Notes under the pieces: model-generated
Told to the model about the DNA's origin: nothing
What the model saw: only the letters and a program-made list of their open reading frames with translations
Database searches by the model: none
Part shown: positions 1 through 64,000 of the stretch, in pieces
Layout of the letters: each line of letters starts with the position of its first letter
Numbering within the stretch: position 1 is the first letter of the stretch
Made by a program: the position numbers and the translations under genes
NCBI GenBank assembly: GCA_038496445.1
Contig: JALMLS010000027.1
Coordinates: forward strand, 1 to 64,000
Direction of reading: 5' to 3'
DNA length: 64,000 bases
Source of the DNA: Trichosphaerium sp. ATCC 40318
Lineage: Eukaryota; Protista; Tubulinea

Positions 1-957
1 GTTGGAATACACACGTGATAGGTTTTCATCACTAAGAGAACAACTCAAAATACGTCTCCAGAAATGTGGTGCGTGCACACATTTTGACACATTGTCAAAT
101 TTCAGTGAAACAACTTTAATGTTGTTTCTTCATTTTTCGACTCTTAGCAAGTGTTGTAAGGTTGTAAGAGGGCTTATTATTTCTTTGTTCGCTTTTTTGG
201 GTTGGTTGTTTAATTTATTGAGCTAGGTACCGTGTTTCGGTGAAACAGTTCCAACAGTATAATTGTACTCCACTACTACGCTACTGGCCGCAAGTACTAC
301 GTTTATTAGAACCGAACTTCTCTTGGGATTGGAGGAATTTTAATCTACGTAATAAACAAACCACACAAAAGTAAGATACAAGAAAAGAAGTCCGATAGTT
401 ATTGATGATTTTGCTGTAGGTTACTGTTAGATTGTGTAAGGCGAATTTTTCCTCAGTATCAGGTTGAGGAGGAAACTTTCATAGAAATGGCATCTATCGA
501 AGGTGGTCTTATTAATGTCGATGTTTATGTACCAGAGATTAACCTCGCTATTGAGTACCAAGGTTAGGATTTTTGTTTCCAAAAGAAATACTTTTTCCTT
601 TAAACTTTCCAATTTCTGAATCTTACTCTACCAGGTGAACAACATTATGGTGATGTGTTAAAATGGCACCCTTCGAATATGCAGCAAGCCCGTGATGCTG
701 AGAAAAAGCAAGTTTGTAAAGTTGCCGGTACAGCATTAGCTTTTTTTCCCTTTCTGAAGTTCTTTAGGTATTTGTGTGTACCAATACCATTCACATGGAC
801 AGGTGACATTGCGTCTATAATAGCTACTATACAATACTATAAACCATCTCTTGCGTTATCTGTACCTATTGGAGCACGTCCTCTTATAGAGAACACAAAT
901 AACTTGACAGGTGAACAGGTTGAACTAATGGCTCCAAATACAATGCTTGTCATGTAA
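1..957 (+). CDS. 3' part of a Trp-rich tandem-repeat protein with C-terminal PD-(D/E)xK/RAP-like nuclease domain (paralog of the gene at 16813-20822); 5' end outside window
   Basis: Spliced exons read YRVSVKQFQQYNCTPLLRYWPQVLRLLEPNFSWDWRNFNLRNKQTTQ / LLLDCVRRIFPQYQVEEE...NVDVYVPEINLAIEYQG / EQHY...QQARDAEKKQVCKVAG...PIPFTW, collinear with the paralog. An apparent 1-nt deletion lies near 778. Confidence 0.75.
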
Positions 958-1071
958 AAAATTTTGTAAATAGTAAAGCAATTGTAGAAGAACACGTGGA
1001 GCCATAAAATACAAAAAGAAAAAAAAAAACAAACATTATACTGCATAGTCAGTTTAAGTGTATACCAGTAC

Positions 1072-3093
1072 TTACAGTGACAGAGAAGGCTGTTTATTGG
1101 GTGCGCATTGTATAATTTCACGCCGCCATTGTGTAAACAAGCAACTGAAGTCAACGGTTTTTGATGTTCCTTTATCGAAATCTGAAACTTTCCATTTTTC
1201 TCCAAATATAACAGCTTGTACTGGTCTTGTAAATCCAATAATATTGTTCAACACAACACCATTCTTGATGTCAACAACAAAAATAGAATTATTCTCTCCC
1301 CCTTACAAACAACATTATTTTTATGGAATGTGTTGTAAGTGAATTGTGGACTATCTAGTCGAAAAAGGAGATAATTCTAGTAGTAAATGATATAAGTACC
1401 TATGAAAACGGTCTCCTGTCGTGGTCCAAAAGACCAACGACTTAGCGAGTTGCTTCCTGGATATGAAATTGACCACACTTGTTTTGTATTTTTTCTTCTA
1501 TCCCATAAATTTATATAACCATTTGTTGTGTTTGTTATCAAATAATTCTCATTGTACATTAACTTTAAATTAGATACTGATGATTCATGTCGTAGTAGTT
1601 TCTCATGGCTACCACGTTTCATTGATTTGCGTCTACCACGTAAATCTATAATATGGTTAATTAAGGCATATGTTGAGAGTGACACATTACCAACTGTTCG
1701 TATTAGACCATCACGAGAACCATTAAATAGTAAACTCCCATTTTCATTGAATTGTTGACAAAATACGTCGGTTTCACGTGAGAAGCAACGTGTAACATGA
1801 TTTGTTTCTATGTTAACTAGTATCGCCGATTTTGTTAATCCTATTAAACTGTTGTAAGTTTCAGATACAGAGCAAGAACTATCAAAAAAATAACTGCACC
1901 TATGCTGATTTGTGATGTATTGGGCCGCCATCTATGGCACCACATGGAGGCACGCTTTATAGATTTACTATATATTTCTCGCATAAGATAATCACGTATT
2001 TTTAAAACTCCAGGTTGCTCACCACCAAGAATTGTAGTGCTATGTTTGTTAGCCAACTTAGTAGATTTTAAGTCGACAAGAACGAACAGAAAATCACTGC
2101 GTGTGCCATGGATAGTTACACCTTATAAACTTGGTAAAACAGCGTACGATTTTATGTTCAACTTTTTATCATGAATCCAACTCACTGATGTGACCTACAA
2201 ACAATATTAGACAGAAAAAAAAAGTCATATATCCGCGAAATTGCAATTCAAAAAACCATGCTGGACTCCATACAGGTGTGTGCGCTCTGAAAATAAAATG
2301 GGGAATACAGTCCTTCACTGTTTGGTATTGTATCCAATAAACTTGGATACATTGTAAGTAAATGGTTGAGAAACACTGTATTGAATACGATACCTGAAAT
2401 GTCCATGTGTTGTTCCCATTAGTATAGTTTCCCTGCTGCAATCAATATCATGCACTAGCTGCAGACCCAAATAACTTTGCACGTGATAGTATCTTCATTC
2501 TACTGAAAGAAAAATGTTCGAGTAACCTTGCTGATGAGTGAACACGTACTACAGCAACCAAATAAAAAATGTCAAAAAAAAGTCAGGTAACCTTGCCTTC
2601 GTTATAAACTGACATAATAAATTCTCCAGTTTGTACCTTAAGTTGCCCATAGCATCAGCTGTAAATCGTTCACGGTACATTACACGTGCGTACAATTTTT
2701 TCTTTGTTTGAATCAATGCATTGCTCTCTTTTAGCATCTTAGCTTGCTCTTGCTGCGCTGCAATCTTTGACTGGTATCGTTGATACGCTACAGTGCCTTT
2801 CCGTGGTATTTTAAAGTACTTTTCTAATTTGTAATCATAGTAAAATCCAGGCTCTGGTTTGATGTCTCCAGCACTATTTAAACGTAAAGAAGACGTAATA
2901 ATGAAGTTGTAGAGTAATCCCTTTTTTTCCGTTTAGGAGAGAATAAAGCCGGTGGCGGCGTGTTAGTTTTGATATTGTTCGCGTTACGCTTTGGTATTGG
3001 CGAATTACTCAGTTTGAACCTCATTTGCTTCCTTGTTTGTTTCATGCGTTTATTTGGGCGGTTTGGCTGTTTAACGGCTCTTCGCTTACTCAT
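1072..3093 (-). CDS. DCAF4: DCAF4/WDR21-like WD40-repeat protein (DDB1-CUL4 substrate receptor), multi-exon
   Basis: N-terminal PGFYYDYKLEKYFKI resembles the DCAF4 motif. WD40 segments include LLFNGSRDGLIR, HESSVSNLKL...NGYINLWDRR and GGENNSIFVVDIKNG. Confidence 0.7.
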
Positions 3094-3914
3094 GCGATCT
3101 TGTTTAGAGCGCCCGCTGGTTTAAAAACTGAATTGATCAAAAAAAGTCCTAGATCGTCCAACATAGCCAACGCAACTTTTATTATTGCGTCATCTCGTGT
3201 ACCACAACAGGTCGGATATTGTTGCCAGTACTATTAACACGTGACAGATGAGGGCGTAAAAGCATTAGCTGTTCACACCATCGAACCTTTCAAACTACTA
3301 CATTGCACTCGAATACTTACAAAATATCACGTGCTGTAAGTACACCGGTGTTATCTGATATTTTTATTCAGATAGTCTACGATTACAACTTTCTTCCATT
3401 TATATAACAAGTGCTAGCGTTGGTGGTGGGATAAAACCAGGGTAAAAAGCCACTTCGCTGTTGCCAATTTATCAATAATTGTTGCACGCATCTATAGCAC
3501 CTGGAATAAGCTGGTAAACTGATTATAAACAGCAAAGTTTATACTGTACGTATCAGCATAAAAAAGGGCTCCACGCTGAGAAGTTACAATTGGAGCTCCA
3601 TCAGCGACTAACATGTAAAAAGCGTCACGCAACACCTGACTTCCCCATATCACTAGTGAACGTGCAACTTGACCCTTTTTACAGCCAGTTAAGTATCGTC
3701 AGATGCCTATCTCATTTTTTTCTTGGTCTCCAACAACTCCAATAGTATTAATTATTAATGAACGTGAAGATAGAAGGCGCACAAGAAACTGTTTTATAGG
3801 CTTGGTCAGAAGCTATGGTTCGCTTCACAAGAAAAACGTGATTATTTAGGCGCACTTTTGGACTTTTTTTATTTGCGATTATTTTACCACGGAGGGTGTT
3901 TATTCTGATATATG

Positions 3915-4833
3915 TTAAAATAATGTCTTGTCTTGCACTAGTTCTTCAAATTTAAAGCCAGCAATCTTTGTTGCTTCCTTAAGCATCGAACGATCAACAA
4001 TATCCTTAGCAGCCAAGAAATGTAAGAACTGACTTCTTGCAGCGCCTGCAAAATTGTTTTTAAGAAAGCAAGGTAACCCACGTTTCTTCTTGTTTATGTA
4101 CAAAGGTATACGCATTATACCAAATACTTCAGTCCTAAAGATTGACGAATGAGAACCAACTCCTAAAAGAGCAAAACAAATAACAAAAAGAAACCTTGAC
4201 AGGTCACAGTGAAAAAGAAATGGAGATTACTTACCCCCACTCTTTGCCTGCCACTGCTCTATGTTCAACAAGTTGAATTTCAGCACGTGTGAGTCGTAAA
4301 GCGAAGAAATACATTCTAACATCAGCTACTGGATCGTAAAACTGAGATATTGTTTCAAGTTTATCCTTATTCCATTTTATGACATCTTTGCAATCACATT
4401 CTTCTACTATTTCTCGAAGAGCTAACAAGTTGTTGTAAGTAAATCAAACTACATTCATGCGTTTTGTAGCAACTGTGTCACAGAGTGTTACAATTCAATG
4501 AATTGCTACACAAATTGTGATGCTCGTTGGCCTTATTCTCTGGTTAATTAGCGTACCAGCTTCAGCAGGATCTTCCCCTGGGTCAACAAGTCCTCCAGCA
4601 AACCAATTTTACCATCAAAGCGTAATTGCGCCTAAACAAGATTATTAGACTTACCCTACGCTCATATATCGTACCAGTATTAACGGAATGTTATCTATTG
4701 TCAATGGGACTGAAACGTCAATGCTATTCGCAGCAATAGTGTCTCCACGAACAGGAGCGTATAGTGCGACGTGTGAGGCGGTAAGTCTCGCTTTCCCACA
4801 CAATTTAAAGTCAACAGGCTCAAGCTTTGCCAT
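3915..4833 (-). CDS. NUDT16: NUDT16-like Nudix hydrolase (U8 snoRNA-decapping enzyme/IDP phosphatase family)
   Basis: HVALYAP...IPL, QLRFDGKIG(F)AGGLVD, REIVEE (Nudix box) and EVFGIMRIPLY...GLPCFLKNNFAGAARSQFL match the NUDT16 order of motifs. One T appears to be missing at ~4601. Confidence 0.85.
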
Positions 4834-5091
4834 TAGTAAGTAGTGTTGTTCCCTTCGATAGTGGAAACGTTTTATGAACTACAGTGAGCGCTATTTTTAA
4901 GTACTGGCTTAAAGTTGTAGTCTTTTTTTCACTAAACGCTATCGTAACCCCAGATTTCAAGAGGTTCTTTTTTTTGGGGTTTCTGCGATGTGCCACGTAT
5001 GTATCAGGTGCGTAGATCTGTGACAACATTTTGAAGAAGGCAGTTGGACAATGATAAGCTGCTATTCAATTCACGTGTTACTTTGAGAGGT

Positions 5092-7040
5092 TTATTTAAG
5101 TGAACATCCGCTCAACGAAGTCGCCTTACAAGCGCCTTTACTAGTCGTCAATGTGATGCCTTTGTAAGTAGCCTCACAGCTATCATTTGTGCGTAGATCC
5201 TACAGTAATTAGAGACCAATATTAACTTGTTGATCCTTATTTTGCAAACAATGATGATAAGATGTTATTAATTTCGTACGACTTTGACTTTATCCCACAC
5301 TTTTTTCTTGGGGTTGAGGGCTGCATCAGGTTCTCCATCATAACCTTCACAAGTAATTTTTTCTCCTAACGGACAGTCGTTAGGTGGTTTTAATAGCTCT
5401 TTCTTTGATCCATCTTCGCTACAAGCTTGAAACAAAACAATCAGCAAAACCCCAAAAAGAAAGAAAAACTTGTAGTACTCATTTTTGTTGAAAAAATTCT
5501 TACCGCAAACTATCATAGCTTCAGATGCTACTCCTCTAAGCTTAGATCGCTTAGTATTAGCTAGAACAACGATCATACTACCAATCATTTTATCAATAGG
5601 AATGTGCTTAGCTACACCACTAACTACGTTAAGTGGTGTTTCGCCACCCTTAATAAAACTTTTAGCTGGTGAAAAGACGTGATAATTCATCGTCTACGTA
5701 CAATGTCAATTTTCTCAATGTATAATGAATCTGCATCTGGGTGTTTTTTACAATCGATAATTTTACCAACACGAAGATTAAGACGTGAAATGTCAACTGG
5801 TTTCGCTAAAAATAGTATTTTAAAAAAACATGAGTTCGACCTTCAGGAAAAAAAAGTACTCACGGCCTTTCTGTGTATTTTTTTTCTTTGGTTTCTTTGC
5901 CTTTTTAGCACCAGACTTTTTGCCATCGCCTCCCTTCTTAGGATTGGTATTCGAAGTTTTAGCGTCCTGGATTAATGTCAAAAAAAATCCCCTTGTAGAA
6001 ATAATAAAAACTAACCTGTGCCTTTTCTACAGCAACATCAAAATATCCTTCTTTTGTAACATTCGCTACCAAAGGTTTGCAAATAGATACCAACTCTTCG
6101 ACATCAACACGAAGCTTTAGGTGCTTTTCACCACCTCCCAGCCAGAAGTATGATGGATTCAGTTTAGTAATCCTATCCGATACCAAAAGAGGCATATCAG
6201 TCTTCATACCAAATGGACAAACACCGTTTTTTTCAAATCCAGTAACGCCCATACAATCCTATAAAAATACCTTAGCAGCTGATTATACCACGTATTAAAG
6301 AATGAACCACATGGTTGATCCTCTATGCATCCAAAGAAAGAAAGTACAATTTTCAATATTAATACTATAAAATGTGAAAGTTGTCTTCCTCACGTACCAC
6401 ACGTGCGTTAAAGCGGAAGTTTTTCTTTGGGACGTCTGGATTGAGGGAACTGATGTAATTTACAATCTTGATGCTATCCATTCTAACATAGGGTTAATTA
6501 CTACTCGTTGGGTAACTAGCATGGCGTGTTCTCGAACCGAAAAGTTTTTGCTAGTTTTTGGTACCTTGCTGTGTAAGGGATAAGCAAGCAGTAGTATTTG
6601 CTGTTTTTAGGGTCAGTGCAGTCAGTCTGAGTACAAGCGGTGTTTTCGAGGATGACACTTTTACACAAATGGTGTTTAGAGTGAGAACGAAGAATCTCCC
6701 TTATTTAATTGTTAGATGGTTTCTTGGTTGCTGTAAACGTACGTGCGTTCCTCGATGGTGCGTTGGTAGTAGTCTGTAGGTGAATGACGTAGTTTAAATC
6801 TAAATCGCGTTAAATGAGCGCTGAGTGTAGTATTGCGTTAATTGATTGAGGAGAGGCGTACTTTTGAAATCCTAAAAGCGCACAAGTCGCCTCTGTTTTT
6901 TTTTCAATCTCTGATTGCTTAGGAAGCCTCTTTGCTATTTTAGCTTTCAAATCAGCAATACGTTTCGCAAGTTGGGCTTGATTGTTTGTAATGGCGTCCA
7001 AACGCTTTGATACAGAAGAAGACTCAATAGTATGCAACAT
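5092..7040 (-). CDS. Fusion of a YbaK/ProX-like aminoacyl-tRNA deacylase domain and an EMAPII/Arc1p-type tRNA-binding OB domain
   Basis: [10 protein letters not shown]...YYCLLIPY and [18 protein letters not shown]...[12 protein letters not shown] (YbaK-like), then a Lys-rich linker, then [45 protein letters not shown] and [15 protein letters not shown] (EMAPII-like). Confidence 0.85.
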
Positions 7041-7187
7041 GGTGGTACGTAATCTTTAAATCAAAACCAAAAAAGCGAGTTTTCGCTCGCTTAACATTGT
7101 AAAGTGACACATGCCAAACAAAAGGAACAGAAATGACACTTGCATAAAAGAGTTGGTTTTGTTTAGTATTTACAAAGTAGTTTTTAA

Positions 7188-8263
7188 TTACATTACAACG
7201 CATCCTTTTGATGAATCTAGAGGCTCTATTAGTAAGAGGTTGTTAAAACACCTTATGGTACCATTACCTTCACTACCATATATCTCAAGTAGTGAGCTGA
7301 CGTGTTCTTTAGTCAATTTTGACCCTGCAATATCACAATATGTTGAGAGTAGCCATTTATACAAATCAATACGTCCTGGTTCATTACCACGCGTAGAAAT
7401 ATATGTAGCAATAGTGCCATGTGCTTTAGCTAATTTGCAAGCCTAGAAAAATCATGATCAGCGCCAAAAAAGCAAAGTAATTTCAGTACTTGGTGCATAG
7501 ATGGATTTTCTTTACTACTAGTAGCATGATTTAGCACAATAACTTGGCGCTCTTACTAGTCAACGTACCTGACATTATTGCTTTTTGGTTTTTCAGTGTA
7601 CGCAACCAAACATCCAGAACCTAGTGTCGCGATTTCTGGCGTCTTTGAAAGCGTGTCAGTGTATTGTAAATTACATGAAGTGTACCCAAATTTGAGGGGC
7701 AAAGCCTGGTGATGGTAGTGGTGTTCCACCAGGCAGTGGTACTTCAAATGTCTTTTGTGTATTAGGGTTTCCTTTAACAATGAATCTGACATTAACTGTT
7801 AGGCACGCTTTTTTTTGTTTGGCGTACTGTTTTAGTAGTTTCTGTGCGTTTGCGAGACTTTGGTTGCTACCATGTGTATACGTAATAATTGCGATCCTGT
7901 ACGCTGAAGTTACCGCATTGATGAGGAAACTTTGTAATATAATCAGTTAATGCCTAAAGTAATAGTTTACGTACGGGTCGCATAAAAACTGCTCCAACGA
8001 AGAAAGATTTAAAGACACCCACAACGAATCCGTGCAAAATACTTGAGTACGCCTTTTAACGCCCAGGGTTGCTATACCAGGCCTACAAATGTCAATGTTC
8101 TTTACATTTATTCAAAAGTAGCTTACGTATTAGTTAGAGCAGCTGCTACATTGTCAGCTTCATCTCCGAGTACTAGCACTTCTATCTGTTTGGTTGTTAG
8201 AATAATTACAAAATCATCATTACTAACATCCTCATGGACTACGCTGTCATCAATGTCGCTCAT
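7188..8263 (-). CDS. Degenerate Ras-like small GTPase-fold protein with a C-terminal CaaX box (CVVM)
   Basis: Spliced model: IEVLVLGDEADNVAAAL...YRIAIITYTHGSNQSLANAQKLL...PQIWVLDVW...QACKLAKAHGTIATYISTR...KGCVVM-stop. Confidence 0.5.
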
Positions 8264-8505
8264 GAAACACGCATATCACATTGATTTTAGTTCCCACAGC
8301 CTTAACAACTTAATAAGTTCGGTGCTTGCAAACAAGGCAATTTACTTCAACTTTAAATGTTCATCACGTGCAATTAAAAAGATAACAACAGCGCCTCGGC
8401 GATTGCTTTATTTAGACAGAAAGGGCGTATTTAGTTTACAATTTGTATTAACAGGTCGCATGGAGTTACATAGAATCGAAATGAAGAGGGATTGTTATTT
8501 TCTCA

Positions 8506-9638
8506 TCAGTTGTTTAAGGCTTTATGTTGAATAACTTTTACGCCAACAAATATCACTAGTGTCACGAGACCGAAAAAAATGAAACCGGCTTTGGCAACAC
8601 CTGCTGACTTGTCTTGAGCAAGCATTTGAAAGTCTAGTGCGCGTTCTTCCTCAGGATGATCGCTCAGTAGCTTGGCAATGAGACGACGAGATTCTCGCAC
8701 ATAACCGAGACTAATAAACGTAAATGAGGTTGCATGCAAAAAGATGCCAAAGAACTAACCGATAGTTCGCGTAAGCGAGGTAATACAAGCAATCCGCAGG
8801 TGTGTACGTAAATGTGTCCTCTCCAAATTGATTTTGAGTGACGTACTTGAACAACTCTACGCGCTACTTTAGAAGGTTTGCAAAGTAGTACTACACTTCG
8901 CACCTGTCATGTCTCTGATTCCTTGTTTGATTTCGTCGCGTTCTGTTGAGCGGATTAATTCTGTGGCAGTATCATAATCTACAACAACTTCTTCTGATTC
9001 ATTAGTCTACATTGTATTAGATTATGTGAGCGTGAGGGGGAAAGCAAAGCACAATTGCTTTAATGGGTTTTGAAAAACATTGTGATTGTTTTGCATTAAT
9101 TGGTGTTTTCTACGCACGTTACCAACGCCGTCTTGTTGAATGGTTATTTGGTTGATGTCCAAGCGAAAATATTCCAATTCTGTCTTGATCTTTTCTGTTG
9201 ATACACCCACAACTGGTAAATACAAAGTGCCTACATTAATAAGCGTTGGTTGCGATATAGGATCGTTTGAGTTTAATTAGTGAGCTATTCGAGCTTTTAC
9301 CGCAGTAGCATACTACGCAAAGCGCTCTTGTGATGGTTTGAGCGCTTGGTTCACATAGTTTTGCAATACAGAAAAGGTGAGTTGCATACCTGAGCGGTAT
9401 ACGTCTAAAATAGCCTCAAACACTCTTGGGTTTCTTCAATGGCATTAGTACTCAATAAGAAAAGTGGCGCCTACCTATCGAAGAAGTGACCGCCATCTGC
9501 GTCAGGAGCTGGTCTATTGGCTTTATCGTTAGGATTGAACATGCGGGCCAATCGTGAGCTTGGGTAGCGTTGGAAGGTGCTCGTAGCAACCATAAACTTA
9601 GTACCACCAAAATTTAAAAGGACTCTGTCTTCAGACAT
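8506..9638 (-). CDS. KCTD/T1-type BTB domain fused to a Fis1-like TPR region and C-terminal tail anchor
   Basis: MSEDRVLLNFGGTKF...YPSSRLARMF...HFFDRNPRVFEAILDVYRSG...ELEYFRL spliced in frame to LIRSTERDEIKQGI...DCLYYLAYANYRLGYVRESRRLIAKLLSDHPEEERA, then a TM segment (GFIFFGLVTLVIFVGV) and a short basic tail. Confidence 0.8.
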
Positions 9639-9959
9639 GTTGTACGACAATGAAAGTAACCAAAACAGGTTAAGTTATTGTTCAACTGCTTAAAGTTGGA
9701 TGCTATGTTCGTTGTAAACCACCAGTAAAAATACTCAAATAAGTTACGAAGAGCTCGCTTTTCTGATAGGTTAGAACTCTTAGAGCAATCCTTCAATAGC
9801 ATAGGCAACAATGATGTTGTAATTGCTCAACTCTTATTATTCTGCAACTACATTGTGTTGCTTTTGAAGTTATAATTTTTCTTTGCACGTGTACTCAGAC
9901 GATATTGGATGACATCAGTATTAAAAGCGGTAGAATAGTGTATTTATTGAGGTGGTGAA

Positions 9960-12206
9960 TTACAAAAGTAAAGCAATGCAAACAAGCATAGATGCAACGA
10001 AGTTGACATATAGTAGTGAAGAACTACCAGTTAAATCGGTGCCCATAGATGGCTCTTGTGTCACTGGACTTCCAGAGTCATTTGGTGTATTAGTTGTGTC
10101 TACTGGAGTACCAGCGTCATTTGGTGCATTTGTTGTGTCCACTGGAGTACCAGCTTCTGTAGGGGTATCACCCGATGGACTGGATGTTGGGGTGAATTCG
10201 TGGTACTAATAATTGCTTATTAGGAGTAAACAATAGGTTACTTGTTTTACCTCATAAGCTCCAATATCAGGGCCAGCTCCTTCTGGTCTCTTATAATTTC
10301 TTTTATCCTTATCTACACCAGCACGTGCATCGCCTTTATTGAGAATACGAGTAAGTTTATTATGATAGAAAGACATTTGCGTGCCTGCATCGATAAAGCT
10401 AGAAGTAGATTTAAGGGAAAAGTCATCTTTAGCAACATTTGTAAATCCATAATCCGATTCTACGGATGAAGAACAAATATTTCCAGCGTCAGTGCGGCGT
10501 CCGCCAGGTAAGCTCACACATGCCCATTGTACAGTAGAAGTATACTGAGTGTAAATCACAATATTGTTAAACGCCTAGTATCAATATAATTAACGAAGTG
10601 AACTAAGATCAAACTTACCTCGAAAGTATAAAGTGGCGATTCGCCATTGTCAGGATTATGTACTGAAATACCACGATCTCCACGTGATGATACTATCGTA
10701 TTATGATTAATCTTTACCCAAGTACCCGGGCTAGTTCTAGCCGTATCAATAGACATTGTAATGCCTCTACCACCTAAGCAAAGTCAAGAACAGCAACCTT
10801 TACGGCGAAGGAATAAAACTTAAGCTACAAACCTGTGTTGACAAATACGTTGTTATAAACATTAGTGTCTCCTTGACCATGATAAATTAGACCTGCGCCT
10901 GTCCCTTCTTTAACAAAATTATTGAATATAGAGCCTAGAACTCATTATTTAGCACTAGAGAGGTAAACCATTTGCACCTTTGAATCCTGGGTTTATAAAT
11001 ATTCCCGAGTTTTGATATAGTTCATCGTCTGTTCCATAGTTTTCTACAATGTTATCATATACCTGTGCATCTTCAATAGCACACCCGACCTGCATTCAGA
11101 GTGAGGATCAATATATATAATACAACGAGTACCTGAATGGCATCCCAACCCGTATTTATCACAGTGTTGTTATAGATCCGAAGCCCTTTTGTTGATTTCT
11201 GTTAGTAGCCTCATTACTTGTGTTCCATACCTGTAATATCATGAGGTTTACCACCTGTTGACGTAACAAACTCGTAATTAAAATACCCAACGTAAAATCC
11301 TTCAGTAGCAATATCGTGAATGTACATATCATGAAATATTGCGTTCTTCCTATGGTATTGCTTAGGCAAAAATAATTTCAAGCATCTAAATCTCACAATA
11401 CAAAATTTCTTCTCCAATACTCCGTATTTGTATCCGATGGGTCTGTTTTGCATGTCACAGCGGCGTGGCCATGGTTATCGAATATCTCAACCCTAGAAAC
11501 TTCCACATCGGAAGACCCTTTAAATTCGAAGTTAATTTGGATCAATATTGAAAACAAAAATCACGTGCCACGCTCTATGCCAAGTCCTTTCGAACAATCA
11601 TGTATTTTTATGCCGTATTTCTCCTTATCATCCCCATCGCCAATAATCTTCAGGTAAGACGTATCTCGAGTGATAACACCTTGGACACCAGTTAACCCAA
11701 ACAAATAATAAAAAGGGTAAGAACACGTGAGCAAAACAAAATTAATAAGTGTTTCTTGTTCACAATTACCATGAGACACTTTCATATCTCCATTCACAGC
11801 ACTAATATCAGCTACACCATCGCAGTTTGTAAGAACGTAAGGTTGTGCTACAAAGTGTGAGTCAATCAGTAAATTCATTTCCCAAATACTACGTCCAACG
11901 CTGTAAAATTACGTACATGCACTGCCAACAAAGTTGTCAATGAAAAATCCTGAGGCGTAAGTCTTTGCCCCAGAAAAACAAATAACACTTCCTTTTGGTA
12001 GGTTTAATACGTCGTTATCGGTTATAACGTATGTGGCGCTCGGATTAGACTACAAATACGTAAAAATCCATAAATAAGGCATTTAAAAATCATCGTACGG
12101 CTGGTTCAATCACGTGGTCGCACTCAGAGCATGCCCTATTAGCGTATGTAAGGTGTGCTACTGCGAGAAACAGCACAATTACGTTAAATATTGTGCAAGC
12201 GTTCAT
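9960..12206 (-). CDS. Secreted, probably GPI-anchored right-handed beta-helix (pectin-lyase-fold) surface protein
   Basis: Signal peptide MNACTIFNVIVLFLAVAHLTYA; beta-helix segments YIHDIATEGFYVG, IYNNTVINTGWDAIQVGC and VYNNVFVNT; DFSLKSTSSFIDAG...PDIGAYE; T/P-rich stalk; hydrophobic C-terminus. Confidence 0.75.
10062..10154. repeat. About 2.4 copies of a 39-bp coding tandem repeat (TPVDTTNAPNDAG stalk)
   Basis: Units start at 10062, 10101 and 10140, e.g. actggagtaccagcgtcatttggtgcatttgttgtgtc. Confidence 0.85.
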
Positions 12207-13902
12207 TATATTACACAAGACGCTTTTGGATGTATATTAGATGAAGTGCCGTATTTATAATCTTGTATTCTGTACTAAAAGGCTGACTTAAGTCTGTCGA
12301 ATTCACAAGACTCCTTTACTTTGGTTGATCAAATACTGAGAGATACTTGTCCTATTCCAACGGTCGAATTTCTCATAACTCTCCGTTACCAACCAAGTTC
12401 TCAGTTTTTTTTCAACAATTACGTGGCAACGTGAGTTAGTTTACTATGTTGGGTAGAAAGAAGGACAATCCAAACGTAGTACCTTTATGGTACTGTGCAT
12501 CCAACTTCTACCAAGAGCGTAGCAATTGAGATAGTTCCCCTTAGCGCCGACTAATACTTGCACACTTCTGGACATTTTAAGGGAGCGGTAGATGGTGTAC
12601 GGCTTCACGTGTTTTCACATTGATCCGGATTTGGCCTTCCGTGGGATATTCCTAAGTTTTCGTTTCATTATTTTATGGAGCCTCTCGTGGCCCTCAATAG
12701 GGTTTTGAATTAACAGCAAAGCAGCTATGCAATCTAGTTATTAACAACAGTACAGTTATTGAAAGAAAAAAAAACGGTTGGCAAACCGTTTTATGACTTG
12801 TTTAGGCAATGACACGCTAGAAAAACTAGGTGGAGCTAAGAAACTAGCTGAGCTTGAAAACTGATCAATTGGACGGTTTACATAATAGTGAAGGTCCTAA
12901 TTACGACGAAAGGCGTAAAATGTATCTTGTTATTTGAAAAAAAAACATGTTTCCATAAAGAGTTTTCTAACTCCACTAGATACGGTGATAACGTTCCAAA
13001 AACGCCTCCAATGCCTTCTTTTGTTTCGTGTATTTGTACAGCGCATTTTGACGTGTGTTTGGTGCGTTGTAGGGTCATTGACGGCCTGTTTTCATTGTGT
13101 GTTCTTGCTCTGGTTTGTGCCGCTTCAAGTGTACGTTATCGGCATTTGTGATCATTATCTGATACTCTAACAGGTTGTTGCGTTTGTGCTAGGCGAAAAT
13201 AAACGCACATTGGATGGAAAGTGCAGTAATTTTATTTGTTGGCAACTATGAAATATATTCTTTGTTTCGCGCAATGATTGACGGTGACAGTATCAACCAT
13301 TCCGTTGTATTCATCCCAAAACGTACGGCTGATTCTCCAACCTACCAAGATTCAAGCACAGCATGACAACTATTCTTTTTATATCGACATGCAGGTGTTT
13401 TGGCAGTTAACTCATCCTGATTGTTATCTTGGCTTACTCTCAAGCGTTGCTGTGTAACGCACTGCAAATTATTAGTTTTAAATCCTAAAATAGTTTTGAA
13501 CGTGATATATTTAGATTGAATAAATCGGTTGATTACACATGCTCGTTTACGTTTCTAGTCTGATGTTAAGATTCGCGTAATGTATTCACGATGTTTCTCG
13601 TGAGATTTCACATAAAACTTATTGATAGAGGCTTCTTGTCACGTTTCTGCTTTAAGAATGACCGTGATCAACCCTAAAAGCGGTAGTATAGACTATAAAC
13701 TATACCATACCATTAAATAGGTTGATAAAGCTCCAATACATAGTATTAGCACTCGCTAGCACTAGGTATCGCGAAAGAAGTGCTCGTGCAGCAAAGAGTT
13801 TATCGAGGAAACCAAATAAAAATTGTGGTTGTCACGTCATTCTTGTTCACTGACTTGAAAAAAAATCAAAATCAATAACAACCAACACAAACAACAAGCT
13901 AA

Positions 13903-14807
13903 ATGTCAAACAAACAAACATCAACCAACAACAAGACAAAGAAACTTGTCACTCAAAAGAAGAAACCATCAAAGGCACCAGTGTACGTTAATTTATCGTC
14001 AAGTGAAATCCAATGATTACTGACACTCTTCATGATAGTACAACGAAACCCACAGTTAACCCTGCAACTGTTGGAGGAGGTGTCGGAGGCACATTCATGA
14101 AGTCATTGCGTATGTTCTAAAGCCTGTGATGTACTCTAACAGTTTATGATAGCAAAACCTTGTGGTGTTGCTGGTTTGGGACCTTGTATCGGAATCATCA
14201 GCCCAAATCCAAATGGCACATGTTATTGTGCTCATATCAGCGACTCTTGCTCAATGAGAACATGGTGGACACCATACGATAAGATTCAAAAAGCAGTTCG
14301 TACAGCTTGGATTGAAGAAAAAATCAAATCTGGTTTAGGTATGTAATTGTTTGCTTTGTTACTTTTGTGATCGTGATGTATGACTCACCCTATGGTCTAG
14401 GAAATCAACCAATCAGTAAAAGAACATTTTACGTGATGACAGGAATGCCAAAAGCAAATGCAACATTTGCGGCTGTACTTGAGGTATTGAAGGGTGCTCG
14501 CAAAGTGATCAACAAAACAGGATGTAGAAGGTTTAAAAGTGGATTCTACTTGAATTCCAAGGGTGTTATTCGTCCACTTGTTGAACCTGATGCACTTTGG
14601 GCATGTGGTTGGGTTAAAGGAACAACACTATCACAACGTTATAAGAAGATGCCAAATAACAAGGTCAATGGAGATGGCGTATTTGACGTACCTGATATGA
14701 AAAAGTTTGATACAGTCGTTTCACAAGTTCGTAAAGTAAAGAAGGGTTTGGTCAGTAAAGATGACCCAGCACTCAAAAAATTCAGGCATGTATTGGCGAA
14801 GGTATGA
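13903..14807 (+). CDS. Protein with a CheD/CNF1-like Cys-His deamidase motif
   Basis: Four exons. GVAGLGPCIGIISPNPNGTCYCAHISDS resembles the CheD GLGSCV...AH catalytic signature; the N-terminus is Lys/Thr-rich. Confidence 0.55.
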
Positions 14808-14939
14808 TAACGTGCGAACTTTCGTATCATTGGATGATACGCCTTGTATATACTATAAATAAACAAACCCTTTATCATTACTTTTTTATTTTATTCAGCT
14901 GAGGTAAGTCACCGACAATATAGGGCTTAGAGTAGCAGT

Positions 14940-15330
14940 ATTGCTATATCATACATAGCAAAAGGCGTTGCTGTTACATCTAATGCGAATATTGCCTTAC
15001 TAACAAACGGACAAACTGAGTACACAGGCAGCTCTACTGAATGTGCTTTATTATCATATATCCAATCACTAGGATTCGACTACAAAGATATAAAATGAAG
15101 CTGTAGTTGTCGACAAAATCCCATTTATACAGTACGACATGATCATGATCTCTTTCTGTTCTTGTGACAACTTTGCTCAGTTCTTGTTTTTGTCTAGCAC
15201 GACAAAACAACAAACTGCCATTGTTTAGACAGTTAATGGATATCGATTGTACTGCATAGGAGCTCCAGACAACATCATTGTTTGGATTATTAATTAACAC
15301 AGAGAACAACCAGTTATTGAAGGTACACAA
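14940..15330 (+). pseudogene. Decayed fragment of a P-type IIB (PMCA-like) Ca2+-ATPase nucleotide-binding domain
   Basis: IAKGVAVTSNA...EYTGSSTECALLSYIQSLGFDYKDIK-stop, frameshifted VVDKIPF and LSVLV, then GYRLYCIGAPDNII (KGAP motif with K changed to I). No flanking ATPase exons. Confidence 0.75.
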
Positions 15331-16151
15331 TTTTATAGTGATTTATGGAGCGCTATTAATCTTCGATAATCAAGTCAACTTGCTTTGTTGACGCTAACTA
15401 TATTACAAGGCTTTTCTTTGGTTGCATCCAATTACACCATTCCTGTTACCAATATTGAGTTCAATTCAACTTGGTTCACGTATGTACAACAATTAATGAA
15501 CAGTTTTTTGTAACCTTTTTTATAGTTTCTCAATGCCGTTCCTAAGAACTCAACCAGCTAATTTTGTTGCGTCATTCACAACGTTGCCTCCAACACTAAC
15601 ACCCACAACATTAGCTCCAAGTGAAGCACCAAATTCTTTGTCCAACAAAATGAATTCTGTCAGTCATGTTTTTCGTTTCTTGTTTAGCGTCGTTAAGTCT
15701 CCATTTGTAAATGACACGCAATTAGTAATAAAACCAACAACTTACAAGCTTCGTATACAGGACAACAATAGCGGTAGTATTTACTCTCATATTGGTCGCT
15801 AAATACCTTAGAGTTTTGACTCAGTTACAAGCTTATTAATAAGTAGGAAACAAGTTACGGAATATAAAAGGTGCTGATAAATACTTGTAGGCTTCACCTT
15901 ACCATAATTGTGATTTGCCAGGGCGTATAACTTTCTGTGAAGAAAAACCCGAAAATGCAAAAGTAGTTTTGTAGCTTTTCACGAAAGTGGTTAATAATGT
16001 TGCTACTCGTAAGAAATAGGAGCTTACAAGGACAATTAATACTATGTTCCGAAAAGCAGCTAAAAAGTCCGCTTGCCAGAAAAATTCGGCAGAAAACAGT
16101 CTTTTTTGGTAAAATGCGACCGATTTTCATTTAACGTTCCACCTAACAACA

Positions 16152-16553
16152 ATGACTGACGCTAAAGCCAAGTCCCAATTACAACAAAATAAAGAAAATG
16201 CTATCGCATTCTACAAAATGGCGTATGAAGGAAACCCATCAAAGGCCGTTGAATTATACGTAGACAAAGTGTATATTCAGCATAACCCTCTCGTTGGTAA
16301 TGGTCCGGAGCCTTTTATTCAATACTTTGACCGTATGCAACGCGAATACCCTAAAAAGTCGATCGAATTCGTTAGATGCATTGGAGAGGGCGATTTAGTG
16401 GCCTTACATACGCACCAAACGTGGCCGGACAACGTAGAATATGTCACGATGGATTTTTTCCGTTTTGACGACAAAGGCAAAATCTGTGAGCACTGGGATT
16501 CTATGCAAGAAGTACCAAAAGTTAAATCAAAAAACGGAAACACAATGTGGTAA
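16152..16553 (+). CDS. Intronless SnoaL-like/NTF2-fold protein of bacterial type
   Basis: NKENAIAFY...YIQHNPLVGNGPEPFIQYF...EGDLVALH...MDFFRFDDKGKICEHWD; 133 aa in a single exon. Confidence 0.9.
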   Translation: MTDAKAKSQLQQNKENAIAFYKMAYEGNPSKAVELYVDKVYIQHNPLVGNGPEPFIQYFDRMQREYPKKSIEFVRCIGEGDLVALHTHQTWPDNVEYVTMDFFRFDDKGKICEHWDSMQEVPKVKSKNGNTMW

Positions 16554-16812
16554 AGAAACTGTAGCCAAAAAACTCAATAAACATCCTTCAACAAAAAAGA
16601 GACCACGTTTTTTTTTTGTTCTTGTTAGATTCTTGGTCTTATTGATATTCGTATCAGTTTTATAAGCACCAATATAGGCGCTCTAGCAGTCTACTTGTTA
16701 ATGACCGCAATTGTTCTTTTTAATGCTTACGCTGCTAATGGAATGCAATTCTTTAAAAAAAATTCTTCGGCCATTTTAGAGTCCAGTACAGTTAATTATA
16801 CACTCGCCTACT

Positions 16813-19800
16813 TTATTCTAGTACACTATGAACAGATTTCGCAGGTTCTATTGTTTGTAATACAACAACAGCATTACTCACCACTTTAGGTGTCATGAGC
16901 AATCTTTCCATCTTTGCCGCTATTGAAGAAAAAAATCAGTTCCATTATTTGCTTTTCATTGTAGTAAAAGGAACTTACATTTTTGGATCGGTTCTACAAT
17001 CGGCATATCTTCCATTAAGTCAGTAGCATCAGGTGCTACATATAACTTAAGCTCAGGCCTAATTTTAATTGTTGTTAATACATTAATTCAAAATGAAGGG
17101 CACGTGCTTATATTTCGTTATCAATAAAGCTAGAGCATTATTATCTCCTTGCTCCCACCAATAAGGGATAGGTATTAATGTGATACCTAAATTGCACAGT
17201 TAACACAATCTTATGTTGGCCTCAAAGGAGTTTTGTTTGGTTTCATAATCCTTACCATTTTCGTAGCACAATGCTGCTTTTTCTGAGTCACGGCTTTCTT
17301 GCATACTTACAGGTCCAAAAGCGAACATGTTATCAATATAATGATGCTCTCCTTGATATTCAAAAGCAATATTAAGCCCAGGAATGAAAGCATCAAACGT
17401 AATATGAGCTTTACTAGAAGATCCTCTCAAATATGCAACGTATTCTTCTATAACAGTGGCTTTTGGTAAAATCTCTTTAATAGAGGATAAAACAGACCTA
17501 CAGCAATGATTAAACACCTTCAATAATTCGAAAGAACGAGCCCTTGACAACATATCAAGAGGCTTTGTTTTTCTCATAAAATCCAACTTACCACTGCGCT
17601 GCTCGCTTCTTTCGGAGTGTAAATTCATTGTAATCCCAATCTACATCTGGGTATATCTTTCCAAGAATATGTGGCCATACAGGCATTAATCCACCTCCAC
17701 CAGCTTTAAAAATTTGGCCGCATGATATACGATACCAATCAGTTGGTTTTGATATCTGTAATAGCCCAGAAATTGATTCAAGAAAAAATTTAACATTTTG
17801 CCTTTTCTTCCACCATCCTTGAGGAACGCTACCTGTCAAAGAACAACGTGTTAGCAATATATACTAAACTATTTCCATACCAAATTTCCAAGGAAGAAAG
17901 GTATACTGAGGATAAATTCTGACTAAAAGTCGCACCAAGGAACCATTAAAATGCCTGATGAAATGTCAGTTGGCTGGTGACTAAAACTCGTTTACCCTTT
18001 CAATAGACTTACACCACCAGCTTCCTCTACATCTTGTACTGTCATACAATACCAGTTATCAAAAGTCATCACTCTATTTACAATAGCTACCTAAATACAA
18101 GTGAGCATGTGGTACGAAATGTTGTACGTACTTTTGTCAAAAACCTTTTTTGATATTTTACATTCCCCCAAGAGTTCCGTGGCAACATGCCTTTTAAAAT
18201 AAATTTACATAATTCAAATAGGTTTATAATAATACTTACCGAAGCGTAGGGGGTCCCACCAGCGATCAGGATACACTCTCTCCAAGAAGGTAGGTAGAGA
18301 TGTATAGAGTCTTAACAAAAACAAGTTAAGTTGTGTTTAATTGTAGATCGTCATCTCACGTTTTAAGACCCTTCCCTCCCAATCCAGTTACCTGAGTGTA
18401 AGTAACACGATACCAGCCATCCAATGTTTCGATATCAAAGTGCTCCTCTACCTGAGCAAAGCGTAAGCTAAAGCATGAAGTCTTTATGATATTTTGGGTA
18501 AATGTTCTTTACGTCTCTTGTGTAGCGTTTGAGGTTTTCATCTTTCTCCCAAAAATTATCTGGTAGCCTCGCTGAAAACAAAACACGTCATCCATTAACA
18601 GCTACAGAATAAATGCTTACCAAATTTCCATGGAATCCACGTGTAATTTGGGTACATAGCACTCAAATAATTTTTCAAGTCATAATCATACAAGCTAATA
18701 AACAGGTGAATATGAAGATGACTGAAATGGAACAATATAAAAAATTGTACTGTAGTAAACCCTTGCCACCGTATTTTTCGAATTCGGATGTCCTAACATT
18801 ATACCATTCTTCTTGCTTTCGGATATTAAGCTCAGCCTCCATCTAACAAAGGTTCAACAAAAAAAAAATACTTTTTGTATATTTAGTACATTTTTAAGGA
18901 AAGCCTGCTGTTGTTTTAATGTTTGCCAATATGCCTTGAAGTTACTTGAAAACTGCCAATTAGTCCATGATTGTTCTGGATAAAACATTCGTAGAACAGC
19001 AACCATTGATCCATAAAGTCTACATTACATTAAATATCAAAACCAAAAAAAATTACCTTATAAGTCCAGCTCCTCCTTGTGCGCTGAATTCTTTGGTTGA
19101 AACGTCAAACCAATCACCAACAGATTCTATTTTCATATCTTTTTCAATCTAATCACAGAGTAAGAACATCATACATAGCGTGCCGTGGTACCCAACGCAT
19201 AAACTCAAGTATTAAATCAGGAGTCCACATTTCATCTGTTTGCTTATCTGCTTAAAGTCAACAGACGAACACAAGAATATCATAACACGCACCAAATTTC
19301 CAGGGTACCCAAGTGACTTCAGGGTAGTAATCTTGAAGAAGCTTGATAATAGAATTGTCATATTTTCTATTCTAACAGTTAATACCAAAAAAAATATCAA
19401 TAAAATAACTTTGAACGCACTCTATGAGGTGCCCACCACCCAGGGTAACGAGATGAGTTGCATTAACATCATACCACTCAACCATATTTTTTATACTCAT
19501 TTTGGATTTGACCTGTAAGTTTAGCCTGAGAAAAGCGCCCAACTGAATTGTTTTTCACATACATATTTCAAGAATTTTTTAACAATAACAGGATTATCAA
19601 AGATTTTAGGATTAACATCTCTAAACTTCCATAGCAGCCAAGTATGCTCTGGATAAAAATCCCGCAACATCTTGCTTACGGTGTAACCATGTGTACTATC
19701 CCAAAATGAGTAATTGACAGCGGAAAGATACAAGCAAAAAAAAAGAAAAGTATCTACTCTAAAAAGTTTAATCCACCAATGGATATTATCTGCTTTATTG

Positions 19801-20822
19801 ATACGCGATACCAATCATCAACTTCTTTAATACCAAAAAAAGCTTCTGCCTGGAACATTGGTATGATTAGGCTTAAAAAAGATAACCAATAAATCGTGTA
19901 CCTTGAGCAAGAAGTCTGTACGTTTATCTTTAGAGTAAGAAAAAGTAGAAGGATTATATGCTTTACTTCCTCGCTTAAACTCTAGTCTTGTTCGCTCAGA
20001 CATAAAGCGCCATGTAGCCCAATTATGAGAAGGGTAGATTGCTTGTACCATTTGAGCTATAGACCCGAAATGACTGAAAGACAAAGGTGCTGTCAGTCAA
20101 AGCAATAGCCAAGGAAAAAAAAGGAAATTTAGAGTACTTTAAAAATCCTCCACCTCCGAGCGCATGAATGTAACGGTCACTTATGCTATACCACCCCTCT
20201 AGGTTCTTCATATTTTGCTTTTTTTCAATCTACACATGTAATTACAACAAAGGTAGCAATATCAAGTGTACATAATTAACAAAGCTTATCTGACTATCTC
20301 GTGATGACCACGTGGTTTTAGGAGGCGTAGCTTTAAAAAAAGTAGTGAGTAAACAAAACACCTTAAACGGACGATACGAAAGTCCAAAATCATGTGATAC
20401 ATACCAAAACGCCAAAGCATCCAAGATACCTCTGGGTACCATTTCTTTAACATTACATGAAGACCTCCATAATGCCTAGAAGTCTGTAAGACAACATGAA
20501 CAACGTGCAATACAAAAAATGAGCGTACACTAGCAATCCAGTACCACCAGCCTTCTTGATGTTATCAGATTTTATACTATACCAATCCTCAGGACGGGTA
20601 ATGTCGAGGGTGTTTTCAAGCTTTTTTGTCAGTGAAATTACGTAAAAAGTATTGCTGTACCTTTCTAAGGAACTGTTTTCTGTGTGAAACGCTCTTCCAG
20701 CTTTGTCGCTTTGGTTTGACCGTTGGAATTTGTATATTTCGCGTTGTATGCTTCTTAAGTGTTAATTGGCGCGTGTGGTGAGTTTTGAGCGAAGTTCTGT
20801 AACAAACTGAACACATTCGCAT
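16813..20822 (-). CDS. Nine ~70-aa Trp-rich tandem repeats plus C-terminal PD-(D/E)xK/RAP-like nuclease domain; possible mitochondrial presequence; more than 20 introns
   Basis: Repeat consensus W...F...IE..L.I...(D/E/G)WY.V....I...GG.GLL..Y......L...YP...W..WKF...P. C-terminus TFDAFIPGLNIAFEYQGEHHY...RDSEKAALCYENGITLIPIPYWW. The N-terminus is R/K/T/S-rich with no acidic residues. Exact 3' end uncertain. Confidence 0.85.
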
Positions 20823-21059
20823 AAAACACCATTTCTTGGCTTGCCCAATCTACCGTGTACGCGATACGCTATATTCTATGAGCTTTTCGCAAATGTCACA
20901 TATTAACAATCAACACTTTTATTTAACGTACTGAATAATAACCTTAGTGGATCTCACAAGCGATTTTGCACGCCACAGACAACGTGCCTTAAACAAGCCA
21001 TCAAGTTTGCCGCGCTCTTTAAGTTGCGTAATTTTGTTGGTGGGAGAAGCCTGGTACAG

Positions 21060-22478
21060 ATGGATACAATTGCAGGCACTTCAAAGAGCGGCGTAGCAAA
21101 GAAAAAACGCAAGTTTGAAGAAATTGCAACGGAAACGCCCCTGCATATCAGCTACGTCACCAACAGGAACCAAGCCTTAAAAATGGGGCATCTGATCGAT
21201 AATCCGCTCTTATCTGATGTCACATTTTTTGTTGGTACTATTACATCTCTTTGTAATACACCACACGCGAAATAACGATTTAAATAGGTTATGAGAAGAA
21301 AAGAATTCATGCTCATAAAGTTTTCCTTGTGGCTCACTCTGAACCGTTTCATGCGATGTAAGCCATCTAACCATAGTTTGATTATCGTGTCAAATATCTT
21401 TTACAATCTGTACAGGTTTTGTAAAGGATTCTCAGAGTCAACAAAGAAAGAAATTGCGATTCCGAATATTTCAAGCGAAATCTTCCTGAAACTACTCGTA
21501 TATGTGTATACCGGCCAATTACAACTTGCCAAAGGTATGGCGGACTTGGATAGCTAAACAAAAGCAGAACTAACAATTATTTTAAGATGACATGGAATTT
21601 AGCGTCAATCTACTACTGGCTGCCAATCAGTATGCTATAGAGGGTCTAAAAACTATATGTAAACAGCATATAGAAACTACAATGACAAGCGAGAACGTTG
21701 TGACGATCTTGAGTTGTGCAAGGTGAGGAACCTTTTTTTTTTACAAAGTGTTTTTTAAAGCAGTTTGTTAAATCCTCTTAAGCCAACTTAATTCACCGGA
21801 TCTATATGATATGGCATTCGCACACTGTGAAACACACTTAGGAGAAGTCATACAGACGGACAGCTTTCTATGTTTGTCACCTAGCAACATGTTAAAGTTT
21901 GTTCCATCCGGTTAGTAGTTGTCATACAACTCACTCTGCTAATATCTTTGTTTTATCCATCTAGAAAAAATAGATGTCAGTGAAACCAGGCTATTTGAGA
22001 GTGTGTTGAAATGGGGAATAAACCAATTTTACGAGCAGAAAGGGAAAACAATACCAAAAAAAGATTCAAAGAAACGCCACCGGATGGATATTCGTCAATG
22101 GAGTAATGAGGATAAGCAAGAGCTTGCACATATCCTTAAAGATATTATAATACATATAAGGTTCCCTCTTATGAGTAGTGACGAACTCTGGGACTGCGTT
22201 GCCCCTTACGAAGTACGATTTCCGCTATCAAAGATTGTTTGGCATCATACGGGAAAACAAGCTTCTAACTCTTAACCTTCTAGGATGTAGTTGGTAAAAA
22301 CTTACTGGATGAGGCTTTCAGGTATAAGGCACTAAAACACAGAAAGCTACCAGTGTTTGAAGGCGTTAGATATAAACCAAGGTATGTTTTTTATTTTTAA
22401 TTAATTTTGTTACAAAATTATTTAACTGTGCGTAGAGCAAGCAGTCCTCAATCTCAAATCCATCTCATTCGCATGTAA
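21060..22478 (+). CDS. BTB-BACK domain protein (BTBD1/2/3/6-like Cullin3 adaptor)
   Basis: LSDVTFFVG, AHKVFLVAHSEPFHAM, FSESTKKEIAIPNISSEIFLKLLVYVYTG, LLAANQYAIEGLKTIC, SETRLFESVLKWG, HIRFPLMS. Confidence 0.85.
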
Positions 22479-22726
22479 TAAATGTACATTATCAACACTG
22501 GCGTCATTCCACTAATCAACCACTAACGTGTAGACAGAAATCAATGTGTTAGCGAATTCTTTCTTTTTTTTTGATGTAGTGTCGCTTGTTGCACGTGCAC
22601 TTTGTTAAGTATTCAAGTACAACAAATACCAGCAGTGTGCTCCACAGCAGTATTCTAGGTCGTTTTCTACAAGAACCTAGCTTAAACACCAATAATCATT
22701 TAAGATTACTTGGTTAGTACTGCATT

Positions 22727-24796
22727 ATGAGCGTTAAACGTAAGGCCAATGCCTTCGATCTGCTCATGAACGCAGGCAAGAAGAAGCGTAAGGTGGTAAA
22801 AACTCCACCAAAGCCTAAACACAATTGGAACGCGCATGTACCCGCAGGGACCGTTGTTAGGTCAATAAATGATGTGTTGGCGCCTAAGAAAGGTATGCAC
22901 ATGTATTTTGTAGCCGTTATGTAATTTCAATAGCCGAGGCATTTAAAAAACCTGTAAAGCCTGTCAAAGAGAAGAAGCGCACATCTAAGTTTGGCAACGG
23001 CATTGAAGAAACGTTTTGTTTGACATACGCTGAATCACCTCCAAGCTACACTTGTGACTTTGTTAAAGGCCACCAACAATGCCACCAACCATCAAACGCG
23101 GCTGATTCAGTTCCACAACCCTTATCAAAAGCTCAACTTGAACAGAACCAAAAAGCTCTCAACGCACTTAAAAGGAATAATAAGAACGCAGACATCAAAT
23201 CTGACACCGAGAATTTTCTACACTATTTCAATTTGGAAACCGCCAATTCTTTCGATAAGAAAGACTCTGATACAGTTGGTTCACCTGAGTCTCGCAAGAG
23301 ATATACAAGGTCGTTCGACCAACAGTTCTTTCAATGCGCTCCGTGCCGTTCAAAAATTGAAATAGCAACAGACTCCTTTTGGGCGTCACAAGTCGTTGTT
23401 AGGAAGGGATATGGCGACAAGAACATGGATTTGCATATCTCTACAAACATCAAGCAACCACCAATGCCAAACAACCGGTACAAACGCTTGCCAAGTTTTT
23501 TTGAGTTTTTTTTTTGAATAATTTGTAAAGTTCTTTTAGCTACGTTGCAGATTTACCTCTACCCGTTTCGGTACTTAAAAGCCTTCTACAAAAGAGTGTC
23601 AGGAGAAAATTCTTGCAAGGCGCTGTTAAAGCAGCAATACTGCTACTGGACAAGTACGACAATGAAGTGTATTCCGCCTCCTTTTCTCACTTTTTTCTAG
23701 TTCTGAATCCGATTTCTTGCGACGATTGATAGTTATAATGATGGAAGACGCTGTAGTACATCCACAATTACCTCTTATCACATGGTTCGTTAAAATATTC
23801 ACGTGATAATCCTTGAGCTTATAAAAAATACAGGTGGATGATTGCGTCCACAAAGGGATTTCAGCTCCCTGAAGACATTCGTCGTTTATGCTTGGATATC
23901 GTAGTCCAAATGACTGAATTGGATTGGAAAGACTCATGGAAACTTGTTCGCACGGCAGACCCACATATTGCATACGTACGCTGGTAATAATTTTATTGCT
24001 CTTATGTGTCCATAGAGGCCAACACCTGAGGACTTGGAAAAACTAGAACCCACAGAACGAAACATTGTCAAGTCATTAATGATTAGATCTTGTTACGGTG
24101 GTATGAAGGGTGATATTGTTATGCTCAATGAGTTTGTTGAATTATGGTACTTACGATTCTCTGGAGCCATAAAGCCGCCACGTACATAGTCATTTTTTTA
24201 TTACCAAAACAGTATTGAAGTTGTTGTTTAGCCAATTGCTCTTCTTGGATGGATTTATTAAATACAATGTATTCTGATATGCGAACATTTACATACTATG
24301 ACTTATCTCCTTTGACGAGACAAGATGTCCTTCTTGATGCATGTGACTTTCACTGCACAAATCAGGTACTACTTGTTGTACTACGTAGTGCTCATTCAAT
24401 GTGTTATAGGTATATAAATTACTTCAGGAGCCTGAAGATCATGAAAGATATACTATGGATTTGATTCATATGTATGATGACTATCATGTTGATGCTGAAG
24501 AACGTATTAAGAAGTTTATATGGTACTACACAAAATTAAATATTACCATTTCTCTCACTTGTGGACTTACTCTTTTGCGATAGGTGGTGTCGTTCTGGAT
24601 TAAATATAAAAACGTTCATTATGGATCCATGTACAACTTTAGACAAAACTTACGAGGTATGAAAAGTTGTCAAAAGGTTGTACAACAAAGTAACACTTTT
24701 ATCTTCTTTTTGTAGATCAAAACTATTTACAACAAGATGAAATATTCATTAGATTGTATTGCTTATAAGTACATTGTCAATAAAATACGTTGGTAA
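22727..24796 (+). CDS. Conserved hypothetical protein with a RarA/MgsA C-terminal-like helical motif and YGGM/DFH motifs
   Basis: VLKSLLQKSVRRK, FLRRLIVIMMEDAVVHP, IRSCYGGMKGD, ACDFHCT and WCRSGLNIK across about 10 exons. No Walker A seen. Confidence 0.6.
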
Positions 24797-24926
24797 TTTG
24801 ATAAACAAGTCTTGTACAAACGCAACAGATGATTGGATGTCTGACATCAAAAGAAATAAACATCAGATTTGGAAGTGATTAGCGTTTGTGTTTATTTGGG
24901 CTAAGGCTTTTACAACGTACAAACAT

Positions 24927-25837
24927 CTAAGTTTTAACATATGTATCACAATCAGGTGCTGTGCCTAGTGTTGGTGTTCCTTTAAAGAAGTACGCTCTAT
25001 CAGGCTTTAGAACAATCTTAGGAGGACCATTAAACACGGTTGTCTTTTTACTGAACACCATAAAGGTTATCTTAGGGTGGTCATTGGCGTGCTTTGTAGC
25101 ACTATCTACAGTTGTATGGTGCCATTCGTCAATACGGTTGGACCAGTCTTTTCCTGTTTGACAATAGCCTTTGTGAGGTACCCAAATAGGATCCCATTTT
25201 GTTAGTTGCTTACGAAGACCTCCTTTGGTAATAGCCAAATCATCATCGTTACCACAGTTCATCCTAGAAGCAATAAGGAGAAGACAGTTTTTTGTTTTAA
25301 TGGCGAGTTTGTAACGTACCTTACTGTTCTTCCTTTGCAACTAACCATCAGGTTAATGGTGTCAGCGCCCAATAATCCAGCCCATCCAGAAACAGTTAGG
25401 TAATCGCTGTATCCGGTATCATAGACATCCTTAGTCTACACAAAACGATCAATAGGCAAAAAGACAGATGTAAAAGAAAAAGAAGAAAAAAAGCGAACCT
25501 GTCCTGGCTTGATCAAAATGGAGTTGTTCTTAAACCACTCTATGATTTGTACAGTTCCTTCGATAGGTCTTCCAATAGCAGCAAGAGGTCCAGCAGTTAC
25601 AGCCCAAGCGACTTTTGCTACTTTCCACAAATCTTGTAGAGTTTTGATTGCATCCGGAATATCGGCACCAACAGCAACACCTCTGAGTTCTTCAACCCCA
25701 AGTGCCATTAAAGTAGCGTCAAGGAATAAATCTGCAAGAAGATACCCAGGACGTTCACTTGCAATAACATAGGCATCCTCTTTCGTTAGGTTTGTTACCC
25801 ATAGTTTTTTCTTTAAGAGACCTTCTTCGTGTGCCAT
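24927..25837 (-). CDS. Hypothetical protein with an Ala/Val-rich helical N-domain and a small C-terminal domain
   Basis: Three long exons joined by GT-AG introns; no recognised family. Confidence 0.65.
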
Positions 25838-26223
25838 TTTTTTTTGTTGTCTTGTTGTTGATTATACTTGTCGTTGTTAATCAGATACTGTCGTATGATT
25901 TATGGTTATTTTAAGATCTGATTCTGAGTGCACAAACTTAACAACTCAAATCCTTTTCATTGAATAGGAAGTAGCGTATTCGTTTTCCATTCCTTTTCCG
26001 TACCTAAAATAATTAACAATAGTACAACGAGGTTGTTATTAATGCAATGATTGAGTGGTGAATCAATTTCTGCAGTACAACGCTCTTTATTGTTCTATTG
26101 TTTCTCTAAGAAAGGCTACAAGGAAAAAAAATGTTAGCAAACGAAGGTTAAGTTCAACATTCAACTCAATATTGAATCAAGTCACTCATTTGGTCTTAAT
26201 AATATAACTGCCGTGGCACGTAG

Positions 26224-28042
26224 ATGGAGCCTTCGACTGACGATTCAATAAAAGCAAATAAAGGGATTAATCACACTCTTGAAGTATTAAGGCTTAGGAG
26301 ACTCATAGTATCCCTTGAAAATGCGTCCGCTGTCGGTAAAAAGCAATTATTATGTAGTGTACTCCTACCGCCAAACGATTCGCTTCAACGTATCAAAAGC
26401 CTTTTAAAAGAGTACAAGGTACTAGTTCCAGGCACAAAATCGGCAAAATCAGTTAGGTAAGCATATCTACAACATACGCTCACAAACATATCTAAATCGC
26501 TTTGCAGTGATAAATCTGTGCGTCACATAATAGATAAAGTGCAATCAATACTCATCCCAATGAAAACGGCACCACCAAACGGATTTGTACGATAAAACAT
26601 CTCACACTTATTTATTACGCGCTTAGACGCGTATTAAATTACTTTTCAGGTAATCTACACAGGATACGTTGAGATGGAATCAGGACGAGAAAAAATGATG
26701 TGTACCTCTTTTGAACCGCTTAGACCACTCCATTGTAGTATGTATTGTGTTGACTCGGTATTCAAAACCGATGGATTGCAAGGCCAATTCACATCAGTAA
26801 GTTGCTATCAAAATTACTCTTTAGTCACGTGATTTTTTTTTGGAGGTGTTGAGTGTTTTAGGCTCGTAAGTATGGTGTCGTAGTTATGGATGGTCATGGT
26901 TGTCTTCTTGCAAAGATGCATGGAGATAAAAAAGAGATATTAAAGACAATAGCAGTGTCATTACCGTCAAAACATAAAAAAGGTGGACAGTCATCACGTA
27001 AGTGTTTTTAAAATGAAGTCTTCAATTTTATGTTTTCGTTAGTCACCTTTTGGGTGCTCAAACCGTTTCAATTAAACCCTTGCACATCTTTACATGCAAG
27101 TAACAAAACGTATTTACCACTAGCAGAATTTGTTCAGGCACGAAACCTGTGCCTGTACACTGACGCAACTTTCACAGAATGACATTGTTTTTTAACACGT
27201 ATTTTTAGAACGCTTTCAGAGGCTACGTGTTGAGAAGAGAAATGTTTACATAAAAAAAGTAACAGAGCTTATGATTCAATGCTATATTGAAAATAATATA
27301 CCTTCTGTTCATGGTATAATCCTTTCAGGATCAGGAAGTCTAAAAAATGAACTTTCAAAGCACTCCACGCTTGATCAAAGACTATCAAAGATTATAGTTA
27401 AGGTACTTGATGTTTCATACGGTGGAGAGAACGGATTAGCACAGACAATGAGTCTATGCGATGATTTATTGGAAGATATTGAGCTGGTTGCTCAAAAAGC
27501 GAGTTTGGCAAAATTTTATAGTGTTGTAAGTCAAGATGATTCATTAGCATGTTATGGTCTTGATACAGTAATGTATGCTGTATCAGAAGGTGCAGTTAAG
27601 ACTCTATATATTGCAGAAGATCTAGACATACATAGAGTTTGTCTAGATGCCAAAGGCGCCACAGAAAGGTTAGTAGTTTGCCAATTGTTTCAAAAAAACT
27701 TGATTTGGTTTTTTTTTTCAATATTTAAGCGCAAGTGATGGAGAACTAATGATGTTTATGTTTAGGATAAAGTACTTGACATTATCACAACAAGAAGACG
27801 ATATAAATCTTCGAGATTCATCAAATGTACAACTTGCAATTCAAGATTCTTCACCGCTCATTGAGTGGCTTATTGATACAAACAGTAAACATGGCATTGA
27901 AGTTATTGTTGTCACTAATCAGAGTGCAGAAGGTGAACAGTTTTGTAAAGGGTTTAGCATTGGTGCTATATTAAAATATAAGGTTCACTTTCCTGAAGAA
28001 AAGGTACTTGGCCTTTCAACATCATTTGAATGGGACATGTAA
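26224..28042 (+). CDS. Divergent eukaryotic release factor 1 (eRF1) paralog
   Basis: PPNGF-VIYTG, FEPLRP, YGVVVMDGHG, LPSKHKKGGQSSQRFQRLR, LDVSYGGENGL, EGEQFCKGFSIGAILKY. TASNIKS and YxCxxxF are degenerate. Confidence 0.9.
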
Positions 28043-28228
28043 AATAAATAAAGTTCAAAAAATACCAAAAAAAAAAACATGCAATAAGACTTTTCAGCAC
28101 GCTCAAAAAAACAAGGAAAACACGAGACAATAACAACGGAAGTTGAATAGAAGGAAATTTGTACATTCTAATTTACAAAAAAAACCAATGACACGCATGC
28201 AAGGCTTCTTTTTTTTTGTTTTTTTTTC

Positions 28229-31200
28229 TTAAAGCCCGCGATAGATTTTACCAACTTGTAAGACAACACATGACGTATGGTCCATAATACCTGGATATAA
28301 TGATTTATCTCTAGGCTCTGCTTTCAATGTTGGGTTTTGTTCCATGTACTCACTAAAGTAAAACAGTCAACAAACGTAAACAATTATTTATTGGTTCCTT
28401 TGAAGGTCTGCTACGTACCGTAAAGCAGTTGTATTCCTCACACAAAAGTCAATAACTGTCCGCGTAACTACACGTGGGGTAATAGGATCATCAAGTTCAT
28501 TAATGAGCTTTGATAGAAAGCTCTGTCTATACCTACAAAATATTGTTAGTTGAAAATCAAACAGACACGTGGGATGGTACCAGTCACGGAATAACCGACC
28601 CTTTTGAGGGTCCATCTTATCCCAAGAAGATAGAGAAGCATCATCCAACTAAATACTAGAGTGAGCTCGATATTTCCACAAAGAAATAATAAAGACAAGT
28701 TAAATACAAAAAAAAGGTTCTTACATTCCGCTTATCACGCTCCATTTGTGTTGAATTAATCAGCCTCTGTACATCCCTTGGAATCAAGCCATTATATTCT
28801 GGATTAAGGTTCTGATGTAGTCCTGCTGATACAACAAGTATCATATCTTCTTCCTATCAAACAATTACTTCACCATGCACGATACCAAATAATAAGATGT
28901 AAGAAAACATACCTCACAAGCACGCTGATATATCTTCATGTTACGCAAATCAGGAGATCCATTATAAACAAAAGGACCAAGAGTACCACCCGCATCACCA
29001 CGGATATGCTCACAATTCCTAGCTGTAATATCTTGAACATGACCTGTCTTTCGATGCCAATGGTAAGCCTTGCAAGTAAAAATAAGCCACAAGTGCATCA
29101 TCAACTAGTACTAAATTACCTTGCAGTCGCCAACACCAATACACATGAAACACCATGCCTTCTCTCTGTTGTCTTCATGACGTCCAACCTTAACTACTTG
29201 TTAGTTCTACAATTTCTGCATTGAACGTCTCTTACCTCAGTTAATAGGCCACCTAAAAAGCTACATGTCCCAGCAGAGAATAAATCAGTTTCTCTTCCAG
29301 CAATAATACCTTCATGAGCAGCAGCAAGACTTTCAACAAGAGATAACCCAACATCTTTGAGATTCCCACAAGAATCTTGATTACGTAGAAGAGCTTCCAA
29401 GAAACGTTTTGTAGCAACATTTGCGACCCTCAATGATCGCATACCATATTTACATCCATCAGCTAACGCTACTGCCATACGATTCTTATAAGCAACAAAA
29501 CGGTATCTAAAAATAAGTCATTGACATTAAATTGACAAGGTGTAAGCGTACTTGTCTGAAATTGGATCGCCAACGAAACCCATTGTCAAATTGCTATTAA
29601 ACATCGTTAGAAAAACGAGCTACAGTGGGTTGTTTAATTGTTTTAACAAGCGTACTTGAAAGGCATTGTAGATACTGTTCTAGCAGCTACAACATCTGTA
29701 AATCTTTCAGCTGTAATATCTTCAGGACCTTCAAACACAATGTAAGTAAATTTTTCTACGACGATTTTTTTTTGTTGGTGTTAAGTACCAGGTCCATCCA
29801 ATCTGATTATATCTTTTCCACCACAAGCAACAAGTCGCACTTGTTCAGAAAAAGGTTTTAGCATATCTTCTAAACTCTTTCCCTTGTTTTGTTTTACAAG
29901 AGCTTCAACAAAAGAGGGTGACCGAATTGATTTTTCTAGAAACAAAGAGGATAGTCAGAGCTAAAGTGTTTCATTCAAACAAAAAAATAGGGTTACCTAG
30001 CCGTCCTATCTTATAAGTGGCTGTAGCACTCTCCATAAATGTTGTTGCTGTACTTGGTACAGACTCACTACCAAGTTCACCTTGGCGGATACGAGGAGAC
30101 TAAAACAAAGTATAAGCACGATGCATCGCACAACAATCATTACAAAGAGTGTCTAACTTACTGCTTGGTACAATACTGTATTAGATCGGGGCTTGCTATC
30201 AGGTCTTCTAGGAGATACGTGATTAGTAGCAAAGCTTCTTGCTTCTTTATCATGGACATCTATAATCTTATGTAAGTCGACAGAACTCTCCAAGGCATAA
30301 AACAAGGTTTTGTACTGTGCTTTGCCAGCCGTTTGGAGTAAGACTGGAGTCCCCGAATAAGTTTATCTATATCTTTAACCCATGATTTACGTTCTTCTAA
30401 CGTAGCAGAGCTAAATACTACTTTGTGACCATGTGAAGTAACTTGAAACCGATTTTGTAAAACTACACAGTCAAAGAAAAAAAAAACATTGCAAGAATTA
30501 AATTAACCATCATTGTAAGGATACACTGTGAATCTAACATTGTCTGGCAATCGCCTCCATAAAGCGAGAGAGAAGTGACGAATGATTTTTCATTAGAAAC
30601 CTCATTGATCTACCAATCATGCGTCAGTAATGTTGCGAATTAAAAAAAGATTATCTTCTGGTCAATGCAAGAAGAAATTTAAATTGAAGCTTCATTGGTT
30701 ACCTCAGCAATTATAATAATGTCACTAAGCAAATATACATAACCTTTCTTTAGTTTTCCTTTATCACTTATCCAATGTAAAGGACCTTCACGGACAAACG
30801 CGCGTAATTCTTTTCCAATCAGATTCTAAACAAAAAACTCGTTACGCAACCATTAAAAAAAAATCTATATTCGTGTCGCTAGAACAAGAGAGAGATAAAT
30901 AAATGGGGTGGAAATTAAAAAAATTACATTGACATCGTCACATGTTTTTGAAATATCTGACAAGTGTCATTGTTTTTTTTTTCTCGTAGTCACATGTACG
31001 GTACGGTACAGTCATTAGAGTGCTAATCCCGATAAATTTTTTTCAAAACAATAAACAGGGTGCACCGCACATGCTCTTGTTCGCGTCCTACGCGCTTAAT
31101 TCGCTGACCTATAAAATATATACATACAGAGCCTGATTGGACAGGTAAATAACGAACCGGAACGTTGCCTTTTAGGGAATTGCTAATTGTAACCAATTTT

Positions 31201-32798
31201 TGTAGTTTCTGTGCTTCTGCTTTGTACGAGCTAATCTCTTGATTTATACCACTAACCTCTCGCAATGATTTACGAAGATCAGTGTAGTCCACGTGATTTG
31301 AAGGAGTGAGGACGGATATCTCCTAAAAAAAACAAGTTAGAGAAGAGAGAACCGCAAAGACAAGCGTCCAATTAAAAATCCAGGTTAATTGTCTATGAAG
31401 GTGAAAAACAGCTTTTTTGTACCTTGAGGAGTATTTGATACTCTTCTATGCGCGCAATTGGTTGTAATAATAGTGTGGGCAAAGGTAAACATACACCCGA
31501 ACTCATTGCGTCATTTGCAGCAAAAGATCTCTGCGCTTTCTATTTCGAATATTTAATTAAAAAGCATTCCAAAACAGACGAACCTCTAAAAATGTTGCTA
31601 GTGGTGCATTCTTTTTTTTAATCTTGTGCAAGGTTTCCAAAGCTTCTAAATAACCCTTGGAGTAAACAGTATACTGCTCTCGTAGATCCTTGAGCTAAAG
31701 AAAAAATAAATATGGAATTTTCGATTGTACCGGTTTTTTCAATCGTACCTGTTCTGCTACTACAGCGCCAATATAAAGCGGTTTGCCAGGCCATTCTCTA
31801 TTCATTTTTTCAAATTGTGCCCAAGTAAGCTTTGTTACATCTTTGATTTTATCAATATTTTGAAAAACTTTTGTGATATTCTTCTCACTCATCAACTTCT
31901 CATTTGTTCGTAATTTTAACGGATGAACGTATGTCTGAATACTACGTAAATAATTCAAGTATAATGACACAAAAAGAATAAGTTGATTAACAACACAATC
32001 GCGATTAATTTTTTTTTTGGATCCAAGAAAAATAATGGCGTTGTACTGCACGTAATTATGCTTGTTTGTAGTTGACGCACCTCATAAAGCAATACTAAGC
32101 TATGAAAATATTGTTTTTCAGACTCAAGAAGTTCTTTAAAGATATCTACACGCTTACGAAGCTCCTTTGCAGCAGGTGATTTCAAAAATATTGCAGCTGT
32201 AATTAAAAAAGTACATTGTTAGTGTTGACACTAAGAAAGGAAATAGTAACCAATTAATTAAGTACTACGCGAAATTGAAGTGATTTGTAACAGCTTCGCG
32301 GTTTTCTGAGCTTCTAGTAGAAAAAAAAAATGTACGCCTTATTTACGGCTTTCTCATCAACAAATTGCTCACTATGGAGGATTACGAACGTACCACATGT
32401 TGAAAGACTTCTACGGCGTAGCCACCGTTTGACAATACGCTGGCAGCTTCGTATGCTTTCAATATCAGCGTCATTCTAAAATAGGGTTTGAGTAGAACAA
32501 ATAACATTTGGCTCGATTGAGCTATTTTCTGCAGCACCTTATAAGGCGCAAGTACGCGGCTATGCTGGGCATCTGACGCACTCGTTGCAGACAATACGCC
32601 GTGGTACTGTACGATCAGTTGGTCTACTTCTGAAAGCGCGTCATTCACGCTGTCACCATACTTCTCTTGCAAGGTTTGTATTTCATAGCGCAAATTGGAT
32701 ATATTGTGAGGACATTCGTCCTTTTCCAAATCTTCAGGTTCAGCCAAATCTAACAGCCCTGCCTCGAAGCGGTTGCGATTCGCTCTGTTAGATTGCAT
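28229..32798 (-). CDS. RhoGEF (DH-PH) protein fused to a C-terminal PP2C-like (CG9801-type) domain, probably catalytically impaired
   Basis: DIFKELLESEKQYFHSL, LLLQPIARIEEYQILLK, FVREGPL, YVYLLSDIIIIA; then ALADGCKYG, GVGDCK, DAGGTLGP, SAGLHQNLNPE and PGIMDHTSCV. Confidence 0.8.
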
Positions 32799-32987
32799 AG
32801 TATTTTATGCAAGCGTGTGCAGTGGTTTTCTATGTAATTATGTTTTGTACGCAAAAATGCAAAACAGTCGTTGTAGTACTACGCGGTGGGCAACTTAATA
32901 TCGGTTAAACGTAATCCGTAAAAAAAACGCTCAAAACTAGTCAACTAAGCACTGTTCCTTTTTTTATTAGGACTATTTCAGGCAAAG

Positions 32988-33406
32988 ATGAGCGTACGCA
33001 TTCATTTTGAGCACCAAAATCGCTATAAATCGAGGATTTTAAAAAAACACGAGCAAATATTGTTTTAAACTATATCAACTGATCCTTGGGTAGGTTCAAC
33101 CAACAAACCCAAAGCCATTTCTTAAGAAGCTCACTGGTCAGTTTGTTATGGTTAAATTGAAGTGGGGAATGGAATACAGAGGCTGTTTAGTGTCTGTAGA
33201 TAACTACATGAACCTACAGGCAAGTTCTTTGCCAAAGTTTTGTTCTCTGTACCACTTACACAGTATAGTTACAAGACACAGAAGAGTTCGTAGACGGGAA
33301 GATTACAGCTCACCTTGGTCAAGCGCTTATCCGCTGCAATAATGTCCTTTATATTCGCGCAGCAAACGACGGTGGCGCAGCTGGTGATGACATGGATGAA
33401 AGCTAA
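32988..33406 (+). CDS. SNRPF: Small nuclear ribonucleoprotein F (SmF)
   Basis: [38 protein letters not shown] / [10 protein letters not shown]...[11 protein letters not shown]. The second intron (33220-33268) is GC-AG. Confidence 0.95.
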
Positions 33407-33758
33407 GCGATTTGATGTTTTAAACGTCAAAAAAAAAGGGTGTACATACATCAATAGCGATATTTCGCTTGCGAACAAGCGATGATACAGTTTTAAAAGC
33501 GGTTCATTGCAAAATAAAACTCGGTGGCACAAAAATAAGCAAATAATCAGACAGTCACTCATCTATTCATAACGATATCAAAAGGCGCTACAGTGTTCCT
33601 TTTAGATTCTCTGATACGAACCATTTAGTCTACAAAAAAAACATTTCAACCAAAACACAAAAAAACCAATTAAAAAAAAACGGTACTCTACAATTTCTTT
33701 TATTTTTTTATTACATAATTTATAACGCCTTGGCGAAACGTCAAAGAAAAAAAAAGTG

Positions 33759-34262
33759 TCAGTTTCCGAATTTTCTATTGTCACGTTCTATAGTGTCTAT
33801 GCTTGGTAATGCGCCTGGGTACTGGTAATAATATTGTTGTCCATGTGATATAGGTGGTAATCTAATGCTTTGGGGTGTGGGTGCTTGTTTGTGACGCCAT
33901 GTGATTTCGCTTTCTGCAATGGTAAATGGTGTTCTACATTGAGTTGAAGTATAATTTGTAGGTTGTAGTTGAGGAGGGGGAACTGCTTGGTGAACAAAAA
34001 TATGCTGGCGTTTTCTAGCAATTTGAGGCAAAGGCTCTGATTTACGTTTATTGGTTCGTCGTTCTTGTTGTAACGATGGTTCTAGTAAGTAACCTGAAGG
34101 GCCATAATGGGTACTTCGGGTAGAGATTGAATAGGTCTCACGCGATGGAGACGATTGTAATTCTACTAGCGCTGCAGCGGCTAATTGTTCGCTTGTTGAT
34201 TGAAAATGCGCTTGCGCTCGTGTTCTAGGTTTAATATACGGGTATGAATATCGTTGGCTCAT
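33759..34262 (-). CDS. Intronless low-complexity (P/Q/S/T) protein with short putative co-repressor motifs
   Basis: 167-aa ORF containing EQLAAAALVEL, IRLPPISH, LPSID and the basic stretch KRKSE...RKR. Confidence 0.55.
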   Translation of the reverse strand: MSQRYSYPYIKPRTRAQAHFQSTSEQLAAAALVELQSSPSRETYSISTRSTHYGPSGYLLEPSLQQERRTNKRKSEPLPQIARKRQHIFVHQAVPPPQLQPTNYTSTQCRTPFTIAESEITWRHKQAPTPQSIRLPPISHGQQYYYQYPGALPSIDTIERDNRKFGN

Positions 34263-34558
34263 TTTTACAGGGTAGTACGTAGTACGTTTAATTAGTTAAC
34301 ACGAGTATGTGAACACAAAATCAGTTAAGATAATATCACGTGGGCCGCTTAACTGTCAACGCTGATTGATTAACAGCGTGAAGGAGCGGGTAAATGATGA
34401 CGTTACACTGTGTTTGGAAAATACCTTACTCCGTGGGTACCGGAGAAGCAATCTCGGACAACCAGAAAAAAAATTTGGTGAAAAATAAAAAACAACCGCG
34501 TGAATTATAAAGTTAAGTGAAGGCAACATCATATGAGTTTATTCGTTGTACATTCTTT

Positions 34559-35613
34559 CTAAACGACATAGACCCATGAGTGAATTTGTGCCGTGTACGG
34601 CACGCAGCAACCTTTGCTATTAACTACAGCAAAGAATTCGCCACCTTGCCAATTATTTATCTTGAGTTCAATGTGACCTTGTCGTTGAAGTTAGATGAAA
34701 AAAAAAGCGCAGTGTATTTTTAGTTCAGTGGACTTACCGGCTTGTCGTACTTCAGTGTCGTACGACAAAATTGCTCCTGCGCTATCTACCAACTCTACAG
34801 ACAAACTCTTATCTGTGTCAGCCCAGTTTACTTCAACACCAACTGGATCAGGTGCACCATTATCGGAATACGCTTGAAGTCACATGAATTTAAGTTTTCG
34901 TACTCCTAAGACGGCGTACCTCTTAGATAATCACTGTTGGTCTTCTCAGAAAATAGAGATAGGGTAGCAGGCCTTTGACCAACAATTGAGTAAATTGGCT
35001 GTAAAGTAGTGGCGATAGTATCATCTGCAGGATCTCTTTCATCGACACATCGCAGTACAGGATGGTGACAATCTAAACCCTAAAAAAAAAAGTTAACAGC
35101 TTGTTTTCGAAAGCGAGCAAAAATCTTTTCTTTTTGAAAAGACCACGTGACCAGAAACGTCATAACGTACATTAACACATCGTCTTTTACATCTCTCGAG
35201 CATTGAGTTACAAATTGTCGTTATAATAGCTTGAGATTGGGCCTTACATTTGGCGAATGCGTCCATACCTACGTGGTGCCTCCGATAAGTAATCTGCGTA
35301 TAATTTTACAAATTTGCGAAAATTTTTTTCTTTGTCACGCCGAAAACCGCCACGCGTACATTTTTCTAGACAGCATGTATCATACATAGGTGAACAAAAA
35401 CCGCATTGAGTAAAACCGCAGGCATCACCGGGTTGAGAAACGCCTTGAAAGCGAGTAAATACAAAACAACGTGAGAATAAAGCGAAAAAACACTTCACCT
35501 GAGCAACATTGGCGTCCTGGATTGTTAACACAAAGGTCGTAGGTACATGGTTGACAGCAAGCGTATGTTGTAGCTGCGAAAACCAAACAGAGAAAAGCGA
35601 GAGAAACCTTCAT
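34559..35613 (-). CDS. Secreted cysteine-rich protein with a C-terminal beta-rich domain
   Basis: Signal peptide MKVSLAFLCLVFAATTYA, many Cys pairs (CCQPC, QCCS, TCCLEKC), multi-exon, ends YTAQIHSWVYVV. Confidence 0.65.
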
Positions 35614-36195
35614 CACAAGAATTTGTTGTAACAGTTTGGATAAACCCAAAAAAATACATCAACTGTGAACAATAGTAAGTGACTTTACGTGAACATATAA
35701 AATGAGTGTATGTCTTGCTTTGTACAATACACGCTTCTAGGGAAACTACTAAACAACCAAAACTCTGAGGTGAAATATCTTTACGTTTATTTAACCACTA
35801 TTCACTGCTGATCTTACAATTCTATTTTTTCACGTGTTATATGGCAAACTCATGTAGAAAGCTATCTAATAAATCAGTCCTTCTGCGAATAAAGATGCAT
35901 CATGCATTTAGACTTGGTTTGAAAAAACTTGCTTTGAAGATTTATGTTAGCTTATTTGATTTTCAAGTCACGTGAATTATCTGTATAGACACGCAGCCAG
36001 CAATTTAAACAAACTATCCTCATTCTGCATAGTCTAACTATATTGTTGTTCATAACACCCTATTGTTGATTACAGTTTTTGACACCCCAGTCCAAGTTTT
36101 TGTTAATTCTCTGCGACTACGTCATGGTATGCTAATTACATCTAATTTTCAAACAAATGGAATATCTGGATAAGTGGGGGAAAGTAATACTTTAT

Positions 36196-37074
36196 CTACC
36201 CTCTGTAAGGTACACATGTCTTACAACAGCCTCGTGCTCTACAACCAGTAGTACAAGTGAATTGATTCATGCGGCATTTTACTGTATCACAGCATGTAGC
36301 AGACGCGCAAGATGTGCGCGTTTGAGGAACTATTGCACAGTTTCGGCAACCTCGCCTACAAAAAGGCATTTGCATAGTGCACATCAATGGCTGATAAAAA
36401 CCATGATGAGGGCGAGGGTTCTCGCAATCAATACGCCCAGTTGTTGGTACGTTACAAAAGCCCATCATATCGCAACTGCCGACACGGAATCTACGGCCAT
36501 TGGAACCTTTCCTTGCAGGTACGAGGTATTCCTACAAAAGTGTCAGGTCAGGAAGGTAGTGATAAAAAAGGAAAGTATTGTTTTGTTGGGATGATTTTTA
36601 GTGTCTTGTAATGCACTTTTTTTGATGATTGTGTTAAAGAATGAAAGTTGGATAATGACTGGTTATTAGTAACTTTTCCTTTTTAGGCGTGACAACAAAA
36701 AAGATTCTCTTTAAAATGACTGTATTTCCTTTTTGACGTACTTTCTTCACCTTGAAATCAAATCCACAAGCTGCGGAATTCTTCCTACACGAAAGGTTTT
36801 AACAATATTCAGCTAGCAACCCGATTTTGTACCCTGTTTCGATGTTGATTCTCGCGTAGTTGTTTCCGTTGTGTTTGTGTACGTGCAACACTCTAGCGCT
36901 GAAAACTCTTGTGTATCTTGATGAACGCCGTTCGTAGTCAATACGTACAGTAAATACGCTGTCTGCTCTGCAAAAAATCTCTTCTTCGCTTCCAGGCATA
37001 CAAGAGCATGCAATAGTAACGTCAAAAACGCAAAAAACGCCTGCGATGATTAATAGAACGGTTGACGTTCGCAT
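36196..37074 (-). CDS. Secreted TIMP/NTR-domain protein with a cysteine-rich C-terminal extension
   Basis: Signal peptide then CSCMPGSEEEIFCRADSVFTVRI...NSAACGFDF...EYLVPA...FRVGSC, followed by CTMQMPFCRRGCRNC and CRMNQFTCTTGCRARGCC. Confidence 0.75.
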
Positions 37075-37654
37075 CTTTAGTCAAGCTACAATTTAACGCA
37101 AGGCGCACGTTTAAGTCACCTATTGCTGGATTTGATAGAGTGCAACTCTGTCATAAGAGGTACCTAAGCGCCATAAGAAATACTAGCATGCTCTTTCTGG
37201 CAGACAATAATCTAGTATCCCGAAACTTTTTGCTTTTTACAATAAAGAGTTGCAAACGCTAGAGGCTACTAACTACAAAAAGAAAAGCACGAAACAAGCG
37301 AAAATGCGATTTACAATGAGTGTTTTGAGCTTAAATGGAGAAATGGGCTTGTCGTGCTACATCAGTTACTACGCATTTAGTTGTTTTTACACGTGTTGTG
37401 ACACTATTGTTAGTATTGGCGGGGTTTTCAACTAGCGATCGGAGATTGCTCATATAACGTTCTTGCGCCTGTTACAAATAGAAACTTAATTTTGGCGCAT
37501 GAAATCCCTTATGCCTTTTTAGCGTTGAGTGAAATTTCATTTTTAAGCAATCTACTCAATCACGCAGCATTTCAACGTTGTGTAGTAACTGAAAGCTACT
37601 CTTTATTCCTCTACTACATTCTCCAATACCTACATCTTATAAACACGCCTAAGA

Positions 37655-38192
37655 ATGAATCAACGACAAGATGACGCTCACTACTTGAGTTTTAAGAACG
37701 CTTTGACTGTGTCAATCACTCTTGGGATTATAGTTTTACTTTTCACCGGTTTATCAATCGTTACAGCCGTAGCCTTCTTAAGGGGCGGACATGGTACGTA
37801 TACAAGCGTTATTTGTTCTAGAGTTATTTTTGCATTAAATGGCTACAGTTTGTTTAATGATACAGAAACAGCGTCAAAGGCGTGTATAATACGGTACTAA
37901 CCAATAAACTTAGTTCCCTTGCCGATAGTATACTTTATCGGATTGATTGATGTCGTTACTATCTCTGTATTCATTATTATAACGTGTTTCACCACTGTAG
38001 ACAATTACGTATGACTTTGAAAGCTCTATTAGCGATATTCAGTTATTATAGAAACTAACGTTACTTTAGGGGTTATGGAAGACAAGTCAAGAACGGCAAG
38101 CAGCGGGAGAGCCTTATACGAGCGATATTGAAGCAATGACTACGCTGTTAGCACCATTAAGCGATAATGAAAATGAAACCGACGAAGAATAG
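37655..38192 (+). CDS. Small two-TM membrane protein
   Basis: Hydrophobic exons ITLGIIVLLFTGLSIVTAVAFL and IVYFIGLIDVVTISVFIIITCF; acidic tail with a dileucine-like TTLL. Confidence 0.55.
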
Positions 38193-38333
38193 ATTTTTTT
38201 TACAATGCTGCCGTTGCTTGGATTTTTTTGTAAATCTTGTACAAATTGTAAATAATAAAACCCTAAAGTGTTCAACTAAAGTTCAAAAAACCAAACCACT
38301 CACAAATCTCTAGCAATAGGTTTTGGGGTTTTT

Positions 38334-41300
38334 TTATAATACAGGTGCTTTTCGTTTTGATGATCGTATAGTAAGTTTTGGGTTAAAGCATACAGGGCAT
38401 GGTGCTGAATTATCGCCAAATTCTGAGCTAACATTAGACATACTAAACGTAGCTGTGCAAAAGTCGCATGCCATGTATGTGCTGCTCTTTATTAACCGCA
38501 TTCCCTAATTTTAAAGAAATTAATACCAAATTACTTCTTTAAAAAAAAGTGTCAAAATGTGACACATTGCAAAAATTTCGATTTTCACTGAACTGAAAAA
38601 AACTTGGTGGTTTAATACGTACCTTCCAACAAATTAACACTGGGGTTTTACATACTGTGCATATAACGTTTCCATTTATCACTTCCGCTCCACAGTTTGT
38701 ACATGTATGTTTAGGAGAGGCACTCTCGTCCCTTTTGTGTTTATTACAAACGTCAAGTTTGCTTTGGATTGTAGCTTTGTTAGGCAAGTTCATCTTTACC
38801 AACATTTCAAGTAACCTCCCAGCAGTATAAAAGTTACCAAGATCAAAATTCCTTTGTACAGCCAATCGAATCTACAAGAACCAACCATGTTAGCTTAATA
38901 GGATGTGTTGTTACTGTAAATAGTCAACATCGTACAGCAATAAGTCGATGTTTTGGTTGTAGTGCCATATCGGAGAAGAATCTAGCAACCAAAGCTCGCT
39001 GTTTTATCAATTGTAAGGACTCAAGACGCTTCATTTCTTCAAGAAACAACATTGCTCCTCTGTAAAGACCACATAATCCCACTTCGTTACGATAGTGTCT
39101 ATATACTGGTTCTCCAATTTTCCCTAACTATTAGTTAGCAATAAATATGATTGTGCGGACATCATACAAAGTGATTGTAGAGCAACAGTAAAGCATCTCA
39201 AACTCTCAGGGAAGTCACCTTTGTTTAAAGCAAGCAAGCCCTTAATTAAACAATAAGTTACAAGAAAGCTATGAACGAGGTTGGTACCAGGTTTGAATAC
39301 TGGGAAGCTTGTTTTTTTGCCTGGATGGCTGGGCTTTCGACTGGGGTTGAAGCTGATCTATTCAACGCAAAAGGTTTGAACCGAGGTGACTTTGATGCCA
39401 TAGGTGCCGATTGTCGTAAACTACTTGAAGACCTTGTCCGCGTAGGTATTGGTTTCTCTTCTTGTGTTAAACTCACTGCAACAGAAGGTGTCTCAACCTT
39501 CTCTGGAGCAATTGGTAGTGGTGTGAATGTATCTGCTTTCGGAGATGGCGTAGGTTCTGGAGTAGGTACAGCGACTTGAATCTTTGGTTCTGGAGTCGGT
39601 GTGGTTGCGTTTGTTACATCTACAGAAGTAATCGGTGTAAAAGAGTCTGTTTCAGTACTTTGTGGTGTTTCTGCGTTCATGTCATCTGCCCAAGGATTTG
39701 TTCGGTAGTATTTAGGTAATTCCTCAACAGCTGGGGTTGGTTCGGCCGGTTTCTGTACAGGTTCCCATTCAACAGAATTATTATTACTGTCATTTCCAGG
39801 CTGCCATGGATTTGTCGTTGAAGGTGTAGCTTCTACAGTTGGTGCGCTTCCTTCTGTCCTAGCGCTAGGCCATTCTACGCTTTGTGATCTGGAGTCAAAA
39901 TCTTCATTTGACCAAGGAATAGATAAAACACCGCCACCTTCTGGAGAACCTACAGGACTTGGCGGTTGCCATTCTACACTTCCAGCATTTGAATCATGAG
40001 AATTATCACCTGACATAAAGGGCATCGACCAAGGTGTTTGTGTAGATGTTGAAGCCTCTACTGTACCATCAAAAGATGCTGCGACTTCTACTGTTGTTTC
40101 TTCTGCATTCGCTTTTGGGATTGGCCAAGGTAAAGCTCTAGAAGGTTGTGGTTCAGCGTTTGGGTTATCTATTTCTAAACCACTTAAAACAAGTGTAGAT
40201 GCTGCTTTTTTTAAAGCATCAGCATCTGTTACCGGTGACCCTGAAACTGCCTTATCTTTAATGACAATGTTTATTTTTTTTTGAGCGAAAGGATCTGGTC
40301 CCCAAGATGATGATGAAGACTCCTCTTCGTCTTTACCTGGTAGAGCAATATGGTTTCCATTCACTGCATGTTCATTAGATGTGGCACTACCGTTTATAGC
40401 AACGAAAGAACCATTACCTTCTAAATCTGCCCCGAAAGGTTTGAATTGGTCTGATGCAGCAAATGGGTTATTAGCTGCTAGAGTAAGACTTTCTGAGGAA
40501 CCGTTGTTGTTATCAAAAGGTGTTGAGCCCAAAGTACCACTCAAGACTCCGTCAGCGGATCTCGGGCTGTTGTTCTCTTCGCCTGTGTTACTTGTTTTAC
40601 CTTTTCCACTAGACGTACTAGTATCGTGTTTATCTCCTGTTGAAGTACTTCCATCAGCTGAGAATGTATGTTCGGGGCTCCCAGCATTAATAGCATTGCT
40701 GCTTTTTTCAGATGATGACGATTTTAGTTCTTGTTTTGTGTTGTTATCTTGTTTCTTACTTTCTTTCTTTTCTTTACTGGACTCTTTCAATGTAACATTC
40801 TTTTTGAACTTGTATCGAGGCGATTTTTTCTTTGCTTTGGAATTAACGTTGTTTGGTTTCGTTGATAAGCTTCTTCTTAAGAACGATACAGATTTACGAT
40901 GTTGATTTCCTTTTTTGTGGACCATATCACCTGTTGGCTTACTCTTTCGTATATCAGCCTTTCTCACTTCTGATTTGCCTCCTTTAGCGCTTTTTGATCT
41001 TTTACGCAGCGTTGAAGCTCGGTTTGTATTACTACCTGTTATTGGGTCGCGTGGCGATGGCATAGGTTTACCTAAAGCGGATTATTATTGCTGTTAATTA
41101 AAACACGTTTTTTTTTATTATTATCGCAAAATCATAAACACGCTAGTGGCGTAATACTGCTATTAGACGCAAGGCGATCGCGTTTGCTGTGTTAGTACAA
41201 TTATTGCGTACCTTTCTCGCGTATGTAAATTTCCATTTTGCCTTTCTTGAACTTGTATTCAACCTCCAAGTTGTCATCATACCCTTTGCATTCGTGGGAA

Positions 41301-41605
41301 GGGCCTTTGTCTTTTATAGTTAAGGTGATGCTACCATCGCTTCCAACAACATCGAAGTACTGTTTTAGCTTGCCAGAACCGTCAATGAGGTATTCTAAGT
41401 TTGCGCCTGATTTCGTGATTCGCCGTTGTTTTCCCTTTGCTAGTGGAGTATCGTAGGTGCATTGTAGGCCTGAACACTTCTCTTCACGCAACGATAAACT
41501 ACAACTCGTTCTATTTTTTAAGCATATGCGCACTACATCCACATTGGCTGTTTCTTCAGGTTTGGCAACATCCGTTTTCTCTATCTTTACTTTTTTCGAG
41601 GCCAT
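38334..41605 (-). CDS. Endocytic coat-associated protein: long disordered region with NPF/DPF/NPW and APA-like motifs plus a TWD40/TTRAY or alpha-COP-CTD-like C-terminal domain
   Basis: ORF 41201-41605 splices in frame to ORF 39258-41063. DPFAQKKINIVIKDK...ADALKKAASTLVL; C-terminus LQPKHRLICIRLAVQRNFDLGNFYTAGRLL plus CxxC pairs (CDFCTATF...CPVC). Confidence 0.7.
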
Positions 41606-41735
41606 TGATTACCTGCAGTTTATAGTAATAGCGTTGGCGTATAATCCGCACAAAGAGACGTGCTGTATTATTGTCAGACTGTGTAATTAAGTGTAGTTGT
41701 AGTAAAATTGTTAACAGTATTTAAGGCCACTATTG

Positions 41736-42538
41736 ATGTTCGTGTTTGCACATGGTGCTTGTCGCAGAGAAGTACACGAACTGACAAAGAAATGTGTCAT
41801 GCCTTCAATTTTCAGTACGTTTTGCTTAATTTCAATTGTAACGTTATATAGGCCGCGCAAAGGCGACAAATACGGGTATTGATTAACTTGCTTGTAAAAT
41901 CAGCTAAAAAATATTAAGGCGCTAAACTAACGCTCTATTCTATCTCAAACTCGGATGCAGTCGCTAACCGAGTACTGGCGTGGGGTGGTATTTTGTTACT
42001 TGGCACCTCACTTCTTATAATCCCACAAGCTGTACGTATACGCACAAATTTTCATTGTTGATGTGTCTAGTGGAAAACTAAAATACATACCTCCACAACT
42101 GAAAAAACTGCAATAACTGGTGGATTATTCGCATTTTCGTTATCGTATAACTACTTTGCATACCGCTATCTTCGAAGGTAATCAAGTGGGATTGTAAAAC
42201 ATTGACATTGTTTTGACAGGCAAATACACACTCTGGCTGTACTACGCGGTTCAGATACCCTACTAGTTAAGTACTATAATACATTTTGGTTGAAGACAGC
42301 ACGAATAAAAATGTGTGATATCGTCAAAGTACCTCCTCTACACAAAACTCAATTTCATACTCAGTACGACAACATATAATCGAAGAGAGATCATACAGTA
42401 TTGATTCAAATTAGGCTATGTATGCACACACGTGTTCCTTTGAGACGATTTATATTTTCTAATCCTAAGTACATTCCAAACAGACAAATGTTGAAAAGTG
42501 TATGTACTGGTAAAGGACTTGATGGCATGCATTTTTAA
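41736..42538 (+). CDS. Two-TM protein resembling TMEM70/TMEM186/TMEM223 mitochondrial assembly factors
   Basis: LTLYS...VLAWGGILLLGTSLLIIP / AITGGLFAFSLSYNYFAYRYLRRQIHTLAVL...LLVKYY. Start and 3' exon structure are uncertain. Confidence 0.4.
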
Positions 42539-42660
42539 TATCAAATGGAGGCAAAATAAAACGTGTAGAAATCAGTTTTTATTTTGATTGAAAAACATCT
42601 TTTTTTATATTTACATTGCAAAAGCTTTTTTTAAGTGAACGCTCGCTACACTTCATACAA

Positions 42661-43316
42661 TCACTCATCAGTTGATGCTAAACGCACATCTCTCCTGCAG
42701 CCTGTCGAGCACGAAATAGTTTTAGCACAATCTAAAAAGAGAATATGTCAACTTTTGATGTTTAAAAGTTCACAGAATAAAAAGCGCACATAAGAACGTA
42801 TAGTCATCGCAAACGGTAGTAGAAATATAACAAACAGTACCGAGCCATATAAGAGACCTATCACACCAAATAATCTACCTATTATACAAAACGTTAACTT
42901 GCAATTTTTTTCATACTAAAATGAGTAGTCAATGTTCAGTACCATCATGAAATGCATATAGCATGGCTAAACCAGCGAAAAAAATAACTAAAGCTACAGA
43001 GCCTATAATTATTGCTACTATTCTGCATTTGTTAAACTGGCGGACATAGTGAGCTTCGTCGTAGTTTAGCATGAAATGTTTTTGTGATAAAAAGAATATA
43101 AATTGAAGTACACGTGATTTTTTTTTAATGTCAGGTAACTCTACAGTATCGCACAATTTATACAATGAATGCCTTTATTAAAAAGAAGCATGGTACACTA
43201 ATGTAGCGGGGTTACCAACCGGAGTTCACCAAATCAACAATCTGGAACAAAATCCATTCATTTGTTGCCAAAAACTTAACGAAGCTACTGATGCAGCTTA
43301 AAACCTCTAGTCTCAT
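42661..43316 (-). CDS. Hypothetical membrane protein with two TM segments
   Basis: IVAIIIGSVALVIFFAGLAMLYAF and LFGVIGLLYGSVLFVIFLLPFAM in spliced exons. Confidence 0.45.
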
Positions 43317-43340
43317 CGTTATGCGTTCGCTACGCGCGCA

Positions 43341-44990
43341 ATGAATAATGAGCCCTCAAAAAGTGCGTGTATTGCTAAAAAATCAATTAATGATACCACA
43401 TCGAACAATGGAGCTATTCAGGCTATAAAATATCAAGGTGCGTCGTAGATGATCAATCGTGTGGAAATTATATGATTTAACGTTTCAACGCCTGCGTAAG
43501 GTGTAAACACAATCCAGATGACAACGTAGTAGAGTTTAAGGCTAACAATGAATTACATAAACTGACAGAAGTAGGCACCATGGAAAGCGTACATGACACG
43601 CTCACAATAGAGAATCTGCACAGTACAGTGAATCTACAAAATTATGACACGTACGTAGCTACTACTTGATCCTGTACCTACACACATGCGAAGAAGCAAG
43701 AAAGAGGCTGAACAAAACGCACAATACGCAAATAGCGAAACGGCAGATGGATTGGAAGTCGAAAAGTCGAAATCATCTAACTCTACAATTTTTACGCCAA
43801 CAGAAGAAGCATCACCAGCATACGAAGACACTTCAGATGACGATTTATTCGTCGTAGACACTTCAAAAGCCAACATTGATTTGGATGGCAATGCTGTTAA
43901 ACCTTGGGTACGCCACTATTGCCCTGCCATTGCTATTCAACAACCCTTACAACAGACCAGGTTGTGCCTCTTTATTCGCGAGAAAAATGTGACATCTTGG
44001 GTCCTAAAAGTGAAGTTAAAACATCAGAATCAGTGGAACATTATTGCTGGAATTGTGGTAGTAAATCCCATACTCTTGGCCAGTGTCAAAAGGTATTATA
44101 GAGTGTTCCCGTACAACTATATAATATGTTCATATGTAACCTTTTATGTTAAGCCTACAGATGCTGATCGCATAGCAACGAACCAGAAGTACTTTAATGA
44201 CGCCAAATACGGATACCAAAGTATGTGAGCCTTTTCTTTTGTTTGTTATTTAAGCGTTATTACTGACAAATTGGATACATTAAGGTGAGGAGTATGAGCG
44301 TAAATTTAGACCTGGGTTGCTCTCTCAACAACTTATGGATGCTCTTGGCATCGGAGAAGGCGATGAACCACCATACTACTACAGAATACGGAGTTACGGG
44401 TACCCACCATGTTACATCAAAGGTAGAACGAATTAAGTAGTTACTTTATCGTATACTAATAAGCTTGAAGATGGTAAGTATATCGTTGAGTATCCTGGCT
44501 TATATGACAAAAAAAAAGATAACAAAGAAACACTTCAAACCAAAAACAGGTAGCGTCCTTAAACCAAAAATGTTTTCTTATGCTCTTAATCAGCCAACTG
44601 TCTGAGCCTGCATTATGTACAACGGGTCGAATGAACGCTGAAGCACCATCATTTCAACCACTACAAGCTAGTAGTACCATAACACGCAAGCAGCAAATAT
44701 TATCAATTTCGCTAATACAAATCTTAGAACAATACAATTATAATCAAGCGCCTGCATGGAATTATGGAGCACAATATACAAATGCTCAGTATCAGTACCA
44801 TCAACACCAGTACCAGTATCAATACCAAGCCTCTCAGCAACCATATGCATACAGTCAAGGAGCGTATTATCCACAACAAGCTTTTAGCATGTATCCACAA
44901 CAAACAATACAGCCTCAAAATTGGTTTGCTAATCTACAACAAGAGGAAACTTCAACAAATACTAATGTAGTGGATATGGATACTAGTTAA
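43341..44990 (+). CDS. ZCCHC8: ZCCHC8-like NEXT-complex subunit (zinc knuckle plus PSP domain)
   Basis: CWNCGSKSHTLGQC zinc knuckle; RKFRPGLLSQQLMDALGIGEGDEPPYYYRIRSYGYPPCY PSP motif; Q/Y-rich tail. Confidence 0.8.
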
Positions 44991-45305
44991 AATTGTAAAT
45001 GATGTATAATAGACACTAAGAAAGTGTTGCGATTCTAATGTGTATTACAGCGTTTATTTGGGTCATTTCATACTAGAACTTAAACTTACTCTTTTGTAGC
45101 ACGTGCTTGATTCACCGTTTACTTTTTTTCTCAAGTATAATCATGTTAGCTCAAACACCGGTACGGGTGAGATTATAGTGAATATAAAGTCACAAAAATT
45201 AGATATTCGAGTTCGAGAACCTGTGCGAAAAAAAAGTAGTAGCTTGACACTTATTGACGGTTGTTTTGTGTATTTTTATTACATTTCATCACAGCAGTAG
45301 TTTAC

Positions 45306-46172
45306 ATGAGTAAGAAGAAGAATAAGAAGAACGCAAAGGCGGGTGGTAAAAAAGGAGCAAGCGATATCGTTGTGGTGATATTGATTGGCTTGCCTGGTTC
45401 TGGTAAAAGCACACTGTCCGAGAAGCTAAAGAAGTCTGGGTGGTTAAGGTGATTTTAACTGAAACAATCACTTTGCATTCTCATATTGCTTGTAGGATAA
45501 ACCAAGATGACCTAGGATCTTCCAAGGTATATATTATTTATTTTTACGCGCGTTAAGCCAAACAACGTTATTTTTGCTCCAATTTGTGTAAACTAAATAC
45601 CAATGCAAGGAATGCCAAAACGTTATGCTAAAATGCTTGAAAAAAGGAAGATCTGTAATTATTGATCGTTGTAACGTTCAAAACAAAGAGCGCGCAACGT
45701 GGATTAAACTAGCACGAGAAAACGGGGCCAAGTACGAATATAGCATCACAAATTACACAAAACTAACAATCAACCAAAACTAGCCAAATTGTATGTGTAT
45801 GGTTAGATCCTGGCGTAGACGTGTGTAAAACGCGTGTTGCAAACAGAAAAGGACATCCTACGTTAAAAGGAGGTAATGCTTCAAGTTCAGATGATGTCAT
45901 TGCTAGATTTGCGAACACATTGCGACCACCAATCCAAAGAGTACGTACTTCTTCATACAAGACAATTTCGGCATCCTTGTGCTTATTTTAAACGATAGGA
46001 GGGATTTTCTAAGATTATTCACATTGAAGGAGAAGATACTGACCCTGTCATTAAGGGTAAGTTTTTTTTTTTTTTGGAAACAAATAAATTTAAATACTCA
46101 CACGTGTTTTACATTATAGCCTTGCGGGAATATAAAATTGATACAACAACCAGATTGAATTTTGTTATTTAA
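45306..46172 (+). CDS. AAA_33/polynucleotide-kinase-like P-loop kinase
   Basis: ILIGLPGSGKST, RINQDDLGS, VIIDRCNV...ERATW, CKTRVANRKGHPTL, RPPIQREGF. Confidence 0.85.
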
Positions 46173-46389
46173 ATAAAAATAGTATCACGTGTCAACATAA
46201 TCGCCTACAATATCATCGCAAAAAACAACCCAAAAAAAACAAGATGAAAAAAAGTTATGTCAAAAGCTATTGTTGCACTACACCTTTGTTCAGTTTTGAA
46301 AAGAGTATATTCTTATACGTAATAAAATAAATACTAGTACACATTCCGACATAACTTGATAATAACTAAACCAGATGCTAACATCAAAA

Positions 46390-47483
46390 TCACTGAGTTT
46401 CTACGTTTGATGTAAATGCATTTTTTATCCAAAGCATAGCTCGAGTACCAATGGTAGCTCGAGTTCCATTAGTCCAATAAGAAGTTGTCAGTCTACCATC
46501 ACCATCCCATACCCTAGCTTCACCTTCAAGTTCATCGCTGGCATAGTACAGTTGCTTCCGCAATGTACCATTATGTGCCCACTCTTTAAACTCACCTTCT
46601 TTTTCCCCATTAACATAGGATGTTTTAGAGGACATCTTACCGGTTCTGTACCATGTAATTACATCCCCTTGTAGGATGCCATTATCAAAAAAACACATTT
46701 GTTGTAATTGGCCAGTGTTGTACCATGTTCGATATTTTCCTTGTATTTTTCCATTCAGAAACGAAGTAGTCATATACATTTTTCCGTTTTTATGCCATTC
46801 CTTGCTTTCACCATGTTGTCTACCGTCAACCCACAGGTAAAGTTTCTTTAGTTGTCCATTATCATACCATTCCTTGTAAGAACCTTGACGAGCTCCTTTT
46901 TTGTCCAAAACATGAGCTTGTAACTGTCCATTGGCATGCCACGTGTTAAACTCGCCATCTAACTTGTCATTTGAATAAAAGAAATGCTGTTTTAATACGC
47001 CATTATCATGCCACGTCTTATATTCACCGTCTTTTTTTCCATGAACATAATGACAACACGTGTTTAATTGTCCATTTTCATACCAAGACTTGCACAGCCC
47101 GTGTTTTTTTCCATCATGAAAATCAGCTTCTTCCTCAAGATAGCCCTTTGTACTCCACACTATGGAATGGCCATGTAGTCTACCATTAAACCAATGTTGT
47201 TCCTTTATTTTTCTGTTCGTTTTAATAACATTAAATACGCTACGGTATCGTATCCATTTGCCATGTTTGTTTAAGTTTTGGTCAAAACGAGTGAAGGTAG
47301 TATGTTTGGATAGAATTGGCCATTTAACATACGCTTCACCATCTAACTCCATTATGATGAGCTGCACTTCAATGGGTAGACGGTGTAGCGGGGTTTGTGC
47401 GGTATTATCTATCTACGTGGGAAGGTTAATCTATTATTAACAGTTATAGCTATTTGTACATTAGTGTTACTGAGCTCCGCCAT
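46390..47483 (-). CDS. F-box-like N-terminus plus MORN-variant (YwqK-type) repeat protein
   Basis: LHRLPIEVQLIIM followed by about nine GxxHGxxKxWYxNGQL repeats in one large exon. Confidence 0.85.
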
Positions 47484-47696
47484 GTTCTGTTAGCAAGTTA
47501 AATGACTAAAGTACAAAAGTTGTGTTCTTTGAACTGTAGGTAACAGTCTTCAAACGCTCCAAGACCACGTCTCCTACACGTACCCTCATCTTTATCAGCC
47601 CTTAACGTCTCAGTTATATAGCCAAACAGTTCAAATGACTTCAAATAAAACATAAGAATCCTGTCGTTTTTATTTATGTTTTCAGTTTCCTTTACT

Positions 47697-49447
47697 TCAC
47701 TTGGATTTACTAAAGTGCAATTGTGCTATTTTCTCTGCTACTATTTTAGCTTTATCATCAATACCCATCCAGCTTTCTACTTTCTTCATTGCATTCTTTA
47801 GTCGAGGTACATCACATGTGTCAAGTACAAGTTGCTCTTCGAGTATAGGTTGCCATCGCACATTCTCAAATCCGAGCTGAGCTGCAAGAACATCCATAAA
47901 CTTCGCAGTATGTTTGACGTCAGATATGATGTCTGGCATTCTTAAAATCCATTTCCATCCTTTTCTCACCTTTGCATTTGGCTCAGTATTAAATTCTCCT
48001 GTGCCAACAGATAAAACAAGGCCTAGTTGCCTGTTTGGGAATAGTAGGTTCGCTTCAGTTACAGCAAGGTCCGTAGGGTTATTAGCGCGCATGGCACCAT
48101 CAACAAGGCGATCTAAGAAAGCGTAAGACAAACTACGCTGTGATGTTCTTGTAAAAAGAAAAAAGAGTAGTACAAGTATCCTTGGTTTCCGGATCAGTCA
48201 ACTCAACTGCTGGGAAGTATGTTGGCGCTGCTGAAGTAGCAAGAGCCGCTGTAGTAATAGGTACATCACACAGATCCAAAAAAGGCGACTTTTCTGGCTT
48301 AGAGTAGCTGCGAATCAACACAACCTCGTCTGTTTTGTCATTAACTGATGTCACAAAAACCTACAAAACTAATCAGTACAAAATATTACTTTTGTCAAAA
48401 AAAAATAATCTAAAGCAACGTGCCTTTGGTGCACTGACTTTACTACCAAATGTCTTCATTGTTGCTAAAGAAAGTATCAGCACAAAGAATGGCAATGTCA
48501 AACCGTACTTTTTTCACGTGTGTAGTTATCAATCTTATGAGAAAATAACTCGTTTTCCAAAAATTCAATAAACACTGTTGTGGAATACAAAGAAGGCCTG
48601 AACATCTGCTTGTAGACCTTGTATTTTTTTAAGGGAAATGCTACAGGTATGAGATGATATAAAAATGTTTGAGCCTCCACTGCAGTCATATGTAAAAGAC
48701 CTATCATCATTGCAATACAACCACCAATACTTGTTCCAACTACCACATCAAACGCTTGCCAAAGCTAGGTCCTATTAGCGCTGGCCCCGCCAAGAACTAA
48801 TCATTGAAAAAAATTATGCTACAAGTGCTTCAATGAAGTGCAGTTCACATCGTGAACGGAGAAAAAGAAACAAGAACGTACCTCAAGTCCTTTACTTTGA
48901 AGCTCTTCTTCAAGTGCAATCAAACACTCTAGAGCAACAACACCGCGACTACCGCCACCATCTATAGAGAGTATTTTTATGGGCCTACTATCCTCAGGAA
49001 TCTTAACAGGCTCTTCCTAACTCAAAAAAATAAACAAATAAAAAATAAATTCACGAAAAAAGTTTACTGTACATTATATTTCCTAAATAGAGAAGTAGCT
49101 CTATGTATAGTAAAGTGGTGGCTCTTATCCTACGGCACAAGAGTTAGGCAATAAAACGGGCAAGTTCTAAAATAGCCTCACCAGTACTTTATCGTCCGTG
49201 TTGTGTACTGTATCTACCCTTGCTGATGGAGATTTTTTTGATAAAGACCCACCCCGTCTGTGCTTTCTATGCCTTTTGTGGTGGTGTTTCCTTTTTGTTC
49301 CTTTGGCGTAGAAATAAGTGATTTGCTTCTGTTAATCTTATTTGTACGTTTAGGAGTGCCGGCGGCGCGGTGAGCCCTACGCAAGTCGAACTTTTGTTTT
49401 TTATGCTCTGCTGACTCATGCGTAACATCTTTGGATGGCTCCGCCAT
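47697..49447 (-). CDS. Patatin-like phospholipase (iPLA2-gamma/PNPLA8-like)
   Basis: ILSIDGGGSRG, VVGTSIGG (nucleophile Ser), ATSAAPTYF, LVDGAMRANNP, VLSVGTG. Confidence 0.9.
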
Positions 49448-49672
49448 ACGTGATGCGATTTATTGCCGAAATAAGAGAGACAATCAAATATTCAGTACAC
49501 ATTAAGTCAAAGTAAATAAACAGAATCAGTTTCTCTTCAAACTTGTGGAGCAGCCAGAGTTTGTGGTATTTATTACGCCAAATACACGCAGGAAAAAACA
49601 GTAAAAAGATCATGATTTTTTGAACGGCAACTAGCCTACAACGTTTGACATTTGAATCAAACATAACTTTTT

Positions 49673-50539
49673 TTATTGTAAGGAAAGTAGTCTAGGATTT
49701 TTTTGTTTGTTTTGTTAGAATAACCATTTCTTTATCTCTCCACAACACTTCTTTACCATGAAAATACATCTAAACAATCAAAATAAGCAACGTTAAATCA
49801 TTACATCTATCTCAAACACCTTTTTCTTCCCTCTTGGAGTGCCATCAAAGTGCCATTCTTGATATTCACCATGAAGTGCATGATCTTTCATAGTACCTAG
49901 GGACTTCAACTTGCCATTAACGTGCCTTGAAAAGAATTACTAAACCTATTCTGAGCTAATGTAAATACAATACCATTCTTTCATGACTCCTTCTCGGGCA
50001 CCTTCTTTATAATGGCACTCCAGAGCCTTAGTTCCTCCAATATAATAAGCTTCCATTAAACCGTCTTCAACACCATCTTTAAAGTTGCAGCTGAGCTCAA
50101 GAATACCATCATCTTGCCAAGTTTGACTGAGCCCATCCTTCTAAATGTACTTCATAAACACAAGTTACATGACGGTTTCTACAACCTTACCGTTCTTGTA
50201 TTGGCACTTCATATACACTGTTCCATCTTCGAAATAGTCTATGTATTCACCGTGTAGCGAGCCGTTATGAAAAGAACACGTGATTTCAATTGTTGATTCA
50301 GGGTAATAGGAAGTTTGTCTCCCTTGCTTAACGCCATTTTCAAAAATACACGATAGCGCCAACACACCTTCACTATTGTGCCAGCGACACCACTCGCCGT
50401 GTTTGTTGAGATTTACATCGAACCTTGATGATACAGCCAAGAAATGGCACAAAATAGGCCACGAATAAAACGCCTGTTTGTCTGACATGTATATGAGCCT
50501 GTGCATTTCGAGAGGTAAGTTCAACAGTCCAGAAGTCAT
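49673..50539 (-). CDS. Second F-box-like plus MORN-variant repeat protein (paralog of 46390-47483), with introns
   Basis: LLNLPLEMHRLIYM; shared WPIL...RFDxNLNKHGxW block; NGSLHGEYIDYFEDG and HALHGEYQEWHFDG repeats. Confidence 0.8.
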
Positions 50540-50899
50540 TATGATAGTTTTTGTGCTATTACGGTATAAAAATGCAATTTGAGCGGTTCCGTAAGTGTAT
50601 GGTTTCAGAAGTCGCCTCTGATATAATTTGACACGAAATTTGACTTAACTGCCACTCAAAACCAAACTTAAGACTTCTGTATATTGTACCCACGTGGTGA
50701 TCTTGTACATTGGATACAGTTTATGCAATTGATTTGAAAATACACCAGCTCTCTGGACAATACATGCTCCCACCACACTCCCGTAGTAATCATTACAGAT
50801 TTCGATACAAGCTAGTTTTAGTCTTCAGTTTATTTAATCAGTTCTAACTACAACATTGATGCATGGTCACGTGACGTGGACAGAGGCTTGTTTTTTCAG

Positions 50900-53049
50900 T
50901 TATTTATCCCTAGAGAGTACCATTTTATGCAATTTATCAAAGTTTTCCAGCTCCTTTGTGAGTGCCTCTTCATCTTCAGCAAGCTCATCAATCTTTCTCT
51001 TGTTAGTACCATTGAAAAAGAAGAAAATTACGCAAAATTTACTCTACATAAGTGATAAAGAGCGCGTACCTCGGCTTCAATATACTTTTTGAAATCATTA
51101 AACTTTTTTGTCCAACCGGTTTTATCTAATTTTTTTGTTAGTCAGGGAGACTTTCGAAACTAATAAAGTAATAGTACTATTACCTCCTGCACTTAAGTAG
51201 CTCTTAATAAACCGAACATATCGCGTGAGAAGTATCGCTTTACGCACACATGCGTTTTCGAAATAATCAGTGTCCTGAAAGAGCATATAAGTACAAAAAC
51301 TAAGGTGTCTATTTTATGCTAACCGTTGCTTTTGGAAATTCAATCTGAGTTGAGAATTGGTGTTTCTCGTCTTCTCTGGTGACATACGAAGTACTAAAAA
51401 CATAAGTAAGGCGATACAAAATGCAAGCAGAAGTCTGGTAGAACATAAACAAGTACGTACTCAACTGAAAAACTGAACCCATCTTCAGAATTTGTAGAAA
51501 CCTTAACAAGTATGACACCACCTTTTGTTCTACCATTATCAAGCAAACTAGGGCTCGAACTAGACATTGTACATAGCACTCCGTCTTTTGGAACCTCATT
51601 ACCTAAATAAAGAATAAAGACACGTGACTTCGATGTTGAAAGAAAAAAACTGAAGGAGAGCAACCTCGTACCTGGTGACCCATATACATATTCTGGAATG
51701 ACATCAGAGCTGGTTGTTTTTATTTGAGCGTCAAAAACATCCATTGTCGTGATATAATCAAATTCCTCATTCATCAGCTTTGAGAACTCCTTTGGTGTAT
51801 TAACAGAGAAGTAATTACACCCTTTTACTGATGAAATGCATTCAACAGCATCTGTATCAAAGTTCGTTCCCATGCCGACAAAAGATGAGTATATCCCTTC
51901 TGCTGCAGCCTTTTGGAATTGATTTCTTAATCCTCTATCAAACTCACGCTACAAAAGACATTAACACCATATTTAAACCGAAAACAACAGCCACAACACA
52001 AAGATAGAACTGGTAAATTGTTAAGTGCGTACTTTTCCAATCAACATATCCGTGAAGAAGAACATTCTTCGGTCTCTACCTTTCTCTTGCTTTGCTCCTC
52101 GAAGCATAGCGCATCCTGCTTCAAAACCTATGTGTGGTGTAAGGCAAACAACATTTTATGGTTTAGTACCTTTAGTGAGTGTTGTCCCTCCTCCTTGTTT
52201 AACGTTCATTATCTTCGTAGAAAGCTCTTGACGGTTTATGTCTTTCCAGCTTTTTAGTTCTTGTAGAGTTGATGTGTTATTATTAAACAAAATCATCCCA
52301 AAAGAATCTTTGTCGCTTAGGTTGTCCAACAATGCTACAACGCTTTCATTTGCCACTTGCATCTAAAAGACAAAAAAGAACAATTAAACGTTGATCACGT
52401 GGCTGAATAGGCAATTCACGTGTTAACATAAATAGCAAAAGGATTTCTCCTCCAGTTCATAACAGATTGGTTGGTGGCAAGCTTCAACTAAACGGACTTT
52501 TTGACGCTGAGCTCTGCGCGTGGTTTTGTTTGGAAAAAAAAAAAAAAAAAAGTAAATCTCGTACTATTGACTTGCTCCCTCCTTTTCCAAATTTAGAGCC
52601 CATAGATCCACTAATGTCCATAACGATCACTAAATCAAGAGGCCATCTACCGTTATTTTCATAGAGTCCAGGACCATCCAAGTTTCCAGTCATACCAACA
52701 CAAACAAAGTTTTCAGTTTTTCCTATTGGCCGAAATAACGTCAAAATCCGTTTTAATTATTGTATGTTGTTTTAGACGCACCGTCTATTGGATCCTTTGT
52801 AATAGCGCTGAAAAAGCGAGGAGAGAACGGTTTTACTTTCTCTTGTTCGCCAACGTTGAAATAATGGTTATGGTAGATACCCTCGTACGCTATACTGCTC
52901 GCACTTGGTAATTTATTGGCTGAAAGCTTTGCGCTAAAGCTCACAACCCCTTTCGCTCCTGAGGCCATTCTCTTCATTTTTAGTATATTAGTTTAATATG
53001 CTTTCGTTTACTGTGCTTTGTTTAGTGTTTTGTTTGGTACCCTTGACAT
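50900..53049 (-). CDS. von Willebrand factor A domain protein of the type with an N-terminal ITYEG-like extension
   Basis: SIAYEGIYHNHYFNVG, MIDAS motif VIVMDISGSM, GGGTTL, RMFFFTDM, FVGMGTNFD, EEFDYITT, VRKAILLTRYV. Confidence 0.85.
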
Positions 53050-53288
53050 TGTTTCAGTTAATTGGGAGAGTCTTTGTTTGTAATTCTTGTATTTCAGTCT
53101 ACAAAATTTTTTAGAGAATCACGTTTCGCTATGGTACCCAATGGTATTGGTTTGATAGCATTTATTAGTTTTAAGTCATACAAGGCAGGGAACAAACAAT
53201 ATTAAGCCAGACGCCGGTTGATGATCCATATGCCTACGAAGCAAATACTCAGTACACGTCTTGTTGCTGCTAACGATATTCCAGAAAA

Positions 53289-53625
53289 CTAATAGAGTAA
53301 TATCACATCTTTTTGCAAAGTGTTAGTACGAATTACAGGCTCTTTTTTCGTTCCACACCACTTTTTTGTACTCATTGTGTTTTCCATTATTACAGCTCGG
53401 ATATATTCGTACTTTCCATCAAGTTTCCGTTGATGTGTACTTAATTTACCATCATTGAAGCATTGCTTGTACTCTCCATCAAGAATACCTTTATCACAGT
53501 AGCCATGTTTCATAGCTTGACCATCCTCAACCCATTCTTTGTACTCTCCATCAAGTTTATCGTTTATGTAGTAACAGTGTGGGGGAAGGTTCCTCAATAT
53601 TCTTCACAGGACTTATTCCTCAATA
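53289..53625 (-). pseudogene. Degenerate MORN-variant repeat fragment
   Basis: NDKLDGEYKEWVEDGQ...ILDGEYKQCFNDGKL repeats without a clear ATG or F-box-like head, decaying into unrelated sequence. Confidence 0.6.
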
Positions 53626-53791
53626 TATTCCTACTATTTTCCTTTTCTGTATGTTGGAAGGGTCGCAACCAACATTTCGAATTCAATACCAATTGAAAGC
53701 GCTTTTTTAAGCCGAAAAAGTTACATATTTATTTACAATCCACAAGAAAAAGTATTCCCGGCTTTGTTCGCGTTAAACGATATTTTTAAGC

Positions 53792-55654
53792 CTATCCAAG
53801 TGTTTTTTCAAATCGTTCAGGCACGTAATGCATAAAAACTTGGTTCAAATAAGCGCCTTTCTTCAACTGTCCCTCGCGGAAATGGTTATGCCTACGCCCC
53901 ATGAACAAAAGTGCATCACCAGCCAGAAGCTTTGCCCAGCGCCTTCTATGCTTCGGAGGCCATTTTAAACCATTTATACCTGTAAATGAGTCAAACGATC
54001 ATCAACGTCAAAACGAAAGCTAAATCCTACCTCTGTACTCATCTTGCCTGCCTGTCCATTCTGGATTGTAATCCACTAAATAAGATGTGAGTAGATGTTT
54101 AAACAATATCAAAATAAGAACATACAGCCAAGTGGCCACGGATCTCCTTTTGGGAAATTTTCGATTGTCCACGAAAGTGTAAATTCACATTGAGCACGAT
54201 CTGTGTGAGGTATAAGCTCGGCACCTTCGCGATAACCTCCAAAGTAGGTGTAACTTGGCTTGGCATTGTGAGAAACAACCTATTGATTAAAATAAGCACA
54301 TAAAATAAAGTGCAAAGAAATCACGTGATTTTACTCAGGTCGCTTACCTTTCGGACTAAATCAGCGTAGGACCGATGAATGAAAGACATACAACGAGAAT
54401 TGTATGCAGTGTATCTAAGAGACTGCGTATCTCCTAATTTTAATATGTTTTGCTTTATCAATTGTTTGTAACACCGTTGTGTAGCCTTTAATACAAAAGG
54501 AGGAATAAATCGTGGAATAATTATGAATCTGTCACGTAAAAAGTCTTTTCTTACCTAAAAAATCCTACCATCAGTCTAAAGTGCTTTAAAATTATCGTTT
54601 CTATTTCGTACGTTTTCTACTGGTAGTTGACCAAAGTTGGCAAAACTCTTGACGCCAAACTCTTTCCAAAGAAGTTGCGCCAGTATTGTCGGAAGTTCGA
54701 TTTTATCAGAGTAAGGCACCTGATTAAAATGTTAGAATATTTACGGCTAACTTTTTCTATTGAATGTCATCTAACTACGTACAATTTGATACTCTCGCTT
54801 TGGGTCGGCACCATTGTGTAACATAACGCCATGGTATTCTTTCTTCAATAGAGGATCGGCTGCCGCAGCAGAGTCATACGTTTCCTTTGCTTGTATCTTT
54901 TTCCCTTGTAGCTCCAAAGCAAAGCCTTCAAATACAAGAGCCTTCGGAGAACCAGATGCCGCAAAGTGTGGAATAGCATCTTTTGTGTTGTTTTTGTAAA
55001 GTAACGCCAACCCAATGTTTTCATGTGCTCTCTTGCACGTCATGTCTATTTTCAAGGCTTTTTCAAACGCAGAAATAGCCGACGTGGCCAGAGCTACGCC
55101 TTGGTCCTCATAGTCTTCCATCAAACGAACCATTTCATTTACACCAAACTCAAGCCAACTGTTTGCCTTTCGTGATGTGTTAGAATAAGAAAGGAATGTT
55201 TAGACTGATTGTACGTACTCTACTAGAACACCCTGTCATGGAAGGTTTGTTATTTGGTTCGGCGCAACCACGGACCCAGCAGTTTGGTTGCTCAGTGACG
55301 TCATAATCTTTGCTATCTACTCTACCGAGAAGTACTTTTTCGTGTTTATTAGATACTACTTCGAGCGGTTGAGTGGTTTCTATTTGAGTATAGTTGTTGA
55401 GAACAGAGAATGGCTGTGTAAGTAGCATGTATGACGTACTGCGTGGAACAAGCTTTGAACGTTCCTCAGGAAGTTGTGAATGGTGTGGAGGTCTAAATTC
55501 TTCGGAAGGACCTGAGTTGTACAGAACACTAAATCCTATAAGGCACGCCAACTACAAACGTGAAATGTCAAACGTACAGTGCCATAATGACCATAAATAT
55601 TAACCAGTTTCCTACCAGAAAAGCTGTTGAAAATCCTCTCGTACGGTTGTGCAT
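53792..55654 (-). CDS. N-terminally anchored TPR plus 2-oxoglutarate/Fe(II) dioxygenase protein
   Basis: Hydrophobic N-terminus; TPR segment AISAFEKALKID...AHENIGLAL; catalytic YREGAELIPHTDRAQCEFT...GDALLFMGRRHNHFR...QVFMHYV (HxD...H). Confidence 0.75.
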
Positions 55655-55965
55655 TGCGTATTTTTTTTTTCCAAGCAAGAAGCGTTGCAAGCGGTGTTTG
55701 GTTTTATACGAAATGTTTCCCTTTCTTCCGTTTCTCAAAAATTATTGGGTGCAGTAAGAATGTCAATCTCGCTTCACGAGGTCACCCAATCGTTAGAGCG
55801 ACGCGAATAATGTTTTACCGATTTGTAAACAAATATGGCGTTTGGTTTCAAATATACTTCTAGTTCTGGTTGTACAGCACATGTCAGCTACAAGCGGGAG
55901 TGGTGGTACTGTAGCAGCAACGAAAATCAGTCAAAGTAATTATTATTGTTGTTTTGTAGAAACAC

Positions 55966-57760
55966 ATGAAGATATTTGGCAAGAAAAAGAACAAGACGCC
56001 GGTTGCGCCGGTGAAACCAACTCCTGACCCATCTAAAGCTATATGGGCGCGTATTCCAGTGTATAAACTCGACCTAAACCTAACGTAGGGCGTATCAGTA
56101 TTTGAAGCAGCTCAGCGCTCAGACCCTGATTGGTTAGTGCCATCACCAATACGCGTAGCAGCATCGTTTCTCAATGAACATGGTACGTAAAATTAGCAAC
56201 ATTCGGCTAATTGATGCTCAGGTATTGATGAAGAAGGCTTGTACCGTATACCGGGATCGCTTGCAAAAATTAACGGCTACAGAGACAAATTTAACGCTGG
56301 TTGTCAAAATGTACTTTTGTGTTTGTTTTTACAAAATGTAGGTGAAAATGTTGTGTTTGCTCAGTACGATCAAGCGGAAGCAGCAGGCGTCATAATTAAT
56401 TTTATGAAAAACTGTACAGACAGTTTCCTAGGCAACGATTTGCGCCCGCAATTTATTGCAGCCGGAAGTACGCCACAGAGTTTCATTAATGTCATAAACA
56501 TTGACTCATTAAACTCGTAGCGAGTGGCGACACTGAGGCAATAAAAAAATTGCTGACGCAACTGCCACTGGTAAATAGGTACACCAACGCCACTATCACG
56601 CTTATTAATTGTCAAGAACAACCCACTGACAAAAAAATTTAGAGAAACGCTTCGCGTACTATCTGAGCATTTGGCGTTATTGGCATCGAACTCTGAAAAA
56701 AATAAAATGACAGCTGATAACATAGGTGTTTGTTTCGGTCCATCATACGCGAAAGTTCTCCCTATACTCATAAACAATGTTACAACGTACGAGAAATAAT
56801 ATATGTGTTACGATTGAGTATTCTGCACTAGTATTTTTCCAGAGACGGTAGTATTTGGCGTGTCAATACAAGAGGTACCGAATAGATTCCCAAAAATCAC
56901 CTCACGCTGATCCTCTTAGGCTGCACAACGCTCAGGCACGCAATATTCTTAATTCCTTTTGGGAACTAATTTCTAAGTAGATCCGAACGGTTTAATTCCC
57001 TCTCCAATTCGCCTAACAATCGACTTCTTAAACGCAAAATGTATTATACGTTCAGCTGAAAATTACCATTAAAACAATCGTTAATTCCTCTTTTGCTAAT
57101 GCGGTTCAATTAGGTTTGGGCGAAGAACAACTATGGCGCGAAACTGGTAGCCTTTCTGCCGTAAAGGAGTGTAAATACATGTTAAACTCTGGTTTACAAC
57201 CAGTATTTACGTTGGCAGACTCAAGCACTTGCACGAGTATTGTAGGCTCTTTTCTACGCGATTGCAAAGGTAGAGAACGGCACAACTCAGTTTAAAGGAG
57301 TAATTGGTTTTTAGGAAACTTTATATCAGATGCTCTTTTGGACGTTCTCACATTATCTGACGAGACAGAAAAGATATCTAAAGCGAAAGTACGTGTATTT
57401 TTTATTGCTGATTTGCGAAAAAAAATAGTCGGGACTTTCTAATTCCATTTTCAGGAACTTTTAAGAAACGAATCAAAACAAGTTAGCGCGTCATTGGGGC
57501 ATATTGTAAAGCATATGGCAAACTATTTGCAAGTACATAAAAAATTAAAGTGTGACATGGTTACTGGTAGCTTGGGGCGTAACTTTGGTAAGGTGCTATC
57601 ATTCCTAGTGCTTCATTGTGGGGAACTGTTTTCGTAGTCAGAAAACTAGCAAAAAAATAAACACGGATACATACTGTGGTCAGGATGCTGGAAAAGGACA
57701 GACTCGAGCATTAGAGTATTGCTAGAAAATAATAAAATGCGATTGTTCGTAAAATATTGT
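55966..57760 (+). CDS. Protein with two tandem RhoGAP domains
   Basis: First domain GIDEEGLYRIPGS...NKMTADNIGVCFGP; second FGVSIQE...LGEEQLWRETGS; duplicated AAQRSDP..L(V/I)PSPIR block. Both ends approximate. Confidence 0.8.
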
Positions 57761-57764
57761 GAGT

Positions 57765-58724
57765 TTATGTATCAATTCTCTTGTATTTGGCGCCATTCGT
57801 TGTTAAAGTTACACCATTTAATCCTACGCTTACGTCTGAGATTTCACGCTCATCCAAAAGCGCATAGCGAAAAGAAGTATTGTCTAGGGCCCAATTTTCT
57901 ATTCTGCCCGAAAATTGTTGATCGCCAATTGCACAATCGTATCCACCACCCTCTGATATTGTGAATGAATCCAAATTATTGTTCTCAGCTACCCACTTAC
58001 CTAGTTTGTGTTAGGTTAAGAGTGAACAATTCTACAAAGTGCACACCATAGAAATGCCTTGGAATAACGTTAGCGTTTCTATAGATCTTCTCTCGTTTAG
58101 TTTCAGAAGTGGTTATTCCTGTTAAACTACGTGCAAACTCTCCGTCTGACCAAAACAGAAGCGGTGCTAGTACTAAATTCACACCACCAAGTATAAGTAC
58201 GAGCCCAAGCCATCCGTAAGAACGTGTACGCGCTAAAACAAAAATCAGTAAAAAGTGGAGTAACTAAAATAAAAATTTACTGCAAACAAAACTGCTTTAT
58301 TTTGTACCTTGTAGCCTTGAACTCTCTCGTTCGGCTAACAAGTAGTTTAACTCCTCTACGCGTGCGCTGAGGTTTGAAATAGCCTGTTTCACGTCACTTG
58401 ATTCATCTGTGAAGTTGTTTTAGCTAAAATTTTATTTTTTCTGAAAGAAATTATTGTCCAAATAAATGAATAAGCGTACTTTGTGTTCCTTCTTCTTTAG
58501 TTGTAGTTTTTGTGTAATTCTTAATGTCGTCTTTAAATTTATTGGTACAATAAAATCTTTTAACAGATTGAGCCTTTTTTGTGGCCTATCTCAGCGTAAA
58601 CAATGTATATTTTTTTTCAGGGGCGATTTGGGGAAAAACTACATACATTGTCAGTAAACCTACATGTTTCTTTCCGTTGTGACTTGTTTACACTTGTAGC
58701 GCCTTGCCGTAAGAAAGATAGCAT
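57765..58724 (-). CDS. Single-pass membrane protein with a mitochondrial-presequence-like N-terminus and coiled coil
   Basis: MLSFLRQGATSV...VKRFYCT; coiled coil ISNLSARVEELNYLL; TM WLGLVLILGGVNLVLAPLLFW; beta-rich C-domain. Confidence 0.45.
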
Positions 58725-59079
58725 AATCGACTACAAGACGAGGGAAGAATTTTTATTGTTTTGGTCAGAAATAAAGGAAAAACCTTTTCCGAATAAAATA
58801 ACATCCTGGATCTGTTTTCGACTGCAACGCAGTTTACACTAGTCTACTTACACAACCAAAAAAAAAACAGCGAACGAAGATAAATCTGGACTTTTGAAAA
58901 CTCGTATACTTTTATACAAATACAAAGCTCACAACAACTGCTCAGAGTAAGTATCCAATTCCCCATCCGTTTTCAGCAAACATACAAACTTAAAGTTTGG
59001 TTTGCCGCGTTTCTCCTAAAGCTTCGTTTCCAACAAACTTATAATTATTTAGTTTCCTAATGGGGGTTGTCACTGGTGC

Positions 59080-62000
59080 GAATGCGCAGCTCGTACGTTA
59101 TCTTTTTTTCTTTTTTTTCTTGCGATCTGCAGAACTCAACTTTTCTCTCCAAATTCGGATCCAAACGCTATAATTCGCTCGTCAACGACTGTTTTAACCC
59201 AATGGTAGGTTCTGCTCTTCGTTCAGTTATTTATTATACAAAATGGTACGTATTTCCATAAAGAAGCGTGTTGCTGATCAACTCGGTTTAGTTATGTCTC
59301 AACTTGTGACTACAACTCTTGTGCCTGACTTGGTCTCTCCTTTTGACAGACCCGCCCCTGGTGCTAGGCTCGTACATACCGTTATCATAGACTCGGCTTG
59401 TAGTTTGGTACGTTTGAAGCGCCTCAGGCAGATATTCTATACACAAAATATGTACTGTACGTACTTACTTTCAATAGACCGGTACCGAGGCGTCAAACTG
59501 GGCTTCTCCTATCCTTATTACAACCAATGGTGACGATCCTGGGTTGGCACTTGCAGATTTTAGTTCGGGTCTCACTGTGATTCCTTCAGATGGTGACCTT
59601 ACAGGTCTGGCATTTCCTCTTAATTTGAGATATGAGTACACTCTTCCTTCTGGTGGGCAAAACTACACTGAATTGAGTTTCGTTACCCCAGTCGGTTTTT
59701 GTGACTCTACTGCAACCGGTCCTAGCGGAGAAGATACACAGCAAATACAAACTGATTTCATCCCGCCAGCTCTTTCAAACTCTGTGGCGCTTTCTGTACG
59801 CACAATTTTTATAGCACGTTAAAACAAATTCTGTACATATTCTGTGTTCTATTTTTAGTATCTACAAACTAACTATTGTGTAGGGTAACCAAATTGTATC
59901 ACAAACGCCAGCCACGTTTGATGTCAGATTTACTATTGATGATGCCAGCGCTTTGTTTGTGGGTGCAACTTTAAATAACTTTGGTACTTCCAACGTAGAG
60001 ATTCTTGGTCCTGGCACCCCTACAGTGCAGCTTTCCAACGTCGATACATCCCTCGCACCTCCACAAGCTGTGCAGTTAACGTATTCTGTTACTGTTGGAG
60101 AAGCCGACTCTGGAATGTACTCGTTTCAATTAATAAATAATGTACGGTATTGCTTTCTCTCAACCCTACCTCACCTTCTTGTTAGGCTGCTATCGCAGAT
60201 AGCGCAGGTAATTCATACTTAGCCGCTGCTGTACTCTCTGTAGATGTGGACAGTAAGCCTCCAACTGCAACTACAACAAGCACTGCTCAGGACTCTACGA
60301 TTTTCCCTCGTTCGTTTACTTTGAACATTGGCTTTGATGAGCCTGTACTAAGCGCTGGAGCTGAGTTAGTTATTAAAACTTCTACAGGCACTGTAGTACC
60401 TGCTGCAGGATGTAAGTATTAGCGTTCATCAAGTGTATTCTAATATTGTTTTAGACCTTGCAACTTTTAGCCAACCAACTGCTTCTAATTTCTCGTACTC
60501 AATTACCGCCAACACTCAATTTGCTCCTTTTGAGGACATCATTTTCAGTCTCGTTGGAGTAACTGATTTGGTCGGTAATGAATTTCCAGAAGATTCCTTA
60601 CTCCCAAGCCCTATTACTGTTGATGTTATTGTACGTCATTACTCTTGTTTGCTTTCTACAGTGCTAATGATACAATCAGAATCCCCTCATAAGTAATGCT
60701 GATACAATACCTACTGAGAACATTAAAGTTCAGGGCGCCATTGATTTGGTAGTTACCTTTAGCGAATTACTGGATGAAGATTCAGTCAGCAGTGGAGATT
60801 TGGATTTCTTACTTGATGGTGTTGCTATGTGTACGTTTTTTTTTCTTTTTCACCAGTTTACGTTGGATATGTTTTTCCTAATATTTTTACTTTAGCTGGT
60901 CTCGCTACTGTTGGAACACCTACTTTTGCCAATGACGGCAGTAGGACTACCGTTACATGGCCTATTAATATTGCAGATAATTCGGTACAACCTTTTTCTC
61001 TTTTCGAAAAAATTGTTGAACTTTCACTCATCCAAATCGTAGGGTACACTTTCTGTGCGCATCCTAGAAACTGGTCAGTTTATTACTGATGTAGCTGGAA
61101 ACAATTTCTTGGGTAGTACTGTCCAAGGTGGTTCCCAACTTGGTCAACCATTCCGTTCCCTAGTACTTGATTTCGTGGATCCTGTATTTATTGACACAAA
61201 TGACAATTCTTCAATCAGAGGAACTTTGTTCACGCATACAATTGAATTCGATGAAGACGTATTTGGTTTAAACGCAGCAGCTATTACGATCACACCTTAT
61301 CCAGTTGCGGACAACGTCTTTTTTATGTCTCTTCCTTTGAACATCGAACCTGTGTTCGCTGTTAACTCCGCAGTTACTACAAGAACTATGACGTTTGAAC
61401 AAGTCTTTACGGCAGCAACCAAACAAAATTGCATTAATGACCTTGCTCTCTACCCTCCCATGCTCTCGTGCAATGGAATTGTACCTTCCAGTCCACAAGC
61501 TTACACTGCCGTATCTGGTGTTGTAACTGTAGACGTTACTCCCAATCTAGTTTCGGACATTACCATTGATACACGCAATAATTTCAGTGAATCAGCTGCT
61601 GTTGTTTACACAGTTGATTTTGCTTTTCCTGAAATTTATCAAGTACGTCCATTTTGCTGTACAACAGCTCCCACGGCCTTCAACTAAATTTTCATTAGTG
61701 TACCGTAACTAGTGGAGGCAGTCCTGCTACCCCCGACACTAGGCTCGGTGTTTCCTTCTTTCTTGACTGTGATTTCTCTGAAATAGTTGATGATTCCGCT
61801 AAAACCGAGTCAACTATTGCTACCGCTCCTGGTTTGAGTTTAGTTCAGATCAGCGATAATGGAGAATACTCTTCAGCAAGATGGGCATTCAACTTGCAAC
61901 CAGAGTGCGGTTTTTTTTTTTTTGGAATCAAGCAGAACTAATGTTTTTACTAGATCAACTGAGACCACCTTTTCATTTCGAATCGCCCCTAATTCACGTG

Positions 62001-64000
62001 TTGTTGATTTGCGTGGCAACTCTCTTCGAGCTTACAACTTAGCCTTTACAAACATTGATGTTGTGAGTCCAACTGCCCTTACACCAACTGTAAACACCAC
62101 AGTCCACCCTGGTGCTTCTCTCGCAACCACGTTTGGTAAAACGATTGTACTTGCCGTTAGTTTCTCTGAGAATGTAACGTACGTTATTTTTTCGTAAAGT
62201 AATTCTATTGGTTTAGTATTTGTTAACAAACCATTTAGTGGAGCTGAAGCAGTAGATGTTTCGTCATCCTTTGACGGGTTTGGTAGTAACGGAATTGTGA
62301 GTTACGACGTAACACCTGTTGGCATGTCTAAACAAGACTACGTCATCACTATTGAAGTGGCAGATGGCTTGGAACTTACTGGTACTTTTGATTTTACAGA
62401 CAGCAGTAGTGCTGCCGTTCAAGATGAAGGTACGTTGGAATCAAAAAAACCCTTAATTTTTCTTTTTCTGATAATACTATTTAGCTGTACCTTCCAACTC
62501 TCTTCTTCCTTTTGAAGCAATCTCTTTGACAGTTGATACTGTAAAACCTACACTTGTGGGAGCATCACCTGCTAGCGGTAGCCCCGCTTTCCGTGTTGTA
62601 CGTAGTTTATCTATTTCAACAAAGAAATACGCATTTGTTCTCACACAACTTAGGGCGGTAGTGGCATTACGTTCGAGTTCGAATTGGAATTCAGTGAGCC
62701 TGTTACTGGAGTAAATGCTACCTCTATCGAAATTATGGACTCTAACTTTGCTATCACTAAAGTTGGTAAGTTGATTTTACCTTGTTTTTTAACCGTTCTT
62801 ACACTTTGTAGCTACTGTTGGTGCTAGTACAGTACACCAATTCGAAATTGAAAATCTTGATCCTAATTTGCTTCGTCCAACAAGCACCTTTACCATTGTA
62901 TTCAATTCTGAAGCCGTTATTTTGGTATGGAGCTTAAACACTGTCTCTTTGTTTACGTATTTCCTTAGGATACTGCTAATCCACCCAACCAATTGGATAT
63001 TTCCGGTATATCCAGCACATTCTCTTATGAATATGATACATTCGGTCCTGCTATAACCGATGTTGATGTTTCTAGCGCTGTTAGTGAGTTTGCGTCTACA
63101 ATAGGAAACTTTGTTCGTGCTACTAGCAACGGTGCTATAAGAGTCGTATGGACTTTTGACGAGCGTGTTGGCGCAGGAGCTAGCCAAGACGGCAGATTAA
63201 CCTCTAATCATGTTGTATTGAAAGACAGTACTTCTAATCCAGTTCTAACAAGCTCAGTTGGTACTTTTATTGTTTCCGCAAATGGTGAGGGTGATGTGTG
63301 GACAACCGCCATATTTTTGAACCCAGATCCTATGAATGATGGTGTACAATTCTCTCTTGGATTTTCCACCACATCGCCAACTGTAGTTACTGATGAACCA
63401 TCTCCGGCTGCTACAAACTTTGTTGTAAATGATGCCTCTCAAATGGAATTTGATGCGAGCAGTTTTATTTTCACAGTTGATATCACGGTATGTAATCGCT
63501 CTCTTTTTTTTTATTCCAAATATTTTGTTTGTTCAAATACTCATGTTTTTCAGAAACCGCAAGTGGATACATTTGCCCCGGTAAACAAAAGCACACAAAG
63601 ACCACCACTCAATGCTGCTGAAAAACGACCAAGATCGTTTATTTTGACTGTTGAGTTCAGCGAGAATGTTTATATTAGAGATCAAACAGCTCTTGATGAA
63701 TTCATTACTTGTGAACTGCAAGGTGGAGGTGTTTGCCCTGGGTTCACGGTAGAGTGTGATGGTACAAACATGGGTTGCCAATTCGGCTCCACAGGAACTA
63801 TGCAATACAACTTCACTGTATCATTTACTGATGTGAGTCTACTTTCAAATTCCTCAAAACTTGTAATTAATGGTATTAGGATGCTGCTGTTGTTTTGGGC
63901 TGTAACGAAAACAGCGCTCTCGATAGAGCAAACAATGTCCCTGATTCAACCTGCTCTTATGCTGTTGTTATCGATGGAGCAGAACCAAATGCTACTTTTA
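59080..64000 (+). CDS. Large S/T/V-rich surface protein with tandem bacterial-type Ig-like (Big) repeats; continues beyond the window
   Basis: Repeated D..P...V.F(S/D)E.V.G and D.(A/V/R)GN motifs (IGFDEPV, VTFSELL, IEFDEDVFG, VSFSENV, LEFSEPVTG, VEFSENV; DSAGN, DLVGN, DVAGN, DLRGN) over many exons. Start uncertain. Confidence 0.75.

Follow-up and report, generated by a model that had tools for sequence, protein, structure and literature searches.

A KCTD-type BTB domain and a tail-anchored Fis1 TPR region probably joined in a single gene of Trichosphaerium sp.

The window analysed here, a stretch of 64,000 nucleotides from Trichosphaerium sp. ATCC 40318, carries on its minus strand (9638..8506) a gene in which a T1/KCTD-type BTB domain precedes a Fis1-like TPR region and a C-terminal membrane anchor. 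The gene model, drawn from the sequence, comprises six exons and five introns, and the BTB and Fis1 parts very probably belong to one fused single gene. On balance, we favour the view that its spliced product would be an organelle-surface receptor with a Fis1-type anchor, pre-clustered by the BTB domain. The predicted features are given below in the order of transcription; all five introns are bounded by GT and AG.

Exon 1, 9475..9638, minus strand: opens with the ATG at 9638-9636, covers the N-terminal half of the BTB domain (T1/KCTD type) and breaks off within the Arg codon of FFDR.
Intron 1, 9434..9474, minus strand: 41 nt, phase 2; retention leads to an immediate stop.
Exon 2, 9390..9433, minus strand: BTB core motif NPRVFEAILDVYRS.
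Intron 2, 9231..9389, minus strand: 159 nt, phase 1; absent from the related contig L001.
Exon 3, 9118..9230, minus strand: C-terminal portion of the BTB domain, running into the linker.
Intron 3, 9007..9117, minus strand: 111 nt, phase 0; at the BTB/Fis1 junction.
Exon 4, 8904..9006, minus strand: acidic linker and putative Fis1 helices 2-3 (Fis1_TPR_N region).
Intron 4, 8857..8903, minus strand: 47 nt, phase 1.
Exon 5, 8760..8856, minus strand: end of helix 3, lengthened loop and putative Fis1 helix 4 with the motif CLYYLAYANYR.
Intron 5, 8711..8759, minus strand: 49 nt, phase 2; within the Arg codon of YR|LG.
Exon 6, first part, 8599..8710, minus strand: putative Fis1 helices 5-6 (remainder of Fis1_TPR_C).
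Exon 6, tail anchor, 8539..8598, minus strand: predicted transmembrane segment, VAK-AGFIFFGLVTLVIFVGV.
Exon 6, end, 8506..8538, minus strand: C-terminal tail of basic character, KVIQHKALNN, followed by two stop codons.

Joining of the exons is predicted to give a frame of 726 nt, i.e. 241 codons and a stop. Read-through of any of the five introns leads to an in-frame stop, and exon 4 begins right at the acceptor TAG and has its sole in-frame Met close to the 3' end. With a stop in each intron and no start in exon 4, the long frame exists only as a spliced product; since exon 4 opens at the acceptor and has no upstream Met, the Fis1-like half lacks a start of its own. The first-pass annotation had placed a phase-0 in-frame intron at about 9008-9118, and this is borne out by intron 3 (9007-9117), across which the frame joins. 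The motif DCLYYLAYANYRLG that it quoted from the Fis1-like region is likewise present, but only when intron 5 (8711-8759) is removed. The G+C content is 0.43 in the exons, as compared with 0.39 in the introns and 0.35 in the flanks. We infer the splicing of the window gene from its sequence, and the support is comparative, coming from the two related environmental contigs described below (L001 and L002). At the end of the gene, the tandem stop TGA TGA occupies 8511-8506 and is directly followed by an A-rich, AATAA-like stretch.

Relatives were found by a HMMER scan (phmmer) of exon 6 against 1.84 billion representative proteins, which returned four matches. Two of these, a Calx-beta repeat protein (P0001) and a long bacterial-type TPR protein (P0002), are unrelated. 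A third, P0004, is matched by exon 6 at residues 270-327 with an E value of 6.6e-4, and comparison of P0004 with exon 6 of the window by tblastn gave an E value of 1.8e-10. P0004 is a 333-aa protein from L001, a 3.7-kb JGI metagenome contig with a G+C content of 0.39. In Pfam it scores 39.6 bits for BTB_2 (positions 1-89) and 41.8 bits for Fis1_TPR_C, and it ends in a hydrophobic C-terminal segment resembling a transmembrane tail. Thus, BTB, Fis1 and anchor follow one another in the same order as in the window, within a single stop-free ORF of 1002 nt (L001:1569-2570). As no stop separates BTB from Fis1 in L001, whether the DNA is spliced or not, the two halves are not separate genes there. 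Transcripts from two separate genes had been named as the outcome that would speak against a fusion, and in L001 BTB_2 and Fis1_TPR_C are found instead in one uninterrupted frame.

P0004 itself is a gene-caller's prokaryote-style read-through of genomic DNA that contains three short introns, which were read from the contig DNA as follows.

L001 intron, 1764-1813: 50 nt.
L001 intron, 1897-1936: 40 nt.
L001 intron, 2082-2141: 60 nt.

With these removed, the L001 product is predicted to have about 245 residues. Residues 1-38 of P0004 precede what is likely the true start, about 50 residues of its BTB region are an out-of-frame reading of the exon between two introns, and a 20-residue stretch rich in Leu, Phe and Ser is a read-through polypyrimidine intron.

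All six window exons are collinear with L001, and about 80 of the 183 aligned residues are identical. The exons were aligned piece by piece; a MAFFT alignment of all the short pieces jointly scattered them and was not used. Intron 1 of the window gene corresponds to the L001 intron at 1897-1936, both being at the same position and in phase 2 within the Arg codon of FFDR|NP. The third L001 intron (2082-2141) is in phase 0 and lies in the equivalent acidic linker, like intron 3 of the window. The two remaining correspondences come from P0003, encoded on L002, a contig of 959 nt with a G+C content of 0.50 that starts inside the exon for helices 2-3, so that the upstream BTB region is cut off. Intron 4 of the window equals the L002 intron at 92-164 (phase 1, five residues past a conserved Gly), and intron 5 equals that at 265-336 (phase 2, splitting the Arg codon of YR|LG). 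Fis1 helices 2-3 are conserved among the window gene, L001 and L002. The common intron positions and phases, together with the sequence similarity, place the three genes in one family.

These three are the members of the BTB-Fis1 family that were found. Scans of metagenome and viral contigs gave no further relatives, and no paralogue of the gene was detected within the window. A word-index protein search returned nothing for exon 6, only P0004 itself for P0004, and nothing at E <=0.01 for the Fis1 half of L001.

In the window, the BTB-Fis1 gene lies between two minus-strand ORF clusters, separated from them by about 320 nt on the upstream side and about 240 nt on the downstream side. The upstream neighbour (9960-10600, minus strand) has a Thr/Pro/Asp-rich repeated stalk followed by a hydrophobic C-terminal segment, and the stalk is preceded by what looks like the end of a beta-helix/pectate-lyase-like domain (...GAGPDIGAYE...); judged by these features, it is probably a surface glycoprotein gene. 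On the other side, an ATG-initiated acidic ORF (MSDIDDSVVHEDV...) at 8123-8263 on the minus strand, about 240 nt past the BTB-Fis1 stop, probably represents exon 1 of the following gene on that strand, and the intergenic spacers would therefore be short, 250-320 nt. The neighbour in L001 is a 343-aa WD40/PROPPIN-type protein encoded at 226-1257 on the minus strand, opposite to the fusion gene; its exact sequence was absent from the protein collection searched. The window has no matching WD40/PROPPIN neighbour, hence synteny with L001 is not conserved.

By its sequence, the BTB part of the window gene is a complete T1/KCTD-type domain, as the first-pass annotation had read it, exon 1 scoring above the BTB_2 cut-off and exons 2-3 aligning with the second half of the domain. 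By itself, exon 1, which encodes 54 residues, reaches 23.2 bits for Pfam BTB_2 (cut-off 21.4) over profile positions 1-47 of 94, and with 23.7 bits it is above the Pfam cut-off for BTB_3 as well. Its best matches in the PDB are KCTD7, KCTD16, KCTD15, KCTD1 and the T1 domains of Kv3/Shaw. Compared with exons 1 and 2 of L001, exon 1 has 10 of 23 and 13 of 26 residues identical, respectively. Exon 2 shares 9 of 14 residues with L001, and residues 121-138 of P0004 map to it in tblastn. Together, exons 2 and 3 align with the stretch of L001 exon 3 that matches BTB_2 positions 49-89. Taken alone, exons 2 and 3 are too short to score in Pfam, and a phmmer search of the PDB with exon 3 alone gave no BTB domain.

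For the C-terminal half, the first-pass annotation had made the Fis1 assignment depend on matches to Fis1 profiles. The window exons remain below the cut-offs when scanned singly, but the Fis1 half of L001, 142 residues uninterrupted by introns, reaches 43.8 bits for Fis1_TPR_C (PF14853; cut-off 25.3). In the PDB the first 14 matches of this half are all Fis1, yeast Fis1 (1y8m) being found at an E value of 4e-9 and human Fis1 at 1e-6 to 1e-5 (1pc2 at 1e-6), and the identity to yeast and human Fis1 is about 25-30%. The alignments start at residue 41 of yeast Fis1 and residue 32 of human Fis1, i.e. at helix 2. An AlphaFold model of L001:2142-2567, with a mean pLDDT of 69, shows five helices and ends in a long transmembrane helix, and in a Foldseek comparison of this model with the PDB the top 24 matches were all Fis1 with a probability of 1.00.

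Profiles built from the family point in the same direction. The exon-4 profile (A4, three sequences) matched 11 PDB chains at E values up to 1, all of them Fis1, the best match being to residues 31-58 of human Fis1 at 8e-4. The exon-6 profile found full-length human Fis1 in the correct place at an E value of 0.12, ranked under chance matches to Csm6. Taken together, the sequence matches and the fold predicted for L001 indicate that the C-terminal half of the family is Fis1.

A weak similarity to Csm6, a bacterial ribonuclease, was seen with exon 6 of the window (8564-8685, residues 9-49; E about 0.02). It was rejected as a chance match, there being no collinearity elsewhere; its recurrence with the three-sequence exon-6 profile is most likely due to chance too.

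The identity of the Fis1 half in the window rests on exon-by-exon searches and on homology to L001. Exon 4 alone gave 13.8 bits for Pfam Fis1_TPR_N (E 0.047), whereas the cut-off is 25. No Pfam match was obtained with exon 5 or exon 6 singly, and phmmer searches of the PDB with each of them gave no Fis1; Fis1_TPR_C is split between these exons by intron 5, which cuts it after about the first 14 profile positions. In the ESM Atlas, the nearest clusters to exon 6 are Fis1_TPR_C (score 0.92, 203 of 256 features in common). The exon 5 motif CLYYLAYANYR aligns with CLYYISFGYYR inside the Fis1_TPR_C match of L001, and the CLYY-type motif of L001 in turn aligns with that of yeast Fis1. Exon 6 of the window likewise aligns with the region of L001 matched by Fis1_TPR_C.

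The C-terminal transmembrane segment proposed earlier holds up: its hydrophobic core of 17 residues has a mean Kyte-Doolittle value of 2.6, is preceded by Lys and lies 7-10 residues from the C-terminus. The ten residues that follow, KVIQHKALNN, include two Lys and one His. The tail anchor as a whole takes up the last 30 residues. Anchor and short basic tail are kept in the window gene, L001 and L002. A short transmembrane domain with a basic tail is typical of outer-membrane and peroxisomal tail anchors. Upstream of helix 2 there are only the acidic linker and the BTB domain, and helix 1 and the N-terminal arm of Fis1 are absent. Taken together, the C-terminal half encoded in the window appears to consist of Fis1 helices 2-6 and the anchor. 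Thus, the Fis1-like TPR region of the first-pass annotation stands as regards helices 2-6, but the Fis1 part is incomplete, as helix 1 and the arm are missing.

T1/KCTD BTB domains are described as self-assembling and often binding Cullin-3 (PMC7618933, PMC6722564), and Fis1 is described as a tail-anchored TPR adaptor whose core TPRs lie between helices 1 and 6 and which carries an N-terminal arm (PMC8027123). On this background, the spliced product of this nuclear gene, about 241 residues long, would begin with a BTB domain of the T1/KCTD type, joined through a short acidic linker to Fis1 helices 2-6, which would form both core TPRs and the helix that caps them; a single transmembrane helix and a short basic tail would follow. 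Like Fis1, it would be inserted post-translationally into the outer mitochondrial membrane, the peroxisomal membrane or both, and the TPR and BTB parts would then face the cytosol. The BTB domain would take the place of helix 1 and the regulatory N-terminal arm. By analogy with other T1/KCTD BTB domains, it would hold the chains together as a fixed tetramer or pentamer. The outcome would be a pre-clustered, multivalent Fis1 surface for partners in fission or organelle turnover, devoid of a gating arm.

Alternatively, the locus might yield two gene products. Intron 3 would then be often retained, or contain a poly(A) site, to give a soluble BTB-only protein, and a truncated Fis1 would start from the Met located towards the 3' end of exon 4, the fused form being minor or absent. 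Retention of intron 3 does lead to a stop after 31 codons, and the predicted BTB-only product of 135 residues is a plausible protein. However, no in-frame ATG precedes the Fis1_TPR_N helices in exon 4, and the conservation of helices 2-3 in the window gene, L001 and L002 would be pointless if they were untranslated. In addition, the BTB and Fis1 halves of L001 share one stop-free ORF, in which the linker intron is also in phase 0. Two products are thus considered highly improbable.

Other readings accept the fused protein and differ in what it does. It might be an organelle-anchored substrate adaptor of Cullin-3, in which the BTB domain recruits Cul3 and the Fis1 TPR binds substrates, so that proteins docking on Fis1 would be ubiquitinated in place at the mitochondrial or peroxisomal surface. 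Such a role would be compatible with oligomerisation, and the KCTD/T1 subtype of the BTB domain suits it, as does the order of its parts, with the BTB at the N-terminus and a protein-binding module at the C-terminus, as in KCTD adaptors. However, KCTD16 is among the closest solved matches, and KCTD12 and KCTD16 are not known to bind Cul3. KCTD1 is presented in the literature consulted as atypical, being a transcriptional repressor; not every KCTD protein is a ligase adaptor. We regard this role as unlikely. The Fis1-derived half may, on the other hand, have left organelle division and serve only as a TPR and anchor scaffold by which a BTB signalling module is brought to a membrane, perhaps that of the ER or of another compartment. 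The loss of helix 1 and the arm, the lengthened loop between helices 3 and 4, the modest identity of about 25-30% to yeast and human Fis1 and the weak profile scores of the window exons themselves would all fit such a scaffold. Retention of the most conserved Fis1 motifs, and of the short transmembrane domain with its basic tail in all three members, argues against it, and we consider it very unlikely.

The protein favoured here, a pre-clustered receptor with a Fis1-type anchor, is predicted to share with Fis1 the two core TPRs, the capping helix 6, one transmembrane helix at the C-terminus and a short tail of basic character, and it keeps the motifs A-x-x-L-[VI]-R-S...G-I and C-L-Y-Y...Y-R-L-G. 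It differs in that helix 1 and the arm have given way to a BTB domain (about 100 residues) with an acidic linker, in a helix 3-4 loop several residues longer than that of yeast, and in its size of about 241 residues as compared with about 150 for Fis1. With the KCTD and Kv T1 proteins (BTB_2, PF02214) it shares the N-terminal T1-type BTB domain, KCTD7 and KCTD16 being the best solved matches, whereas its C-terminal module is an anchored Fis1 TPR in place of the C-terminal domain of KCTD proteins or the ion channel. A further parallel is KEAP1-PGAM5, in which a BTB-Kelch Cul3 adaptor is tethered at the outer mitochondrial membrane. There, too, a BTB protein is on the mitochondrial surface, but it is of the BTB-BACK-Kelch type and held non-covalently via a separate anchored protein, whereas the anchor of the fusion is in the same chain.

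A link between the two modules is known from yeast, where independent fis1 deletion strains are reported to gain WHI2 stop codons, i.e. loss-of-function mutations, and the WHI2 product to have the KCTD-type BTB domain in common (PMC6126876, PMC8027123). Whi2 and human KCTD11 thus resemble the fusion in this domain. Whi2 and Fis1, however, are two yeast proteins with no reported physical link, whereas in the fusion the two parts are one polypeptide.

The BTB-Fis1 combination is a new domain architecture composed of two well-known modules. In the literature searched, which was of limited reach, no paper combined Fis1 with a BTB domain and a tail-anchored protein, and nothing relevant was found on the domain architecture of Fis1 or on Fis1 in amoebae. 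The yeast WHI2 genetics is the only other connection between BTB and Fis1 found there. In the ESM Atlas, the large clusters closest to the fusion protein contain ordinary stand-alone Fis1 proteins with lengths of 134-149 aa, and none of them has a BTB domain. Given the limited reach of the literature and database searches, rarity of the fusion is claimed and not its absence elsewhere.

Fis1 is described as one of just two fission proteins conserved from yeast to humans (PMC10694664), and its exact role in human fission, like that of the N-terminal arm, is referred to as an enigma (PMC8027123). In the protist protein an oligomerisation domain stands where Fis1 has its arm and helix 1, which may make it a natural experiment on whether clustering suffices to activate Fis1. 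A natural fusion of two domain types is a kind of evidence that suggests a functional link. The gene could be a 'Rosetta stone' for FIS1 and WHI2, meaning that KCTD-type BTB proteins and Fis1 would act physically together on organelles and that the partners would have been joined into one chain in the protist lineage, where they might convey Cullin-3, or a signal of the nutrient/TORC1 type, to mitochondria and peroxisomes; this extension by analogy is quite unlikely in our estimate. The fusion is the first physical hint found of a link between a KCTD-type BTB domain and Fis1, which earlier was only an oddity of yeast genetics, and if its BTB domain binds Cullin-3, it would be a ubiquitin-ligase adaptor built straight into an organelle tail anchor.

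Follow-up and report, generated by a model that had tools for sequence, protein, structure and literature searches.

The mismatch nickase Vsr consists of one domain, with a zinc site and intercalating tryptophans, and the EDxHD homing endonuclease I-Bth0305I, which is coded inside a phage group I intron, places two NUMOD/HTH motifs before its nuclease domain. In this branch of nucleases, an aspartate binds Mg2+ and a histidine acts as general base. RAP domains, which are Vsr-like in fold, bind RNA in organelles, and organellar RNA-binding factors are classically recognised as large nuclear families whose helical-repeat proteins start with presequence-like leaders. TALENs, finally, are engineered fusions to FokI. 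All of these bear on the gene described here, which codes for nine tandem repeats followed by a domain that is predicted to be a nuclease.

The gene lies on the minus strand of the window (the whole stretch of 64,000 nucleotides that was analysed), where it fills positions 16813-20822, from the first ATG downstream of an in-frame stop to its own stop codon, and codes in 26 exons for a product of 896 amino acids. The gene model was built manually on GT-AG ends and checked by translation. Exons 1-7 of the coding region are at 20822-20661, 20620-20531, 20483-20405, 20330-20272, 20229-20138, 20073-19902 and 19849-19758; exons 8-14 at 19695-19563, 19512-19421, 19366-19293, 19250-19192, 19148-19057, 19019-18890 and 18842-18751; exons 15-21 at 18694-18621, 18571-18513, 18451-18360, 18310-18240, 18190-18132, 18090-17996 and 17954-17881; and exons 22-26 at 17832-17592, 17497-17256, 17186-17108, 17058-16979 and 16919-16813. 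The last 8 introns (between 16920 and 18238) are skipped precisely in contigs of four public runs (X1, X2, X3 and X5) out of three studies. The other 17 (18311-20660) are predicted from GT-AG ends, reading frame and repeat homology, and they share three unit positions and phases with the contig-verified introns. One X3 contig spans 20704-20838 unspliced. The intron of 49 nt at 17059..17107 (minus strand), within the last part of the nuclease domain, is skipped in contigs of X1 and X2 and must be of the GC-AG type, since only a GC...AG reading fits the spliced contigs; a GT-AG intron at 17103-17052 was rejected for this reason. Repeat homology led us to reject an intron of 29 nt at 18750-18722 in favour of 18750-18695. 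A further in-frame intron of 39 nt (GTAAAG...CTAAAG, 19928..19966, minus strand) is predicted as a candidate: its removal restores the 75-residue period and leaves 883 amino acids, and the unit profile scores the two versions at 65.6 and 63.4 bits, which does not decide the matter. With its 25 spliceosomal introns and ordinary host genes on its flanks, this is a real and expressed nuclear gene of an amoeba-like protist. A second paralogue is present within the same window.

Four parts make up the protein: a basic leader, the nine-unit array, the C-terminal nuclease and an acidic tail of 56 residues. The leader (residues 1-38; 20709..20822, minus strand) has a net charge of +9, a pI of 11.1 and no D or E. 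Acidic residues first occur at position 56, and residues 1-60 include 15 K/R, as expected from the basic, acid-free N-terminus of the original prediction. The pattern is one of the family, as the leaders of 79 members are basic and acid-poor (20% K/R, 5.5% D/E). It suggests a mitochondrial import signal, judging by composition, but could equally be a nuclear signal. Charge is split between the two main domains, with a pI of 9.5 and a net charge of +25 for the array, and a pI of 5.1 for the nuclease. The tail (residues 841-896; 16816..17042, minus strand; pI 4.9) starts with KPELKLYVAPD..., which it has in common with its closest homologues P0001, P0004, P0005 and P0024.

All nine tryptophan-rich repeats of the original prediction, with the cores named there, are present in one spliced minus-strand frame. 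Unit 1 (residues 39-114; 20320..20708) has the core PEDWY at residue 66, unit 2 (115-202; 19950..20319), which is 13 residues longer than the other units, LEGWY at 142, unit 3 (203-277; 19611..19949) VDDWY at 230, unit 4 (278-352; 19240..19610) MVEWY at 305, unit 5 (353-426; 18938..19239) VGDWF at 380, and unit 6 (427-501; 18561..18937) QEEWY at 454. Unit 7 (502-575; 18180..18560), with LDGWY at 529, is partly covered by spliced contigs, and unit 8 (576-651; 17822..18179), with FDNWY at 603, has all three of its introns contig-verified. Unit 9 (652-726; 17597..17821), with PTDWY at 679, is terminal, degenerate and encoded in a single exon. The units are 74-88 residues long and carry a DWY / GGxGLL / YPxxxWxxWKF signature: behind each core come GGxG(L/F)(L/I) and then YPxxxWxxW(K/R/Q)F, as had been read from the sequence before, with units 7 and 9 degenerate at the end. 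Cores are spaced 74-76 residues apart, with 88 between units 2 and 3. Across the family the modal period is 75 residues (800 units), and the number of units ranges from 1 to 15 in 153 relatives. Among themselves, the window's units are only 18-38% identical. This divergence, together with 25 introns at periodic, old positions, indicates that the array is ancient rather than recently diversified.

The profile and structure searches proposed at the outset gave a divided answer. A unit profile scores 9/9 window units at 55-79 bits, although these nine are themselves among the 800 units, from 189 proteins, that went into the profile. Structural relatives, on the other hand, were not found. The three-unit model (pLDDT 95.4, pTM 0.83), made, like the nuclease model below, for a homologue rather than for the window's own spliced protein, has five helices in each unit. 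Its best Foldseek matches have E 2.2 against the PDB (annexins and TPR proteins, which are noise) and E 0.32 against the viral BFVD. In an unbiased structure search, the best solved matches are TetR helix-turn-helix domains at Z 4.4, a score too low to be meaningful for helical proteins, so that DNA binding by the array is not established by it. Pfam gives no match to the repeat in the window, and none above cut-off over 16 homologues besides Myb_Rap1, which exceeds its cut-off in P0154 (44 bits) on the YPxxxWxxW segment and was judged a similarity in tryptophan spacing, not homology. The repeat model superposes on ESM Atlas clusters that bear the automatic name DUF4046 (TM 0.57-0.63, rmsd 1.8 A, 138 residues), and some homologues carry a precomputed flag for this family (PF13255). 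The best DUF4046 score (14.2 bits, P0168) misses the cut-off of 22.8 bits, none of the window's nine pieces matches it at E 10, and it is absent among the families matched by 59 three-unit segments; the literature search returned nothing on it. The superposition suggests a distant relationship. As far as these models go, the repeat is an unstudied five-helix module of 75 residues, with neither a solved relative nor a Pfam match, and its distinctness from PPR, OPR, HPR and TALE units, which had been noted before, stands.

The C-terminal nuclease domain (residues about 720-840; 17043..17617, minus strand) was delimited by an alignment (A1) and by the fold of a homologue. Its motif, which is present as originally quoted, reads TFDAFIPGLNIAFEYQGEHHY ... 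SRDSEK ... GITLIPIPYWW, the IPYWW strand being encoded at 17169-17155. The candidate catalytic residues are E745 (17448-17446), D763 in strand 2 (17394-17392), E774 in strand 3 or Q776 (within 17364-17350), H780 (17343-17341), and D798 and K801 (within 17295-17278), all on the minus strand. The window protein keeps all of the A1 columns E30, D51, E62, G65, H68, D85 and K88, which are 97-100% conserved among 91 sequences, and D763, E774 and K801 provide the acids and base of a PD-(D/E)xK site in columns conserved at 99-100%. The order of E745, D763, Q776, H780 and D798 is that of the E, D, x(H/N), H, D set of Vsr and I-Bth0305I (PMC3239194); what was compared is order and spacing, with a D-to-x gap of 13 (13 in Vsr, 12 in I-Bth0305I) and an x-to-H gap of 4 (5 in both). 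In FASTKD4, an asparagine replaces the catalytic histidine and the RAP site is inactive (PMC11879112), whereas in the present family this histidine is invariant.

The restriction-endonuclease-like fold anticipated for this domain was found in an AlphaFold model of the homologue segment P0005:81-225 (pLDDT 87.5; 46% identical to window exon 23), which has an alpha-beta-beta-beta-alpha-alpha-beta-alpha core. In an unbiased search of 48,161 chains, Vsr in complex with DNA ranks first (Z 9.2) and I-Bth0305I second (Z 9.1), followed by a mitoribosomal protein of T. gondii (9g6k_L9, Z 8.8), NGO0050 (Z 8.6) and FASTKD4 (9gek, Z 8.4); a mitoribosomal protein of Tetrahymena (6z1p_AS) matches at Z 7.8. 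The top seven are all of the Vsr, EDxHD, DUF559-like or RAP type, generic PD-(D/E)xK folds reach at most 6.9, and nearly all of the 44 chains at Z>=5 are PD-(D/E)xK nucleases. Foldseek matches of the model to Vsr and I-Bth0305I have probabilities of 0.99-1.00, with E values of only 0.017-0.02. Sequence profiles do not reach this far: Pfam Vsr and DUF559 have no match in window exons or homologues at E up to 10, and the nuclease alignment, run as a profile against PDB sequences, finds neither Vsr nor 3r3p, its sole match, GCP4, being due to chance. FANCA_CTD, DUF592 and DUF4857, matched by Pfam on window ORFs or exons, are at chance level. DUF2726 (PF10881, cut-off 24.7 bits) is exceeded by P0027 (29.6) and P0086 (28.6), with other homologues at 15-21 and no match in the window exon. 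Taken together, fold and motif agree with the original assignment of an array joined to a PD-(D/E)xK domain of the Vsr/DUF559/RAP kind, and the modelled C-terminal domain is a restriction-endonuclease-like fold of the Vsr/EDxHD branch with an intact catalytic set.

Conservation of this set also bears on whether the protein is an enzyme at all. The nuclease-like domain might be only a structural or binding module, behind an array that binds protein or nucleic acid; some RAP and FASTK proteins act without cleavage (PMC11879112), and the repeat has no relative proven to bind nucleic acid. Catalytic positions that are 97-100% conserved in the 91-row alignment, and whose D, E, H, D and K are also kept in bacterial and viral relatives, form a pattern expected only of an active enzyme, and we therefore regard such a scaffold as very improbable.

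The same structural matches admit a different substrate. An amoebozoan counterpart of FASTK, OPR-RAP and HPR-RAP proteins would be an organellar RNA-binding or processing factor, in which the array would read a mitochondrial transcript and the RAP-like domain would cleave or hold RNA, or it could be a component of the mitoribosome. The RAP-type matches nearly equal that to Vsr, and with higher identity (17% for T. gondii and 18% for human FASTKD4, versus 10-12% for Vsr-type matches); in the ESM Atlas, 441 fragments, mostly amoebal, form a cluster with the automatic name 'RAP domain-containing protein'; and presequence-like leaders and a large nuclear family with variable unit number fit as well. 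A published survey found RAP proteins to be absent from Amoebozoa (PMC8190603), a gap that this family could fill; our literature search returned no amoebal RAP-domain family. However, Pfam RAP (PF08373) matches neither the window nor any homologue, even at E 10, and the full catalytic set, including the histidine lost by characterised RAP domains such as that of FASTKD4, is invariant. Moreover, the nuclease is closest in sequence to phage and bacterial proteins that carry DNA-binding modules, and an ATP-dependent DNA ligase domain follows it, above the Pfam cut-off, in the paralogues P0096, P0111 and P0086. The ligase argument comes from these paralogues and not from the window copy, which has no ligase domain. 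Of the FASTK/OPR/HPR analogy drawn originally, then, the RAP-like fold stands and the link to RNA is weakened, and we consider an RNA factor rather unlikely.

It is the bacterial and phage nucleases behind DNA-binding modules, together with the ligase paralogues, that lead us to favour a site-directed DNA endonuclease over a FASTK-type RNA factor. The product would be a modular nucleic-acid-targeting endonuclease, an array with an active Vsr/EDxHD nuclease, acting probably on DNA sites and possibly in mitochondria; we give this reading an even chance. Its nine five-helix units would stack into a rigid, strongly basic array that binds a long tract of nucleic acid, DNA being the likeliest kind, and the nuclease would cut beside the array's position, leaving a nick or a double-strand break. 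The acid-free leader would direct import into mitochondria. Array binding, the choice of DNA over RNA, cleavage, compartment and biological role are all what we infer from architecture and homology.

The protein belongs, by sequence, to a large uncharacterised repeat-nuclease family, with 537 relatives at E<=0.001, sampled by the 91-row alignment, and the same nuclease motif is encoded by at least 511 bacterial or archaeal and at least 52 viral loci. In phage contigs, the nuclease is preceded by homing-endonuclease- or HNH-associated repeats (84 bits), treble-clef zinc fingers (64 bits) or DUF723. Integrase, AlpA and primase-type genes together are typical of integrative islands with defence cargo, and P0185, one of two repeat-plus-nuclease relatives in prokaryote-type contigs (the other is P0172), directly follows such a module. 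Some clusters among the Atlas neighbours have Nucleocytoviricota as their commonest phylum. These contexts, a large family and a paralogue in the same window would suit a gene of genetic conflict, be it a host nuclease that defends against giant-virus or intracellular bacterial DNA, or a homing-type endonuclease, domesticated or selfish; its repeat arrays would diversify as they track their targets. Against this speak the age of the array, the resemblance of the leader to an organelle signal, the lack of any PADLOC defence-system match for six family members, and the lack of any sign of mobility, of an intron or intein host or of target duplication; we think a conflict gene quite improbable. 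Neither an NCBIfam search nor a scan of viral contigs with P0115 and P0185 as queries found anything, and the repeat alignment (A2) contains no part conserved enough to be used in such a scan.

Within the favoured reading of a site-directed DNA endonuclease, it is a separate question whether the array reads bases. The original prediction took it to be possibly sequence-programmable. Variable unit positions do fall on the sides of helices 3-5 that are probably exposed, but no TALE-like di-residue code is visible in the unit comparison, and units of the window and of seven homologues show no diagonal and thus no conserved unit order, the terminal units of the homologues most resembling one another or window unit 9. 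Programmability is not borne out by these comparisons, and the missing diagonal speaks neither for nor against a conserved target. That the variable faces of helices 3-5 let each 75-residue unit recognise a set number of bases, making this a natural, re-targetable family of DNA nickases or cutters whose ligase paralogues cut and reseal, strikes us as unlikely. Such a family would be owned by amoebae, a few bacteria and giant viruses, its targets would be mitochondrial or invading DNA, and it would offer a scaffold for targeting by protein alone, different from TALE, zinc-finger and PPR.

What emerges is, for now, an architecture well supported by sequence and models, with a proposed function. 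If the array and the Vsr-type domain cooperate, this would be a fourth kind of natural tandem-repeat scaffold for targeting nucleic acids, beside TALE, PPR/OPR/HPR and PUF, and it comes with an intact nuclease attached. Its hundreds of diverged copies could be searched for a recognition rule. The finding would also tie a eukaryotic nuclear family to the modular homing-type endonucleases of phages and bacteria, and revise the published view of Amoebozoa as lacking RAP-like organellar factors (PMC8190603).

With TALE nucleases and PPR-nuclease fusions, the protein shares the idea of coupling a nuclease to an array of tandem repeats. TALE and PPR units, however, have 34-35 residues and two helices, while the window unit has 75 residues and five, outside the range of two-helix units of 34-40 residues that defines PPR, OPR, HPR and TALE. 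RAP organellar proteins (FASTK, OPR-RAP, HPR-RAP and mitoribosomal proteins) are closer in that they likewise place a Vsr-like domain (fold Z 7.8-8.8) behind helical repeats and are likewise large and nuclear with an N-terminal organelle leader. They differ in their two-helix repeats of 37-40 residues, in FASTKD4 also in an incomplete catalytic set, and in their substrate, which for the window protein is more likely to be DNA. Uncharacterised phage and bacterial proteins (for example L124, L109, L082 and L007) have nucleases that are clearly homologous by sequence (27-45% identity), share the D / EYQG.(Q/H)H / RD..K / C motifs, and likewise carry the nuclease C-terminally behind tandem DNA-binding modules, but their N-terminal modules are others, with DWY units in 0 of the 132 bacterial and viral loci searched. 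Vsr (PDB 1cw0, 1vsr) is the best structural match (117 residues aligned, rmsd 3.6), alike in the order of catalytic residues and in their D-to-x-to-H spacing, though it is only 10% identical to the model and stands as a single domain. I-Bth0305I (PDB 3r3p) has two motifs instead of nine 75-residue units and no match at the sequence level, and the window gene, nuclear and multi-intron, sits neither in a self-splicing intron or intein nor in a mobile or phage genome, as the gene of a homing endonuclease does. Nevertheless, it is this EDxHD enzyme, rather than the TALEN of the original label, that provides the closest analogue of the layout: small helical DNA-binding modules in tandem and, behind them at the C-terminus, a Vsr-like nuclease with the E, D, x, H, D set.

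The region at 16813-20822 (minus strand) contains a single gene, for which GT-AG introns assembled by hand and verified by translation led to a final model with 26 exons and 896 amino acids. Its longest open reading frames measure only 85-142 amino acids, because the gene is interrupted by many introns of 37-94 nt. The original prediction had read the locus as a Trp-rich repeat array fused to a PD-(D/E)xK/RAP-like nuclease, and every core and motif that it quoted is found in the spliced protein. Contigs from four public sequencing runs (X1, X2, X3 and X5, from three studies) were compared with window 16700-21000 (4,301 letters), and in these runs they skip eight introns of the gene exactly. 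Spliced contigs in two runs identify a GC-AG intron of 49 nt (17059-17107, minus strand), all other introns of the gene being GT-AG. One X3 contig runs unbroken from 20704 to 20838, in keeping with a first exon that begins upstream of the ATG at 20822. An intron-less gene for a SnoaL-like protein of 133 amino acids (16152-16553, plus strand; Pfam SnoaL_2, E 1.4e-11) is convergent with the repeat-nuclease gene, 260 bp from its stop; it looks bacterial, and a horizontal origin is possible. The upstream neighbor on the opposite strand (21000-22300, plus) has among its open reading frames an LLSDVTFFVG-type stretch, a candidate BTB/POZ-like motif.

The nine repeat units follow one another at intervals of 74-76 residues, or 88 in the case of unit 2, and conform to the pattern W...(K)xFL...I....DWYxV......GGxGLL..Y..S....L...YPxxxWxxWKF. 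Since they are just 18-38% identical to one another, the array must be old. Its introns (17881-20660, minus strand) recur 12 residues before the core Trp in phase 0 (8/8 units), 18 residues after it in phase 2 (8/8 units, phase 0 in unit 1), and 43-44 residues after it in phase 1 (5/8 units), with the last unit, unit 9, the only one without introns. The 17 predicted introns at 18311-20660 occupy the same three in-unit positions as the contig-verified introns of units 7 and 8. Introns at three homologous sites per unit show that duplication of a three-exon unit built up the array. Unit 2 may contain a further in-frame intron of 39 nt (19966-19928, minus strand); its removal would bring the unit back to the 75-residue period and shorten the protein to 883 amino acids.

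We searched 1.84 billion cluster representatives with exon 23 (80 amino acids of the C-terminal domain) and found 537 relatives at E<=0.001, the closest just 53% identical. Full-length relatives have a like design, with 1-15 units, most often spaced 75 residues apart, ahead of the same C-terminal domain. By named source, two come from Amoebozoa (Nematostelium and Cavostelium), and ESM Atlas neighbors are chiefly from Tubulinea, Discosea and Evosea, with some from Nucleocytoviricota and Bacteria. Some eukaryotic relatives have two nuclease copies per polypeptide, P0002 and P0003 consisting of two array-plus-nuclease halves in tandem, and so do some bacterial proteins of 818-863 amino acids (L076:3778-6366 and L080:3901-6354). 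The window itself holds, at 228-1000 (plus strand), the 3' end of a second family member that starts outside it; short introns interrupt its nuclease domain (motifs VDVYVPEINLAIEYQG, GEQHY, ARDAEK and VPIPFTW), and its tail (YYKP...) resembles that of the repeat-nuclease gene.

The repeat was modeled as three consecutive units of a homolog (P0154:220-443, 59-row alignment), with pLDDT 95.4 and a pTM of 0.83, the latter high enough to imply fixed packing between units. Each unit folds into five helices, the longest of 14 residues and the others of 5-8. Foldseek identified no solved relative (best E 2.2 against PDB, 0.32 against BFVD), and the TetR helix-turn-helix, best in an unbiased structural search (Z 4.4, one unit aligned), was rejected as too weak. 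Real structural neighbors were limited to ESM Atlas clusters that bear the automatic name DUF4046 (TM 0.57-0.63); the Pfam DUF4046 model stays below cut-off on window pieces, on 59 three-unit segments and on whole homologs. Among 800 units compared, positions 15, 18, 33, 34, 37, 42, 43, 46, 47, 53, 54, 58, 67 and 68 vary most, and no TALE-like di-residue is present. The variable positions in helices 3-5 (33-58) are spaced i, i+1, i+4 on one helix face, as is expected of any helical repeat.

Sequence searches of Pfam, NCBIfam and PDB gave no match for the C-terminal domain except DUF2726, narrowly over cut-off in two homologs. In a 91-row alignment that includes both window exons, E30, D51, E62, G65, H68, D85 and K88 are 97-100% conserved, and the window retains them all. 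The AlphaFold2 model made from this alignment for a homolog 46% identical to window exon 23 (P0005:81-225; pLDDT 87.5) has an alpha-beta-beta-beta-alpha-alpha-beta-alpha core. Foldseek placed I-Bth0305I, PvuRts1I and Vsr at the top, with weak E-values but probabilities of 0.8-1.0. Against the complete set of 48,161 representative chains, structural alignment of the model gave Vsr-DNA (Z 9.2), the homing endonuclease I-Bth0305I (9.1), a T. gondii mitoribosomal protein (8.8), NGO0050 (8.6), the RAP domain of FASTKD4 (8.4) and a Tetrahymena mitoribosomal protein (7.8), with ordinary PD-(D/E)xK nucleases lower (Z <=6.9). According to the paper on I-Bth0305I (PMC3239194), the catalytic set of the EDxHD branch to which Vsr belongs consists of a Glu, an Asp for Mg2+, a His or Asn, a His as general base and a further Asp, in Vsr E25, D51, H64, H69 and D97. 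The window's E745, D763, Q776, H780 and D798 keep this order, and their D-x-H spacing is almost identical.

When one genome for each prokaryotic species was scanned with a motif pattern, at least 511 loci proved to encode the same nuclease motif; viral contigs, scanned separately, gave 52. These loci match the window domain with up to 54 bits, and their consensus retains D, EYQG, (Q/H)H, RD..K and C. In viral proteins the nuclease is C-terminal, after PF18780 homing-endonuclease-associated repeats (84 bits), DUF4379 treble-clef zinc fingers (64 bits) or DUF723. The nuclease is thus an old, widespread and uncurated domain of the DNA world, as a rule situated behind tandem DNA-binding modules. 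The DWY unit is absent from all 132 bacterial and viral loci examined, so the amoebal family supplied this nuclease with a new kind of module.

Together, our data support the view that the protein is an active endonuclease of the Vsr/EDxHD type joined to a rigid, basic array. The array has a net charge of +25 (pI 9.5), the nuclease a pI of 5.1 and the 56-residue tail a pI of 4.9. We favor DNA as the target, because the catalytic set is complete, because the relatives belong to the DNA world, because of the parallel with I-Bth0305I, in which a Vsr-like nuclease comes after DNA-binding modules, and because fusions to ligase exist: several amoebal relatives carry an ATP-dependent DNA ligase domain behind the nuclease (PF01068; 33, 49 and 27 bits, cut-off 26.2). 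RNA is a serious rival, given the RAP-like fold, the large nuclear family and the presequence-like leaders. The leader of the window protein (residues 1-38) carries a net charge of +9 and lacks acidic residues, which begin only at position 56 of the protein; in 79 family members with an initial Met and a leader, the leader contains 20% K/R and 5.5% D/E, versus 14.8% and 11.8% in the remainder of the same proteins. As a published survey found Amoebozoa to be without RAP proteins (PMC8190603), the repeat-nuclease family may be what that screen overlooked. A possible role in conflict or defense is suggested by the viral relatives and by the context of P0185, which is, with P0172, one of two repeat-plus-nuclease relatives on prokaryote-type contigs; none of six family members matched a PADLOC defense model. 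P0185 (669 amino acids, metagenome sample 3300059473) lies in a bacterial-type island, immediately behind an integrase, AlpA and primase-type module whose genes include those for a DnaG-type zinc ribbon and for AAA_25. Such a position is a cargo site where satellite-like islands often hold defense genes.

A literature search found no paper on the repeat-nuclease family, DUF4046 or amoebal RAP-like proteins. A helical-repeat array joined to a Vsr/RAP-type nuclease is an already known kind of protein. In one viral protein (L124:4852-6276) the same nuclease domain is attached to three or more homing-endonuclease-associated repeats (PF18780, 84 bits), a natural arrangement that parallels the amoebal design with a different helical module. 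In the solved RAP domain of FASTKD4, judged inactive by its authors, Asn replaces the catalytic His (PMC11879112), whereas the window protein has H780 there. Two features are new, the 75-residue module itself and its combination with an EDxHD site that is fully intact.

Follow-up and report, generated by a model that had tools for sequence, protein, structure and literature searches.

An eRF1 paralogue of Trichosphaerium sp. ATCC 40318 that keeps the GGQ motif and carries altered stop-codon-reading loops

Structure and transcription of the gene

The window analyzed in this study, a stretch of 64,000 nucleotides from Trichosphaerium sp. ATCC 40318 (C62:1-64000), carries at positions 26224-28042 of the plus strand a gene for a paralogue of the eukaryotic release factor eRF1. 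The gene, which was found by ORF listing and direct reading of the region 25900-28400, consists of six exons that join into a coding sequence of 1332 nt, corresponding to 443 residues and a TAA stop codon. An initial annotation had described an eRF1 paralogue that keeps GGQ and has lost the stop-codon recognition motifs, and the limits given there coincide exactly with the ATG and the TAA of the joined frame. All five introns are of the GT-AG type, with lengths of 51, 63, 65, 211 and 97 nt. The gene is composed as follows.

26224..26456, plus strand: exon 1, beginning with the ATG (26224); residues 1-77 and 2 further nt; helix 1 of the N domain, GTS-loop equivalent and first part of the NIKS-loop equivalent; RNA contig over 26269-26419
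26457..26507, plus strand: intron 1, 51 nt, GT-AG, phase 2; predicted from homology and a stop codon on read-through
26508..26586, plus strand: exon 2, residues 78-104
26587..26649, plus strand: intron 2, 63 nt, GT-AG, phase 0; predicted
26650..26796, plus strand: exon 3, residues 105-153; beta part of the N domain, from Pfam eRF1_1 (E 0.06), hhalign and an RNA contig
26797..26861, plus strand: intron 3, 65 nt; spliced in RNA, the X3 contig joining 26796 to 26862 (GT..AG)
26862..26997, plus strand: exon 4, residues 154-198 and 1 further nt; beginning of the M domain (Pfam eRF1_2, E 2.1e-9)
26998..27208, plus strand: intron 4, 211 nt, GT-AG, phase 1; predicted
27209..27668, plus strand: exon 5, residues 199-352; remaining M domain and first half of the C domain (Pfam eRF1_2, E 2.7e-19; eRF1_3, E 1.4e-8; human eRF1, E 1e-32)
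27669..27765, plus strand: intron 5, 97 nt; spliced in RNA in the X2 contig (GT..AG after a +2 shift of the cut)
27766..28042, plus strand: exon 6, residues 352-443 and TAA; C-domain mini-domain, G-A-I-L-K-Y and a tail ending in F-E-W-D-M (Pfam eRF1_3, E 9.2e-9; RNA contigs from X1 and X2)
28043..28048, plus strand: AATAAA, directly 3' of the stop codon; by its sequence a possible polyadenylation signal

A search of a public-run index returned three runs from three studies that contain parts of the gene at identities of at least 99%. Spliced contigs covering introns 3 and 5 come from two different studies, X3 being an RNA-seq metatranscriptome; because these contigs join the exon flanks, both introns are confirmed and the gene is transcribed, on the evidence of a few low-depth contigs. 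None of the RNA contigs mapped to the window spans intron 1, and introns 1, 2 and 4, the neighbours of the NIKS region and of the exon with GGQ, were placed by homology and splice consensus. RNA and window differ at two single bases, one of which changes a residue (26309 T>C, Val29Ala), the other being synonymous (27904 T>C). The base composition and intron style of the gene resemble those of the surrounding host genes. The neighbouring ORFs gave no Pfam match, and no tRNA genes were found in the 64-kb window.

Other members of the eRF1 family were sought in the 70-Mb genome (642 contigs) by six-frame Pfam scans and a scan with exon 5, the latter indicating that the paralogue gene is single-copy. 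A canonical eRF1 of nine exons and 438 residues lies on C97 near 36 kb; it displays G-T-S, T-A-S-N-I-K-S, Y-L-C-D-N-K-F and GGQ, and ends in E-E-V-W-E-W-D-L before a TGA stop. The canonical copy that the initial annotation had expected elsewhere in the genome is thus present, with the full motif set. A second variant eRF1 is located on C124 near 134-135 kb, with A-T-S, C-I-K-S, Y-Y-C-G-S-G-F and GGQ. With a 46-nt GT-AG intron taken out, the frame of this copy runs to C-I-K-S-R-V and then meets a TAA, and the +1 frame (N-R-Q-S-V and onward) restores the canonical pattern. Because the C97 and C124 copies exist, the paralogue is not the sole release factor of this organism; the opposite case, a single eRF1 in the genome, had been named as fatal to the proposed reading. 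The scans also revealed a Pelota gene on C268 and, on C147, a very weak eRF1_3 trace that is too eroded for comparison with the paralogue. In a search for a dedicated GTPase partner, domain III of the eEF1A type was detected at no fewer than 17 loci, where PDB matches to this domain alone do not separate eRF3, Hbs1 and EF1A.

The genes sampled end in TAA (the paralogue and C124) and TGA (C97), with one TAA and one TGA in the two neighbouring genes. Of the three stop codons that the initial annotation had attributed to genes of the window (TAA, TAG and TGA), TAA and TGA were seen in this sample.

Domain architecture and stop-codon-reading motifs

Database, Pfam and PDB searches were run with single exons, and the joined model of 443 residues was used for local alignment, BLAST, hhalign and trees. 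Exon by exon, Pfam eRF1_2 and eRF1_3 are matched above their cut-offs in exons 4-6, and eRF1_1 is matched by exon 3 alone at the E-value listed above. A phmmer search of the PDB aligned exon 1 with the N domain of human eRF1 (E 0.007), two residues being inserted at the place of GTS, and exon 5 with residues 189-339 of the same protein. When residues 1-152 were compared by hhalign with 30-odd canonical N domains, the match reached 99.3% probability (E 2.6e-20, score 116). Pfam and hhalign together thus recover the three-domain architecture eRF1_1 - eRF1_2 - eRF1_3, and to judge from the profile comparison the N domain, although its motifs are degenerate, is clearly still an eRF1 N domain.

Two other family assignments were considered and rejected. 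Membership of Pelota is incompatible with the presence of GGQ and with the PDB matches of exon 5, which reach E 1e-32 for eRF1 and E 3e-6 for Pelota. Among the bacterial aeRF1 (baeRF) and VLRF1 families, the sole match was to baeRF_family10 (E 0.083), whose 13.6 bits fall short of the cut-off, 27.1.

The catalytic part of the protein is well preserved. The GGQ motif lies in the context H-K-K-G-G-Q-S-S-Q-R-F-Q-R-L-R, and the R-F-x-R-L-R segment, G-A-I-L-K-Y and the C-domain mini-domain are all kept. Of the alignment columns with a conservation of 90% or more across 44 diverse eRF1s, the paralogue keeps 24 of 25 in the M domain, 8 of 10 in the N domain and 6 of 8 in the C domain, in agreement with the earlier description of GGQ and the M and C domains as intact. 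Retention of these columns (38/43) far exceeds the rate at which the paralogue carries the plurality residue where columns are variable (46/176; Fisher p 5e-14). Together with the spliced transcripts, this differential retention answers the concern that the gene might be unexpressed and evolving neutrally. Identity to the canonical eRF1 of the host is 34.6% overall and is distributed as 30%, 45% and 30% over the N, M and C domains; for reference, the C97 protein and the canonical eRF1 P0008 share 72%, 69% and 48% over the same domains.

The preservation of the M and C domains, which bind eRF3 and ABCE1, and the C-terminal tail resembling that of the host eRF1 would also suit a regulator or competitor that binds eRF3 and/or the A site and releases poorly, tuning termination, readthrough or nonsense-mediated decay (NMD), or serving as a decoy during infection. 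NIKS mutants of eRF1 still bind ribosomes and eRF3 and behave as dominant negatives, which counts for such a role. GGQ with its flanks, however, would be dispensable in a pure competitor, whereas here it ranks with the best-conserved parts of the protein, and we regard a regulator as improbable.

In contrast with the catalytic part, the loops that read the stop codon in canonical eRF1 have been rebuilt. Their equivalents, and the GGQ codons, map as follows.

26332..26352, plus strand: GTS-loop equivalent, residues 37-43, V-G-K-K-Q-L-L
26425..26448, plus strand: TASNIKS equivalent, residues 68-75, V-P-G-T-K-S-A-K
26743..26763, plus strand: YxCxxxF equivalent, residues 136-142, Y-C-V-D-S-V-F
26982-26990, plus strand: GGQ codons, residues 194-196

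The published determinants of stop-codon reading are Lys63, Glu55, Cys127 and a hydrophobic cluster formed by Ile35, Ile62, Val71, Ala74 and Ile75 (PMC5681627), and both NIKS and YxCxxxF have been reported as universal in e/aRF1, except for NIKS variants of ciliates and, in a few Archaea, YxTxxxF (PMC2613156). At the GTS loop, the canonical G-N-G-T-S-M-I-S is replaced by A-V-G-K-K-Q-L-L-C-S, which contains no Thr or Ser at the motif and is two residues longer, an insertion that recurs in the alignments. The NIKS region, canonically E-F-G-T-A-S-N-I-K-S-R-V-N-K-L-S-V, reads E-Y-K-V-L-V-P-G-T-K-S-A-K-S-V-S-D-K-S-V and is three residues longer overall, the extra residues lying between Glu55 and the conserved S-V. 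None of three aligners, MAFFT and hhalign among them, recovered N-I-K (Asn61-Ile62-Lys63) in register. Gap placement around this loop varies between MAFFT and hhalign, so that Lys-Ser may align with Lys63-Ser64, and a Glu may fall at Glu55 or beside it. The YxCxxxF motif retains its Tyr, Asp and Phe, and Val takes the place of Cys127, in a column that is 98% conserved in the 44 compared eRF1s. An x-I-K-S-type motif and the cysteine of YxCxxxF are both missing in only a handful of the compared proteins with N-domain coverage, the paralogue among them.

The three motif readings of the initial annotation (VGKKQLL, VPGTKSAK and YCVDSVF) were therefore reproduced in the joined model, and its statement that the recognition motifs are lost holds for GTS, NIKS and Cys127. 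As a description of the whole site it is slightly too strong, since Lys63/Ser64, Tyr125, Asp128, Phe131 and possibly Glu55 can be aligned. The idea that the remodelled loops form a basic probe was rejected, as the N domain carries a net charge of +6 both in the paralogue and in the canonical copy. On these data, we are highly confident that the gene is genuine, that it is transcribed and maintained by selection, and that it has kept GGQ while its decoder was rebuilt.

These alignable residues are also an argument for a release factor with altered codon specificity, which would recognize one or two stop codons or a particular context and would share the work with the other two GGQ-bearing eRF1s in the manner of bacterial RF1 and RF2. 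The N domain as a whole, with 30-34% identity to canonical N domains and 8 of its 10 most conserved columns kept, points the same way, as does the C124 variant, whose CIKS, ATS and YYCGSGF motifs and UAA-interrupted frame with a +1 continuation hint that eRF1 copies may have specialised here. Moreover, ciliate eRF1s shift their specificity through changes in the same regions (PMC2613156, PMC5681627). Known variants, on the other hand, retain I-K and the YxCxxxF cysteine, both of which very few of the compared proteins lack, and the compact U-turn pocket should be disturbed by three additional residues in the NIKS loop and two in the GTS loop. The C97 copy, in addition, already possesses the full omnipotent motif set. 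Altered specificity is thus an explanation that we hold to be rather doubtful, if still to be reckoned with.

Relatives and origin

Exon 5 was searched exhaustively by HMMER in a set of 1.84 billion protein representatives. This gave 1481 matches, the best of which are 41-43% identical, with a single one at 54%. These matches are ordinary or other divergent eRF1s, and the paralogue itself is absent from the library. The 54% match, P0132, was dismissed as an orthologue, being a fragment of canonical type with 70% identity to the C97 protein. A scan of metagenomes gave 541 relatives with no more than 45% identity to the paralogue, and a scan of IMG/VR viral contigs gave one relative; the top identities in these scans were 39-45%. 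P0132 apart, the three collections combined yielded no relative nearer than about 45%, and no orthologue. The paralogue is, in current data, an orphan, known so far only from Trichosphaerium sp. ATCC 40318.

The initial annotation had proposed that all eRF1 copies of the genome be collected and placed in a tree. With C97 and C124 as the further copies and C268 identified as Pelota, an LG+C20 tree of 46 rows is star-like and puts the paralogue at the end of a branch of 1.58 substitutions per site. It joins the Pelomyxa schiedti protein KAH3764669.1 (P0057) and P0009, a placement that carries a long-branch warning, and does not group with C124. A clade with the C97 eRF1 of the host is not rejected by the AU test (p 0.42), at a cost of 6 log-likelihood units.

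P0009 belongs to a family of NIKS-less eRF1-like proteins of marine protists (P0009, P0155-P0158 and P0167) with the motifs M-Q-N-L-S-R and H-L-C-D-A-K-F. Membership of the paralogue in this family was rejected, as the hhalign score of its N domain is 34 (E 5e-5) with the family profile and 116 (E 2.6e-20) with that of canonical N domains, at identities of 16-23% to the family members. Decoder-less eRF1 copies that keep GGQ seem to have emerged independently in further protists, namely in the P0009 family and in Pelomyxa.

The C-termini provide a further comparison. The paralogue ends in F-E-W-D-M and the C97 protein in W-E-W-D-L, and an E-W-D-(L/M/I/V/F) ending occurs in none of the 166 other compared proteins. 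The common tail suggests, as far as so short a sequence can, either descent from the host eRF1 or the same binding partner. Other candidate synapomorphies (a Lys before GGQ, G-L for G-F, and Leu for Lys in D-T-G-K) were dropped because they are scattered across many eRF1s. No intron position is common to the paralogue and either C97 or C124. An old duplication within the lineage would be the simplest reading of the origin of the gene.

The long branch, the absence of a detectable orthologue and the lack of an intron position in common with the canonical gene might instead indicate a decaying or functionless duplicate, or a recent acquisition from a giant virus, with no role of its own; giant viruses of amoebae do encode eRF1 homologues (PMC3521657, PMC6582330). 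Decay is contradicted by the 443-codon frame, which is intact across five introns, by transcription and splicing, and by the strong differential retention of invariant columns. As for a viral source, the single viral-contig relative is of the canonical type (53% identical to the C97 protein and 34% to the paralogue), and the base composition and intron style are those of the surrounding host genes; no pointer to a viral origin was found. We consider decay or viral acquisition very improbable.

Possible function and comparison with known systems

The likeliest reading of these sequence features is that the paralogue acts as a GGQ-dependent release factor with changed A-site recognition. The initial annotation had listed as alternatives a codon-independent peptidyl-tRNA hydrolase, a factor of altered specificity, and a regulator or antiviral competitor of termination. 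Retention of GGQ, of nearly all invariant residues of the M domain and of the C domain argues that docking to the ribosome with an eRF3-type GTPase, and catalysis, are preserved, and the tail, which among the compared proteins recurs in the host eRF1 alone, suggests a partner in common. The rebuilt GTS and NIKS loops and the Cys127Val exchange, in turn, argue against canonical reading of UAA, UAG and UGA. The paralogue would accordingly enter the ribosomal A site with a GTPase of the eRF3/Hbs1 type, where it would hydrolyse peptidyl-tRNA through GGQ and would no longer read the three stop codons in the canonical manner. Release would then proceed with a relaxed stop-codon requirement, or none, on stalled or aberrant ribosomes, the paralogue being a GGQ-bearing counterpart to Pelota.

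This relaxed-codon release on aberrant ribosomes is put forward tentatively, as a possibility that falls somewhat short of an even chance. The alignable residues of the NIKS and YxCxxxF motifs and the possible Glu55 mean that some reading may survive, perhaps of the U at position 1. In addition, a GGQ factor blind to codons would endanger elongating ribosomes, and no feature was found that might confine the paralogue to stalled ones; a Pelota-like loop is absent, and the charge of the N domain is that of the canonical copy. The more specific proposal of a cytosolic, eRF1-derived peptidyl-tRNA hydrolase that is free of any stop codon and releases directly on stalled 80S ribosomes, as a eukaryotic counterpart of ArfB, seems unlikely, and is if anything slightly less probable to us than altered specificity.

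In the textbook account of eukaryotes, one omnipotent eRF1 terminates translation and a GGQ-less Pelota rescues ribosomes. Here, a free-living amoeba-like protist possesses a canonical eRF1, a variant that depends on recoding, and a third copy in which the codon-reading head has been rebuilt while the catalytic and partner-binding parts are constrained. The open-access papers searched do not describe any cellular eRF1 paralogue in which GGQ is present and NIKS and the cysteine of YxCxxxF are both missing. Peptide release without a stop codon would make the paralogue a new type of rescue factor for eukaryotic ribosomes, and recognition of a subset of the stop codons would make it a eukaryotic parallel to the division of labour between RF1 and RF2. 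Either way, it constitutes a natural experiment on the residues that eRF1 needs for decoding, which can be tested in reconstituted systems. The independent NIKS-less families suggest that the phenomenon extends beyond the Trichosphaerium genome, and if the origins in the P0009 family and in Pelomyxa are indeed independent, a decoder-less, GGQ-bearing eRF1 would be a recurrent solution.

By its alignments, the paralogue is by descent a member of the eRF1 clade that departs from the canonical class I pattern at all three motifs. With canonical eRF1 (ETF1/Sup45, here C97) it has in common the length, the N-M-C order, the GGQ loop, R-F-x-R-L-R, Y-G-G-E-N-G, the mini-domain of the C domain and G-x-I-L-(R/K)-Y, at 35% identity overall and 45% in the M domain. 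It differs in the NIKS loop, which is extended by three residues, in the replaced and two-residue longer GTS loop, in the Val at Cys127, and in the acidic C-terminal stretch, which is largely lost.

For a codon-independent function, the nearest analogy is Pelota/Dom34, an A-site factor of the eRF1 family that does not read stop codons, works with an eRF3-like GTPase and ABCE1, and does not release the peptide. Pelota, however, has no GGQ and an Sm-like N domain, whereas the paralogue is a member of the eRF1 clade, and the genome has a separate Pelota on C268. ArfB/YaeJ and the mitochondrial ICT1, rescue factors of bacterial type, embody the same concept, as derivatives of class I release factors that have kept GGQ, lost codon reading and release peptides on stalled ribosomes. 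Their bacterial RF-PH fold is unrelated, and they sense the empty mRNA channel with a basic C-terminal tail that the paralogue lacks.

Extra copies with variant motifs beside a canonical host eRF1 are also represented by the eRF1 homologues of giant viruses and by the C124 paralogue. The frame of the present paralogue is continuous and has no recoding site, whereas C124 depends on a frameshift, and the viral-contig eRF1 is nearer to canonical eRF1 than to the paralogue.

The closest resemblance is to eRF1-2 of Tetrahymena thermophila, likewise a second copy on a long branch that obscures its origin; it is about 31% identical to the main copy and keeps GGQ (PMC2613156, Atkinson et al. 2008). 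Tetrahymena eRF1-2 has retained YxCxxxF and x-I-K-x, whereas the paralogue has no I-K in register and no cysteine, and its host, as sampled, uses standard stop codons. The nearest precedent for the paralogue is this divergent and unexplained Tetrahymena eRF1-2.

Two further eRF1 genes of the host

The two other eRF1 copies discussed here lie on separate contigs of the Trichosphaerium sp. ATCC 40318 genome:

C97 (positions 2923-4763 of L010, the stretch used with this copy): canonical eRF1
C124, 134485-134531 (3486-3560 of L009, the stretch used with this copy): intron and frame site of a second variant eRF1

The canonical gene is interrupted by eight introns of 45-116 nt, none of which shares its position with any of the five that split the window gene, and its product ends in W-E-W-D-L, followed by TGA. 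The C124 copy carries the motifs A-T-S, C-I-K-S, Y-Y-C-G-S-G-F and GGQ, and its 46-nt intron has GT-AG borders and contains CTAAC, which resembles a branch site. In the spliced sequence, the 0 frame gives C-I-K-S-R-V and then TAA; the +1 frame goes on with N-R-Q-S-V, which restores the canonical pattern.

Possible transcript variants of the window gene

A six-codon open reading frame (ATG to TAA) is found at 26131-26151 of the window, 73 nt 5' of the start codon of the eRF1 paralogue, for which it would represent an upstream ORF if it is contained in the 5' UTR. Within the gene, a consensus-like donor (A-A-G|G-T-A-C) follows codon 65 at 26418/26419 and has the same phase as the exon 3 acceptor border at 26650. 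Judging from the sequence, the joining of these two sites would skip residues 66-104, which comprise the entire NIKS helix-loop, and would leave the frame intact. This junction was seen in none of the RNA contigs; one contig end, at 26419, is compatible with both the skipped and the unskipped form.

EF1-family GTPases

The eEF1A-type C-terminal domain (PF22594) was detected above cut-off at no fewer than 17 loci of the 70-Mb genome.

PF22594 loci: contigs C28, C86 (two), C58, C419, C134, C6, C22, C89, C184, C1
Further PF22594 loci: contigs C541, C388, C194, C206, C185, C346, C57

The usual set of such GTPases consists of EF1A, eRF3 and Hbs1, and the number of loci is far above it. EF1-family GTPases thus appear to have expanded in this genome, and partners for the extra eRF1 copies could be among them. 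PDB matches to domain III alone did not sort the loci into classes.

eRF1-like proteins with altered decoding motifs

Disturbed decoding motifs also occur in other eRF1-like proteins. That of Pelomyxa schiedti (P0057, KAH3764669.1) is devoid of NIKS and retains YxCxxxF, the mantis shrimp Oratosquilla oratoria protein (P0143, XP_076039369.1) displays N-I-R-S and Y-R-C-D-K-E-P, and a 945-aa fusion from a Logan contig (P0013) has G-G-S at the GGQ position.

An independent family of eRF1-like proteins, for which no description was found in the papers searched, comprises P0009, P0155, P0156, P0157, P0167 and P0158 from marine protist transcriptomes and metagenomes. In its members GGQ is kept, but NIKS is replaced by M-Q-N-L-S-R and YxCxxxF by H-L-C-D-A-K-F. 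Because their N domains are 55-69% identical to one another, the family is conserved across several species. The window protein shares with it a two-residue A-V insertion directly before the GTS position (residues 36-37, 26329-26334) and, downstream, L-L and V-x-L-P, but the rest of the N domain is only 16-23% identical. The common insertion may reflect either convergence or a deep shared origin.
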